NCBI GenBank assembly: GCA_045587985.1
Contig: JAZNDG010000087.1
Coordinates: 1 to 58,043, forward strand
Direction: 5' to 3'
Length of the DNA: 58,043 bases
From: Eubacteriales bacterium
GTDB taxonomy: Bacteria; Bacillota; Clostridia; Oscillospirales; CAG-272
A program made the translations under genes and the position numbers. Below, piece by piece: positions 1 through 58,043 of the stretch. Each line of letters starts with the position of its first letter. The stretch's first letter is position 1. The notes beneath the pieces are model-generated. The model was not told where the DNA came from and made no database searches. It worked only from the letters and a program-made list of their open reading frames with translations.

Positions 1-114
1 GAGGAAGCTCCCGCCGTGGAGGAAGCTCCCGCCGAGGAGGAAACCCCCGCCGAGGAGGAGGCTCCCACCGTGGAGGAGGCTCCCACCGTGGAGGAAGCTC
101 CCACCGCAGAGGAA
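1..114 (+). repeat. Coding 18-bp tandem repeat (about 6 copies, EEAP[A/T][V/E])
   Basis: gaggaagctcccgccgtg / gaggaagctcccgccgag / gaggaaacccccgccgag / gaggaggctcccaccgtg x2 / gaggaagctcccaccgca. Confidence 0.9.
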
Positions 115-2379
115 AAAGAACCTGAAATTGAAGAAATCGCGCTTTATGATATCATCGATGCGCTGATTGCCGAAAACCGCGAGAGAAAGCGGGCAGAGGC
201 AGAGGCGGAGGAGGATCTCTTTTCCTCCCGCGCCCTTGATATTACGGATGAGCTCTTTGCAAAAGAGGCTCCTTTGGCCGAGGCGGCAGAGCCTGCCCCA
301 CAAGAGGAAGAAGCCCCTGCCGCAGAGCCCGCCTCCCCGACCGAGGAGCCGGCACCCGAAGCCGCTGTGGAGGAGAGATCCCCCTCCTCGGTTGCAGAGC
401 CGCCGATTTCGGACGGGATATGGACGGTCGCATCCCTTGCCTCGGAGGAGGCCGCTGCCGCAAAGAAAGCGCGCCGCCGCCGCTTCCGTGCCAAATTCCT
501 CTTTAAGGCCATCCCCTTTTCGGATGTGGGTGAGGGTACGTTCCTCTTTACGGACCGTGATGATGGGGAAAAGGCCGCCGCGAATGAAGAGGGTGTCGGC
601 ACGCTCCATCCGCAGGACTTCTTTATTGCCGACCTCCGCCGTGAGGAGCTGACGGCAGAGGAGGCCGAGGAGTACGTATCTCGCAATCAGATCGAAACCG
701 TCCTTTCCCGCTATGACGAGAAAAAGCGGCAAAAGGGCATACGCTTCCTTCTTTCGATCCTTGTTTCTCTTTTCGCACTCGTCTTTGAAAATCTGCCCCT
801 GCTTGGGGTGTCGGTGCCGGATCTTTTCGGATTTGCGCCCCGTATTTATACGCTCCTTGACTTTGCGCTTCTCGCGGTTGGGCTTCTTCTTGCCACCGAT
901 ATTTTGCGTGAGGGAGTTAAAGAGCTTTTTGCCTGGGAGCTTGGCACCTCGGGAATCGCCCTGGTGGCCACCCTTGTATCCTCGCTCATTTCGCTGATCG
1001 CGCTTATCGGCGGAACAGCGGCAGAGGTGCCCCCCTCTATCCTCCCCGCGCTTCTTACCGTTACCATGGCCCTCGGCTTTTCCCGCCTTCATACAGGGGA
1101 TGCCGAAAAGACCTTTACCTACCTTTGCGAATCGGGGGACAAGCTGGCGGCCGAGATCTTACCGTCCGCCTATGCCACCGAGGAGTCGGCCGCGCTCGGC
1201 CGCCGTGTGAGGAGTGTTCTGCGTGTGAAGAAGGTTGGGTTTGTGACAGGCTTTTTCGCCCGCATGAAGACACGGCGTGAAGACTACCGTCTGCACACCG
1301 TCCTTACCCTTTCTTCTCTCGGTGCGCTTCTTTTGGGTACGCTTCTTTATCTTCTCATTGCAAAGGGGCCAACGCTTGCCTCCGTCCTTTCGTTTGCCTC
1401 CTGGCTTGCGCTCCCGCTTTCGCTGTCGGTCTATTTTGCCGCCCGCCGCCTTTCCTTCCACCACCTTGTGGAAACGGCGGATGCCCACGGTACGGCCGTG
1501 CTTGGAGAGGCCGCAGTAGAGGAATACGCCTCTGTTGATTCGGTCGCCTTTGAGGACGTGGAGGCTTTCCCCTCGCGCAATGTGCGGGTAAAGCGCATCA
1601 AGATGTACGACAACAGCCGTCTTGACGAGCTTCTTTACTATATGGCTGGCATCTTCTCGGTATTGGGCGGCCCGCTTGACGGTGTTTTCCGTGTCTCGGC
1701 ATCCGAGCTTGGGATCTCGGAGAATGTCACGCTTCTTTCCACCGCCCCCGAAGGGCTTGAGGCGACCGTGGACGGTACCCCCGTCAGCATCGGCAGATGG
1801 GGCTATTTCCCCAAGGAGCGTGTGGAGGCCTACTACGATACCGAGGACGTCTATAAGGAGGATGCCGGTAACATCAGCATTCTTTATGTGGCTGTCGGCG
1901 GTAGGATCAGGGCAAAGCTCTATATCGAGTATACCCTCAGCCGCCGCTTTGAAAAGACCGTCCGCCGTCTGCAGAGGAACGGGATCACCCCGCTTGTCCG
2001 CAGCTTTGATCCGGGCATTACCGATGCGCTTCTTTCCACCACCGTGCATTTCCCCGACCTTCGTATCAAGGCGGTTCGCAAGAAGGCGGACCAGATCTAC
2101 GATTTTGCCGAGGCGCGGGTGGATGCGGGCCTTGTTACGGGTGCCGGCTCGCGCGATCTTTTCTACACCTTCTTCCTCTGCCAGAATTACCGTAAGGCGA
2201 TCCTTCTTCTCCGCTGGGTCAAGATCTTTTCGGTACCCCTGACCCTCTTTGCCTCACTTCTTCTTGCCCTTCTTTCGGGTGTTGGCACCTTCTATTCTGT
2301 GTACGGCGCAGTCCTCTCTCTTGTATGGCTTCTGCCCGTATATCTTGTTTCGCGCTCCTATTTCAAGAAAGAAAGATAG
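1..2379 (+). CDS. Large membrane protein, degenerate P1B-type ATPase-like, acidic repetitive N-terminus (5'-truncated by window edge)
   Basis: Frame is open from base 1; several hydrophobic segments; GTAVLGEAAVEEYASVDSVAFEDVEAFP, GLEATVDGTPVSIG and LYVAVGG...LQRNGITPLVRSFD follow the P/N-domain layout of heavy-metal ATPases, but DKTGT is absent. Confidence 0.6.
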   Translation, partial: EEAPAVEEAPAEEETPAEEEAPTVEEAPTVEEAPTAEEKEPEIEEIALYDIIDALIAENRERKRAEAEAEEDLFSSRALDITDELFAKEAPLAEAAEPAPQEEEAPAAEPASPTEEPAPEAAVEERSPSSVAEPPISDGIWTVASLASEEAAAAKKARRRRFRAKFLFKAIPFSDVGEGTFLFTDRDDGEKAAANEEGVGTLHPQDFFIADLRREELTAEEAEEYVSRNQIETVLSRYDEKKRQKGIRFLLSILVSLFALVFENLPLLGVSVPDLFGFAPRIYTLLDFALLAVGLLLATDILREGVKELFAWELGTSGIALVATLVSSLISLIALIGGTAAEVPPSILPALLTVTMALGFSRLHTGDAEKTFTYLCESGDKLAAEILPSAYATEESAALGRRVRSVLRVKKVGFVTGFFARMKTRREDYRLHTVLTLSSLGALLLGTLLYLLIAKGPTLASVLSFASWLALPLSLSVYFAARRLSFHHLVETADAHGTAVLGEAAVEEYASVDSVAFEDVEAFPSRNVRVKRIKMYDNSRLDELLYYMAGIFSVLGGPLDGVFRVSASELGISENVTLLSTAPEGLEATVDGTPVSIGRWGYFPKERVEAYYDTEDVYKEDAGNISILYVAVGGRIRAKLYIEYTLSRRFEKTVRRLQRNGITPLVRSFDPGITDALLSTTVHFPDLRIKAVRKKADQIYDFAEARVDAGLVTGAGSRDLFYTFFLCQNYRKAILLLRWVKIFSVPLTLFASLLLALLSGVGTFYSVYGAVLSLVWLLPVYLVSRSYFKKER

Positions 2380-2382
2380 ACT

Positions 2383-4233
2383 ATGAACGTTTGTGACTGT
2401 CCCGAGCTTTTGCGCTCGGTGGAAAAGCCGGGGCGATATACCGGCGGTGAGCTTTATGAGATCAAAAAGGATCCTGCCACTGTCGATCTGCGTATCGCCT
2501 TCTGCTTTCCCGATACCTATGAGATCGGTATGTCGAACCTCGGCATGCGGATCCTTTACGACTGCCTGAATGCCGAGGAGGGCGTTGCCTGTGAGCGCGC
2601 CTATGCCCCCTGGGGGGATATGGCCGCAAAAATGCGCGAGCATCACCTTGCGCTTTCCACGCTTGAGAGCGGTGATCCGCTTTCCTCCTTTGATGTGGTC
2701 GCCTTTACGCTTCAGTATGAGCTGGCCTATACCACCGCCCTTCAGATGATGAAGCTTGGCGGCATTCCCCTCCTTGCCTGCGAGCGAGGTGAGGAGTGGC
2801 CGATCCTCCTTGGCGGCGGCCCCTGCGCCTATAATGCCGAGCCGATTGCCGATTTCTTTGATATCTTCTCGATCGGAGAAGGGGAGGAGGCCCTGCCCGA
2901 GCTTGCCCGCCTCCTTCGCAAAATGAAGAAGGACGGCAGCTACACAAAGGAAGCCTTTTTGCGTGAGGCATCCCACCTTGAGGGCTTCTATGTCCCCTCT
3001 CTTTACGATGTTTCCTACATGGATGACGGCAAAATCGCCGCCATTACCCCGAAATACCCCGATGTACCGGCAAAGGTCCGCAAGCGCATCATCCGTGACC
3101 TCGATGCGGCGCGCGTGCCGCTTCGCCCGGTTCTGCCGTATATCGAAACGGTGCATGACCGTGTGATGCTTGAAACCTACCGCGGCTGTATCCGCGGCTG
3201 CCGCTTCTGCCAGGCGGGGATGGTCTATCGCCCGGTGCGTGAGCGCTCGGTCGATACCCTTTGTGAGCAGGCGGCTACCCTCGTTGCCAATACGGGGTAT
3301 GAGGAGATCTCCCTGATCGCGCTCAGCATCAGCGATTATTCAAAGGTGGATGCGCTTACCGACCGCCTCCTTTCCTGGACGGATGACAAGAAGGTAAACA
3401 TTTCTTTACCCTCCCTCCGGGTTGACAGCTTCACGAAGGAGCTGATGGACAAGGTGTCCACCGTCCGCATGGGCGGCATCACCTTCGCGCCAGAGGCAGG
3501 CACACAGCGCCTGCGGGACGTGATCAATAAGAATGTCGAGGAGGAGGACCTTCTCCGTGCCACCGGCATCGCCTTTGAGGCGGGCAAGGGCAACGTCAAG
3601 CTCTATTTTATGCTTGGCCTGCCTACCGAGCGGGACGAGGACCTTCTCGGTATTGCCGAGCTTGGCAACCGCGTGGTGTCGCGCTATTTTGAAGTGCCGA
3701 AGGAGAAGCGCTCGCCGCGCGGCGTCAGCGTGACGCTCAGCGTGTCCTGCTTCATTCCCAAGCCCTTCACCCCCTTCCAGTGGGAGGCGCAGGATACGCT
3801 TGAGGAGCTTATGCGCAAGCAGGAGTTCTTGAAGAGCAATATCACCAGCCGCCGCCTGACCTACAACTATCATGAGGCGCGCGTTTCGCGCATTGAGGCG
3901 GTGTTTGCCCGTGGGGACCGCCGCCTCTCAAAGGCGCTTCTTCTCGCCGCCGAGGAGGGCAGATGCTTTGATGCGTGGGACGAGTGCTTCTCCTACGATG
4001 CGTGGTGCGATATCTTTGCCCGCGCGGGGATCGACCCCTCCTTCTACGCCAACCGTCCCTTCGGTCGGGATGAGGTCCTGCCGTGGGATATGATCGACTG
4101 CGGTGTCACCAAGGAGTTCCTTCTCCGTGAGCGTGACCGCGCCTATGCCGAAAAGACCACCCCCTCCTGCCGTGAGCACTGCTCGGGCTGTGGGGCAAGC
4201 AAGCTGGGAGGAAACTGCACATGGTGTCCCTGA
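2383..4233 (+). CDS. TIGR03960-family B12-binding radical SAM protein
   Basis: VEKPGRYTGGE, FPDTYEIGMSNLG, RGCIRGCRFCQAG (CxxxCxxC), FAPEAGTQRLR, C-terminal CREHCSGCG. Confidence 0.9.
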   Translation: MNVCDCPELLRSVEKPGRYTGGELYEIKKDPATVDLRIAFCFPDTYEIGMSNLGMRILYDCLNAEEGVACERAYAPWGDMAAKMREHHLALSTLESGDPLSSFDVVAFTLQYELAYTTALQMMKLGGIPLLACERGEEWPILLGGGPCAYNAEPIADFFDIFSIGEGEEALPELARLLRKMKKDGSYTKEAFLREASHLEGFYVPSLYDVSYMDDGKIAAITPKYPDVPAKVRKRIIRDLDAARVPLRPVLPYIETVHDRVMLETYRGCIRGCRFCQAGMVYRPVRERSVDTLCEQAATLVANTGYEEISLIALSISDYSKVDALTDRLLSWTDDKKVNISLPSLRVDSFTKELMDKVSTVRMGGITFAPEAGTQRLRDVINKNVEEEDLLRATGIAFEAGKGNVKLYFMLGLPTERDEDLLGIAELGNRVVSRYFEVPKEKRSPRGVSVTLSVSCFIPKPFTPFQWEAQDTLEELMRKQEFLKSNITSRRLTYNYHEARVSRIEAVFARGDRRLSKALLLAAEEGRCFDAWDECFSYDAWCDIFARAGIDPSFYANRPFGRDEVLPWDMIDCGVTKEFLLRERDRAYAEKTTPSCREHCSGCGASKLGGNCTWCP

Positions 4234-4955
4234 TTACCAAAGCGCCGCCTGCCGATGCCCCCCATATCACGCTGCGCTTTCGCTATACGAAAAGAGGGGC
4301 GCTTGCCTATATCTCGCATCTTGACGTGCTCCGCACCTTCATCAAGGCGCTGAACCGCGCAGGCCTTCCGCTTGCGTATTCGGAGGGCTTTTCTCCGCAC
4401 CCCAAGCTCACCTTTGCCGCCCCCCTTGCGGTCGGGCAGGAGAGCGTGTGTGAGTATCTTGACGTACGCCTTTCGGAGCATATGGAGCCCGCCTTGGCAA
4501 TGGCCGCCCTGAATGCGACTCTGCCAAAGGATCTTCGTATCACGGCGGCAGGCTACCCCACCGCAAAATTCTCGGTCATTGACCGTGCAAGCTACGAGAT
4601 CAAGATCCGTACGGAGGGCGCAAGCGAGGCGCTCTGTGAGCGTGCCGTATCCATACTCGGGAGCCGTCCGCTTCTTGTTTTCAAGCGCTCAAAGGCCGGC
4701 GACCGCGATGTTGACGTATCGGGCAATATCCTCTCGGTCGCGGGAGAATACCGTGATGGCGCGATCCTCCTTCGTCTTACCCTGCGCGCCGAGGGCGGTG
4801 CCTTTTTGAATACCGACTATCTCCTTTCGCTTTTGCGGCGGGAGCTTGGGATCCTCTCACACGATCCCCTTTGCGAATTTGCAACCGTGCTCCGCACCTC
4901 GCTTGCAGACGGTAGCGGTACGACCTTTACCGAGGATGAGGATTCTTATGTATAA
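4221..4955 (+). CDS. TIGR03936-family radical SAM-associated protein (DUF2344)
   Basis: YISHLD, RAGLPLAYSEGFSPHPK, PLAVGQES; overlaps the upstream radical SAM gene. Confidence 0.88.
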   Translation: MVSLITKAPPADAPHITLRFRYTKRGALAYISHLDVLRTFIKALNRAGLPLAYSEGFSPHPKLTFAAPLAVGQESVCEYLDVRLSEHMEPALAMAALNATLPKDLRITAAGYPTAKFSVIDRASYEIKIRTEGASEALCERAVSILGSRPLLVFKRSKAGDRDVDVSGNILSVAGEYRDGAILLRLTLRAEGGAFLNTDYLLSLLRRELGILSHDPLCEFATVLRTSLADGSGTTFTEDEDSYV

Positions 4956-5601
4956 GACCTTGATATTTGACCTTGACGGCACGGTTCTTGATACGATCGG
5001 CGACCTTGCATCTGCCGTTAATCACGCTCTTTCGCTTCATAAGTACCCCACCCACACGACCGATGCCATCCTTCGCATGGTCGGCAACGGTGTTGGTTCG
5101 CTTATCGCCTGCGCCCTGCCGGGTGGGGCGGAGAACCCCGACTATTGCGCGGTGCTTGCCGATTTCCGCGCCTATTACGAGCTGCACAAAAGCGATACGA
5201 CCGCCCCCTACCGCGGCATCCTTCCGATGCTTGCGCGCCTTTCCGAGGCGGGCTTTGCGATGGCCATCGTTTCAAATAAGTTTGACAAGGCAGTCAAGGC
5301 GCTTGCCACCACCTTTTTCTCGGATACCATCAGGGTGGCGATCGGGGAGAGAGAAGGGGTTGCGCGTAAGCCCGCCCCCGATGCCGTCTTTGCCGCGCTT
5401 TCGGAGCTTGGCGTGAGTGCCGAGGGCGCCGTCTTTATCGGCGATTCGGAGGTGGATATTGAAACCGCACGCAACGCAGGCCTTCCTTGCCTTGCGGTTG
5501 GCTGGGGCTTCCGCACGAGGGAGGATCTCCTTTTGGCAGGAGCCGATGCGGTCTATATGACGCCCGAGGAGCTGACAGCCCATCTGCTTTCTAATATCTG
5601 A
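4948..5601 (+). CDS. HAD-family hydrolase (phosphoglycolate phosphatase-like)
   Basis: IFDLDGTVLDT, VSNK, RKPAPD, IGDSEVD; ATG 4948 overlaps the previous stop. Confidence 0.9.
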   Translation: MYKTLIFDLDGTVLDTIGDLASAVNHALSLHKYPTHTTDAILRMVGNGVGSLIACALPGGAENPDYCAVLADFRAYYELHKSDTTAPYRGILPMLARLSEAGFAMAIVSNKFDKAVKALATTFFSDTIRVAIGEREGVARKPAPDAVFAALSELGVSAEGAVFIGDSEVDIETARNAGLPCLAVGWGFRTREDLLLAGADAVYMTPEELTAHLLSNI

Positions 5602-5632
5602 AAAATGCCCGACTGCTTGTCGGGCATTTTTT
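5602..5632. terminator. Bidirectional intrinsic terminator
   Basis: aaaaatgcccgac-tgctt-gtcgggcattttt between convergent genes. Confidence 0.85.
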
Positions 5633-5996
5633 AAACAAGATCCGAGAACTGCGGAATCAGATCCCGCCTCATGTTCTCAAGGATGCTTTGAACCTCACTG
5701 CGCAAGATCTGATATTCATCCTCATTCCCCATCCGTGCGGCAGCCTCCGCGCGGGATACGGCTATATTCAGCTCGTCTATGCGCTCGTGATGAAAGAGAT
5801 GGTTGAGCAAAAACAGCTCGGAAAGAATACGGTCGCCGAGCGTGGTGAGGGTAGGCAGGGCATCGTTTGGCGAAAGAGCTTCATCCGGCAATAAATCGAT
5901 GTATTCCTCGATCCTTTTTATCCCCACAGCCGAGGAGATGATCACCGTCGTCAAAAGCACCGCTATCACGAGCAGGGCAATGATAAATGCCTTCAC
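5631..5996 (-). CDS. DUF4363-like small protein with N-terminal hydrophobic helix
   Basis: MKAFIIALLVIAVLL; HHERIDEL motif; coupled to the DUF421 gene, its usual partner. Confidence 0.65.
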   Translation of the reverse strand: MKAFIIALLVIAVLLTTVIISSAVGIKRIEEYIDLLPDEALSPNDALPTLTTLGDRILSELFLLNHLFHHERIDELNIAVSRAEAAARMGNEDEYQILRSEVQSILENMRRDLIPQFSDLV

Positions 5997-6670
5997 GTCT
6001 TTGCCTCCTTTTTCGTGATCCTCACCTCTCCGGCATCGTCAAGCGTCAGAAGGAAAATGTTCTCGATATCGGCTCCCTCTCGGCGGCATACGCTTCTCAG
6101 CCAGCCCTCGGTTTTTCCCATACGCAGGAGCGTGTCGCTGTCGATGACGCCGTCCGCAATCAGGGGGAAGGCGCAGCCCTGCTCGGCTACCTCCTTGCCC
6201 ATATCTCGGGCTGTTGGCGGCTCGCAGTCCGAACGCGCCAACAGCGAGAACTTCCCGTTTTCTTCAAGAATGGCATAATAAATATCCCCAACATCGCGGT
6301 AGCCCTGCTGGCGCACCGCGCTAAGCAGCTCCCCCACCGTCAAGCGCACCCGTAAAAGCTCCCCCTGGTCGATGACACCGCGGTTTATAAGGATCGAGGG
6401 GCGGGATTCGAATATTCTCTTCAGAATATTAATGCGCCCCTTGAGAAAGGTGATCACAATCTCGGTAGCTACGATCAAGAGGATCGGGATGAACACGTGC
6501 GAAAGAGAAATTTCGGGATCCTCGATCGGCAGGGATGCGAGCTGGGAAAGAAGCAGGGTGGTCACAAGCTCGGACATTTCAAGCTCGCCCACCTGGCGCT
6601 TGCCCATGGCTCTTATCACCACCGTGATAAGGATGTAAAGGATCAGGGTACGAAAGAGAATCGCATACAT
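5993..6670 (-). CDS. DUF421 (YetF-like) membrane protein
   Basis: RAMGKRQVGEL, AILEENGKFS, LIADG. Confidence 0.88.
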   Translation of the reverse strand: MYAILFRTLILYILITVVIRAMGKRQVGELEMSELVTTLLLSQLASLPIEDPEISLSHVFIPILLIVATEIVITFLKGRINILKRIFESRPSILINRGVIDQGELLRVRLTVGELLSAVRQQGYRDVGDIYYAILEENGKFSLLARSDCEPPTARDMGKEVAEQGCAFPLIADGVIDSDTLLRMGKTEGWLRSVCRREGADIENIFLLTLDDAGEVRITKKEAKT

Positions 6671-6690
6671 AAAAAATCCCCCTTTGCCCG

Positions 6691-6720
6691 ATAGTATGGG
6701 CTACGGAGGGATTTTTATTC
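6691..6720 (-). promoter_or_regulatory. Putative sporulation sigma-E-type promoter
   Basis: Minus strand GAATAAA-15 nt-CATACTAT, followed by a GGGGGA RBS. Confidence 0.5.
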
Positions 6721-7053
6721 TTATAGGCCTTTTGCCGTTAAGGCGATCAGAAGCGAAAGATCGTCCTCCTGCTCGCCGCCCGGGCTTTTCGTTGCTCGGT
6801 TTCGTACCCGCGTGCCGCACAGCTCACACTCATGCGTGATGATATAGCCGCGGCGCGCATCCGGCTCGGCAAAAAGCGGGCGCATTCTGCCGCGGCAGGT
6901 GTTTTGCCTGTCACCCGGCATGATGTCCACATGGAGTGACCAAAGACAAAAGGGGCAGTGATTGCGGGAGGTATAGCCAAGCGGTGCAACCTCTCGTCCG
7001 CAGTGCGCGCAGACAAAGCCCGCATCATTTTTTGAAAAGCGTTTGGTTTCCAT
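6721..7053 (-). CDS. RNHCP domain protein
   Basis: FVCAHCG, SRNHCPFCLWSLHVD, PGDR, HECELCG. Confidence 0.9.
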   Translation of the reverse strand: METKRFSKNDAGFVCAHCGREVAPLGYTSRNHCPFCLWSLHVDIMPGDRQNTCRGRMRPLFAEPDARRGYIITHECELCGTRVRNRATKSPGGEQEDDLSLLIALTAKGL

Positions 7054-7135
7054 ATACTGTCAGCTTGCTCCTTGATAAAAGCGTTTGTCTGTGCAGATAC
7101 TATGTCTGCAGCATTTGCTGTTGGAGGAAAATGAA

Positions 7136-7525
7136 ATGAAAAGACACATTCTTCCCTTATTGCTTGCAGTCTGCCTGCTTCTTTCCATGACGAGCATCAG
7201 TGCGCTTGCGGTGCCGGACGTCACCGGGAACGTAGGTGATGATAACGGTGTTGTGACGGGTGACGGTACAACCGCCACCACGGTGACCACCGCACCCGCG
7301 ACCACACCCGCAACCACAGCACCCACAACCCTGCCCACGACCACGGCCCCCACCACCGCGCCTACCACCACCGCGCCCACCACGACGGGCACGGATGATA
7401 TGGCGGAGGAGGGGAACGTAGGACGTGTGATCGGGATCATTTTAGCGATCCTGATCGCGGCGGCCATCGTTGTGCTTGTTGTGATTCTTCTGCCGCGTAT
7501 GCGGGATAAAAGAAACGGCCGATAA
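7136..7525 (+). CDS. Small exported Thr/Pro-rich membrane-anchored protein
   Basis: GGAGG RBS, signal peptide, TTAP repeats, C-terminal TM helix and basic tail. Confidence 0.75.
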   Translation: MKRHILPLLLAVCLLLSMTSISALAVPDVTGNVGDDNGVVTGDGTTATTVTTAPATTPATTAPTTLPTTTAPTTAPTTTAPTTTGTDDMAEEGNVGRVIGIILAILIAAAIVVLVVILLPRMRDKRNGR

Positions 7526-7529
7526 GGGG

Positions 7530-7557
7530 ACACGGAGGATATCCTCCGTGTTTTTTA
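7530..7557. terminator. Intrinsic terminator (22-bp perfect palindrome plus T tract)
   Basis: acacggaggatatcctccgtgt followed by T run, between convergent genes. Confidence 0.75.
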
Positions 7558-8922
7558 TTTTCCGACACAGAAATGGCTGAAGATTTCCGAAACGATCTCA
7601 TCGCCCACCGTGTGCCCATCCACCTCTCCAAGGGCGGAAAGTGCCTCCTTAAGATCGTAAAGCACCATATCGGTGGGGGCGGAGGCCCTCTCTGCCGCAA
7701 GGGCCGCAGCGAGCGAATCGCGGCTTCTTGCCAGCGATGCATACTGCCGTGCGGATGCCACGATCGGCGCTTCTCCGATCACCAGCTCTCCGTCTGTAAA
7801 GAGTGCTTCCACCGTATCCTTCAGCACCTCGGCTTCACCAAGCCTTGCCGAAAGGACAAGAACGGTCGGGAAGTGCTTTTCGATCTCCCCGCGCTCGATT
7901 TTCAAAGGCAGGTCGGATTTGTTGAGGATCGCAATGCGGGTAGGCCCTGCGGGGAGCTCGGCTATGAGCGCACGGTCCTCCTCGGTCAAGGGGGCGGATG
8001 CATCGAAGACGGCGAGAAGCAGGTCTGCCTCCCGCGCCGCGGCATAGGCGCGCTCTACTCCGATTTTTTCAATCGGATCACAGGATGCGCGCACCCCTGC
8101 CGTATCGGCAAGCTCTAAAAGCACGCGCCCAAGCGGAACGGTGCGCGAAAGCACATCTCGCGTGGTGCCGGGGGTGTCGCTGACAATGGCGGCATCCTCG
8201 CCAAGAAGCAGATTGTAAAGGCTGCTCTTGCCAACATTCGGCCGTCCCACGATCACGGTTCTTACACCCTCGGTGACGGCGCGGCCGGTGCGGTAGCTTT
8301 CAAGCAGGGACGTGATGCGCTCCGAAAGAGCCGTCAGCCGTGTATAAAGCTCGCCCTCCGCAAGCTCCGAAAGATCCTCCTCGGGAAAATCAATAAGTGC
8401 CTCCTCGGCGCCCACAAGAGAAAGAAGCTCGGAATAAAGGGAAAGGATCCGCTCGCTCAAAAGCCCGCGCGAGGCCGAAAGGCGGACCTGTGCCGCGCTC
8501 TTTGCCTCAAGCAGGGAGGCGATAGCCTCCGCTTCGCTGAGCCCGAGCCTGCCGGAAAGATAGGCGCGGCGGGTGAACTCTCCGGGGGCGGCCGGAGTGG
8601 CGCCCGCGGCAAAAAGAGCCTCAAGAACGGTTCTTGTGATCAATACGCCGCCATGGCAGGAGCATTCGACCGTATCCTCGCCGGTATAAGAGGCGGGGGA
8701 GGGAAAGGCGGTCACAAGGCCGTCATCAACAGGGGTACCCCCCTCGAGAAAATCCCCGTAGATCGCCTCGCGTGGGGAGGTGAAGGGGGATTTTTTGCCC
8801 CTCGGCCGAAAGACCTTGGCGGCGATCGCAAAGGCATCCGGCCCGGACAGACGGATAACGGCAACCCCGCCCTTGCCGGGCGGGGTCGAAATAGCGGCTA
8901 TGGTAGTGGCAAGCTTACTCAT
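7555..8922 (-). CDS. mnmE: tRNA modification GTPase MnmE
   Basis: TIAAISTPPG, SYTGED, GRPNVGKSS, GTTRD, NKSD, FCVGK. Confidence 0.97.
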   Translation of the reverse strand: MSKLATTIAAISTPPGKGGVAVIRLSGPDAFAIAAKVFRPRGKKSPFTSPREAIYGDFLEGGTPVDDGLVTAFPSPASYTGEDTVECSCHGGVLITRTVLEALFAAGATPAAPGEFTRRAYLSGRLGLSEAEAIASLLEAKSAAQVRLSASRGLLSERILSLYSELLSLVGAEEALIDFPEEDLSELAEGELYTRLTALSERITSLLESYRTGRAVTEGVRTVIVGRPNVGKSSLYNLLLGEDAAIVSDTPGTTRDVLSRTVPLGRVLLELADTAGVRASCDPIEKIGVERAYAAAREADLLLAVFDASAPLTEEDRALIAELPAGPTRIAILNKSDLPLKIERGEIEKHFPTVLVLSARLGEAEVLKDTVEALFTDGELVIGEAPIVASARQYASLARSRDSLAAALAAERASAPTDMVLYDLKEALSALGEVDGHTVGDEIVSEIFSHFCVGK

Positions 8923-9877
8923 CGGCATTCTCGGTGATCTCCACCGTGAATTCCTCGTCCTCTCCGATAGCGGCCTCGGAGGCCTTGTCGGTCAGGAAGA
9001 TGACGATCTTGCGGTTCGAATCGTTGCCGATCGAGTTGGTCGAGACCCCCTCAATGCTCTGCACCTCCGAGTGGATAATGCGGCGCTCGTAAGCGCTCAT
9101 CGGCTCAAGCATAACGTTGCGTCTGTTCTTGAGTGCCTGCTCGGCCTTGCGGCGGGCGAGTGCGCGCAGGGTATCCTCGCGCTTGGCACGGTAGCCCTCC
9201 ACGTCAACCGTCACACGGGTCTTGATGCGCTCACCGTTCTCGTTCTTCTGCGCGCCTGCAAGGTTCGTGAGGTACTGCAGGGCATCCAGGGTGTCGCCGT
9301 GATGGCCGATAAGGGCAGAGGAGCCCTCACCCGTGATGGAAATGCGGAGCGTCCCATCGCTCGAGGAGAAGAGGTTCGCCTCGGCCTCAAGGCCCATATT
9401 GGCGATCAGTGTACGGACGAAATCAAGCGTTCTGTATTCGCCGGGAGCGGCCTCGATCTTCAGGAAGGTCAGCTCACTCTCGGGGATCACCACGCTGCGC
9501 ATGGTCGAGGTGTCCTTGGTCTTGGCATCGCGCACGGCTGCCTCGATCTCGGCGCGGCGGCTGCTCTGTGCCTCGCTGCGGCCACCCTTGCCGCCGCGGC
9601 GGCGGGTGCGGGCTCTCCCGGGGCGCTCGCGCTCACCGCCGGCGGCGGGGGCAGCGGCCTCCTTCTTTTCGCCGCGGTTGCGGCGCTCGGGGGCATCGGG
9701 AAGCTCAATATAGGCGCGCACCTTGGCGGGGCGGGCACCAATGCCGAAGATCCCCTTCGTACCAAGGTCAAGAATTTCAAAGTTTACGTCATCGTTCGGG
9801 CCGGCACCGAGGGCGGCCACGGCGTTTTCCTTCGCAACGGAAAGGTCCTTGCCGGTTGCGGTAATTTCCTTTATCAT
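8915..9877 (-). CDS. jag: Jag/EloR (KhpB) RNA-binding protein, KH and R3H domains
   Basis: KGIFGIG, LIGHHGDTLDALQYL, EPMSAYERRIIH. Confidence 0.95.
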   Translation of the reverse strand: MIKEITATGKDLSVAKENAVAALGAGPNDDVNFEILDLGTKGIFGIGARPAKVRAYIELPDAPERRNRGEKKEAAAPAAGGERERPGRARTRRRGGKGGRSEAQSSRRAEIEAAVRDAKTKDTSTMRSVVIPESELTFLKIEAAPGEYRTLDFVRTLIANMGLEAEANLFSSSDGTLRISITGEGSSALIGHHGDTLDALQYLTNLAGAQKNENGERIKTRVTVDVEGYRAKREDTLRALARRKAEQALKNRRNVMLEPMSAYERRIIHSEVQSIEGVSTNSIGNDSNRKIVIFLTDKASEAAIGEDEEFTVEITENADE

Positions 9878-9890
9878 GGTCTATCCTTTC

Positions 9891-11030
9891 TTATTCGTCT
9901 TCGTTTTTGCGGTCATCCTTCAGGGGGGCTGCCGAAATCTTGCCCGTCCCCTTGCCTGCCTGCGGCTTCTGCGTTTTGGAAGCCTGCGGCTTCTTTGCTG
10001 CCGCAGCCTGCGGGCGCCGGCCCTTGTTGCCGCCTTGCGTGCTCCTCTTGGGCGCTACCGGCTCATAATCGTCATCATCGTCAATATGATGGAGCGAGCG
10101 GGGGCGCGGGCGGTCCTCACTATACTCGACCGCTTTCTTGGGGGCCTTGCCGCGCAACTCACGCTCGGCGGCCTTCAATTCCTCCTCGGTAAAGGTCGGC
10201 AGGGGCATAAGCTTGGCAAGCAGCACCATCTGCAGAATGCCGAGCAGCGCCTGGAAGAACCAGTAAAGGCCGAGGGCGGAGGGGAGAGTAAAGGCGAGGA
10301 ACAGGGTCATCATGGGCATCACAAGATCCATGATCTTCATGGACATCGCGGCTTCCTTCGTCTGGCTCTGCGCAGCCATCATGGGGTTCAGCCAGCGCGA
10401 GAGCTTCATGGTTAAGAACTGCGAGGCAAATACGACCACCGGGATGAGGAGCGCCCAGGACCAGAAGCTGGGGGCGGCGGCAAGGTCGATAACGCCAAAG
10501 AGAGTAAAGTTCGGCAGATTGACCTCGGCAAGCTCGGGGAAATTCTCAACACCCTTTTTAATCACCTCACCGAGAATATTGATCTCGTTGGCTGCATTTG
10601 TTTCGTTGATGAGAGGGTTTTCGACCAGCGCCTTGATCACGTCCTCACCCAGCATACAGATGTAGGAGAGGGGGCGCTGGATGATGCGGTACAGGATCAG
10701 AATGAGGGGGAGCTGGATAAGCATGGGAAGGCAGCCGGAAAGGGGAGAATAGCCCTCCTTCTGCTGCATTTCCATAATCTCCTGCTGCTTTTTACGCAGG
10801 GTCACCTGGTCGGTGCGCCCGGCATATTTCTTTTCAATGGCGTACATCTTGGGGCGGAGACGCGCACCCTTGATCTGGTTTTTCTGCTGCTTGATGCCAA
10901 AGGGGAGAAGGAGAAGCTTCACAAAGAGCGCAAACCAAAGAAGCGCCATGGCATAGCTGCCGAATCCGATGGTGTCATAGCAGAAGCGGATCACATACCC
11001 AAGCCCCTGGTAAATAAATTCGAACATCAC
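9891..11030 (-). CDS. yidC: Membrane protein insertase YidC/Oxa1
   Basis: [31 protein letters not shown]; synteny. Confidence 0.93.
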
Positions 11031-11302
11031 ATTTCCTCCATCATAGTGTTTTCATCTTCCTCCCGCGTTCTGCTGAAGGGGCGTATTCCCTTGAGGGGTA
11101 CGGGGTCATAGCCCGCACGACAAAAGGGGTTGCAGCGCAGAATGCGCCACACCGAAAGGAATAGACCCACAAAAAAGCCACGTTTTTCAAATGCTTCGAT
11201 CGCATAGGCAGAGCAGGTTGGAGTGAACCTGCAGCAGGGCGGTTTGGCGGGGGAGATAAATTTTTGGTAGCCGCGTACAAGCGCGATCGCAATGCGCTTC
11301 AT
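11027..11302 (-). CDS. yidD: Membrane protein insertion efficiency factor YidD
   Basis: [31 protein letters not shown]. Confidence 0.95.
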
Positions 11303-11673
11303 ACGGTGAGCTCCAATTTCCGAAAGGCGCGCACAAGGTCGCGCGCAATGACCTGGCTTTTGACCGTGACGGCACGCTCACGCGCGGCGATCACGATAAG
11401 ATAGCCTGTCCTGATAGGTGCCTCCCGTACGGCCGCGCGAAGACCCTCGCGCAGAATGCGCTTGGTACGGCTGCGTACGACGGCGTTTCCGAGCTTTTTC
11501 GAAACGGTGAGCCCGATACGGTTGACCACCTTCCCCTCGGGGTGGGCTTTAGAGAGCCGCTTTGCGGCATAATCGGGGAGAAGATAAACGGCAAGATGCT
11601 CGGTTACATACCGCTTACCCTTTGAATACGCTTTGGCAAACAGGTGATTTTCACAAATAGCGGGGAATTTCAT
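11299..11673 (-). CDS. rnpA: Ribonuclease P protein component
   Basis: [21 protein letters not shown]; position after rpmH; AGGAGG RBS before ATG 11673. Confidence 0.92.
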
Positions 11674-11748
11674 GCATGCCCTCCTTTTTGGCAAACAAAA
11701 ACTCCGATATAGGCCGAAGCGGATATCGGAGTTTATTGTCGGCACATA

Positions 11749-11883
11749 TCAATAGGTAAGCTGGGCTCTGCCTTTGGCGCGTCTTCTCTTCAGAACTTTT
11801 CTACCGTTAGCGGTTGCCATTCTCTTTCTGAAGCCGTGCTCAACTTTTCTCTGTCTTTTCTTAGGCTGATAGGTTCTCTTCAT
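11749..11883 (-). CDS. rpmH: 50S ribosomal protein L34 (not in ORF track)
   Basis: Manual translation [44 protein letters not shown]; AAGGAGGTG RBS. Confidence 0.98.
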
Positions 11884-11971
11884 GGCGACACCTCCTTCTT
11901 AGGATACAAGGTTCGATTACATACCGTGAAATCACGGAAAAGGACTCGTCCTCGCGTATTCATACTCACTT

Positions 11972-12000
11972 ATTATACGCGAAGGCGCCTTCTTTGTCAA
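11972..12000 (-). promoter_or_regulatory. Sigma-A promoter of rpmH operon
   Basis: TTGACA-17-TATAAT on the minus strand. Confidence 0.85.
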
Positions 12001-12044
12001 GGGCTTTCACAAAACTTTTCCAATTATTTTATAGAGATATAGGC

Positions 12045-12295
12045 TTATTCGGCATCAAATGGGTAGGAAACGCCGATGATCTTTCTGATCGCATCCATCC
12101 GGGCAAGCACCTTGAGCGTGCACAAGATGGGATGGATCGCGCTTTCAAGCTTGCCTGTATGGTATCCACCTCCGTGCCAAACAGCATGGCGGCAAAATGC
12201 AGGGTGCAAACGCCCACGCCAAGGAGTGCCCCTCCCGCCATATCGTTGCGGAAGATATAATATTACCGGGGGGGCGGCAATGCCCCATCTTTCAT
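12045..12295 (-). pseudogene. Collapsed remnant of a Gfo/Idh/MocA oxidoreductase
   Basis: Fragments in different frames: RWGIAAP/GNI, IFRNDMAGGALLGVGVCTLHFAAMLFG, GKLESAIHP...MDAIRKIIGVSYPFDAE*. Confidence 0.65.
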
Positions 12296-12314
12296 ATATG
12301 CCCCTTTTTGCGGC

Positions 12315-13592
12315 TCAATAAAATTTTTCGCGCTTCTTCTTCCGGATGTAGATGAAGAGAATGAACCCGATCATCCCGCCGAGGATCAGACCGGTTACGA
12401 TATACGCACCAAGATCCCCGCCACCGCCGATCTTAAGCTCCTCCCAAAGGGAGTTCGAGTATTCAAGCGTATCCTGCGGCAGATTGCGGAAGTAGTAGGT
12501 GGGGTAATCGCTGATATCGGGATAGAGAATTTCATCCTCGAAATACTCGTACTCCGGATCCAGCGCCACCGCATCGTTCGGGGTCGCGTAGCAGATGTAT
12601 TCGGCGATCTCCTTTGCTACATTGTATTCCTCTCCGCCCACCGTGATCTCTGTCGAAAGAGTGAAGTCGATAAACCGCTCGGCCACCAGCTTGCGGTCGG
12701 CCGGCGTATTCTTCGGAATGCAGAAGGCGTCCACAAAGATGTTGGTGCCCTCCATCGGATACACGAGCGCGAGCGCCTCGTTTTCCTCCTGCATGGTGTA
12801 GAAGTCGCCCGCATAGTAGGGGGCCATCGCGGCGGCACCGCTTTCCATCTTGTTAAAGACCTCGTCCATCACATAGGCCTGCACGATGTCCTTCTCCTTC
12901 TGCTCCTTCAGCATGGAAAGGGCCTCCTGCCAGCGCGATTCGATATCGGTGTTGACGTAGTTTTCGTTAAAATCCTGGCCGGTCTTGCCATTTTCATAGC
13001 CGAGGATGTATTGCGGAATACCAAAGGCATCGCGCGAGTTGTTGAAGTTTAAGATCTGCCCTTTGTAATCCTCATCCCAGAGGATGCGCCAGGAGACCTC
13101 CCCCTCGAAATCGGCCATCTTCACCATCTCGGTATTGTAGATCAGGCCCACAAGACCGTAGGTATAGGGGACCGAGTAAAGCCTGTCGGGATCGTAATCG
13201 GGATGGTGAAAGCGCTCGTTGATGTTTCCGAAATTCTCGATGTTCTCAAAATCAATGGGCGCAAGCCGATCCTCGGCGATCAGCCGCTCGATCATATAGT
13301 CGGAGGGGATAATGAGGTCGATCTTGGAGGAGCCGTTCTTCAGCTTGGCGTACATTTCCTCATTTGAGGAGAAGATCGAGTAGATCACCTCCACCCGCTC
13401 ATCGTATTTTTCGTAGTAATACTCCTCAAAGAGCTCAAGCACGTTCTCCGAATCATCGGCGCCGAGGGGCATATATTCGCCCCAGTTGTAGATATAGAGC
13501 CTTGTCACCTTCTCACCGCAGGAGGAAAGGCCGAGCATCGGTACGGCCAAAACGACAAGGAGAAGCAGCATAGAAAGAATGCGCTTTATCAT
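12315..13592 (-). CDS. potD: Spermidine/putrescine ABC substrate-binding lipoprotein with extra C-terminal TM helix
   Basis: LSSC lipobox, YNWGEY, SNEEMYAKL, PSDYMI, YAGD, EGTN. Confidence 0.92.
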   Translation of the reverse strand: MIKRILSMLLLLVVLAVPMLGLSSCGEKVTRLYIYNWGEYMPLGADDSENVLELFEEYYYEKYDERVEVIYSIFSSNEEMYAKLKNGSSKIDLIIPSDYMIERLIAEDRLAPIDFENIENFGNINERFHHPDYDPDRLYSVPYTYGLVGLIYNTEMVKMADFEGEVSWRILWDEDYKGQILNFNNSRDAFGIPQYILGYENGKTGQDFNENYVNTDIESRWQEALSMLKEQKEKDIVQAYVMDEVFNKMESGAAAMAPYYAGDFYTMQEENEALALVYPMEGTNIFVDAFCIPKNTPADRKLVAERFIDFTLSTEITVGGEEYNVAKEIAEYICYATPNDAVALDPEYEYFEDEILYPDISDYPTYYFRNLPQDTLEYSNSLWEELKIGGGGDLGAYIVTGLILGGMIGFILFIYIRKKKREKFY

Positions 13593-14422
13593 TTGGCGGC
13601 CTCCTTTCTCTTCTTCTTGGCAAGGCGGGCTTCCTTACTCTCCATGCGCGCGCTCATCACGTTCGACAGCACAAGGAGCAAAAGCACCGTACCGAAGATC
13701 AGGGTGGAAAGGGCGTACATATCGGGTGTTACGGTACGCTTGGTCATACCGTAAATGACGATCGGCAGGGTCTGGAAGTCCTCTGCGTTGAAATAGCTGA
13801 TCACAAAATCGTCAAGCGAGAGGGTAAAGGCCATCAGAAAGCCCGAAAGGATGCCGGGCATAATGGCGGGCATCTCCACCTTGAAGAAGGACTGAAGGGG
13901 CGTGCAGCCAAGGTCGCGCGCGGCCTCGGGCAGGCTCTTGTCCATCTGGCGGAGCTTCGGCAGGACCGAAAGCAGCACGTAGGGGATATTGAAGGTCACG
14001 TGCGCGATGAGCACGGTGGTGAAGCCAAATACGCTCGTCATACCGAGGGCCATCATAATAAAGGTGAATAAGAGGGCAAGCGAGATACCCGTCACAATGT
14101 CGGGGTTCATCATCGGCACGTTTGAAACCGACATGATGCTTGCCTTTAAGTAGCGGTTCTTCATCTTCGAGATGCCAACGGCTGCGGCCGTCCCGATCAG
14201 GGTGGCGATCACCGAGGAAAGAAGTGCGAGGAGAAGCGTGTTCTTCAAGGCCTCCATCACCTCGGCGCGCGCAAAGAGCTCGCCGTACCAGCGGAGGGAG
14301 AAGCCTGAGAAGACCGAAAGGCTCTTGCCCTCGTTGAAGGAGAAGAAGACCATAATGGCGATCGGCGCATAGAGAAAGAGAAGAACAAGGCCGGTATAGA
14401 TACGCGAAAGCGTCTTGCTCAT
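13589..14422 (-). CDS. potC: Spermidine/putrescine ABC permease
   Basis: FLYAPI, EAARDLG, FTLSLDDFVIS. Confidence 0.93.
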   Translation of the reverse strand: MSKTLSRIYTGLVLLFLYAPIAIMVFFSFNEGKSLSVFSGFSLRWYGELFARAEVMEALKNTLLLALLSSVIATLIGTAAAVGISKMKNRYLKASIMSVSNVPMMNPDIVTGISLALLFTFIMMALGMTSVFGFTTVLIAHVTFNIPYVLLSVLPKLRQMDKSLPEAARDLGCTPLQSFFKVEMPAIMPGILSGFLMAFTLSLDDFVISYFNAEDFQTLPIVIYGMTKRTVTPDMYALSTLIFGTVLLLLVLSNVMSARMESKEARLAKKKRKEAAK

Positions 14423-15234
14423 ACCACGATCCCTCCTTCCTCGTCACCAAAGCGGTTCATCACCGCCATCGAAAGAAGGACAAGCACCATCAGCACCAGC
14501 GAGAGGGCGGCGCCCATGTTGTAGTTGTTGTTGGCCATAAACTGGCGCTCAATGGTATCGCCGATCAGGTCAAAGCTGCCTCCGCCCATCTTCTGCGAGA
14601 TGTAGAAGGTGGAGATCGAGGGAACAAAGACCATCGTAATGCCCGAGATCACACCGGGGAGCGAGAGGGGCATCACCACCTTGCACATGGCAAGAAAGCT
14701 GTTGCACCCAAGATCCCCCGCCGCCTCAAGAAGCGAGTTGTCAAGCTTTTGCATCACCGTGCAGATCGGGAGCACCATGTAGGGCAGGAAGTTATAGACC
14801 ATACCGAGGATGACCGCACCGCTCGTGCCGAGCATGGTCCACTCGGTGCCGAGGATGGTGTTGATAAGACCGTTGGTCTCAAGCAGGTTCATCCAGCAGT
14901 AGGTGCGGATCAGGAGGTTCATCCACATCGGGAGCATCACAAGGAGGATAAGCACCCCTTGGGTATGCTTCTTCATCCGCGAGATAAAATAGGCAAGCGG
15001 ATAGGCGATGAGAAGGCAGATAAAGGTTGCAATCACCGCAAAGCAGATCGACCGCAGGAAAATCAGAAGATAGTCGGCTGTGAAAAGGTCGATGATGTTG
15101 ACAAAGGAAAAGCTGCCGTCCCGATCGGTGAAGGCATAATAGAGGACGAAAAGCAGGGGCGCCACGATGAAAAGAACGCTCCACACCACGTGGGGGGCGG
15201 CCGCCACCGAGCGCCGCAGGGAACGCGCCTGCAT
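14419..15234 (-). CDS. potB: Spermidine/putrescine ABC permease
   Basis: LPMWMNLLIRTY, YNFLPYMVLP, EAAGDLG. Confidence 0.92.
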   Translation of the reverse strand: MQARSLRRSVAAAPHVVWSVLFIVAPLLFVLYYAFTDRDGSFSFVNIIDLFTADYLLIFLRSICFAVIATFICLLIAYPLAYFISRMKKHTQGVLILLVMLPMWMNLLIRTYCWMNLLETNGLINTILGTEWTMLGTSGAVILGMVYNFLPYMVLPICTVMQKLDNSLLEAAGDLGCNSFLAMCKVVMPLSLPGVISGITMVFVPSISTFYISQKMGGGSFDLIGDTIERQFMANNNYNMGAALSLVLMVLVLLSMAVMNRFGDEEGGIVV

Positions 15235-15238
15235 CGCC

Positions 15239-16354
15239 TTACTCCTCATCGGGGTCGGGGTTCGACAGCTCGTCCATCTCATTGCTGAAGGTGCTGTAAT
15301 CCCCGAACATCCCGGAAAACTCGGATTTCTTCATGATGTGAATGGCATCAGGCTCAATATAAAGTCCGATGTTCGCGCCCACCGCCACAAAGTCGGTGGA
15401 CTGGATCATCCACTTGAAGCCGTCAATATCCACGATGATCTCATAATGCACGCCCTTGAAGGTGACAGAGGACACCACGCCGCGCAGCATACCGCGCTCA
15501 GGCTCCACCACGTCCACGTCCTCGGGGCGCACCACCACGTCAACAGGCTCGTTCTTCTCAAAGCCGCCGTCAACGCAGTCAAAGAGATGCTTTGCAAAAT
15601 AGACCTTGCGGTCGCTCTGCATAATACCGTCAATGATATTGCTCTCGCCGATAAAGTCGGCCACAAAGGCATTCTTCGGCTCGTTGTATATATCGGTCGG
15701 CGTGCCGATCTGCTGGATGACACCGCCCGCCATGACCACCACGGTATCCGACATCGAAAGTGCCTCCTCCTGGTCATGCGTGACGTAGATAAAAGCGATC
15801 CCGGTCTGCTTCTGGATCTTCTTCAGCTCGTTTTGCATATCCTTACGGAGCTTTAAGTCAAGCGCGCCGAGCGGCTCGTCAAGAAGCAGAACGCGCGGCT
15901 TACCGATGAGCGCGCGGGCAATGGCCACGCGCTGCTGCTGACCGCCCGAAAGCAGGGTGACGTTGCGCTTTTCAAAGCCGCGGAGGGCCACAAGCTCCAG
16001 CATTTCCTTCACACGCACAGAGATCTCTGCCTCGGGCACCTTACGCAGGCGCAGGGCAAAGGCAATATTCTCGTACACATTAAGATGAGGGAACAAGGCG
16101 TATTTCTGAAATACCGTGTTTACCTGACGCTTATGCGGGGGCAGATCGTTGATGTTCTTGCCGGCAAAGTAAACCTGGCCTTCAGCAGGGGAGACGAACC
16201 CGCCGATGATACGCAGGGTCGTGGTTTTGCCACAGCCCGAGGGACCGAGAAGTGTCACAAACTCGTTGTCCCTGATATAGAGGTCGATGTTATTGAGAAT
16301 CTTCTCGCCATCGAACTCCTTGGTAATTCCTCTTAACTCAATGATTTTTTCCAT
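15239..16354 (-). CDS. potA: Spermidine/putrescine ABC ATPase
   Basis: [40 protein letters not shown]. Confidence 0.95.
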
Positions 16355-16418
16355 TTTTTATCCGTCATGCTCTCCTTTCGGAATAGGATGGTCACTACCT
16401 TATAGGTAGTCGATTAGC

Positions 16419-16447
16419 ATTATAGCAAAACGAGCGACAAAATGCAA
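16419..16447 (-). promoter_or_regulatory. Sigma-A promoter of potABCD
   Basis: TTGCAT-17-TATAAT with TG extension, minus strand. Confidence 0.7.
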
Positions 16448-16547
16448 TCGTTTTTCCAAAAAAACTTCAAAATTTTTATATGGAAAAAGAAGTGCTCGGG
16501 AGACGGATAAAAGCGGCGAAGAAAAAAACGCCCGCTCGGGCGGGCGA

Positions 16548-17117
16548 TTATGGGGTGCCGGCAGCACGGAAAAGGAGCGGCAGGATCAGAATGAGCGCCC
16601 CTGCGCCGCCCTCCTTCAGCAGGAGGAAAAGGAGCGAAAAAAGCAGGAAAAGAAAAGTGGATATACCTACGCCGCTTCGGACTTTCTCGGCAATGCCGAG
16701 AGGAAAGAGAAGGGCGGCGGTACAGAAGAGGACTCTTGCACCGTCATGGCGGCCGAGCGGCAGAAGGTTTAAAAGTCCGCAAAGCGCGTGGATGACCCCA
16801 AGGGCGCAAAGGGCCGTGTTCTCCTTAAAAAGGGTAAGGAGAGGCAAGGCAAAAAGGAGGTTAAAAAGGGGCCCTGCCGCGGCGGCAAAGAGCTCGTGCC
16901 GGTAGGAAAGCGGTCGCCGCATGGTAAGAGTGAGGCCGAGGAGCACCGCATGCGGCGCGGGTGGGGGCTCCCCAAGGAGCCAAAGGGCGGCAAGATGCCC
17001 TCCCTCATGCAGGAGGACGGCCGAGAGGAGCATAAAGAGCTCGGACGGGGTGAGAAGAAAGAGAAGGGGGAAAAAGGGGAGCGCCGCCGCAAAGAGCCGT
17101 TTATTCTGCACCGTCAA
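16548..17117 (-). CDS. Site-2 protease family M50 (SpoIVFB-like) membrane peptidase
   Basis: LLHEGGH (HExxH), AGPLFN, NLLPLGRHDG; start uncertain. Confidence 0.8.
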   Translation of the reverse strand: MTVQNKRLFAAALPFFPLLFLLTPSELFMLLSAVLLHEGGHLAALWLLGEPPPAPHAVLLGLTLTMRRPLSYRHELFAAAAGPLFNLLFALPLLTLFKENTALCALGVIHALCGLLNLLPLGRHDGARVLFCTAALLFPLGIAEKVRSGVGISTFLFLLFSLLFLLLKEGGAGALILILPLLFRAAGTP

Positions 17118-17307
17118 GCATCAAAAAGGCGATGACCGCCTCGCTTTCAAGGAGATTTCCCACCGCCGTTTCTCTTTCTTCGTGCGGAAAGAGAAGAGCG
17201 GCAATGCCACCGAAAAGAAGCGAGAGGAAAAGGACGGCGGCGGTGATCGATAAGAGCGTGCGTCCCGTTACTCCCTCGGTCGCGGCTCCCTTTTTTTCAA
17301 ATGGCAT
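17101..17307 (-). CDS. Small hypothetical membrane protein
   Basis: GGAGG RBS, one TM segment, overlaps the M50 gene. Confidence 0.5.
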   Translation of the reverse strand: MPFEKKGAATEGVTGRTLLSITAAVLFLSLLFGGIAALLFPHEERETAVGNLLESEAVIAFLMLDGAE

Positions 17308-17394
17308 AAAAAGACCTCCGTATCGTTTTTATTATGCGTATGCCCTGCTTTTTTTGTTTATGCGGCAAAGAAAAAAGAAAAAAGGAAAAGTCTA

Positions 17395-17423
17395 TTGACA
17401 AACGCATGGGGAGCGGATATAAT
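17395..17423 (+). promoter_or_regulatory. Sigma-A promoter of dapA-dapB-lysA
   Basis: TTGACA-17-TATAAT. Confidence 0.9.
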
Positions 17424-17428
17424 AAAGG

Positions 17429-17590
17429 TGTGATAGAGGCGCGTATGACAAGAGTACCGCAAGGCCTTTTGCCCCTGCCAAAGGGGTGCCTGTGGGAAAG
17501 GGGAGTACGCCGAAGGGGGCTTTTGGCAGAGCTTTCCTGGCAAAGGGAATAACATCCTGTTTGCTGTCGCGTTTGCGGAGTGCTATCGCC
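17429..17590 (+). promoter_or_regulatory. Lysine riboswitch (L-box) aptamer
   Basis: gatAGAGGCGC...GAAAGG...GCCGAA...CTGTC...GGAGTGCTATC; P1 gatag/ctatc; lies upstream of lysine biosynthesis genes. Confidence 0.92.
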
Positions 17591-17600
17591 TTTTGGGATG

Positions 17601-17652
17601 CCCATCGTTTGCGGCATTCCTCTTGGCCTGTCCGCAAGGATGGGTTTTTTTA
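17601..17652 (+). terminator. Riboswitch expression-platform terminator
   Basis: cccatc.ttgcgg...ccgcaa.gatggg stem followed by a T tract. Confidence 0.75.
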
Positions 17653-17691
17653 GTTTATAATGCGTGCAAAGCACGAAAGGAAGGGACTCTT

Positions 17692-18579
17692 ATGAGAACA
17701 AAACCGATTTTTGAGGGCGCTGCTACCGCGCTCGTGACCCCCCTGACCGCCGAGGGCATTGACTATGCCGCATTCGGCCGCCTGATCGATTGGCAGATCG
17801 ATGCGGGGATTGATGCGCTGGTTGTCTGCGGCACCACCGGTGAATCCTCGACTCTTACCGATGAAGAGCACCGTGAGGCCATTCGTTATGCGGTTGGGCG
17901 TGTAGGCGGGCGTGTTCCGGTCATTGCCGGCACCGGCTCGAACGATACGGCCTACGCCGTTGATCTTGCCAAATTCTCCGAGGAGGTGGGCGCGGATGCA
18001 CACCTTGTCGTGACGCCTTATTATAATAAGGCGACCCAGCGCGGTCTTATCAAGATGTACGAAACCATCGCGGATGCCTGCAACCTCCCGATGATTCTTT
18101 ATAACGTGCCCTCCCGCACCGGCGTGAATATCGAGCCTGCGACCTATGCTGCACTTGCCGACCATCCGAACATTGCGGCCATCAAGGAGGCGGGCGGCAA
18201 TATCTCGAAGATCGTAGAAACGGTTGCTCTTGTCGGGGATAAGCTTGACCTGTATTCGGGGAACGATGACCAGATCGTGCCGATCATGGCCTGCGGCGGC
18301 CGCGGTGTCATCTCGGTGCTTTCCAACCTGGTGCCGAAGGAAACCTCGCTTCTTTGCAAGAAATTTCTTGCGGGGGATGTTGCGGGTGCGATGCAGATGC
18401 AAACGCATTATCTGCCCCTTATCAACGCCCTCTTTTCGGAGTGCAACCCGATCCCTGCCAAGGCCGCGATGAGTGCAATGGGCTTTTGTGAGGATTACCT
18501 CCGCCTGCCGCTGACCCCGATGGAGGATGCCCACCGTGAGGTGCTCCTCTGCCTGATGCGCGCAGAAAACTTGATTTGA
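17692..18579 (+). CDS. dapA: 4-hydroxy-tetrahydrodipicolinate synthase
   Basis: GTTGES, TPYYNK, LYNVPSRTG, IKEA, NPIP. Confidence 0.96.
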   Translation: MRTKPIFEGAATALVTPLTAEGIDYAAFGRLIDWQIDAGIDALVVCGTTGESSTLTDEEHREAIRYAVGRVGGRVPVIAGTGSNDTAYAVDLAKFSEEVGADAHLVVTPYYNKATQRGLIKMYETIADACNLPMILYNVPSRTGVNIEPATYAALADHPNIAAIKEAGGNISKIVETVALVGDKLDLYSGNDDQIVPIMACGGRGVISVLSNLVPKETSLLCKKFLAGDVAGAMQMQTHYLPLINALFSECNPIPAKAAMSAMGFCEDYLRLPLTPMEDAHREVLLCLMRAENLI

Positions 18580-18589
18580 GGATTCTTTT

Positions 18590-19342
18590 ATGAACATTAT
18601 TCTGACAGGTGCCCTTGGGCGTATGGGACGTGAGATGCTCGCGGCTGTTGCCGCCACAGACGGCCGTGTGACGGTTTCTGCGGCTGTGGATGTAGCGGGC
18701 GGTGAGATCCCCGGCATCCCTACCTACTGTACCCTTGGTGAGGTAAGGGAGCAGGCCGATGCGCTGGTGGATTTTTCGCATCACAGCGCAACCGATGAGC
18801 TGCTTTCCTTTGCCGCGGCACGCAAAATGCCCCTTGTGATCGCCACCACCGGGCAGACCGAGGAGGAGCGCGCCGCAATCAAGGCGGCCGCCACCGATCT
18901 TCCCATTTTCTTTTCGGGTAATATGTCGATCGGCATTGCGCTTCTTGTGTCGCTTGCCCGTCAGGCGGCCGCCATCTTCCCGGAGGCAGACGTTGAGATC
19001 GTGGAGGTGCATCATAACAAGAAGCTGGATGCTCCGAGCGGTACGGCACTGATGCTGGCCGAGGGGATCCGCGAGGTGCGCGAGGGCGGAGAGCTGGTTG
19101 TTGGCAGAAGCGGTGTTTCTCCCCGCAAGCAGGGTGAGATCGGTATTCACTCGCTCCGCATGGGCAATATTGTCGGCCGTCACGAGGTGCACATCAACAC
19201 CGGCAGCCAGACCATTGTCCTTGGGCATGAGGCGCACAGCCGCGCCCTTTTTGCCGAGGGTGCTCTTGCTGCTGCCGAGTATCTTGTGGGCCGCCCGGCC
19301 GGCATCTACAACGTGCGTGACCTTCTCGGAAGGGCCGAATAA
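18590..19342 (+). CDS. dapB: 4-hydroxy-tetrahydrodipicolinate reductase
   Basis: GALGRMG, EVHHNKKLDAPSGTA. Confidence 0.96.
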   Translation: MNIILTGALGRMGREMLAAVAATDGRVTVSAAVDVAGGEIPGIPTYCTLGEVREQADALVDFSHHSATDELLSFAAARKMPLVIATTGQTEEERAAIKAAATDLPIFFSGNMSIGIALLVSLARQAAAIFPEADVEIVEVHHNKKLDAPSGTALMLAEGIREVREGGELVVGRSGVSPRKQGEIGIHSLRMGNIVGRHEVHINTGSQTIVLGHEAHSRALFAEGALAAAEYLVGRPAGIYNVRDLLGRAE

Positions 19343-19353
19343 CGGAGAATGCT

Positions 19354-20649
19354 ATGATCGCCAAGAATTTAAGTGTAAACGAAACCTCACATCTTTGCTT
19401 TGCGGGGCGTGATGTTGTCGCTTTGGCCGAGAAATACGGCACACCTCTTTATCTTCTCGATGAGGATACGGTCCGTATGCGCTGCCGCACCTACCGCGAT
19501 GCCATGCACCGCTCCTTCGGCGAGGATGCCCTGCCGCTGTATGCGGGCAAGGCGCTCTGTGTCAAGGACATCTACCGCATTATGCGGGAGGAGGGCATGG
19601 GGATTGACGTGGTGTCTGCGGGCGAGATCTATACGGCAAACGCGGCAGGCTTCCCGATGGAGCGTGCCTATTTTCACGGCAACAACAAGACGGATGCCGA
19701 TATTGCATTCGCAATGGAGTGCGCAGTCGGCCGCTTTGTCTGCGACAGCGTGGACGAGCTCGATGCGATCGAAAGAGAAGCCTCCGCACGGGGCATCACC
19801 CAGTGCATCCTGCTCCGTCTGACACCCGGGATCGATCCGCATACCCACGCCGCGATCTCCACCGGCAAGGTGGATTCCAAGTTCGGCGCCGCGATTGAAA
19901 CCGGGCAGGCCGAGGAGCTGCTTCTTGCCGCCCTTGCCCGTCCCCATATCCGCGTCCTCGGTTACCACTGCCATATCGGCTCACAGATCTTTGAATGCGA
20001 GCCCTTCCTCGATGCCGCCCGCATTATGCTTGCCTTTACGGCGGCGATGCGGGATGCACACGGCTTTGTTGCATCCGAACTGAATCTTGGCGGCGGCATG
20101 GGCGTGCGCTATCTTGCCGAGCATCCCGAGATGGACTACGCCGCCGCGATCGCCACGATCGCAAATGAGGTAAAGCGCCTCCTTTCGGAGCTTTCGCTTC
20201 CGATGCCCGCTATCCGTATGGAGCCCGGCCGCAGTATCGTGGCAGAGGCGGGTATGACGCTTTATACCGTAGGCTCTGTCAAGACCATTCCGGGCTTTAA
20301 AAACTACGTGTCGGTGGACGGCGGTATGCCCGACAACCCGCGTTTTGCCCTCTATGAATCCCCCTATACGGTTGAGCCCGCAAGCAGGATGTCTGATGCA
20401 CGGGATTTTGTCTGCACGGTTGCGGGGCGCTGCTGCGAGAGCGGCGATCTCATCCAAGAGGGCGTGGTCCTGCCGCGCCCCAAACGCGGGGACCTTCTTG
20501 CGGTTCTTACCACGGGCGCATATAACTACGCCATGGCCTCGAATTACAACCGCATCCCCCGCCCTCCGATGGTGCTTCTTGCAGACGGCAAGGACCGCCT
20601 GATCGTGCGGCGTGAAACCTTTGAGGATCTCCTCAGAAACGAGCTTTAA
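19354..20649 (+). CDS. lysA: Diaminopimelate decarboxylase
   Basis: YAGKA, HGNNK, HIGSQI, EPGRS, CCESGD, SNYN. Confidence 0.96.
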   Translation: MIAKNLSVNETSHLCFAGRDVVALAEKYGTPLYLLDEDTVRMRCRTYRDAMHRSFGEDALPLYAGKALCVKDIYRIMREEGMGIDVVSAGEIYTANAAGFPMERAYFHGNNKTDADIAFAMECAVGRFVCDSVDELDAIEREASARGITQCILLRLTPGIDPHTHAAISTGKVDSKFGAAIETGQAEELLLAALARPHIRVLGYHCHIGSQIFECEPFLDAARIMLAFTAAMRDAHGFVASELNLGGGMGVRYLAEHPEMDYAAAIATIANEVKRLLSELSLPMPAIRMEPGRSIVAEAGMTLYTVGSVKTIPGFKNYVSVDGGMPDNPRFALYESPYTVEPASRMSDARDFVCTVAGRCCESGDLIQEGVVLPRPKRGDLLAVLTTGAYNYAMASNYNRIPRPPMVLLADGKDRLIVRRETFEDLLRNEL

Positions 20650-20655
20650 AAAAGA

Positions 20656-20686
20656 AAAACGGGTAGAAGCATCTACCCGTTTTTTT
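20656..20686. terminator. Intrinsic terminator after lysA
   Basis: aaaaacgggtaga-agca-tctacccgttttt. Confidence 0.85.
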
Positions 20687-20810
20687 ATGCAATCATTTCA
20701 GCAAATCCTTTTGCCCGCCGCGCAGATCAGGCGTATCGGCTTGCCTGGCGAAGGCCGTCCTTCTCGTGGTGGGCCGATATCCCTATTTTGGGCATACGAG
20801 GGCGCATTGC

Positions 20811-21590
20811 TTATGCCTTTGGTCCCGGTTTGGTCGAGGCGCGCACCCAGCGCGGGCTATAAAGCTCGGCGGCTGAGGAGAGAAGCACGCTTTTTCCTCG
20901 CCGCGGCGATACCACAAGGCGCGCATCGTCATCGATTCCCACCACCGTGGCACGGCGGCGCTTGCCTCGTTGCCAATAGCGGATGCGCTTGCCCTGCAGA
21001 AGAGAAAGAGCGCGATATTCGTCTAAAAAGGCGGTGCTGTCGGTCGTGGCATAGCCTTCATAGAGGGTATAGAATTCGGTAATGAGGGTTTCGGCCACGC
21101 GGTCGGCAAGCGTGGTGCGTTGGCTCGAAAAGACACTCTTCACCACGTCCCCAAGGCTTTCGGCAAAGGCGGGTGTGATGTGCAGCGTGAGCATGACCGT
21201 CACGTAAAGGAATCCGCCGCCGGGACCGAGGGCTGCCTTCGTTGTCACGTGCGCGAGGCGTTGCTTGCCCGCGTACACGTCACTCACCCAGCGGATCATC
21301 GGCTCGTGGGAGGAGTGGCGGCGCACCGTGCGTGCAAGGGCGGTTGCCCCCAGCACGGCCATCATTCCGCCGCGGCTTGGGGAAAGCGCGGGGCGCAGAA
21401 GGAGCCCCACCGTCAGCTCGCCGGCATTCTTGCGGGAGAGCGCATCTCCTGCTACAAGCACGTAGCCTGCCTCGGCTCCGGTCCGCGCCAGATTTTCAAG
21501 ATGCTCGGAGGGGGAGGAGAGGGTGTCAATTCTCTCGATCGTCAAAAGGCGCCCACCGGGCGAACGTGATGTGGAAATCTTCGATGCCAT
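20811..21590 (-). CDS. Degenerate BirA/biotin-ligase-like protein
   Basis: IRWVSDVY (cf. IKWxND), FLDEYRALSLLQGK, VVGIDDDARLVV C-terminal domain; no GRGR or KxxGIL. Confidence 0.65.
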   Translation of the reverse strand: MASKISTSRSPGGRLLTIERIDTLSSPSEHLENLARTGAEAGYVLVAGDALSRKNAGELTVGLLLRPALSPSRGGMMAVLGATALARTVRRHSSHEPMIRWVSDVYAGKQRLAHVTTKAALGPGGGFLYVTVMLTLHITPAFAESLGDVVKSVFSSQRTTLADRVAETLITEFYTLYEGYATTDSTAFLDEYRALSLLQGKRIRYWQRGKRRRATVVGIDDDARLVVSPRRGKSVLLSSAAELYSPRWVRASTKPGPKA

Positions 21591-21616
21591 GGTGGGCTCC
21601 CTCCGTATTTTTTATT

Positions 21617-23056
21617 TTAGTATGCCTTGCCCCAGTACACAAGGGACTTGGCAGGTCTACCGCAGCAAACGCAGGTGGCGGCAACCTCCTCGGTGTCGTC
21701 AAACGGCATGCAGCGAGAGGAAACGTCTGCCTCTGCCTTCAGCTTCTCCTCGCACTCGCGATCGCCGCACCACATCGCACGGATGTAGCCGCTTTCCTTC
21801 GAGGCGATCTCGCAAAGCTCCTCCATCGTGGTAGCGGTGAAGGTTCTCCTTGCGCGGTTTTCGGACGCCTTCTCAAAGAGGGCAAGGGTGAGCGCCTCAA
21901 GCTGCTCCCCAACAATGCGGGAAGCATCAGCGATCGGGGCAAAGGTCTTTTCGCGGTTATCGCGGCGCACGATCACGCAGCTGCCGTTTTCAATATCGCG
22001 CGGGCCGATCTCAATGCGCAGCGGCACGCCCTTCATCTCATACTCGGCAAACTTCCATCCGGGCGAGTTGTCGCTGTCGTCAAGCTTCACACGGTAGGTC
22101 TTCGAAAGCTCGTCTGCAAGGGCACGGGCGGCATCCAACACACCCTCCTTATGCATCTGCACCGGCACCACCACGACCTGGATCGGGGCGACCGCGCTCG
22201 GCAGCACAAGACCGTTGTCATCGCCGTGCGTCATAATGATACCGCCGATGATACGGGTGGAAACGCCCCAGGAGGTCTGGTGGCAGTATTTCAGCTTGTT
22301 GTCGCGGTCAAGGTACTGGATGCCAAAGGCCTTTGCAAACCCATCGCCAAAGTTGTGCGAGGTGCCGCCCTGCAGCGCCTTACCGTCGTGCATCAGAGCC
22401 TCGACCGTGTAGGTGGCCTCGGCGCCTGCAAACTTCTCCTTATCGGTCTTGCGGCCGCGGAGCACCGGGATACCGAGGTCCTTTTCAAAGAAATCGGCGT
22501 ACACGTTCAGCATACGCAGCGTTTCGGCCTCGCTCTCCTCGGCGGTTGCGTGCATGGTATGCCCCTCCTGCCAGAGAAACTCACGGCTGCGGAGGAAGGG
22601 GCGGGTGGTCTTCTCCCAGCGCACCACGCTGCACCACTGGTTATAAAGCTTCGGCAGGTCGCGGTAGGAGCGGATGATGTTGGCGTAATGCTCACAGAAA
22701 AGGGTTTCGGAGGTCGGGCGGACGCAAAGCCGCTCGGTCAGCCTTTCGCTGCCCCCCATCGTCACCCACGCCACCTCGGGCGCAAAGCCCTCCACGTGGT
22801 CCTTTTCCTTTTGGAGAAGCGATTCGGGGATGAACATCGGCATGTAAACGTTTTCATGCCCGGTCGCCTTAAAGCGCGAATCAAGGATCTTCTGGATGTT
22901 CTCCCAGATCGCATAGCCGTAGGGACGGATGATCATGCACCCCTTCACGCTCGAATAGTCGATCAGATCGGCCTTCTTCACGATGTCGGTGTACCATTTT
23001 GCAAAATCCTCGTTCATCGAGGTGATCGAATCGACCATTTTCGCATTGTTAGCCAT
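21617..23056 (-). CDS. proS: Proline--tRNA ligase (archaeal/eukaryotic type)
   Basis: [34 protein letters not shown]-terminal Cys motifs and GKAY. Confidence 0.96.
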
Positions 23057-23089
23057 TATATATAACTCCTTGAAGAATTTACTCATATC

Positions 23090-23118
23090 ATTATAACGCA
23101 AGCACCCTCGCTTGTCAA
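23090..23118 (-). promoter_or_regulatory. Sigma-A promoter of proS
   Basis: TTGACA-17-TATAAT on the minus strand. Confidence 0.85.
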
Positions 23119-23336
23119 GTCTGCCACCGACAAAAAAAATGCCCGAAGCGGCGGCTTTTGCAGGGCGTTTTGGAGGGAGGCTCGGAAAAAGACATCCGTT
23201 TTTCGTCTTTTGCAAGAAAAAATGAATTTTTTTGAAAAATGACTTGCAAAATGCATAGAGAAATGGTAGAATATATGGCGTGTTGCCGAAAGAATAATGA
23301 CGGCAAGACAAAACTAACTTTCAAAAAGGTGTCAAC

Positions 23337-24614
23337 ATGAACTATCTTTCCCTGTCGCGTGAGGCGCTTCTTTCGGAGTACGCGGTGCAAAAGGCCCGCT
23401 ATGATGCATTTCTCGGAGAAGGTCTTTCGCTGGACCTTTCTCGCGGCAAGCCCTCAGCAGAGCAGCTTGACCTTTCAAACGGATTTCTGACGGCTGTCGG
23501 TACCCCTGCCGAAACGAAGGCGGAAAACGGCTTTGACTGCCGCAATTACGGTGAGCTTTCGGGCATTCCCGAGGCGCGCCGCTTCTTCTCCTCCTATACC
23601 GGCATCCCTGCCGAGAATATCATCGTGGGCGGCAACTCAAGCCTGAATCTGATGTATGATGCCATTGCCCGCTGCATGATCTTCGGTACGCAGGGCTCTC
23701 TCTGTCCCTGGTGCCGTGAGGAAAAGCTCCGTTTCCTTTGTCCCGCCCCCGGATATGACCGCCATTTTGCGATCACCGAGTCCTTTGGCTTTGAGATGAT
23801 CCCCGTCAGAATGACCGAGACCGGCCCTGATATGGATGAGGTTGAGCAGCTGGTGAAGGACGGGAGCGTCAAGGGCATCTGGTGCGTTCCCAAGTATTCA
23901 AACCCCACGGGCATCACGTACAGTGAGGAAACCGTGCGCCGCCTTGCCGAAATGCAGACCGCCGCGCCCGATTTCCGTATCTTCTGGGATAACGCATATG
24001 CCCTGCACGCCTTCTTTACCGAGGATGATACGCTTGCCGATATCTTCGCCTTTGCGCGCGCGGCGGGCAATGAGGATCGCATCTTCTATTTTACCTCCAC
24101 CTCCAAGATCACCTATCCCGGCGGCGGTATCTCGATGGTGGCGGCCTCGGATGCAAACCTTGCTCTTATTCGCAAGGCCATGACCGTACAGACCATCGGC
24201 CACGATAAGATCAACCAGCTCCGCCATGTCCGCTTCTTCCGTGAGGAGGGCTCGCTCCGTGCGCATATGCTTGCACACGGCAGGATCATCGGCCGTAAAT
24301 TCACTATCCTCTATTCGGTGCTGAATGAGCAGCTCGCGGATGCGGGCATCGCCACCTGGACACAGCCGAAGGGCGGCTACTTCTCCTCGCTTGATGTAAT
24401 GGAGGGCTGTGCTACCCGTGTCTATAACCTCTGCCGTGAGGCAGGCGTTACGCTCACCAAGGTGGGTGCCACCTTCCCCTACGGGCGCGATCCCGAGGAC
24501 AAGAATCTTCGCCTTGCCCCCTCGTTTGCGACCGATGAGGCGCTTTACAAGGCGGCCGAGGTGCTTTCGGTTGCCGTCAAGCTTGCCTCCCTTGAAAAGC
24601 TCCTTGCAGAATAA
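23337..24614 (+). CDS. PLP-dependent class I/II aminotransferase (actinobacterial-type aspartate aminotransferase-like)
   Basis: LDLSRGKP, PGYDRHF, WDNAY, STSKIT, GATFPYG. Confidence 0.88.
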   Translation: MNYLSLSREALLSEYAVQKARYDAFLGEGLSLDLSRGKPSAEQLDLSNGFLTAVGTPAETKAENGFDCRNYGELSGIPEARRFFSSYTGIPAENIIVGGNSSLNLMYDAIARCMIFGTQGSLCPWCREEKLRFLCPAPGYDRHFAITESFGFEMIPVRMTETGPDMDEVEQLVKDGSVKGIWCVPKYSNPTGITYSEETVRRLAEMQTAAPDFRIFWDNAYALHAFFTEDDTLADIFAFARAAGNEDRIFYFTSTSKITYPGGGISMVAASDANLALIRKAMTVQTIGHDKINQLRHVRFFREEGSLRAHMLAHGRIIGRKFTILYSVLNEQLADAGIATWTQPKGGYFSSLDVMEGCATRVYNLCREAGVTLTKVGATFPYGRDPEDKNLRLAPSFATDEALYKAAEVLSVAVKLASLEKLLAE

Positions 24615-24620
24615 TTCATG

Positions 24621-24658
24621 AAAAAGAAGGGCTACGTGACTGTAGCCCCTCTTTTTTT
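24621..24658 (+). terminator. Intrinsic terminator
   Basis: gggctac-gtgact-gtagccc followed by a T tract. Confidence 0.75.
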
Positions 24659-24787
24659 GCTCGATCAATAGTCGCTCCTTGAGGGGAGCTCCCATAGAGC
24701 GGGCAAGAGGCGCCCCTCTTTGCTTGTCCCCCTTCCGGCTATCGACCGAAGGGAGCGGCGCCTTTCTTTCCGTGCCCTCTTTTTTCC

Positions 24788-24816
24788 TTGACAGAGCCCC
24801 CTCTTTTTGGTACAAT
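24788..24816 (+). promoter_or_regulatory. Sigma-A promoter of ligA
   Basis: TTGACA-17-TACAAT. Confidence 0.8.
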
Positions 24817-24840
24817 ATAAGGTGTAGAAAACAAGCATAG

Positions 24841-26871
<2,031 letters not shown>

Positions 26872-26931
26872 AACACGTTTTGCGTAAACAAAACAATACA
26901 AAAAAGACCGAGAGGATTCTCGGTCTTTTCC

Positions 26932-27669
26932 TTATTCGGGCAAGCGGCCGGTGGGTCTGTATCCATCGATCCTCCCCTCGCATAGCGCGGTGTAGATGCG
27001 GTGGCGGAGCCCCGGATGCTCCTTTTCAAGCGAGCGGAGAAGGGTTTTCATATTCTCGCGCTCGGTGTGCTTATCCTCGGGGCAGAGGCTCTTTACGATC
27101 GGCAGGGGATAGTGCCGCGCAAAGTATTCGACATCACTCTCCTTTGCGTAAAGAAGCGGGCGGATCATGTAAAGGTCGCGGTTGGATAAATAGGTAACGG
27201 GTGAAAAGCACCCAAGCCGCCCCTCAAAAAAGAGGTTCAGCATAAAGGTCTCCACCACATCGTCAAAGTGGTGGCCGAGCGCTACTGTGGTGGCCCCCAT
27301 TTCCTTGGCCGCGCTGTGCAATACCCCGCGCCGCATCCTTGCACAGAGTGAGCAGGGGTTCGATTCACGCCTTTCCTCAAAGATGATCCGGGCAATATCG
27401 GTTTTTTCCACGCGATACGGAACGTCTATTTCCTTGCAAAGCTCGGCGATCGGTGAAAAATCGCTGCCGCAAAAGCCCATATCCACCGTAACGGCGCAAA
27501 GGCTGAAGGGGATGGGATAAAAGCGCCGCAGCTCGCTGAGCCCAAGGAGAAGCGTGAGCGAATCCTTTCCACCCGAGATCCCCACGGCAATGCGGTCGTT
27601 TTCCCTTATCATGCCGTAATCGTCAAGCGCACGGCGCATAAAGCTGAGTATTCTTTGTATTTCCTTCAT
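26932..27669 (-). CDS. ttcA: TtcA-family tRNA 2-thiocytidine biosynthesis protein
   Basis: SGGKDS PP-loop, NPCSLCARMRRG, LGHHFDD, IRPL. Confidence 0.82.
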   Translation of the reverse strand: MKEIQRILSFMRRALDDYGMIRENDRIAVGISGGKDSLTLLLGLSELRRFYPIPFSLCAVTVDMGFCGSDFSPIAELCKEIDVPYRVEKTDIARIIFEERRESNPCSLCARMRRGVLHSAAKEMGATTVALGHHFDDVVETFMLNLFFEGRLGCFSPVTYLSNRDLYMIRPLLYAKESDVEYFARHYPLPIVKSLCPEDKHTERENMKTLLRSLEKEHPGLRHRIYTALCEGRIDGYRPTGRLPE

Positions 27670-27672
27670 TGT

Positions 27673-27701
27673 CACCTTCGTCCTTTGTCCTTCATAAGAT
27701 A
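27673..27701 (+). promoter_or_regulatory. Putative sigma-K-type promoter of the amidase
   Basis: CACC-16-CATAAGATA. Confidence 0.5.
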
Positions 27702-27732
27702 TAGCGTAAGACTACTTTTAGGGGGAAGCAAT

Positions 27733-28299
27733 ATGGCAATACGAGTCTATATTGACCAGGGGCACAACCCCGTCAACCCAAACGCGGGGGCCGAGGCAAA
27801 CGGCTACCGTGAGCAGGATATCGTTTACCGTGTCGGTGTTGCGCTTTATGAGCTCCTGCTTGCAGACCCGAATTTTACACCCCGTCTTTCACGCACGACA
27901 CCAAGCGTTGTGCTCGGCGTTTCCAATGCCGATAGCCTGCGCATACGTGTGGCGGGGGCAGTGAGCTTTGGGGCGGATCTTTTCTTAAGCATTCATACGA
28001 ATGCGGCAAGCGATCCCTTGGCAAACGGGAGTGAGGCGCTTGTCTTTTCTGCGGCAAGCCCCTCCTATCGGATCGCCGAGGCGCTCCTTCTTGGCGTGAC
28101 CGATGCCACAGGCTTCCGCAATCGCGGGGTGAAGCTTCGCCCGGGGCTGTATGTGCTGCGGCGCACTCCGATGCCCGCTGTCGTCCTTGAGCTCGGCTTT
28201 ATCACCAACCCGCGCGAGGCCACGTATATGTACGAAAATCCCACGCTCTTTGCAAGGGGGATCTATAACGGCTTAAGAAGCTACTACGGTTTATCCTAA
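27733..28299 (+). CDS. N-acetylmuramoyl-L-alanine amidase (Amidase_3, catalytic domain only)
   Basis: IDQGH, LSIHTNA, LYVLRRTPMPAVVLELGFITN. Confidence 0.9.
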   Translation: MAIRVYIDQGHNPVNPNAGAEANGYREQDIVYRVGVALYELLLADPNFTPRLSRTTPSVVLGVSNADSLRIRVAGAVSFGADLFLSIHTNAASDPLANGSEALVFSAASPSYRIAEALLLGVTDATGFRNRGVKLRPGLYVLRRTPMPAVVLELGFITNPREATYMYENPTLFARGIYNGLRSYYGLS

Positions 28300-28302
28300 A
28301 GG

Positions 28303-28330
28303 AAGGGACAGCATGATGCTGTCCCTTTTT
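28303..28330. terminator. Bidirectional terminator
   Basis: aagggacagcat-g-atgctgtccctt. Confidence 0.75.
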
Positions 28331-29013
28331 TATTCGGTCACAGCGTGAAGCTCAAGCTTCTCGCAGGAGAGAAATTCCTGGGCGGCTGCCACGCTATTTG
28401 TGGAAAAGAGGTATTCGGCACCGCAAAGGCGGCAGAAAACACGGATGCCCTCGCTTGTCAATTCCACATCGTATTCGCCCGCCACACAGGGGCAGTGGAT
28501 ATGGCCGTCTGCCTCCAGCTCCTTGACCATAAAGCGCACGATATCATAGATCTGCGCATCGGGCAGGAAGGGCTCTTCATCGTCCGGCAGGGCGCTGTCG
28601 CAGTCCTCCTCGTCCTCGGTGACGGCCCCCTTGCCGACAAGCTCCGCATAAAGCGCGTTCAGCTCCTCGGTGCTTTTCTCTGTGGCCGCCGAAAGCGCCC
28701 CCTCGTCACGGCCGAAAAAGCCGACATCAAGATCGGTATAGGGGCAGGAAAGGTGGAAGATATCCTTTCCGTAAAAAAGCGAATCCGAGAGAGTATAGTG
28801 ATGCTCCTTACCGCAAAGGAGGCAGGGCACGGTCAAGCGGATGCGGTGATCGGCAGAGCCGAGGATGGTCATCTCGGCCTCTGCGCCGCAGGGGCAGCGC
28901 AAGCGCAGCATATCCTGCGAGCCAAGGCCAAAGGCCCCCGCAATCCCACGGACAATATAGCCGCAGGAGGGGCAGCGGTAGGCGATATGGGTGGTTTTTG
29001 GATTGAGTATCAT
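28330..29013 (-). CDS. Cys-rich hypothetical protein (putative multi-Zn-ribbon)
   Basis: CPSC, CPCG, CLLC, CPC, CRLC. Confidence 0.75.
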   Translation of the reverse strand: MILNPKTTHIAYRCPSCGYIVRGIAGAFGLGSQDMLRLRCPCGAEAEMTILGSADHRIRLTVPCLLCGKEHHYTLSDSLFYGKDIFHLSCPYTDLDVGFFGRDEGALSAATEKSTEELNALYAELVGKGAVTEDEEDCDSALPDDEEPFLPDAQIYDIVRFMVKELEADGHIHCPCVAGEYDVELTSEGIRVFCRLCGAEYLFSTNSVAAAQEFLSCEKLELHAVTE

Positions 29014-29028
29014 CGGTAAAACACCTCG

Positions 29029-29601
29029 TTATGGTTGTATGGGGAGGATCCCCCTGTCGGTCGCCAGAGCCGAAACACATCGGTCGTAGCGCCCAAAGGG
29101 GAGGGATGGCAGGATAAAATCTCGGTACACGACACCGAGCGCGCCGACCTCGTGCTTCCGTAAAAAGCGGTCGTAGTAGCCGCCTCCGTAGCCGATGCGC
29201 CGTCCGCTCTCGTCAAATACGATGCCGGGCACCAGGATAAGAGAAGAGGGCGCACCCTGAAAGAGGGGGGCATCCTCCCTCGGCTCACGGATGCCGAAGC
29301 GCCCATTTACAAGCTCGGAGGGGGAGGAGATATAGTGAAAGGTCATCACACCCTGCCCAAGCGTTCTTGGCAGGCATACCCGCTTTCCTCCCTCAAGCGC
29401 CGAGCAGATAAGGGGCATAATGTCGATCTCGGCACCGATGGGGGCGTAAGCAAGCAGCACGCCAGCATACCGATAGGATGCACTTCTTTCGATCACGCGG
29501 CAAATGAGCGCATCCCGCTCGCTCCGCAAGGAGGGCGGTAGTGCCTCGCGCTTTTCCTTATAGACGGCGCGCAGGGCCGTCTTTTGCTCCTTAAGGCTCA
29601 T
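29029..29601 (-). CDS. 5-formyltetrahydrofolate cyclo-ligase
   Basis: FGIREP, LVPGIVFD, RIGYGGGYYDRFL. Confidence 0.92.
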   Translation of the reverse strand: MSLKEQKTALRAVYKEKREALPPSLRSERDALICRVIERSASYRYAGVLLAYAPIGAEIDIMPLICSALEGGKRVCLPRTLGQGVMTFHYISSPSELVNGRFGIREPREDAPLFQGAPSSLILVPGIVFDESGRRIGYGGGYYDRFLRKHEVGALGVVYRDFILPSLPFGRYDRCVSALATDRGILPIQP

Positions 29602-29605
29602 ACCG

Positions 29606-30322
29606 TTACCTCGGCATCGGCTCGGGCAGACGGCGGGGTGCGCGCCCCCTGAGCGGGAAAAGAAGAAACGCATGCGCGCCCTTTTCCCGTACCGCGATTT
29701 CCCCCGATACCGCAAGCGCATGCGTACGGTCGTCACGGGCGAGAAGGGCGTAGCCCTCGTCTAAGCGAAAGGGGAGGACGGCATCGCCGAGCGTGGAAAG
29801 AGTAAAGCTAAAGAGCTCGGGGGAGAGGTGGCGGCCGAGCGCAGGGTAGAGCGCCGCATCGTGTTCTGCATTTGATGCGGAAAGCCCCTGCTCAAGCGTG
29901 AGTGAAAGGTCAGCCCCCGTACGCAGTACGGCCGCACCGCCCGCAGGATAGCGCTCGGTAAAGCCCATTCTGCCGTACGCCTCGGCAAGTGCCGGCGTAG
30001 CAGGCAAAAGGGTAAGGGCGGAATAGCCGGCAGCCCCGGCGCCCTCTGCTACCTCTCTTAAGAGGGTACGCAAAAGCCCCTTTCCACGTGCGGCAGGCAC
30101 AGTCGCAAGCGCATAGAGATACAAAAGCCAGCGTCCTTCGACCGAAAACGGGATACCGATGCCCTGCGTGAGCACCTCCTTGTCATCGCTGATCGAAAAG
30201 AACTCTGCCCCCGCATCGAGAAGCCGGCAGACATCCCTCTCGGCCTCCTTATGCATCATGCCAAAGGCATCCGCAAAGAGTGCACTCGAAAAAGGGGCGC
30301 TTTGTCCAAAGGAGAAGGTCAC
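29606..30322 (-). CDS. GNAT-family acetyltransferase
   Basis: YLYALATVPAARGKGL, LLPA...YGRMGF. Confidence 0.75.
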   Translation of the reverse strand: MTFSFGQSAPFSSALFADAFGMMHKEAERDVCRLLDAGAEFFSISDDKEVLTQGIGIPFSVEGRWLLYLYALATVPAARGKGLLRTLLREVAEGAGAAGYSALTLLPATPALAEAYGRMGFTERYPAGGAAVLRTGADLSLTLEQGLSASNAEHDAALYPALGRHLSPELFSFTLSTLGDAVLPFRLDEGYALLARDDRTHALAVSGEIAVREKGAHAFLLFPLRGRAPRRLPEPMPR

Positions 30323-30924
30323 GCCTCATCCTCCGCCGAAAGCTCGTCCTCATTCACAAAGTAAAAGGTATCCTCGGGAAAATCAATAAGCGCGGCCTCT
30401 GCAACCGAAAGGGCGGTCCTTTCCCCCTTGAGAACGGCAAGCAGGCGAAGGCCAAAGGCCTCGGCCACTCCCATTCCGGCAGCGGTCGTAAAGCGGCCGT
30501 CCGTCACAATACGCTCATCGGTGATAAAGGCACCCTCAAGGCGGGAACGGAATTTCGGGCTCGGGTAGGAGGTGGCGCACAGGTTCTTCAAGAGCCCGCG
30601 GCGGCCAAGCAGGTAAGGCGCGGCACAAATGGCGGCCACGTGCGCTCCCTTTTCCTCGGCCATGGCAAGAAAACGGTCGGTATCGGGAGAGGCATCAAGG
30701 TTGTCCGAGCCGGGAAGTCCGCCGGGGAAGACCAGCATTTCCATATCGTCAGCCTTTACCTCGGTCGGCAGGATGTCGGCCGTCACGGCAATGCCGTGCG
30801 AGCCCGTTACCGTCTTTCCCGTGATGCCCACGGTCCTGACATCTACACCGCCCCTGCGCAGAATATCCACGGGGGCAAGTGCCTCGATTTCCTCAAAGCC
30901 ATCGGCAAGCAGAATATAAACCAT
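30319..30924 (-). CDS. DJ-1/PfpI family protein (YajL-like)
   Basis: GFEEIEA, PGGLPG, AAICAAP. Confidence 0.92.
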   Translation of the reverse strand: MVYILLADGFEEIEALAPVDILRRGGVDVRTVGITGKTVTGSHGIAVTADILPTEVKADDMEMLVFPGGLPGSDNLDASPDTDRFLAMAEEKGAHVAAICAAPYLLGRRGLLKNLCATSYPSPKFRSRLEGAFITDERIVTDGRFTTAAGMGVAEAFGLRLLAVLKGERTALSVAEAALIDFPEDTFYFVNEDELSAEDEA

Positions 30925-30944
30925 TTTAAAATTCTCCTTTTTTA

Positions 30945-33902
30945 TCATTCGTCAAACAGGCGGCGCTTTCTGTCCTCGTATTCGGCACGGGAGAGCAAAA
31001 GCTCACGCGGCTTGGCACCGCCGCGGGCCTCACCCACAATGCCCATCTCGCACATCGCATCAATAAAGCGCGAGGCACGGCCGAACCCAACACCGATGCG
31101 GCGCTGGAGGAGCGAGGTAGAGATGCTCCCGGTCGAGAAGGCGATATCCAGCGCCTGCTCAAACTTCGGGTCATCCAAAACGCCGTCAAGGCTTCCACCG
31201 CCCATCTCCTCCTCGTCACCGTCATCGCCGTTCTTTTGGGCGCACTTGGCGGTCTCCTTTTCGATGTCGGCAAGGATGGCATCGTCAAAGACGGCGCCGC
31301 CCACCCGCTCGGCCAGGAAGGAAACGACAGACTTGACCTCCTCGTCAGCCACAAACGCACCCTGCACGCGCTGGGGCGTTCCGGCAGGGGAGAAGAGCAT
31401 ATCACCCTGCGGCAGGAGCTTTTCGGCCCCCTGCATATCGAGAATGGTGCGCGAGTCCACCAGCTGATTGACGCGGAAGGCAATACGCGCGGGAATATTG
31501 ACCTTGATATCGCCCGTGATGACGTTGACGGACGGGCGCTGGGTACCGATGATCAGGTGAATACCGGCCGCGCGCGCCTTCTGCGCGATACGGCAGATCG
31601 AGGCCTCGACCATCTTGCGCGCCGTCATCATCAGGTCATTCAGCTCGTCAATGACGATCACGATCTTCGGCAGGGTAGGCAGACGGTTTTCTTCGCAGTA
31701 GGCGTTATAGCCCTTGATGTCGCGCACGCCGACCTCCTCGATCATATCGTAGCGCTTTTCCATTTCGTTGACTGCCCAGTTTAAGGCGCCTGCCGCCTTG
31801 GTCGGATCGGTCACCACCGGGATCAAAAGATGCGGTATCTTCGAATAGACGTTGAACTCAACCTTCTTCGGGTCGATGAGAATAAGTCGCACGTCCTCGG
31901 GGGATGCCTTGTAGAGAAGGCTGATAAGAAGCGAGTTGATACAGACCGATTTACCCATACCCGTGGCACCCGCGATCAGCATATGCGGCGCCTTCGAAAT
32001 ATCAAAGAAAACAGGTGTTCCGGTGACATCGCAGCCGATGGCCACGGTGGTCTTCGATGCGGCATCGCGGAAGGTATCGGTATCAAGGAGCGAGCGGATC
32101 CGCACGGGGGGTGACTTGCGGTTCGGCACCTCCACGCCGATCGAGCTCTTGTTGGGGATGGGCGCCTCGATACGCACGCCCTGCGTGCTCAGCTTCTGGG
32201 TAATGTCATCGGCGTAGGAGGCAACCTTTGAAACGCGGATGCCCGCCTTCTGCACAAACTCGTAGCGGGTGATACGCGGGCCGCGTGTGTAGCCGGTGAT
32301 GGTAATGGGAATTCCAAAGCTCTCAAGCGTCTTTACCAGCGTGTCGGCGTTTTTCTGGATCTCCTCCTCGTTGGTATCCTCGGAAAGCGCGGGGATTTGT
32401 AAAAGCGTGGTTGGCGGGAACTCGTAAGCAGGGCCTACCTTCACACTCGGGCTTACTCTTTTCGCCGTGTGCGTTTCGGTCCTCTCTACCAGGGTGTCAC
32501 CCTCGCGCACAGCCGCCCTCATGGGCACATCCTCGCTTGCAAGCGGCAGGATCGGGGCGGTGGCGGGCGCAGGCTCAAAGCGCGGCGCTTGCGATGCGGC
32601 CTCGTACGCAGGGACGGGGGTATCCTCTATGGGCGCGGCGGGTGGCGCATAGGGCACTGTGTACACCCGTGTCGGCTCTGTTACGGTGATGCGGCGGAAA
32701 TCCTCCACACCGCGGAAGGGAGCCGTTTCGTCCGCCTCCTTGGCAAGAGAGGCGATCGCATCGGCACGCATCCCCGTGATGCTTCCCGCAGAAGCACCGA
32801 TGGGCGCTTCGGGCGCGCTGTCGGCAGGCTCTGTGATGGTAGAGGGGCGCAGATCGGATACGGCGTAGGTATGGATGCCGTCATGACTGCGCAGACGTTC
32901 GCGGACTCGTTCCTCCTTGAAGGCGCGCAGCTCGGCCTCGGGATCTCTTTTTTCGGTCGGCTCGGCAGGGCTTTCCTTTTGCGTGGCGGTCGGGGCTGTG
33001 AAAAGATCGGCAAAGCGGCGCTGCTTGCCCTCCTGCACCCCGCTCTCCTCGGCGGCCTCGGCGGCCTCGGCGGGCGCAGGCATTTCCTCTTCACCCTCGG
33101 CCTTGCTCTCGGCAAGCCCGTCAAGGAGTGCCTCGTTTCTGGCACGGCGCTCGGCGGCGATCCTTTCGGCCTCGGCGGCAATTTTTTGGTCCTTTTCCTT
33201 CTTTCGTGCATCACGGCGGCTGCGGAGTGAGCGGAAGAGCGCGCGGACGATGATATCCGGGCTAAAGCCGAAGCCGAAGATACCGTAAAGCAAAACCGCA
33301 AGCGCCACGAGCACGATGGTTAAGATCGGTCCGACCAGACGGTAAAGGATCCACCCGACGAGCGCGCCGAAGAAACCGCCGCGGAGGGGGGCGGGGGAGG
33401 CATAATCAAAGTAAGCACCGGCATCCAGCGTGATCGTTTCCTTCGGGATGGTTCCGGCGATCGCTTCGATCGGAAGGGTGACAACGTAAATAAGGGCCAG
33501 GATCAGCGTGATCACGCTGAAGAGGACCAGGCTCTTGCGGAGCAGCCGCCCCTCGGCCACAAGCCGGCGGTGAAAGATGCCGAGAAGGAAGAAAAGGATC
33601 GGAAGCGCATAGGCGGCGTATGAGAAAAGGGAAAGGAAGAGGAAACGCAAAAGATCGCCGACAATGCCGCCGCCGTTTGTATAAAGACAAAGGCCGGACA
33701 GGATCGCAAGGGCGATCCAGACGTACGGCATGGCAATATTGAGCTTGCTGTTCGGATTTCTGCGTGCATCCAGGCGGGAAAGACGGTCGCTGTTCTGCTC
33801 CTCCCGTTCCTTCTGGGTGCTGGGCAGGAAGTCGTTTTCCTTTTTCTTTCGCTTTCCCTTTCCGAAAAGATGAAAGCTTCCCTTTGAGGATTTAGACGGC
33901 AT
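30945..33902 (-). CDS. ftsK: DNA translocase FtsK/SpoIIIE
   Basis: N-terminal TM region, RIEAPIP, GATGMGKS, IDPKKVE, QKARAAGIH, gamma domain LLQRR. Confidence 0.95.
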   Translation of the reverse strand: MPSKSSKGSFHLFGKGKRKKKENDFLPSTQKEREEQNSDRLSRLDARRNPNSKLNIAMPYVWIALAILSGLCLYTNGGGIVGDLLRFLFLSLFSYAAYALPILFFLLGIFHRRLVAEGRLLRKSLVLFSVITLILALIYVVTLPIEAIAGTIPKETITLDAGAYFDYASPAPLRGGFFGALVGWILYRLVGPILTIVLVALAVLLYGIFGFGFSPDIIVRALFRSLRSRRDARKKEKDQKIAAEAERIAAERRARNEALLDGLAESKAEGEEEMPAPAEAAEAAEESGVQEGKQRRFADLFTAPTATQKESPAEPTEKRDPEAELRAFKEERVRERLRSHDGIHTYAVSDLRPSTITEPADSAPEAPIGASAGSITGMRADAIASLAKEADETAPFRGVEDFRRITVTEPTRVYTVPYAPPAAPIEDTPVPAYEAASQAPRFEPAPATAPILPLASEDVPMRAAVREGDTLVERTETHTAKRVSPSVKVGPAYEFPPTTLLQIPALSEDTNEEEIQKNADTLVKTLESFGIPITITGYTRGPRITRYEFVQKAGIRVSKVASYADDITQKLSTQGVRIEAPIPNKSSIGVEVPNRKSPPVRIRSLLDTDTFRDAASKTTVAIGCDVTGTPVFFDISKAPHMLIAGATGMGKSVCINSLLISLLYKASPEDVRLILIDPKKVEFNVYSKIPHLLIPVVTDPTKAAGALNWAVNEMEKRYDMIEEVGVRDIKGYNAYCEENRLPTLPKIVIVIDELNDLMMTARKMVEASICRIAQKARAAGIHLIIGTQRPSVNVITGDIKVNIPARIAFRVNQLVDSRTILDMQGAEKLLPQGDMLFSPAGTPQRVQGAFVADEEVKSVVSFLAERVGGAVFDDAILADIEKETAKCAQKNGDDGDEEEMGGGSLDGVLDDPKFEQALDIAFSTGSISTSLLQRRIGVGFGRASRFIDAMCEMGIVGEARGGAKPRELLLSRAEYEDRKRRLFDE

Positions 33903-34105
33903 AGGGTTTCCTTTCCTTTGGCTTTTGGTAGAAGCGGCGCCGCCCATGGATTGGCAGCGCGGGCGGTGTATAGGATGCCCTAATGGGCATCACACTTTCT
34001 ATGATACCAAATCCGGAGAAAAAATACAAGCCTTTGCTCCCTATTTTTGCCCCGGAAGACAAAAATATGTATAAAATCCTACTGTATAAAGGAGTGTGCC
34101 CTGCC

Positions 34106-34483
34106 GTGAACACAAAAGTAAAGTCGCCGCTTTCTTCCTTCCTCCTCTATGCCGCATCCGTGCTTTCGGGTGCTCTTTGCGGCTTTCTTGGAACGGGCGG
34201 CGGTATGCTGCTCCTCTTTTCTCTGCGCTTCCTCCACCCGGATGAAGAGAAGGAAAATATGGCAATTTGCACGGCATGTGTCCTCCTTTTCTCTATTTTG
34301 ACAACGATACTATACAAAATCGAGGGGCATATGGACGGTGTTGGCATCGCCCTCATTCTTCTGCCGTCCCTTCTCGGCGGCGCCGTAGGATCGCTCCTGC
34401 TCGGTCGCATCCACCTTCTATTTTTAGACCTTGTCCTCTCGCTGCTTCTCGTTTATGCAGGTCTTTCCCTTATTCTCGGATGA
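34106..34483 (+). CDS. TauE/SafE (TSUP) half-size membrane protein
   Basis: GFLGTGGG, GGAVGS; GTG start with AAGGAG upstream. Confidence 0.7.
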   Translation: MNTKVKSPLSSFLLYAASVLSGALCGFLGTGGGMLLLFSLRFLHPDEEKENMAICTACVLLFSILTTILYKIEGHMDGVGIALILLPSLLGGAVGSLLLGRIHLLFLDLVLSLLLVYAGLSLILG

Positions 34484-34860
34484 TGGCTGTTATTACCTTT
34501 TTGTGTGCCGTCCTTTGCGGCCTTGGGGTGGGGAGCGGCGGCCTTTTCCTTCTTTACCTTCTGCGCGCCCTTTCGATGCCGCAGTACGCGGCGCAGGGGA
34601 CGAATCTCCTTTTCTTTTGCTTTGCCACCCTTGCCTCCACCCTTACAAGCCTCCGTGCGGGCAGGCTCCCTCTTGGTCGGCTTCTCCCTCTTTTGCTTTT
34701 CGGCTCGCTCGGCGTCCTCGGCGGTGCGCTTCTTACCCTCGTTCTTCCCGCACAGACAGCGCGGGCGGGCTTTGGTGCCTTTATGCTGCTTGGCGGACTT
34801 TATACCCTTTTCGGGCGCGTGCTCGCACCGCTCCTTGCAAGGAAAAGAAAAAAGGAATAG
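34483..34860 (+). CDS. TauE/SafE (TSUP) half-size membrane protein
   Basis: GLGVGSGG, AQGTNLLFF; TGATG coupling to the previous gene. Confidence 0.72.
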   Translation: MAVITFLCAVLCGLGVGSGGLFLLYLLRALSMPQYAAQGTNLLFFCFATLASTLTSLRAGRLPLGRLLPLLLFGSLGVLGGALLTLVLPAQTARAGFGAFMLLGGLYTLFGRVLAPLLARKRKKE

Positions 34861-34876
34861 AGGGATGCCAAATCCC

Positions 34877-34905
34877 TTGACAAATCGGCGGTGATTGTCT
34901 ATAAT
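34877..34905 (+). promoter_or_regulatory. Sigma-A promoter of cysS
   Basis: TTGACA-17-TATAAT. Confidence 0.85.
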
Positions 34906-34941
34906 GTAGAGGAATATATAATCTTTTTATGAGGTTTTGCC

Positions 34942-36348
34942 ATGATCAAGCTCTACAACACCCTTACCGCCCGCCGCGATCCCTTTGTCCCGATCGAGGA
35001 GGGGAAGGTGAAAATGTACGCCTGCGGCCCTACGGTCTATAATTTCTTTCACGTGGGCAACGCGCGTTGCTTTGTGCTTTTTGATATGCTCCGCCGCTAC
35101 TTTGAGTACCGCGGGTACGAGGTCACCTTCGTGCAGAATTTTACCGACATTGACGATAAGGTGATCCGCCGCGCCAATGAAGAGGGGGTTGACTATACCG
35201 ATATTGCCGAGCGCTATATCAAGGAGTATTTCACCGATGCCAAGGGGCTCGGTGTCCGTCCTGCCACCGTTCATCCCCATGCCACCGAGAATATGGATAC
35301 CATTATACATATCGTGTCGGATCTTGTGAAAAAGGGCTATGCCTATCCTATGGATGGGGACGTGTATTTCCGCACCCGCCGTTTCGGCGGATACGGCAAG
35401 CTTTCGGGGCAGGCCATTGAGGATCTTGAGTCGGGCGCGCGCATCGATGTCAACGATAAGAAGGAGGATCCGCTCGATTTCGCCCTTTGGAAGGCGGCAA
35501 AGCCGGGTGAGCCCTCCTGGCCCTCCCCCTTCGGAGAAGGCCGCCCCGGCTGGCATATTGAGTGCTCTGCCATGGTGCGCCGCTATCTTGGCGAAACGAT
35601 CGATATTCACTGCGGCGGCCAGGATCTGATCTTCCCGCATCATGAGAACGAGATCGCACAGTCCGAGTGCTGTAACGGTGCTCCGTTTGCGAATTTCTGG
35701 CTGCATAACGGCTATATCAACATTGATAACCGCAAAATGTCCAAGTCGCTCGGCAACTTCTTCACGGTGCGTGAGGTGGCCGAGAAATACGGCTATCTTC
35801 CGATCCGTTATTTCCTGCTCTCCTCGCATTACCGCAGCCCCATCAACTTCTCGGAGGAGGTGATCTCCCAGGCATCCTCCGCGCTTGAGCGTATCTTCAA
35901 CTGTGTTGACTCGCTCGCCTTCTACCGCACGGGTGCTACGGGGGATACACGCCCTGATGAAGCCGAGCTTGTTGCGGCCTTCCGTGCCACCCGCGATGCG
36001 ATGATCGAGGGGATGGATGACGATTTCAATACCGGTGCGGGCATTGCCGCCCTCTTTGACCTTGTCGCTCTTGTCAACAAGGCCATCGGCAGTGGGAATC
36101 TTTCGCGCGGTGCCTCGGATGTAGCCGATGAGCTGCTGACCGAAATGACCGAGCTTTTCGGCTTCGTGCGGGAAAAGCATGAGGATGCCGACCTTACTGC
36201 TTGGATCGAAGAACAGATTGCCGAGCGTGCTGCCGCCAAGCGTGAAAAGAACTATAAGCGCGCCGATGAGATCCGCGCCGCCCTTGCCGAGCGCGGCGTC
36301 ATTCTGCGCGATACCCCCCAGGGCACGACCTATACGATCGAGCAGTAA
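34942..36348 (+). CDS. cysS: Cysteine--tRNA ligase
   Basis: CGPTVY, HVGN, GRPGWHIECS, KMSKS. Confidence 0.98.
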   Translation: MIKLYNTLTARRDPFVPIEEGKVKMYACGPTVYNFFHVGNARCFVLFDMLRRYFEYRGYEVTFVQNFTDIDDKVIRRANEEGVDYTDIAERYIKEYFTDAKGLGVRPATVHPHATENMDTIIHIVSDLVKKGYAYPMDGDVYFRTRRFGGYGKLSGQAIEDLESGARIDVNDKKEDPLDFALWKAAKPGEPSWPSPFGEGRPGWHIECSAMVRRYLGETIDIHCGGQDLIFPHHENEIAQSECCNGAPFANFWLHNGYINIDNRKMSKSLGNFFTVREVAEKYGYLPIRYFLLSSHYRSPINFSEEVISQASSALERIFNCVDSLAFYRTGATGDTRPDEAELVAAFRATRDAMIEGMDDDFNTGAGIAALFDLVALVNKAIGSGNLSRGASDVADELLTEMTELFGFVREKHEDADLTAWIEEQIAERAAAKREKNYKRADEIRAALAERGVILRDTPQGTTYTIEQ

Positions 36349-36496
36349 CCGAAGAAAAAAACGACCCTATTGCCGCATTTTGGCCGTAGGGTCGTCCTTT
36401 TTCTTTTTTTAGGAAATTTGGACAGGAACTGAGGGTTTCCACCCGGGCGCCTTCCGCGTATAATGGAAGGGAAGGAAGATAGGGAGGGCCTACATA

Positions 36497-37078
36497 ATGG
36501 AACTTTTGCGCATTGGAGATAAGAAGCTGAAGGTGATGCTCAACGATGAGGACATGGAGAAATACCGCCTCGATCGGGAAACGCTGGATTATGACACCAC
36601 CGAAACGCGGAGCGCCTTCTGGCAGATTCTTGATGAGGCCAAGCACAAAACGGGATTTGATGCGGGCGCCGGCAAGCTGTTTGTGCAGGTCTATCCCTCT
36701 CGCGGAGGCGGATGTGAGCTGTACGTCACCTTAATGGAGGCGGAGGAGAGTGCGCATCGCCGCCGCTCGGCATCCGTGCGGGGGAGCGAGAGTGTTTACC
36801 GCTTTGAGAGCCTTTCGCTGCTGCTCACGGTCTGCAAAAAGCTGCACCTCCTCGGATACAGCGAGGAGAGCGCCGCCTATGCCGATGGGGGCGCCTATTA
36901 TCTTGTCATTCGAGAGAGACTTGAGAGCAGCATCATGAGCCCGAAGGCGCTCGGGGAATTCAGCTTTATTGAGGAATACGGTGTTCGCCTTTCGGGCGGT
37001 GCCCAGCTTGCAAGGCTCCGTGAGCACGGCAAGTGCCTTGATGGGGTAAGCGCCGTTGCTCGGTTTGCCGAGCTTTAA
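36497..37078 (+). CDS. mecA: Adaptor protein MecA-like
   Basis: KLKVML...DM, LFVQVYP..GGCELYVT, YRFESL. Confidence 0.75.
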   Translation: MELLRIGDKKLKVMLNDEDMEKYRLDRETLDYDTTETRSAFWQILDEAKHKTGFDAGAGKLFVQVYPSRGGGCELYVTLMEAEESAHRRRSASVRGSESVYRFESLSLLLTVCKKLHLLGYSEESAAYADGGAYYLVIRERLESSIMSPKALGEFSFIEEYGVRLSGGAQLARLREHGKCLDGVSAVARFAEL

Positions 37079-37110
37079 AAAAGCCTGCGGCTTGATCGCC
37101 GCAGGCTTTT
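37079..37110. terminator. Bidirectional terminator
   Basis: aaaagcctgcggc-ttgatc-gccgcaggctttt. Confidence 0.85.
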
Positions 37111-37113
37111 CCT

Positions 37114-37566
37114 TTAGATTTCTTCTCCCCGCTCAAGCGCCGCGATCATTTGAACGCGGGCCTCGTGGCGGCCACCCTCAAACTCGGTGGTGACAAAAAG
37201 ATCCGTGATGTCACGCGCCAGCCCCTGCCCGATCACGCGTGCACCGAGGCAAAGAATGTTGGCATCGTTGTGAAGCCGTGTCATGCGTGCCGAAAAGGTG
37301 TCGCCGCAGACGGCGGCGCGGATGCCGTCAAATTTGTTCGCCGCCATGCTCATGCCAATGCCGGTGCCGCAAACGAGAATACCGAGCGCCTCGGCATCCG
37401 CCTGTACGGCACGTGCCACGGCGGCCGCAAAAAGCGGATAATGGCAGGAGGCGGGGCTGTCGGTCCCAAGATCGAGAACCTGATAGCCCCCCTCGGTAAG
37501 ATGGGCCTTCAGGATCTCCTTCAACTCAAAGCCGGCGCTGTCTGCGCCCATGTATATCTTCTTCAT
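37114..37566 (-). CDS. rpiB: Ribose 5-phosphate isomerase B
   Basis: CGTGIGMSMAANK, HNDANILCLG, FEGGRH. Confidence 0.94.
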   Translation of the reverse strand: MKKIYMGADSAGFELKEILKAHLTEGGYQVLDLGTDSPASCHYPLFAAAVARAVQADAEALGILVCGTGIGMSMAANKFDGIRAAVCGDTFSARMTRLHNDANILCLGARVIGQGLARDITDLFVTTEFEGGRHEARVQMIAALERGEEI

Positions 37567-38297
37567 TTCGTGTCCTCTCCTTTATTTGTATCCTTCAGTC
37601 TTTCAAGACGTTCTCTTTCGGCCTGGGGCAGGCGGAGATACACGGGGCGCAAGCCTTCGTCACTGACCGTCCTCCCCTCGCACGCCATGCGATAGGCACA
37701 CCGCCCGACTGCCGCGGCGCTCTGTCCGCGCAGGGCAAGCGGGGTATCGGCCGGATGAACGCCGCTTTTTGCAAGCGCCTCCTTGGCGATCCCGTAGCCA
37801 TCCCCCACAAGGTAGATGGGCTCATCCCCCGGCAGCGCATGCAGCTCGGCCGCAAGGTCGTCAAGCGAGATGGCGCGGTCCTGTGTGATTCGCTCGATCC
37901 CGCCCTCACTTCCCTTGAAAAGGGCATTATAGACCTGGTTTCTTCTTGCATCCATCACCGGGCAGAGAATGCCGCGCAGGGGAAAGAGATTTTCAGCGAG
38001 CGCAAGCAGGGAGGAAACCTCGGCACAGGGCTTTTTCTTTGCAAAGGCAAGCCCCTTGATGACCGATACGCCGATCCGTACCCCGGTAAACGAGCCGGGG
38101 CCTGCCGTACAGGCAAAAAGATCAATGTCATCGGGCGAAAGGGCACAGGAGGAAAGCAGCGATTCGCACATGGGGAGGAGAAGCTCACTGTGCGAGAGCG
38201 CGCCGGGATGGACGGTGTATTCGCAAAGCAAATTCCCATCCTCAAGAATGGCACAGGATGCGATCTTCGCGGTGCTGTCAAGGCATAAGATCTTCAT
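37563..38297 (-). CDS. tsaB: tRNA t6A biosynthesis protein TsaB
   Basis: HSELLLP, GPGSFTGVRIG, DARRNQVY, PVYLR. Confidence 0.95.
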   Translation of the reverse strand: MKILCLDSTAKIASCAILEDGNLLCEYTVHPGALSHSELLLPMCESLLSSCALSPDDIDLFACTAGPGSFTGVRIGVSVIKGLAFAKKKPCAEVSSLLALAENLFPLRGILCPVMDARRNQVYNALFKGSEGGIERITQDRAISLDDLAAELHALPGDEPIYLVGDGYGIAKEALAKSGVHPADTPLALRGQSAAAVGRCAYRMACEGRTVSDEGLRPVYLRLPQAERERLERLKDTNKGEDTK

Positions 38298-38733
38298 ATC
38301 CCTCTCCCTCAAAAAGAATTCTCCGCGCATCCTCCTCCTCGGTCCGCAGAATGGTAATGCGGAGTGCGTCATTCGGGATCTCCGAGCGGATGCGCTCGCT
38401 CCATTCGGACAGAATAAAGCCGTCACGCGCAAGATAGTCGTCATAGCCGATCGAGGTAAGATCGTCCTCATCCTCAATGCGGTACATATCAAAATGAAAG
38501 ATAGAGTGATCCCGCCCCTTATATTCGTTTACCACCGTGTAGGTGGGGCTCCGCGTGATCGCCCCGGGGCAAACGGCAGAGGCAAAGCCGCGGGTAAAGG
38601 TGGTCTTTCCCACCCCCATCTCGCCAAAAAAGGCGATGAAAAGGCGGCGCCTGCCCGATGCGAGCAGCCTCTCTCCGAGCGCCTTTGCCAGACCCTCGGT
38701 TTCTTCCGCCGAGGCAACGATGTATTCCTTCAT
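38278..38733 (-). CDS. tsaE: tRNA t6A biosynthesis ATPase TsaE
   Basis: GEMGVGKT, SPTYT, HFDMYR, EW. Confidence 0.95.
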   Translation of the reverse strand: MKEYIVASAEETEGLAKALGERLLASGRRRLFIAFFGEMGVGKTTFTRGFASAVCPGAITRSPTYTVVNEYKGRDHSIFHFDMYRIEDEDDLTSIGYDDYLARDGFILSEWSERIRSEIPNDALRITILRTEEEDARRILFEGEGYEDLMP

Positions 38734-38743
38734 AAAAGCTCCT

Positions 38744-39928
38744 TTATCGGGTGGCGGCAAGATAGGCATCCTTCCCGCTCCCAAAGAGATAGGAAAGGGC
38801 GGCCTCGTATTCCCGGGCGGCGGCCGCCGCGCGCTCCTCCTTACCGGCTGCACGGTCCTTGACCGCACGCAGAAGCGTGTTCTTTGGCGTATTTTCGGGG
38901 TCGGTCAGCTCAAGCGCCGTCACACGGTAGCCGGCGGCAGAAAGGCGCAGGGTGCGCAGCCCATCGGTCAGCGCCTCCGAAAGCTTTTGGCGCAGCTGGG
39001 GCTCACGGCTGACAAAGCGGAGCGGCGCGGCAGCAAGGTGACGGCCGAGCGTGCGGTGACAGCAGGGGGTCGAAAGAATGACCTCCGCCCCAAGCGAAAC
39101 GGCGGTTTCAAGGACAAGATCGGTCGCAATGTCGCAGGCATGGAGCGACACCACAAGGTCGGGCTTCTCCCTTGGGGTGTTACGCACATCATCGGCAAGA
39201 AAGCGCATGCCCGTAAAGCCAAGGCGGCGTGCACCGTCTGCACAAAAGGTGATCACGTCCTCCTTAAGATCAAGGCAAAGCATATCTACCTTGCGCCCGA
39301 GGGTGGTAGCGAAATAGTGATATACGGCAAAGCTTAAATAGCTTTTACCGCAGCAAAGGTCAAAGATCTTGAGCGTGCCCTCCTTCGGCAGGGCGGGCAC
39401 AATGTCGGAAAGATGCTCAAGAAAACGGTTGATCTGCCGGAATTTCGCCTGCTTTTTGTCGTGGATGCGGCCGGCGGCATCGGCGATCTCAAGGACCTTT
39501 AAAAAGGGCTCGTCCCCCGCAAGGATATGCTTTTTCTTGCGGTCAAGCCCATCCTGTGGCAGCGTGACGGCTACCGCGCCGAGCTTGGCGGGGAAAGCCC
39601 GCTTCATAAGAAGCACATCACGCCCCGAGCCTGCGCGGCGGTATTCGGCATTTCCTTCGCTCGTCAAAAGATTGATCTGTGCATACGGCTCGGCAAGCGA
39701 TGCAAGTGCCGATGGATCAAGCGGGAGCGGAAGGCGGGTGTGATGCACCTTTCCGTCCTTGAAGGATTCCTCAAGCGCCAGGACACTTTCGCCTCTGAAA
39801 AGGCAGAGCCGCCCCGAGATCCTCTCGGGTGCTTCCCCCGTTGGTCTTGAGAGCACAAGACGGTTGAGCGCGCCGCTTTCTGCGGCCCGCGTGGCAAGGA
39901 GAAGGAGCTCGCTTTTCTTATTTTCCAT
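38744..39928 (-). CDS. Class I SAM-dependent methyltransferase
   Basis: KFRQINRFLE, DLCCGKSYLSF, LHACDIATD, PCCH, TPKN. Confidence 0.85.
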   Translation of the reverse strand: MENKKSELLLLATRAAESGALNRLVLSRPTGEAPERISGRLCLFRGESVLALEESFKDGKVHHTRLPLPLDPSALASLAEPYAQINLLTSEGNAEYRRAGSGRDVLLMKRAFPAKLGAVAVTLPQDGLDRKKKHILAGDEPFLKVLEIADAAGRIHDKKQAKFRQINRFLEHLSDIVPALPKEGTLKIFDLCCGKSYLSFAVYHYFATTLGRKVDMLCLDLKEDVITFCADGARRLGFTGMRFLADDVRNTPREKPDLVVSLHACDIATDLVLETAVSLGAEVILSTPCCHRTLGRHLAAAPLRFVSREPQLRQKLSEALTDGLRTLRLSAAGYRVTALELTDPENTPKNTLLRAVKDRAAGKEERAAAAAREYEAALSYLFGSGKDAYLAATR

Positions 39929-40673
39929 CTTCCTTGTCCTCATGGCTCTTCGAGGAGTGGAAGGAAAACTTGTTTTCCTCGTGCCGCCAGAGCCGCCCGA
40001 TGTTGGCGCGGTGGCAGATGATCACGATCAGGGTAAAGACAAGGCCGAGAAGGACGATCCCCCCCTCAAAGAAGGCATCGGGATCCTCGGTAAAGATAAA
40101 GGCCTGCATATAGCCCTGCAGGGCAATGGGGAGAAGCGCGGCCACTACGATCGAGCCGAGCGAGATATACTTGGTAAACCAAACGATCAGAATAAAGGCG
40201 ATGAGGAGAACCAGGAAGACGGGCGGGCAAAGGATCAGGATGGATACCGCCGTGCAAAGCACCCCCTTGCCGCCGCGGAAGCCGTAAAAGACCGGCTTGA
40301 TGTGGCCGATAACACAGAAAATGGCCGCAAGATAGCAGGCAGGGCTGAAGGAGAGGGCCAGCCGATAGCCAAAGCCGCAAAGAAGCCCGGCGACAAGAAT
40401 GGAGAGTGCGGTCTTCAGAATATCACCGAGGAGGGTAAAGGCGGCGGCGCGCTTTCCGTAAATGCGGTACATGTTGGTAAGCCCCGCGTTGCCGCTCCCC
40501 TTTGTCCTGATATCCTCGCGGTAGATAAGGCGGGAAACGAGCACTGCGCTGTTTAAGCTCCCGAGGAGATAGGCGGCCAGGAGAATAAGGCCAAGCAGCC
40601 AGTAGGGGAGCGCCTGTGCGCCGGGGACTATTTTCGTGGAATAAAGACCTTTTTGAAGAATTTCTGCAAGCAT
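39918..40673 (-). CDS. plsY: Glycerol-3-phosphate acyltransferase PlsY
   Basis: YLLGS, GSGNAGLTN, GGKGV, HRANIGRL. Confidence 0.93.
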   Translation of the reverse strand: MLAEILQKGLYSTKIVPGAQALPYWLLGLILLAAYLLGSLNSAVLVSRLIYREDIRTKGSGNAGLTNMYRIYGKRAAAFTLLGDILKTALSILVAGLLCGFGYRLALSFSPACYLAAIFCVIGHIKPVFYGFRGGKGVLCTAVSILILCPPVFLVLLIAFILIVWFTKYISLGSIVVAALLPIALQGYMQAFIFTEDPDAFFEGGIVLLGLVFTLIVIICHRANIGRLWRHEENKFSFHSSKSHEDKEDGK

Positions 40674-40876
40674 ACCGTTTCTCTTTCCGACACGCGCGGC
40701 ACCGATGTCCCAAGGGGGGGCGGCACGCCATGTCTTTTGCAAGCGCTTTTGCGCGCTATATTCCTCTTATATCATATAACAAAAGACATATTAAGTCAAT
40801 AGGGAAGGGAGTTTTTCGAAACTTCTTGTGTTTTTCGGCCTCATCTGCTATACTGAAAGAAAAAAGGAGGTGCCGT

Positions 40877-41707
40877 ATGCGAAGTGCTGCGTTTCCGCTT
40901 CTTCTTTCCGAGGGGATCACCGAGTGTGCGATCCTGCCGATCTCGGCTGTGCGCATACTGCGCCCCGAGCTGCTTGCGAAAGAGGGCGGCTTTGCACCAA
41001 AGAGCGTTCTTTTATTCCTCGTCCCTTATTATGCCGGCCCTGCCGAAAATCTCTCCGTGTATGCCGCCGCGCGTGATTACCACGGCTTTATGCGCTCGCT
41101 CCTTTCACGCCTTGCCGAAGCGGTGAAGGCTGTGCACCCCCATGCGGTCCTTCGCGGCTTTTCCGACCATTCCCCGATTGATGAGCGATATGCCGCCGCC
41201 ACGGCGGGGCTCGGCATCCTCGGCGATAACGGCCTGCTGATCAATCCAAGGTACGGCTCGTTTGTGTTTATCGGCGCCCTCTTTTCGGATATCCCGCCGG
41301 ATGAGGAGGCACTTGCCTCGGTCCGCCCGATCGCCTATTGTGAGCATTGCGGCGCTTGCCGCCGCGCCTGCCCAACCGGGGCGCTTTCGGGAGAGGGGGA
41401 CTGTCTTTCGGAGCTGACACAGCGCCGCGGAGAGATTGCAAAGGAAACGGTCCTCTTAATGAAAAAGCACCGCACCGTCTGGGGGTGCGATCTCTGCCAG
41501 ACCGCCTGCCCGCATAACCGTGTCCTAGTCGCGGAGGGGAGAGAAACGCCTATCGCCTATTTCCGTGAAGGTCGCATCACACGCCTTGACCATGCGGGCG
41601 TTGCCGCAATGCCGCGTGCCGAGTTTGAGGGGCGCGCGTTTGCCTGGCGCGGCCGCCGCACCCTTCTGCGGAATCTTGCCGCCTATGAGGGAGAGGATGA
41701 GGCATAA
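40877..41707 (+). CDS. queG: Epoxyqueuosine reductase QueG-like Fe-S protein
   Basis: RDYH, AGLG..G.N, YGSFVFIG, CEHCGACRRACP, WGCDLCQTACPHN. Confidence 0.85.
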   Translation: MRSAAFPLLLSEGITECAILPISAVRILRPELLAKEGGFAPKSVLLFLVPYYAGPAENLSVYAAARDYHGFMRSLLSRLAEAVKAVHPHAVLRGFSDHSPIDERYAAATAGLGILGDNGLLINPRYGSFVFIGALFSDIPPDEEALASVRPIAYCEHCGACRRACPTGALSGEGDCLSELTQRRGEIAKETVLLMKKHRTVWGCDLCQTACPHNRVLVAEGRETPIAYFREGRITRLDHAGVAAMPRAEFEGRAFAWRGRRTLLRNLAAYEGEDEA

Positions 41708-41738
41708 TTCAAATTTTTGAGAAAAACAGAAAAAGCGG

Positions 41739-41767
41739 TTTACATTTTGAGAAAACTGTGCTATAAT
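41739..41767 (+). promoter_or_regulatory. Sigma-A promoter of the tRNA gene
   Basis: TTTACA-17-TATAAT with TG extension. Confidence 0.8.
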
Positions 41768-41790
41768 AGCAGAGCGCTGTTGCGCAACAT

Positions 41791-41867
41791 CTACCCGTGG
41801 CACAGCTGGATAGCGCGCAAGACTCCGACTCTTGAGGTCGTAGGTTCGAATCCTATCGGGTAGGCCA
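41791..41867 (+). tRNA. tRNA-Arg(CCG)
   Basis: Acceptor CTACCCG/CGGGTAG, D-loop with GGA (A20), anticodon arm CAAGA-CTCCGAC-TCTTG, GGTTCGAATCC, encoded CCA. Confidence 0.96.
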
Positions 41868-41908
41868 AAGCAAAAAGGGGCACCCTCGTGGTGCCCCTTT
41901 TTGCTTTG
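41866..41908 (+). terminator. Terminator after tRNA
   Basis: caaagcaaaaaggggcacc-ctcgt-ggtgcccctttttgctttg, 19-bp arms. Confidence 0.85.
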
Positions 41909-41951
41909 CTCTATCATGAAGGGCGACCTAGCGCGAGAGAAGACGAGCGCG

Positions 41952-42040
41952 GTAGGTTCGCATACTCCGCGCAGAGCGTCCGCCCGCTTGCGAGGCGGCG
42001 GCAAGCGAGAGTATATTCGCACCCGTGCGAACATCCTATC
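41952..42040. other. Structured element bounded by the two halves of the tRNA T-arm sequence
   Basis: GTAGGTTCG-[72 nt]-ATCCTATC versus GTAGGTTCG-A-ATCCTATC in the tRNA; nested inverted repeats. Confidence 0.5.
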
Positions 42041-42065
42041 ATCGAATCATTAAAAAGGATATACC

Positions 42066-42138
42066 CAACCATTGGTTGAGTTGTTAGGGAAAAAAGTTTT
42101 TTGAAAATCTTTATAGTTGAGGATACTTATGTTATAAT
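42066..42138 (+). promoter_or_regulatory. Palindrome plus extended -10 promoter
   Basis: CAACCA-T-TGGTTG (42066-42078); TGTTATAAT (42130-42138). Confidence 0.55.
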
Positions 42139-42176
42139 ACAGTTGAACGTTGACACATCATCGTGAGGTAAGTAGA

Positions 42177-43604
42177 ATGAAAACAATTGACCCTCAAAAA
42201 ATCAAAAGTTTAAGAATTCGTCAAGGATTATCCCAGCAAAAGCTGGCGCGGCTTATTGGTATAAGTGATCGGGCGATTTCAAAATGGGAGTTGGGGTACT
42301 CGCGACCTTCGGCTAACCATCTCATTGCTTTAGCACAAATTTTGGATGCCAACGTGATGGACTTTTTGCCCAACTCCAACGCGGTCAATAAAGAATCTGC
42401 GCAAGGAATGGAATCACTTACTGAACTTTATAAAATCGGGAGAGGACCTTCAAGCTCGCACACTATGGGGCCGGAACGTGCGTGTAAAGTGTTTATGGCT
42501 CAGCATGCAGAAATTGATGAATTGCGAGTGATTTTATACGGCTCGCTTGCGAAAACGGGGAAAGGACACGGAACAGATCAAGTAATAAGAAAAACAGTTG
42601 CCCCGCTTCCATGTGAAATCATATTCGACTTTGTAACAACAGATATTCCTCATCCCAATACCATTGATATTATCGGATTCAAAAGCAAGGCTGAGGTAGC
42701 CAGAGCGCGAGTAATGAGCATTGGCGGCGGAAGTGTTTCGTTCGAAAACGAAAGCGTAGCGCAAACACCTTGCATATATCGTGAACACACTTTTGCCGAT
42801 ATTGCTACCTACTGTAAGGCAAATTCTCTACGTTTGTGGGAATACGTGGCAGAACGTGAGAACTCGTGCTTTTGGGAGTATATGGAACAGGTTTGGGGTG
42901 CTATGAAGCAGTCCATATTATGCGGACTTGAAGACGAGGGGGAGTTGCCCGGCGGATTATCCGTAAAGAAAAAAGCAAGGTCACTCTTTCTCAATCAGCA
43001 CATAGACGAAAGTGCGGAAACGCGCGAAAATCGTATGGTTTGTGCATTTGCATTTGCGGTTGGAGAACAAAATGCATCGGGTGAACAAATTGTAACGGCA
43101 CCCACCTGTGGTGCGGCGGGAGTACTACCCGCAGTGCTATATTATCAACAGCAAAAAAACAAATATAGCGATCGGCAAATTATACAGGCTCTTCTTACGG
43201 CGGGAATTGTTGGAAACTTGATCAAAACAAACGCCTCTATTTCCGGCGCCGAATGCGGTTGCCAAGCAGAAATCGGCAGCGCTTGTGCTATGGCAGCGGC
43301 GGCATTGGCGGAATTATTTTCACTCGATATCGACAAAATCGAATATGCTGCGGAAATCGCAATCGAACATCACCTTGGGCTCACTTGCGATCCGATTTGC
43401 GGTCTTGTACAGATCCCCTGTATTGAACGAAATGCTGTGGCCGCCATGCGCTCGATCAATGCGGTAAGCCTTGCAAGCTTTTTGTGGGATTCTCGCAAAA
43501 TTTCTCTTGATAAAGTGATTAAAGCCATGAAGGAAACAGGCAAAGACATATCAACGCGCTATAAAGAAACATCGGAAGCAGGACTTGCCAAAATTATACT
43601 TTAA
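42177..43604 (+). CDS. XRE-HTH fused to single-chain Fe-S L-serine ammonia-lyase
   Basis: [26 protein letters not shown]; then [42 protein letters not shown]...PCIERN. Confidence 0.9.
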
Positions 43605-43619
43605 AAAATAATCTTCATG

Positions 43620-43665
43620 ATTTAGCGTTGTGCTTTGGAAAACACAACGCTAAATTTGTTTTTTT
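43620..43665 (+). terminator. Intrinsic terminator
   Basis: tttagcgttgtg-ctttggaaaa-cacaacgctaaa followed by a T tract. Confidence 0.8.
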
Positions 43666-43848
43666 GTATTATGATAAAACTGCTTTATTGCAGGTGCGCC
43701 AAGGTTGTCCCTTTTGCTTTGGCCTTCTCGCTTGGGAGATGTTATTTGGCGACACACAATTTTTTCGAAACCACTTGCGGGCTGCCGTCCTCCTGTGATA
43801 TAATACGCTCATAAGGATATAAACTCGAAAAAAATGAGGAAACGCTAT

Positions 43849-44832
43849 ATGAAAATTCGCATCGGCATCTATGGATACGGCAATCTCGGCCGTGGCGTGG
43901 AGGCGGCTCTTTCTGCCGCTCCCGATATGGAGGCGGTCGGTGTTTTTACCCGCCGCGATCCGAAAACACTCAAGACCCTCACGGGGATCCCCGTTTATTC
44001 TGCGGAGGATGCCCTCTCTATGACCGATCAGATTGACGTTATGATCCTTTGCGGCGGCAGCCGTACCGACCTGCCCACGCAGACACCCGCGCTTGCCGCC
44101 CATTTTAATGTGGTGGACAGCTTTGATACCCACGCAAAGATCCCCGAGCATCTTGCCGCCGTGGATGCTGCGGCAGCACCCGCCGGTAAAACCGCGATCA
44201 TCTCGGTGGGCTGGGACCCCGGTATGTTCTCGCTTGAAAGGCTTCTCGGCAAGGCGGTCCTTGCGAACGGTGAGGATTACACCTTTTGGGGGCGCGGTGT
44301 GAGTCAGGGGCATTCGGATGCCATCCGCCGTGTCGCGGGGGTGAAGGATGCGCGCCAGTACACCGTGCCGATCCCCTCGGCGCTCGCCGCCGTCCGCGCC
44401 GGGGAGGCACCTGCTCTCACCGCGCGCGAAAAGCACACGCGCGAGTGCTTTGTGGTGGCAGAGGAGGGGGCGGATCTTGCAAGGATCGAAAAAGAGATCA
44501 AGGAAATGCCCGATTACTTTGCCGATTATGATACCACAGTCACCTTCATCACCGAAGAGGAGCTGCGCCGTGACCATGCCGGTATTCCGCATGGGGGCTT
44601 TGTGATCCGCACGGGCAGAACCGGGCTTTCGGGCGAGCATCGCCACGTGATCGAGTTTAGCCTGAAGCTTGATTCGAATCCCGAGTTCACCTCATCTGTC
44701 CTTGTGGCATACGCGCGCGCCGCCGCACGCCTTTCTGCCAAGGGGCAGACCGGTGCCATGACGGTGCTTGACGTTCCCCCGGTCTATCTTGCCGCAGAGG
44801 AGCGCGCCGTACTGATTTCCTCATTGCTGTAA
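43849..44832 (+). CDS. ddh: meso-diaminopimelate D-dehydrogenase
   Basis: GYGNLGRG, DSFDTH, GWDPG, TFWGRGVSQGHSDA, HGG, SNPEFT. Confidence 0.96.
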   Translation: MKIRIGIYGYGNLGRGVEAALSAAPDMEAVGVFTRRDPKTLKTLTGIPVYSAEDALSMTDQIDVMILCGGSRTDLPTQTPALAAHFNVVDSFDTHAKIPEHLAAVDAAAAPAGKTAIISVGWDPGMFSLERLLGKAVLANGEDYTFWGRGVSQGHSDAIRRVAGVKDARQYTVPIPSALAAVRAGEAPALTAREKHTRECFVVAEEGADLARIEKEIKEMPDYFADYDTTVTFITEEELRRDHAGIPHGGFVIRTGRTGLSGEHRHVIEFSLKLDSNPEFTSSVLVAYARAAARLSAKGQTGAMTVLDVPPVYLAAEERAVLISSLL

Positions 44833-45004
44833 GCGGCTTCCCCGGCAGGACCACCGGGATTTTGAGGCGCAATGCCCGCTTGTCGGTAAAAACGAATAAA
44901 AATATTAAAATTTGTGAACTTTTTTTGAAATTCCTATTGCTTTTTTCTGCGCGGTTTGCTATAATCTATACGTAATATTAAATAACACCATAGGAGAGTT
45001 GGGT

Positions 45005-45367
45005 ATGAAAACGCTTGGCAACATCATTTGGTTCATCTTTGGCGGCTTCATCGGAGCCCTCTGCAATTTTCTCGTCGGCTGCCTTTTGTGTGTGACGATT
45101 GTTCTGATTCCCTTTGGCAGACAGTATTTCAAGCTGGCGGGTCTTATGCTTTGGCCCTTTGGCAAGCAGGTGGATGCGGATGCAACCGTTCATCCCGTTG
45201 CCAACATCTTCTGGAATGAGCTCGGCGGCTTCGTTGCTGCGGTTCTGCATTTCGTGATCGGCATTCTCCTTTGCGTGACCATTATTCTGATTCCCTTTGC
45301 AAAGCAGCACTTTAAGCTTGCTAAGCTCTCGCTTATCCCCTTCGGCGCTGTCGTTTCGAAGGTTTGA
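45005..45367 (+). CDS. YccF-domain inner membrane protein (copy 1)
   Basis: GNIIWFIFGG; two IPF..Q.FKLA units. Confidence 0.9.
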   Translation: MKTLGNIIWFIFGGFIGALCNFLVGCLLCVTIVLIPFGRQYFKLAGLMLWPFGKQVDADATVHPVANIFWNELGGFVAAVLHFVIGILLCVTIILIPFAKQHFKLAKLSLIPFGAVVSKV

Positions 45368-45471
45368 TTGCTGCCTGGCAGCACAAAACGGGCGGTTTCC
45401 TGGCCGCCCCATTCATTTGGATATCTGCCCTCGGGCGATATTAAATACATTTTTATTTTAAGGAGACAACT

Positions 45472-45828
45472 ATGAAATTCATCGGCAACCTGATCTGGTT
45501 CTTCTTCACCGGCCTGCAGACTGGTCTTATGTGGATCATTCTCGGCATCATGTGGTGCATCACCCTCATCGGTATTCCCTTCGGCAAGCAGGCCTTCAAG
45601 CTTGCTAAGCTCTCGCTTGTGCCCTTCGGCAAGACCGTGAACGGCGATTTCTCCAAGCATGCCATCCTGAACCTGATCTGGTTCTTCCTCGGCGGCTTCA
45701 GCCTCTTCCTCTACTATGCCTTTGCCGGTCTGATCTTCTGCATCACCATCATCGGCATCCCCTTCGGCAAGCAGTGCTTTAAGCTCGCCAAGCTCTCGTT
45801 CGCTCCCTTCGGCGCGACCATTTCGTAA
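45472..45828 (+). CDS. YccF-domain inner membrane protein (copy 2)
   Basis: GNLIWFF; two CIT.IGIPFGKQ.FKLAKLS units; AAGGAG RBS. Confidence 0.9.
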   Translation: MKFIGNLIWFFFTGLQTGLMWIILGIMWCITLIGIPFGKQAFKLAKLSLVPFGKTVNGDFSKHAILNLIWFFLGGFSLFLYYAFAGLIFCITIIGIPFGKQCFKLAKLSFAPFGATIS

Positions 45829-45838
45829 GAAACACTTC

Positions 45839-45870
45839 AAAAGGGCAGACACAGTCTGCCCTTTTTCTTT
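45839..45870 (+). terminator. Intrinsic terminator
   Basis: aaaagggcagac-aca-gtctgcccttttt. Confidence 0.8.
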
Positions 45871-45936
45871 TTTTTCTTGCATTTTGCAAGCAAGCGTGAT
45901 ACAATAGGGGCGTGGCTTTTGAAGGAGGGCTTTTTT

Positions 45937-46674
45937 ATGTTTATGCTCGGCTCGGTCGTGAATGCCGCTGCCATTGTGGTAGGAGGCGTTCTTGGCGGCT
46001 TTTTAAAGAAGGGGATCCCCGAAAGGGTGAGCAAGACGGTTACATCTGCGCTGGCGCTTGCGGTGATGTTTATCGGTATAACCGGTGCGCTTGACGGATA
46101 CAGCGCCTTCTCGGCAGGCAATCTTCTTTTTTCTAAATACGGGATGCTCTTTATCATCCTCTCTCTTCTTATCGGCGCCGTGATCGGAGAGCTTATCGAT
46201 ATTGACCGTGCACTTTCCCGCCTCGGCGCGTTTCTTGAAAGAAAGCTCGGAGGAAAAAAAGAAGGGGGGGAGAGCTCCTCTGCATTTGCCACCGGCTTTG
46301 TCAACTGCACCATCCTCTTTTGCGTGGGTGCCATGGCCATCCTCGGGGCCATCGAGGATACGGGCGCGACCACACCCAACATCCTTTTTTCAAAGGCGAT
46401 CCTTGATGGGATGTCGGCCTTGATGATGGCGGCCTCCCTCGGCTTTGGCTGTGTCCTTTCCGCCATCCCCGTTCTTCTTTATCAAGGGCTCTTTTCGCTC
46501 CTCGCGCTCGGCGTTCTTGATGGGGTGGCAGCTCCCGTGATGGGGGCACTCTCCTGCACCGGCTCGCTTGTCATCGTTGTGATCGGGCTCAATATGCTCG
46601 GTGCCACCAAGGTCAAAACGGCCAATCTCTTGCCCGCGGTGTTTCTGCCCCTTCTTACAGCACTCCTTCTTTGA
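45937..46674 (+). CDS. DUF554 membrane protein
   Basis: GSVVN, LFCVGAMAILG, KAILDG, ANLLPA. Confidence 0.9.
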   Translation: MFMLGSVVNAAAIVVGGVLGGFLKKGIPERVSKTVTSALALAVMFIGITGALDGYSAFSAGNLLFSKYGMLFIILSLLIGAVIGELIDIDRALSRLGAFLERKLGGKKEGGESSSAFATGFVNCTILFCVGAMAILGAIEDTGATTPNILFSKAILDGMSALMMAASLGFGCVLSAIPVLLYQGLFSLLALGVLDGVAAPVMGALSCTGSLVIVVIGLNMLGATKVKTANLLPAVFLPLLTALLL

Positions 46675-46754
46675 TAAAATGAAAAAAGAAAAACGCCTGA
46701 ACGGCGTTTTTCTTTTGCTATATCGCCCCTCTTTCTTCTTTTGACAACAAAACC

Positions 46755-47516
46755 TTACAATTTTATACTGACCTCTCCGGCCTGCAAGCGCACTTCCTCC
46801 TCATCCGTTTTCAGGATCAGCGCACCGTCATCTGCGATTTCGGCAGCCATCCCCGAGATGGTACGGTCACCCACTGTGGCTACAACCTCTTTGCCGATTA
46901 CCACCGATCGGGCGCGGTATTCGCAAAGAAAGGATCCGTCCTCAAATGTGGGAAGATCGCCGTAAAAACGGTCGAGAATAGCCGCCGCAAGACGGGCAGG
47001 GGAGGGGGGCGCTGCATACGCTCCGATGGCCGTGGCAATTTCCGAAAGTGTATCCGGCAGGGCTCCCGGTAAAAGGTTCACTCCGATCCCCACCACGGCA
47101 TAGGAAAGCGCCCCCCCTGCGGTAAAGGCGCCCTCTGTGAGGATGCCTGCGATCTTAAGGCTCCCGATGCGCAAATCGTTCACCCACTTGATCCCAACCG
47201 CAACATCGGCGCATGCTTCGATCGCACGTGCGGCGGCTACCGCCGCATACGGGGTAAGAAGAGAAAGCCGCTCGGCGGGGATCGGCCGCCTTACCAGCAT
47301 GCTCATATAAAGACCTGCACCGCCGGGCGATGAAAACGGCCGCCCGAGCCTTCCGCGCCCCGCGGTTTGCTCCTCGGCAATCACGCACGCGCCGTGAGGG
47401 GCGCCCTTCTCGGCCCATTCCAAAAGAGTGGTGTTGGTGGAGGGGAGAGTGGGGAAAACGCGTAAATGCCTCGTCCCCTTCTCCTTCAAAAGTGATACGA
47501 TATCGGCTTCTGTCAT
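46755..47516 (-). CDS. birA: Biotin--[acetyl-CoA-carboxylase] ligase without HTH
   Basis: STN, QTAGRGRLGR, IKWVND, KIAGILTE, GIGVN, AGEVS. Confidence 0.93.
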   Translation of the reverse strand: MTEADIVSLLKEKGTRHLRVFPTLPSTNTTLLEWAEKGAPHGACVIAEEQTAGRGRLGRPFSSPGGAGLYMSMLVRRPIPAERLSLLTPYAAVAAARAIEACADVAVGIKWVNDLRIGSLKIAGILTEGAFTAGGALSYAVVGIGVNLLPGALPDTLSEIATAIGAYAAPPSPARLAAAILDRFYGDLPTFEDGSFLCEYRARSVVIGKEVVATVGDRTISGMAAEIADDGALILKTDEEEVRLQAGEVSIKL

Positions 47517-47724
47517 GGCTGACTCCTTCTTTTCTTTCCTTAATAATTGTATCACACGCGGGCGCGCTTGTAAAGAAGAAATTCCTTTTCCCCCTTTCGT
47601 ATTCCTGTAAACAGAGAAGATTTTCCCATAAATAATGACGTTTATCCGTTGAAAGAGTAGGGTTTTCTTGCTATACTTGTGTTAGGTCGTGCGACCGATC
47701 TTACGATTTGAGGGGGATGTTATC

Positions 47725-48831
47725 ATGAGAAAAATAGGTAGAGAGGTATTCTTCTACGCTGCGGACAAGACCTATACGAGAACCGGTGAAGGCGGCTTTA
47801 TCCGTCTTAAGGACGGCTCGATTCTCTTTATTTTTACCGCCTACGTGACCGAGGAATGGCTTGATCATGGCGAGGCCGTTCTTGTGCCTCTCCTTTCGAA
47901 GGACGAGGGCGAGACCTGGGAGATGGGTGAGCCCATCGTCAGGCGTGATGAGGGGAAGACCAACGTGATGAGCGTCTCGCTTCTCAGAATGCAGAACGGC
48001 GACATTGGTCTTTTCTATCTTCAGAAGCTGGAGATCGACGGTGTTGTATGTGATGAATACCTTTTGCGCCGCTCCTCGGACGAGGGCAAGACCTGGGGAG
48101 AGCCCACCGTGTGCATTGCGGCGAAGCCCGGCGCCTACTATGTTGTGAATAATGACCGCGTGATCCGCCTTTTGTCCGGCAGGATCTTCATCCCCGCCTG
48201 CATCAGCAGCGCAAGACCGAAGGAGGATATGACCCCCGGTAACATCAGCAGGGTGACAGCCTTTTATTCGGATGATGACGGTGCGACCTGGTCGCAGTCG
48301 GATACCCTGCTTGAAACACCCTTTGATAACGATAAGGAGGGCCTTCAGGAGCCCGGCGCTCTTGAACTGCCCGATGGGCGCGTCTGGCTTTGGACGCGGA
48401 CCGACCTCGGCTTCCAGTATGAGGCCTTTTCCTCGGATGGCGGCCTGACCTTTTCGGGCCTTCGCCCCAACAAGTTCTTCACCTCCCCCCTCGCCCCGAT
48501 GCAGGTGAAGGGGGTCGGTGACGGTTATACCGTTTCCGTCTTCAATCCCGTTCCCAAGAGCTATCAGTTCCAGAGGGACCTTGTGGGCACCTATTGGCGC
48601 ACCTGGTGGGGCAGGACGCCCTTCCTTTGTGCGGTCAGCGAGGACGGCGGCAGCTCCTTCCCCCGCTATTATTTCCTCGAGGACGATCCGAAGAACGACT
48701 ACTGCTATACCGCTATCCTTGAGGGAGAGGGCTACTTCCTTGCGGCCTACTACCATTCGAACAACACGCCGATCTGCCTGAACAGCCTCAAGATCGTGAA
48801 GGTAGGGTACGACGAGATCAAAACGAAATAA
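47725..48831 (+). CDS. BNR/Asp-box sialidase-family beta-propeller protein
   Basis: Five Asp-box motifs (SKDEGETW, SSDEGKTW, SDDDGATW, SSDGGLTF, SEDGGSSF); no signal peptide. Confidence 0.85.
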   Translation: MRKIGREVFFYAADKTYTRTGEGGFIRLKDGSILFIFTAYVTEEWLDHGEAVLVPLLSKDEGETWEMGEPIVRRDEGKTNVMSVSLLRMQNGDIGLFYLQKLEIDGVVCDEYLLRRSSDEGKTWGEPTVCIAAKPGAYYVVNNDRVIRLLSGRIFIPACISSARPKEDMTPGNISRVTAFYSDDDGATWSQSDTLLETPFDNDKEGLQEPGALELPDGRVWLWTRTDLGFQYEAFSSDGGLTFSGLRPNKFFTSPLAPMQVKGVGDGYTVSVFNPVPKSYQFQRDLVGTYWRTWWGRTPFLCAVSEDGGSSFPRYYFLEDDPKNDYCYTAILEGEGYFLAAYYHSNNTPICLNSLKIVKVGYDEIKTK

Positions 48832-48849
48832 CCCGCATGACACATATGC

Positions 48850-48891
48850 AAAAAAACGGTGCAGGGAAAGGACCCCTGCACCGTTTTTTTT
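48850..48891 (+). terminator. Intrinsic terminator
   Basis: aaaaaacggtgcaggg...ccctgcaccgtttttt. Confidence 0.85.
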
Positions 48892-49023
48892 GCTGTTTTC
48901 GGACCGCGCGAGGGCGGGTGGGAAAAATTTACAATTCAATGCAGGTAAAATTAACAAAAAATTTACAAATCAAGTCCTTCGGAAAAATTGGAAAAAAATA
49001 TTGGGGTTTTTTACAAAAATAAC

Positions 49024-49052
49024 TTGACAAGTTGCAAAGCCGATGCTATAAT
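49024..49052 (+). promoter_or_regulatory. Sigma-A promoter of rpoBC
   Basis: TTGACA-17-TATAAT with TG extension. Confidence 0.88.
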
Positions 49053-49189
49053 TGTAAACTGCCTAATGTTTGCTTGTCCCTATATATTATTATATATAAT
49101 ATAAGCGATGGCGGACGAAAAAATCTTCATTTTTCGCCGTGGCAAGGGCGTGCCTTTGGCGAAATTCTATGAAACGGAGTGATTCTACG

Positions 49190-52100
49190 ATGCTGAAACC
49201 CCAGAAGCTCGGTAAAACCACGCGACTCAGCTTTTCCAAGATCAATGAGGCCCTGGAAATGCCGAACCTCATCGAGGTGCAGAAGAAGTCCTTTGAGTGG
49301 TTCTGCAAGGAGGGTATGATGGAGGTCCTGCGGGACGTTTCTCCTATCAACGACTATTCCGGCAACCTCTCGATCGAGTTCGTTGACTTCTCGATTGACA
49401 CAACGCCGAAATATTCGGTGGAGGAGTGCAAGGAGAGGGATGCGACCTATGAGGCGCCCCTGAAGGTGCTTGTGCGTCTTGCCAACAAGGAAACCGGAGA
49501 GATCAAGGAAGACCAGATCTACATGGGGAATTTCCCCCTCATGACCGAGTCGGGCACTTTTGTCATCAACGGTGCCGAGCGCGTGATCGTTTCCCAGATC
49601 GTCCGCTCCCCCGGCATCATCTACAAGGTGAATGTCGATAAGTCGGGCAACCATACCTACGAGAACTCTGTCATCCCTTACCGCGGTGCATGGCTCGAGT
49701 ATGAAACCGATTCCTCGAACATCTTCTACGTGAAGATCGATAAGACGAGAAAGCTCCCCATCACCGTTCTGATCCGTGCCCTCGGCATTGAGAGCGATGA
49801 GGAGATCCTTGAGCGCTTTGGCAACGAGGAAATGATCAACGCCACTTTCTCGAAGGATGAGTGCAGAAGAGGCGCCGAGGAGGAGGGGACGACCCTTACC
49901 GAGGCTGCCCTGAAGGAGCTCTACAAGAAGCTGCGTCCCGGTGAACCGCCCATCATCGAGAGTGCGCAGATGGCCGTCAACAACATGCTCTTCGACCCCA
50001 AGCGCTACGATCTTGCGCCTGTCGGCCGTTATAAATTCGACAAGAAGCTTGCCGTTTCCGGCCGTGTTGCGGGCTTTGTCCTTGCCCGCCCGGTCATCAG
50101 CCGCATCACGGGTGAGGTCCTCTTTGATGAGGGGCACGTCCTGACGAGTGCCGATTGCACCGCGCTTGATGAGGCTGCTGTCAATGAGGTCTTTGTCCGC
50201 GATCTTTCGGGGGCGGAGGTCAAGGTGTTCGGCAACGATGCCGTTCTCCCCTCGGTCTATGGCCTTGATCTTTCGGATCTCGGCATCACCGGCAAGGTCC
50301 GCTTCTCGGTTCTCTCCGAGATCCTTGAGGATGCCGCGGGCGATCTTGATGCCGTCCGTGAGGCGGCAAGGCTCCGCATTGCCGAGCTTGCGCCCAAGCA
50401 CATCACCAAGGACGATATCTTTGCCTCGATCAACTATCTTCTGAACCTCACACACGGTATCGGCAGCTTTGACGATATCGACCACCTTGGCAACCGCCGT
50501 CTGCGTTGTGTGGGTGAGCTGCTTCAGAACCAGATGCGTATCGGTATGACGCGCATGGATAAGAACATCAAGGAGCGCATGTCGATCCACGACAGTGAGG
50601 ATATGACGCCTCAGTCGCTCGTCAATGTCCGCCCTGTGGCCACCGCGATCCGCGAATTCTTCGGCTCCTCGCCGCTTTCGCAGTTCATGGATCAGAACAA
50701 CCCCCTGGCAGAGCTGACGCATAAGCGCCGTCTTTCGGCCCTCGGCCCCGGCGGTCTGACGCGTGACCGCGCCGGCTTTGACGTGCGTGACGTGCACTAC
50801 ACGCACTACGGCCGTATCTGCCCGATCGAAACGCCCGAAGGTCCGAACATCGGTCTTATTTCGTACCTTGCCACCTATGCCAAGATCAACGAGTACGGCT
50901 TCCTTGAGGCCCCCTACCGCAAGGTGGACCGTGCGACCGGCCGTGTAACCGACCAGATCGAGTACATGACGGCGGATATCGAGGACAACTACATCATTGC
51001 CCAGGCAAACGAGCCGCTGGATGCAGAGGGGCATTTCCTGAACGCCAAGGTCATCGCGCGTGATCGCGCCGAGATCGTGGAGGTCGATCGTGACAAGATC
51101 GACTACATGGATGCTTCGCCGAAGATGGTCGTTTCGGTTGCCACCGCGATGATCCCCTTCCTTGAAAATGACGATAACACCCGTGCACTCATGGGCTCGA
51201 ACATGCAGAAGCAGGCCGTGCCGCTGATGATTACCGATCAGCCCTATGTTGCTACCGGTATGGAGTACAAGGCCGCTGCCGACTCGGGCGCCGTGCTTCT
51301 TGCCAAGGAGGGCGGTGTTGTCGAAAGCGCTACCTCCGAGCGCATCGTGATCCTGAATGACGAGGGTCACAAGGATACCTACCACCTCATTAAGTTCAAG
51401 CGCTCCAACCAGGGCACCTGCATTAACCAGCGCCCCATCGTTGAAAACGGTGACCGCGTGGAGAAGGGTGAGATCATTGCAGACGGTCCTGCGACCGCAA
51501 ACGGCGAGATCTCGCTCGGTAAGAATGCGACCATTGCCTTTATGACCTGGGAGGGCTACAACTACGAGGACGCCGTTCTTCTGAACGAGAACCTCGTCAG
51601 AAACGATACCTACACCTCGATCCACATCGAGGAGCATACGATGGAGGCCAGAGATACCAAGCTCGGCCCGCAGGAGATCACCCGTGAGATCCCGAACGTG
51701 GGCGAGGATGCCCTTAAGGATCTCGATGCTGACGGTATCGTCAGAATCGGTACCGAGGTGCGCTCGGGCGATATCCTTGTCGGTAAGGTCACGCCGAAGG
51801 GCGAGCCCGAGCTGACGCCTGAGGAGCGCCTGCTCCGCGCCATCTTCGGTGAAAAGGCAAGAGAGGTGAAGGACTCCTCCCTGAAGCTGCCTCACGGCGA
51901 ATCGGGCATTGTTGTGGATGTGAAGGTCTTTGACCGCTCCAACTCCACCGATCTTGCCCCCGGCGTGAACAAGGTCGTGCGCGTTTACGTTGCCCAAAAG
52001 CGTAAGATCTCGGTCGGTGACAAGATGGCCGGCCGTCACGGCAACAAGGGCGTTGTGTCCCGCATCCTTCCGCCCGAGGATATGCCCTTCCTTGAGGACG

Positions 52101-53068
52101 GTACGCCTGTCGATATCGTTCTGAACCCCCTGGGCGTTCCCTCACGTATGAATATCGGTCAGGTGCTTGAGGTCCACCTCGGCATCGCGGCAAAGCGCCT
52201 CGGCGCCAAGCTCATGACCCCTGTCTTTGACGGTGCCAACGAGCGCGACATCATTGAGTGCCTGCGCCAGGCGAAGTACGTGCGCGAGATCCGTGACGGT
52301 GAGAACGTGCTCGGCAAGGCCCTCTTTACCGAGGTGATTGACGAGAACGGTGTGAAGGACTACTGCCGCGTGGATCCCATCTACGAGCAGGACGCCGAAA
52401 AGCTTGCCGAGCTCCGCTCGCGTGAGCATGTCTATGTCATTGACGGTAAGGTCACGCTGTATGACGGCCGCACGGGCGAGCCCTTCGATAACCCCGTTAC
52501 GGTCGGTGTCATGTACTACCTTAAGCTTCACCATCTCGTTGACGATAAGATCCACGCCCGTTCGAACGGTCCTTACTCCATGGTCACCCAGCAGCCTCTC
52601 GGCGGTAAAGCCCAGTTCGGCGGCCAGCGCTTCGGTGAGATGGAGGTCTGGGCGCTCGAGGCATACGGCGCCGCTTACACGCTGCAGGAGATCCTGACCG
52701 TGAAGAGTGATGACGTGGCAGGCCGTGTCAAGACCTACGAGGCAATCGTCAAGGGTCAGAATATTCCCACGCCGGGTATCCCCGAATCCTTTAAGGTGCT
52801 TGTCAAGGAGCTCCAGTCGCTCGCGCTTGATGTGCGCGTCCTTGATAAGAATGGGGAAGAGATTGAGCTTTCCGAGCTTGTCGATGAGGATGACGGACCG
52901 ATGGTCGGCGCCCTTGACGACATTGATATCGGGCCGGTAGGCGAGGAGCTTCCGCCTGAGGAGAGCGAGGAAGAGGGCGAGGATGGCGACTATGATGCCG
53001 ATGATGATTTCGCCGATGACTTCGACAATCTCGAATACGATGGGGAAGACGTCGGGGACGACGAATAA
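49190..53068 (+). CDS. rpoB: RNA polymerase beta subunit
   Basis: [30 protein letters not shown]; GGAGTG RBS before ATG 49190. Confidence 0.99.
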
Positions 53069-53149
53069 TCCCGGGATTCTGACTACCGTTATATTTTAAG
53101 AGGGGAGAGCGTCCCCCGCCGTGTGCAGGGGGACGATCAGATAAAGATT

Positions 53150-56725
<3,576 letters not shown>

Positions 56726-56728
56726 CCC

Positions 56729-56800
56729 AAAAGGGGTGTCCGCTCGGACACCCCTTTTTTTTATCAAAAGAAAAAGACAGAGAAATCGCTCTCTGTCTTT
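56729..56800. terminator. Two tandem hairpin terminators between rpoC and the convergent AraC gene
   Basis: aaaaggggtgtccg-ct-cggacaccccttttt and aaagacagag...ctctgtcttt. Confidence 0.8.
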
Positions 56801-57579
56801 TAAAGCTCTGTGGGTGCGGTGCCGAAATACTCTCTGTACGCACGGTAGAAGGAGGAATAGTCGCGGAAGCCGCACTCAAGATACAAATTGGTCGGTCTTT
56901 CGCCAGAGCGCAGAAGATCGTGTGCACGGTGCAGCCTGCGCTGGCGCAGGTATTTCATAGGGGAGATGTTCAGCGTTTCACGGAAGATTTTGCAAAGGTG
57001 CGAGGGGCTGATGTAAAGCGCGTGGCAGATATCCTCCATCGAGGTGATCAGGGTGAGATTCTGCTCAATATACGAAAGCACGGTTTCGGTAAAGGCGTCC
57101 TGCTTGCCCACAGCGCGGACGGCAAGCGCGGGGTCGAGTGCCGCCAGAAGGCAGAGCAGCTCGGTAAGCAGCGCTACCGAGATCCTGGAACGGTCGTCCC
57201 GGTGGGGAAGGTCTGCATAGGAATCAAGGCGCTTATAGTAATCACGGAAGGCGGGGACCGAGGCGGTGTGGAAGACGCGTGTATTGGCAAACACGCGGCT
57301 AAGAAGGCTCTGGTCCACCAAAACGTCCGAAAAGTTGATGACCGCCCACTCATAGGGCGAGTCCCCCTCATACACCGTGCAGTGCGAGTGCCCGGCCGGA
57401 ATCAGGAGAATATCTCCGGGGGAAAGGTGAAAGATCTGGTTTTCAATGGCATAGGAGGTGTCCCCGCGAAAGAAGTACATGATCTCGTAGGTCTTGTGCG
57501 AATGCCGGACGAATTTCAAGCGGTCCTGCGTGGTGCGGTGCAGGTAACGGTAATTTTCGCAACAAATTTCCTTTTTCAT
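56800..57579 (-). CDS. AraC-family transcriptional regulator (cupin plus HTH)
   Basis: HSHKTYEI; ISPSHLCKIF; ECGFRDYSSFYRAY..FG. Confidence 0.92.
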   Translation of the reverse strand: MKKEICCENYRYLHRTTQDRLKFVRHSHKTYEIMYFFRGDTSYAIENQIFHLSPGDILLIPAGHSHCTVYEGDSPYEWAVINFSDVLVDQSLLSRVFANTRVFHTASVPAFRDYYKRLDSYADLPHRDDRSRISVALLTELLCLLAALDPALAVRAVGKQDAFTETVLSYIEQNLTLITSMEDICHALYISPSHLCKIFRETLNISPMKYLRQRRLHRAHDLLRSGERPTNLYLECGFRDYSSFYRAYREYFGTAPTEL

Positions 57580-57717
57580 AGGCGGCCCTCCTTTCTGTGC
57601 TGTTATCAGTATAACACCATCAAATAAAAAATGCAATATATAATCTAAAACATTGCAAAAATTATTATCTTTGGAAAAAATCTTTTAAAAACTTTTTTAT
57701 AAAAACAGGAAAAAATG

Positions 57718-57746
57718 TTGACAATTCTTACTGTGTATGATACAAT
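57718..57746 (+). promoter_or_regulatory. Sigma-A promoter of the rpsL operon
   Basis: TTGACA-17-TACAAT with TG extension. Confidence 0.85.
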
Positions 57747-57862
57747 AAGGCGTATCTTTGCGGACAGACCGTATATTAATTATGGTAGGGTTCCAAAAAG
57801 GTCGCTATATCGCGTCCCTTCGGGATGTGTTATAAACAAATATCACAGGAAGGAGGAAGATC

Positions 57863-58043
57863 ATGCCAACCTTTAACCAGCTCATTAAAAACGGCCGTTC
57901 CAAGTCGGAGTATAAGTCCAAGACCCCTGTTCTTCAGCGCGGCTTCAACTCGCTGACCAACAAGCCTACCGACCAAAGCTCCCCTCAGAAGCGTGGCGTT
58001 TGCACCAAGGTGACCACCACCAGCCCCAAGAAGCCGAACTCTG
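57863..58043 (+). CDS. rpsL: 30S ribosomal protein S12 (3'-truncated; not in ORF track)
   Basis: Manual translation [14 protein letters not shown]...[22 protein letters not shown]; AAGGAGG RBS. Confidence 0.98.

Follow-up and report, generated by a model that had tools for sequence, protein, structure and literature searches.

The window, that is, the whole stretch of 58,043 nucleotides that was analysed, carries on its plus strand a coding sequence (positions 42177 to 43604, stop codon included) that is open throughout and encodes a protein of 475 aa. From the N to the C terminus, the product comprises a helix-turn-helix (HTH) domain of the XRE/Cro type, a linker of 17 aa, and an Fe-S L-serine dehydratase (SDH) of the compact single-chain form. 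Pfam assigned residues 9 to 57 to HTH_3 (E 8e-15; 55 bits, cutoff 23), residues 80 to 137 to SDH_beta (E 5e-22; 79 bits, cutoff about 26; profile positions 1 to 64 of 155 only), and residues 230 to 471 to SDH_alpha (E 1.5e-74; 251 bits, cutoff about 26), and the NCBIfam model for single-chain L-serine ammonia-lyase (TIGR00720, sda_mono) scored 392.1 bits against a cutoff of 345.1. Besides, the enzyme body contained the motifs SSSHT (residues 92 to 96), GCQAE (361 to 365), TCDP (403 to 406), and PCIERN (414 to 419). The open frame, the Pfam and TIGR00720 matches, and all four motifs confirm the initial annotation, which had read the gene as an XRE DNA-binding domain fused to an intact Fe-S SDH. 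The Pfam and NCBIfam scans of the protein returned only XRE-type HTH and SDH families and no homology to FNR, IscR, SoxR, or NsrR. In its own 1.51-Mb genome, which belongs to a gut member of the Clostridia and is estimated to be 96% complete, the fused gene gave the only SDH_alpha match.

The HTH_3 domain (42201 to 42347 on the plus strand) was recovered by Pfam, by the genome scan, in the AF2 model, and by Foldseek. The AF2 model contained five HTH helices (residues 6 to 15, 20 to 27, 31 to 39, 46 to 55, and 60 to 63), and the region of the recognition helix reads SDRAISKWE. Target-normalised Foldseek TM scores were 0.8 to 0.88 against P22 c2, SinR, and C.AhdI, with the N-terminal domains of P22 c2 and SinR at 0.86 to 0.88. 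The HTH of the fused genes is under purifying selection: its dN/dS was 0.02 to 0.13 in eight of the nine resolvable close pairs, similar to that of the enzyme body (0.03 to 0.16). Furthermore, HTH and SDH distances were correlated (r = 0.73), and none of 2,000 Mantel permutations reached that value. The linker (42357 to 42407, plus strand; residues 61 to 77) varies in sequence but keeps its length. Its dN/dS was 0.14 to 0.94, and the pLDDT at residues 68 to 75 was below 50 in the AF2 model, which predicts that it is flexible, whereas the distance from SKWE to GPSS was 55 to 58 residues in all 32 fused genes. Such a tightly held length despite fast sequence change hints at a geometric coupling.

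A Shine-Dalgarno sequence, GAGG (42165 to 42168, plus strand), lies 8 nt 5' of the ATG at 42177. With a generic anti-Shine-Dalgarno sequence, the duplex energy was -7.0 kcal/mol at 42177 compared with -1.0 kcal/mol at the internal ATG at 42408 (Met78), and the mean was -2.7 kcal/mol at Met78 and -2.3 kcal/mol at the remaining in-frame Met codons. By duplex energy, no Shine-Dalgarno signal was found 5' of Met78, which speaks against an internal start at 42408; translation mainly from that codon had been named in the initial annotation as an outcome that would speak against a fusion, and no ribosome-binding signal exists there. It might still be argued that a sequencing error joined two genes, or that the product begins at Met78, which aligns with the first residue of unfused homologues and is also where some database entries of 395 to 419 aa begin. 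However, the fused frame is intact in 32 genes from independent assemblies, the HTH is under selection, a good Shine-Dalgarno sequence precedes 42177 and none precedes Met78, and a search of up to 900 bp 5' of 31 unfused genes found no separate or remnant HTH (best E 0.75). We consider an artefact of annotation or assembly to be exceedingly improbable. Indeed, the dN/dS values, the covariation of the two domains, the fixed linker length, and the missing Shine-Dalgarno signal at Met78 are evidence in favour of an HTH that is both translated and functional.

The predicted compact single-chain [4Fe-4S] L-serine dehydratase body extends from Met78 to residue 475 (42408 to 43601, plus strand). It matched the L-serine dehydratase (LSD) of Legionella (4RQO) with an E value of 2.8e-78 and 38% identity, and the Foldseek TM scores were 0.65 and 0.69. 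The predicted [4Fe-4S] ligands, C362, C404, and C415, aligned with the conserved cysteines of 4RQO (gCq, tCdp, and pCiern) and were invariant in all 24 fused and all 22 unfused genes. The predicted catalytic base, H131, aligned with position 79 of the 4RQO chain; once the 18-residue tag is subtracted, this residue is His61, the catalytic base according to a report on the L. pneumophila enzyme (LpLSD) (PMC12647591). H131 and S92 to T96 were invariant in the homologue alignment, and the whole set of S92 to T96, H131, D134, C362, C404, and C415 was retained in 23 of 24 fused and in all 22 unfused genes. The beta domain is about 35 to 40 residues shorter than in 4RQO, with the gap falling between query residues 139 and 159; the AF2 model retains a beta sheet at residues 146 to 201, and the short beta domain is common to the whole clade of compact proteins of about 400 aa, fused or unfused. 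The initial annotation had taken separately encoded SdaAA and SdaAB as the usual arrangement; this background does not hold here, since SDH in this bacterial family is usually a compact single chain of about 400 aa. We found no characterized enzyme of this compact form.

These comparisons show that the predicted catalytic and ligand residues of the window protein are intact, and we propose, as part of the explanation favoured below, that it is an active L-serine dehydratase. A different view would be that the body is no enzyme and serves only as the serine- or cluster-binding domain of a transcription factor. Such a view draws on a divergent fused clade with altered active-site residues. A fused paralogue lying directly 3' of an unfused SDH (L013b) still has its HTH, its Cys ligands, and a palindrome without mismatches and carries S94I, H131R, and D134A, and D134 is substituted in six further loci of this clade (L055, L056, L057, L066, L070, and L072). 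Two genomes (G201 and G205) have an unfused SDH in addition to the fused copy. The window protein, however, has every conserved catalytic and ligand residue, has a dN/dS of 0.05 to 0.07 relative to its closest relatives, and is the sole SDH_alpha protein of its genome, and no target beyond its own promoter was found (see below), so that a pseudo-enzyme sensor seems very improbable for this protein.

The promoter, palindrome, and terminator that the initial annotation had ascribed to the gene were each located (42065 to 42138 and 43619 to 43665). A promoter-like site at 42110 to 42138 consists of TTTATA, a 17-nt spacer, and TATAAT. The weak -35 element from the promoter scan, TTTATA (42110 to 42115), lies within a block, CTTTATAGTTG (42109 to 42119, plus strand), and the extended -10 element, TGTTATAAT (42130 to 42138, plus strand), includes a TG at 42130 to 42131 and TATAAT at 42133 to 42138. 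Both the block and TATAAT are conserved when the promoters of fused loci are aligned, and AGTTG within the block resembles half of the putative operator described next. Downstream of the gene, an intrinsic terminator (43619 to 43665, plus strand) is formed by a 14-bp stem (43619 to 43632 and 43643 to 43656) followed by a U run; its fold of -18.2 kcal/mol (z = -4.66) was matched in stability by none of 200 shuffled sequences. An Rfam search of 41868 to 42177 for a riboswitch or leader RNA gave no match. Among the sequencing runs listed as containing the stretch, none was of RNA, and the DNA runs had shares of at most 0.14.

The putative operator is a 15-bp palindrome, CCAACCATTGGTTGA (42065 to 42079, on neither strand in particular), which agrees with TCAACC-N3-GGTTGA at 11 of 12 positions and is centred at about -73 from the predicted transcription start. 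In a 17-locus promoter alignment, it was one of three conserved blocks, and the flanking intergenic DNA was not conserved. When the 300 bp 5' of each gene was searched, a palindrome matching at 10 or more of 12 positions was present at 20 of 30 non-redundant fused loci compared with 2 of 30 unfused homologues, counts that overstate independence since the homologous loci are kin; the controls gave 0 of 29 for the reversed pattern, 1 of 29 far upstream, and 0 of 26 downstream. In the window's own 1.51-Mb genome, the only site matching at 11 or more of 12 positions was the gene's own palindrome, which is the best match, and there were 21 sites at 10 of 12 compared with 54 expected from composition. 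Thus, the regulon search of this genome found no target besides the gene's own promoter. In three other genomes (G111, G115, and G204), the sole perfect site was the one 5' of the fused gene. Another genome (G181) contained 12 sites with at most one mismatch compared with 2 for the control pattern, most of them inside open reading frames; its intergenic sites were found 5' of an RsmG/GidB gene and 5' of a stand-alone XRE gene. No such palindrome was detected at the remaining 10 of the 30 fused loci, including L003, L055, and L066 (score 8) and L025 to L028, L031, and L057 (scores 6 to 8); some of the latter six show other palindromes, e.g., TTTTGC-N3-GCAAAA.

The association of palindrome and fusion points to autoregulation, although the joint loss of palindrome and HTH could partly reflect their physical linkage in the 5' region. 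The palindrome need not be the operator of the HTH, and might instead insulate transcription, form a terminator hairpin, or bind some other factor of the host, with the HTH serving for oligomerisation or binding elsewhere. In line with this, a motif scan called the window palindrome terminator-like on the minus strand; A/T runs that resemble those of terminator hairpins flank and extend the palindrome at L008, L056, and L070 and at a second perfect site in G201 (G201:C89); and the motif also precedes the stand-alone XRE gene mentioned above. As RNA, however, the window palindrome folds no better than shuffled sequences (-6.4 kcal/mol, z = 0.06), its innermost pair is broken at L009, L010, L032, and L070, and the sequence of its arms, not merely their pairing, is conserved across loci at which synonymous substitution has reached saturation. 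One clade has it 5' of the promoter and another within the 5' untranslated region, and for two unrelated families of enzymes its presence goes with that of the HTH. We therefore judge a role other than that of the HTH operator to be improbable, and autoregulation through TCAACC-N3-GGTTGA to be quite probable on this comparative evidence.

The sign of such regulation may vary. In the window, the putative operator at about -73 precedes a weak -35 element, a geometry that would suit an activator. In a sister clade (L029, L030, and L032), the palindrome overlaps the transcription start, 3 to 4 nt 3' of the -10 element of a consensus promoter, a position that would suit a repressor. A single sign of regulation is unlikely because the operator position differs between the clades (-73 compared with +1).

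The initial annotation would have been undermined by a fusion unique to one assembly, and the architecture is in fact widespread in clusters, genomes, and the ESM Atlas. The combination of HTH_3, SDH_beta, and SDH_alpha was present in 103 of the 120 best database clusters and at 30 non-redundant genomic loci, and in a search of genomic contigs 12 of 15 loci aligned from residues 1 to 7 and hence are fused. Within the bacterial family, 201 genomes were searched, of which 102 were SDH positive and 12 of these 102 carried the fusion, and the 81 relatives of G201 yielded 9 further genomes with the fusion. Among the ESM Atlas clusters listed, four had the fusion architecture (122, 157, 59, and 192 members). 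No other DNA-binding domain was found on SDHs among 20 long or atypical cluster representatives. The survey of up to 900 bp 5' of the 31 unfused genes, with neither an HTH nor a remnant of one, leads us to reject a split ancestor. The literature search for an HTH-serine dehydratase fusion found no description, in agreement with the initial annotation, which knew of none; databases do hold entries of this architecture, under automatic names.

The fused gene and its signals appear to move together. The closest homologous locus (L002) resembled the window at the DNA level only from 42066 to 43677, and among 14 loci the flanking genes vary, with no conserved neighbours or operon. The GC3 of the gene was 0.41, which ranks 15 among 765 values with a median of 0.67 for the genome, and the window was alone among 46 loci in having a gene whose GC content is well below that of its flanks. 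In comparisons with genomes of the same genus, no empty insertion site was definable, the DNA matches being 67 to 93% identical and scattered over contigs. This 1.6-kb unit, from operator to terminator and of foreign base composition, was probably acquired as a cassette.

A similar HTH tag was found in the same genome on a phosphoglucomutase-family protein, encoded at G000:C36:30540-32159. The related palindrome GCAACC-N3-GGTTGC was present 5' of HTH-phosphoglucomutase genes at 17 of 20 fused loci compared with 0 of 10 unfused loci, and the HTHs of the two kinds of fusion share only 31% identity. Phosphoglucomutase fusions are thus, as judged from these sequences, an independent replicate of the association between fusion and palindrome. 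Together with that association and the selection on the HTH, this second HTH-enzyme family lends strong comparative support to the self-regulating gene that the initial annotation had suggested. The HTH-tag pattern appears general in this bacterial family. We raise, as a rather doubtful extension, the idea of a portable module, consisting of an XRE HTH of about 75 aa, a CAACC-N3-GGTTG operator, and a promoter, that would have been grafted onto the N termini of unrelated housekeeping enzymes in small-genome gut Clostridia to yield single-gene homeostats that are independent of the host and mobile by horizontal transfer, in which for SDH the occupancy of the active site or the integrity of the oxygen-labile [4Fe-4S] cluster would gate DNA binding. 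If this is true, a working dehydratase would have been made into a DNA-binding transcription factor that depends on Fe-S in a new way. Candidate examples of the module are the Fe-S serine dehydratase, the phosphoglucomutase-family enzyme, and possibly a cupin-acyl-CoA synthetase.

The explanation that we favour, and hold to be reasonably likely, is a bifunctional SDH bearing an autoregulatory HTH on a horizontally acquired cassette. The enzyme body would dimerise, by analogy with the Legionella LSD, and the dimer, through linkers of constrained length, would place its two HTHs at TCAACC-N3-GGTTGA in the promoter region of its own gene, so that the HTH would control transcription of that gene. 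Substrate occupancy or the state of the Fe-S cluster at the SSSHT loop, 14 residues past the linker, might modulate DNA binding, and operator, promoter, gene, and terminator would form the self-contained cassette of 1.6 kb. True gating by an effector, which would make the protein a trigger enzyme in the strict sense, is a more tentative part of this explanation and falls somewhat short of an even chance.

The gene might instead be a pure dosage homeostat, regulating itself constitutively regardless of serine, iron, or oxygen and with no allostery between the active site and the HTH. A built-in controller of this kind would let the gene function in any host after transfer, the cassette moves as a unit and is found in unrelated contexts, the same design of tag and palindrome occurs on an enzyme as unrelated as phosphoglucomutase, and the linker is predicted to be flexible. 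The N-terminal HTH of M.SsoII-type methyltransferases, as described in two reports, also offers a precedent for autoregulation by an enzyme-borne domain (PMC3978073, PMC6100179). On the other hand, the constancy of the SKWE-to-GPSS distance hints at coupling, and L013b lacks the catalytic base yet retains the cluster cysteines, as would be expected if its body still senses. Thus, purely constitutive autoregulation seems to us unlikely, and we retain the bifunctional SDH with an autoregulatory HTH.

The window protein resembles the type 2 LSD of Legionella pneumophila (4RQO) in its single-chain beta-alpha order, its three cluster cysteines, and the correspondence of His61 and H131, and unlike that protein it has an HTH and a shortened beta domain. 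It ends in AKIIL, without the C-terminal Cys458 that acts as an intrinsic inhibitor of LpLSD according to the report on that enzyme (PMC12647591). With SinR, P22 c2, and PuuR it shares an N-terminal five-helix Cro/C1 HTH, a palindromic (here putative) operator, and a C-terminal domain that presumably dimerises; unlike in those regulators, the C-terminal part is a full 398-aa Fe-S enzyme and not a small sensor or oligomerisation domain. PutA, BirA, and NadR are trigger enzymes with a covalently attached DNA-binding domain, in which the state of substrate or cofactor sets DNA binding. As is predicted for the fusion, they combine catalysis in one polypeptide with control of their own or pathway genes. 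They differ from the fusion in that PutA uses a ribbon-helix-helix and BirA a winged helix, the enzymes are others and have no Fe-S cluster, and gating, demonstrated there, is conjectural here. FNR, IscR, SoxR, NsrR, and aconitase/IRP are Fe-S-dependent regulators whose signal is an oxygen- or iron-labile cluster, and aconitase is itself an Fe-S enzyme of the dehydratase type with a second, regulatory role, although it binds RNA and not DNA. The logic would be the same if the cluster gates DNA binding here; there is no sequence relationship.

Confirmation would make this protein the first Fe-S L-serine dehydratase to act also as a DNA-binding regulator, and its predicted operator is open to immediate testing. 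HTH tagging suggests an economical way of regulating enzymes without dedicated regulators in reduced genomes, and it suggests that metabolic genes can carry their own control circuit between hosts. According to one report (PMC13168631), the breakdown of L-serine is important in gut competition, and a switch that responds to serine and is complete in itself would give synthetic biology a compact component.

A close parallel in layout is found in M.SsoII/M.Ecl18kI-type (cytosine-5) methyltransferases, which begin with a DNA-binding region of about 70 residues, followed by a flexible linker and then the complete enzyme; according to the cited reports, this region recognises an operator close to the promoter of the methyltransferase gene and regulates transcription, and catalysis is affected by regulatory DNA (PMC3978073, PMC6100179, PMC2760811). 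The window protein likewise has an N-terminal HTH, a linker, a complete enzyme, and a putative operator near its own promoter. In contrast to those DNA enzymes of restriction-modification, the tag here sits on metabolic enzymes without a DNA substrate and the operator differs, and the likeness is that of the general HTH fold. The genome of the window itself also has an HTH-C5-methylase (L096).

The open reading frame at positions 42177 to 43604 of the forward strand runs uninterrupted for 475 residues and carries the Pfam domains HTH_3 (XRE/Cro type; residues 9 to 57), SDH_beta (residues 80 to 137), and SDH_alpha (residues 230 to 471), which bears out the joining of an XRE helix-turn-helix (HTH) to an Fe-S L-serine dehydratase (SDH) proposed in the initial annotation. 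The architecture is not unique to one assembly: 103 of the best 120 clusters of a large protein database are HTH_3-SDH_beta-SDH_alpha fusions with 66 to 90% identity, the other 17 being unfused proteins of 395 to 443 amino acids (aa), and collections with one genome per species yielded 32 fused genes (30 nonredundant) and 31 unfused genes (30 nonredundant). Among 201 genomes sampled from the family, SDH was present in 102, and 12 of these had the fused form. The matches listed in the ESM Atlas included four HTH-SDH clusters (122, 157, 59, and 192 members), belonging to Bacillota wherever the phylum was known. A literature search, outside which lay subscription journals and bioRxiv supplements, found no published description of an HTH-serine dehydratase fusion, in agreement with the earlier impression that the architecture was undescribed; database records exist solely under automatic names.

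Judged from its sequence, the gene product is an HTH-SDH fusion protein. The distance from SKWE to GPSS was 55 to 58 residues in all 32 fused genes, despite the drifting linker sequence. The dN/dS values, which are rough because synonymous sites are near saturation, were 0.02 to 0.13 for the HTH in eight of nine resolvable close pairs (the exception, L025/L026, gave 0.36), 0.03 to 0.16 for the enzyme body, and 0.14 to 0.94 for the linker. Although the start codon of unfused relatives aligns with Met-78 (position 42408), a main translation start there, considered at the outset, is not supported, since the ribosome-binding signal at Met-78 in fused genes (mean, −2.7 kcal/mol) does not exceed that at other in-frame Met codons (−2.3 kcal/mol). 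In the window, the energy was −1.0 kcal/mol at 42408 versus −7.0 kcal/mol at 42177, and start codons of unfused genes mostly gave −5.7 to −10 kcal/mol.

In a tree of the SDH part, one clade (SH-aLRT, 93) comprised 23 fused and 10 unfused genes, and a second (n = 10) was entirely unfused. At least seven changes between the two states were required, three of them forced by well-supported branches, whereas shuffles required 15.7 on average and none of 500 was as low as 7. Besides, HTH and SDH distances covaried (r = 0.73, reached in 0 of 2,000 permutations), and no stand-alone or remnant HTH was found upstream of the 31 unfused genes. A single old fusion followed by repeated HTH loss is the simplest reading, although the order of events is not proven.

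The window protein scored 392 bits against TIGR00720 (NCBIfam, single-chain L-serine ammonia-lyase; cutoff, 345). Its best solved relative was 4RQO, the Legionella pneumophila type 2 L-serine dehydratase (LpLSD) (E value, 2.8e-78; Foldseek TM score, 0.65/0.69; 38% identity), and in this alignment all three cluster-binding Cys motifs were matched and His-131 paired with LpLSD His-61, named the likely catalytic base in PMC12647591. Unlike LpLSD, whose C-terminal cysteine inhibits the enzyme according to the same paper, the window protein has no such cysteine, and its beta domain is shorter by about 35 to 40 residues, a reduction shared by a large clade of compact SDHs (~400 aa), whether or not they bear an HTH. 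An AlphaFold2 model built on an alignment of 47 fused homologues (mean pLDDT, 79.9) contained a five-helix HTH (residues 6 to 63) and a low-confidence linker (residues 68 to 75). All 22 unfused genes compared, and all but 1 of 24 fused genes, retained residues S92 to T96, H131, D134, C362, C404, and C415, and the window gene was the sole SDH_alpha match in its genome (estimated completeness, 96%); by these two observations, the fusion protein has most likely remained an enzyme.

The promoter, palindrome, and terminator ascribed earlier to the gene were all confirmed, and a Shine-Dalgarno sequence is present as well. Upstream-region comparison placed the palindrome (TCAACC-N3-GGTTGA), a putative operator, at 42065 to 42079, reading CCAACCATTGGTTGA. 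Matches of at least 10/12 within 300 bp upstream occurred in 20 of 30 nonredundant fused genes versus 2 of 30 unfused genes, counts that are not independent because the homologues are kin; controls gave 0/29 (reversed pattern), 1/29 (DNA 300 to 615 bp upstream), and 0/26 (DNA past the stop codon). In an alignment of 17 loci, just three intergenic blocks were conserved, namely, the palindrome, CTTTATAGTTG around the −35 region, and TATAAT, even though synonymous sites were saturated. The window palindrome was the only site of at least 11/12 in its genome (3.1 expected by composition), with 21 sites at 10/12 versus 54 expected. The sole perfect palindrome in G111, G115, and G204 likewise lay upstream of the fused gene; genome G201 had a second one besides that site. 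As RNA, the window palindrome was no more stable than shuffles (z = 0.06).

In 12 loci of the window clade, the palindrome is centered near −72 to −74, before a weak −35 element (TTTATA); in L013b, L056, and L070, its center is at −64/−65, about one helical turn nearer. This placement is like that of a class I activator site. In L029, L030, and L032, it begins 3 to 4 nt past the −10 element of a TTGACA-17-TAYAAT promoter, by position a classic repressor placement, so that either sign of regulation is possible in the window. The palindrome is absent from 10 fused loci, four of which (L003, L027, L028, and L031) have Thr for Ala in the recognition helix, and some of the 10 have other palindromes, such as TTTTTGCAAAAA between −35 and −10 in L027. 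Another locus without it, L026, has at least three tandem 18-bp repeats (GCCTTTGCTAAAGACACA-like) holding short palindromes, about 70 to 140 bp upstream of the fused gene and reaching into its N-terminal extension; these could represent either multiple operator sites or a repeat within the coding sequence. The stand-alone XRE protein P0272 (166 aa), encoded at L087 (G181:C37:55271-58285), has SSQAVSKWE as its recognition helix; one 11/12 palindrome and two GGTTGA/TCAACC half-sites are located about 75 to 150 bp before its start.

The window's genome encodes further XRE HTH-enzyme fusions. One joins HTH_3 to a complete phosphoglucomutase/phosphomannomutase (PGM; 536 aa; contig C36, 30540 to 32159, reverse strand, loci L093/L098), with a second PGM_PMM gene on C55. 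Its upstream region reads TCGCAACC-CTC-GGTTGCGA, a GCAACC-N3-GGTTGC palindrome, followed by a AAAGTTGG block and TATAAT. Of 151 family genomes searched, 100 gave a match and 20 of these had the fusion, with an invariant recognition helix (VSRQSVSKWE, 20/20), and the core CAACC-N3-GGTTG was present upstream at 9/10 or better in 17 of 20 fused versus 0 of 10 unfused PGM genes (maximum, 7). The SDH and PGM HTHs are only 31% identical, and the two operators differ at the outer base; by sequence comparison, the PGM case is an independent repeat of the HTH-palindrome link on an unrelated enzyme.

We propose that the window protein would be a bifunctional serine dehydratase controlling its own gene, and autoregulation through TCAACC-N3-GGTTGA is likely. 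From the LpLSD dimer mentioned in PMC12647591 and the dyad symmetry of the site, we infer that the protein may dimerize through the enzyme body. The linker, of fixed length, joins the enzyme 14 residues ahead of the SSSHT loop, which makes it plausible, if tentative, that serine or the state of the oxygen-labile cluster would gate DNA binding; the main rival, a dosage controller blind to signals, seems rather unlikely.

Locus L013 (991 to 4997) encodes, in order, an unfused SDH, the fused paralogue L013b, and a D-isomer 2-hydroxyacid dehydrogenase. The unfused gene, one of the two unfused exceptions with a palindrome, has a degenerate copy (10/12) and sits directly before L013b, which is 52% identical to the window protein. 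In L013b, the HTH and the cluster cysteines are kept and the palindrome is perfect, but the catalytic base is replaced (H131R), and S94I and D134A are present in addition. D134 is also replaced in its relatives L055, L056, L057, L066, L070, and L072. The tandem looks like an enzyme/regulator split, and the shedding of catalytic residues with the DNA-binding apparatus kept argues for selection on the regulatory role itself.

The well-known trigger enzymes PutA, BirA, and NadR are close counterparts of the window protein. Its nearest documented analogues are the M.SsoII and M.Ecl18kI methyltransferases, whose N-terminal ~71 residues bind an operator and regulate transcription of their own system, according to PMC3978073 and PMC6100179.

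The window gene has a GC content of 0.46 versus 0.54 to 0.57 in its flanks, the only one among 46 loci markedly below its flanks, and its GC3 of 0.41 ranks 15th from the bottom among 765 long ORFs (genome median, 0.67). Of three same-genus genomes searched, G027 and G117 had unfused SDHs only 61 to 64% identical and G183 gave no match; the nearest relatives were fused (L002, 88%; L015, 83%). DNA similarity to L002 is confined to 42066 to 43677, with one edge at the first operator base and the other slightly past the terminator, and neighboring genes are unrelated between loci; thus, the transferred unit would be operator, promoter, gene, and terminator, probably acquired horizontally as a mobile cassette. 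Upstream lies tRNA-Arg(CCG) (41791 to 41867, forward strand), followed at 41860 to 41915 by a very stable hairpin (24-bp inverted repeat, 41861 to 41913; −37.9 kcal/mol; z = −9.9) that is a predicted shield against upstream transcription; the low-GC cassette starts about 150 bp beyond it. Long-ORF clusters with GC3 of 0.29 to 0.40, against the same genome median, lie at C67:14238-20603, C57:2244-4963, C58:11974-14082, C51:10809-12471, and C79:28553-31415 and are probably other horizontally acquired islands.

Several minor observations accompany these results. An imperfect 16-nt inverted repeat (GAGAGTATATTCGCAC / GTGCGAACATCCTATC) occupies 42007 to 42040, in the GC-rich spacer from the tRNA terminator to the cassette, and tRNA-like sequences were seen, by eye only, just upstream of the fused gene in L027 and L031. 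Elsewhere in the window are a lysine riboswitch (17426 to 17593, forward strand; Rfam RF00168, 72.7 bits), a small ORF with a Pfam YccF inner-membrane domain (44999 to 45367, forward strand), and an adjacent small ORF, paralogue-like by translation (45472 to 45828, forward strand). Other fusions in the genome pair a Cro/C1 HTH_26 with a C-5 cytosine DNA methylase (L096, C58:11950-13311) and a Cro/C1 HTH with a Fic domain (L097, C14:18446-19606), the HTH being N-terminal in both. Two representative proteins combine SDH with a C-terminal HD domain (P0142, 656 aa) and with a DCC1-like thiol-disulfide oxidoreductase (P0271, 844 aa). Proteins of 742 to 766 aa joining an HTH (HTH_19/HTH_3), Cupin_2, and an AMP-binding enzyme are encoded at L094 (G000:C3:11712-13937, forward strand) in the window's genome and at L005:1543-3840, in the latter immediately in front of the fused SDH gene; by eye, the L094 leader contains a GGTACCGCG motif resembling a T-box, along with a terminator.
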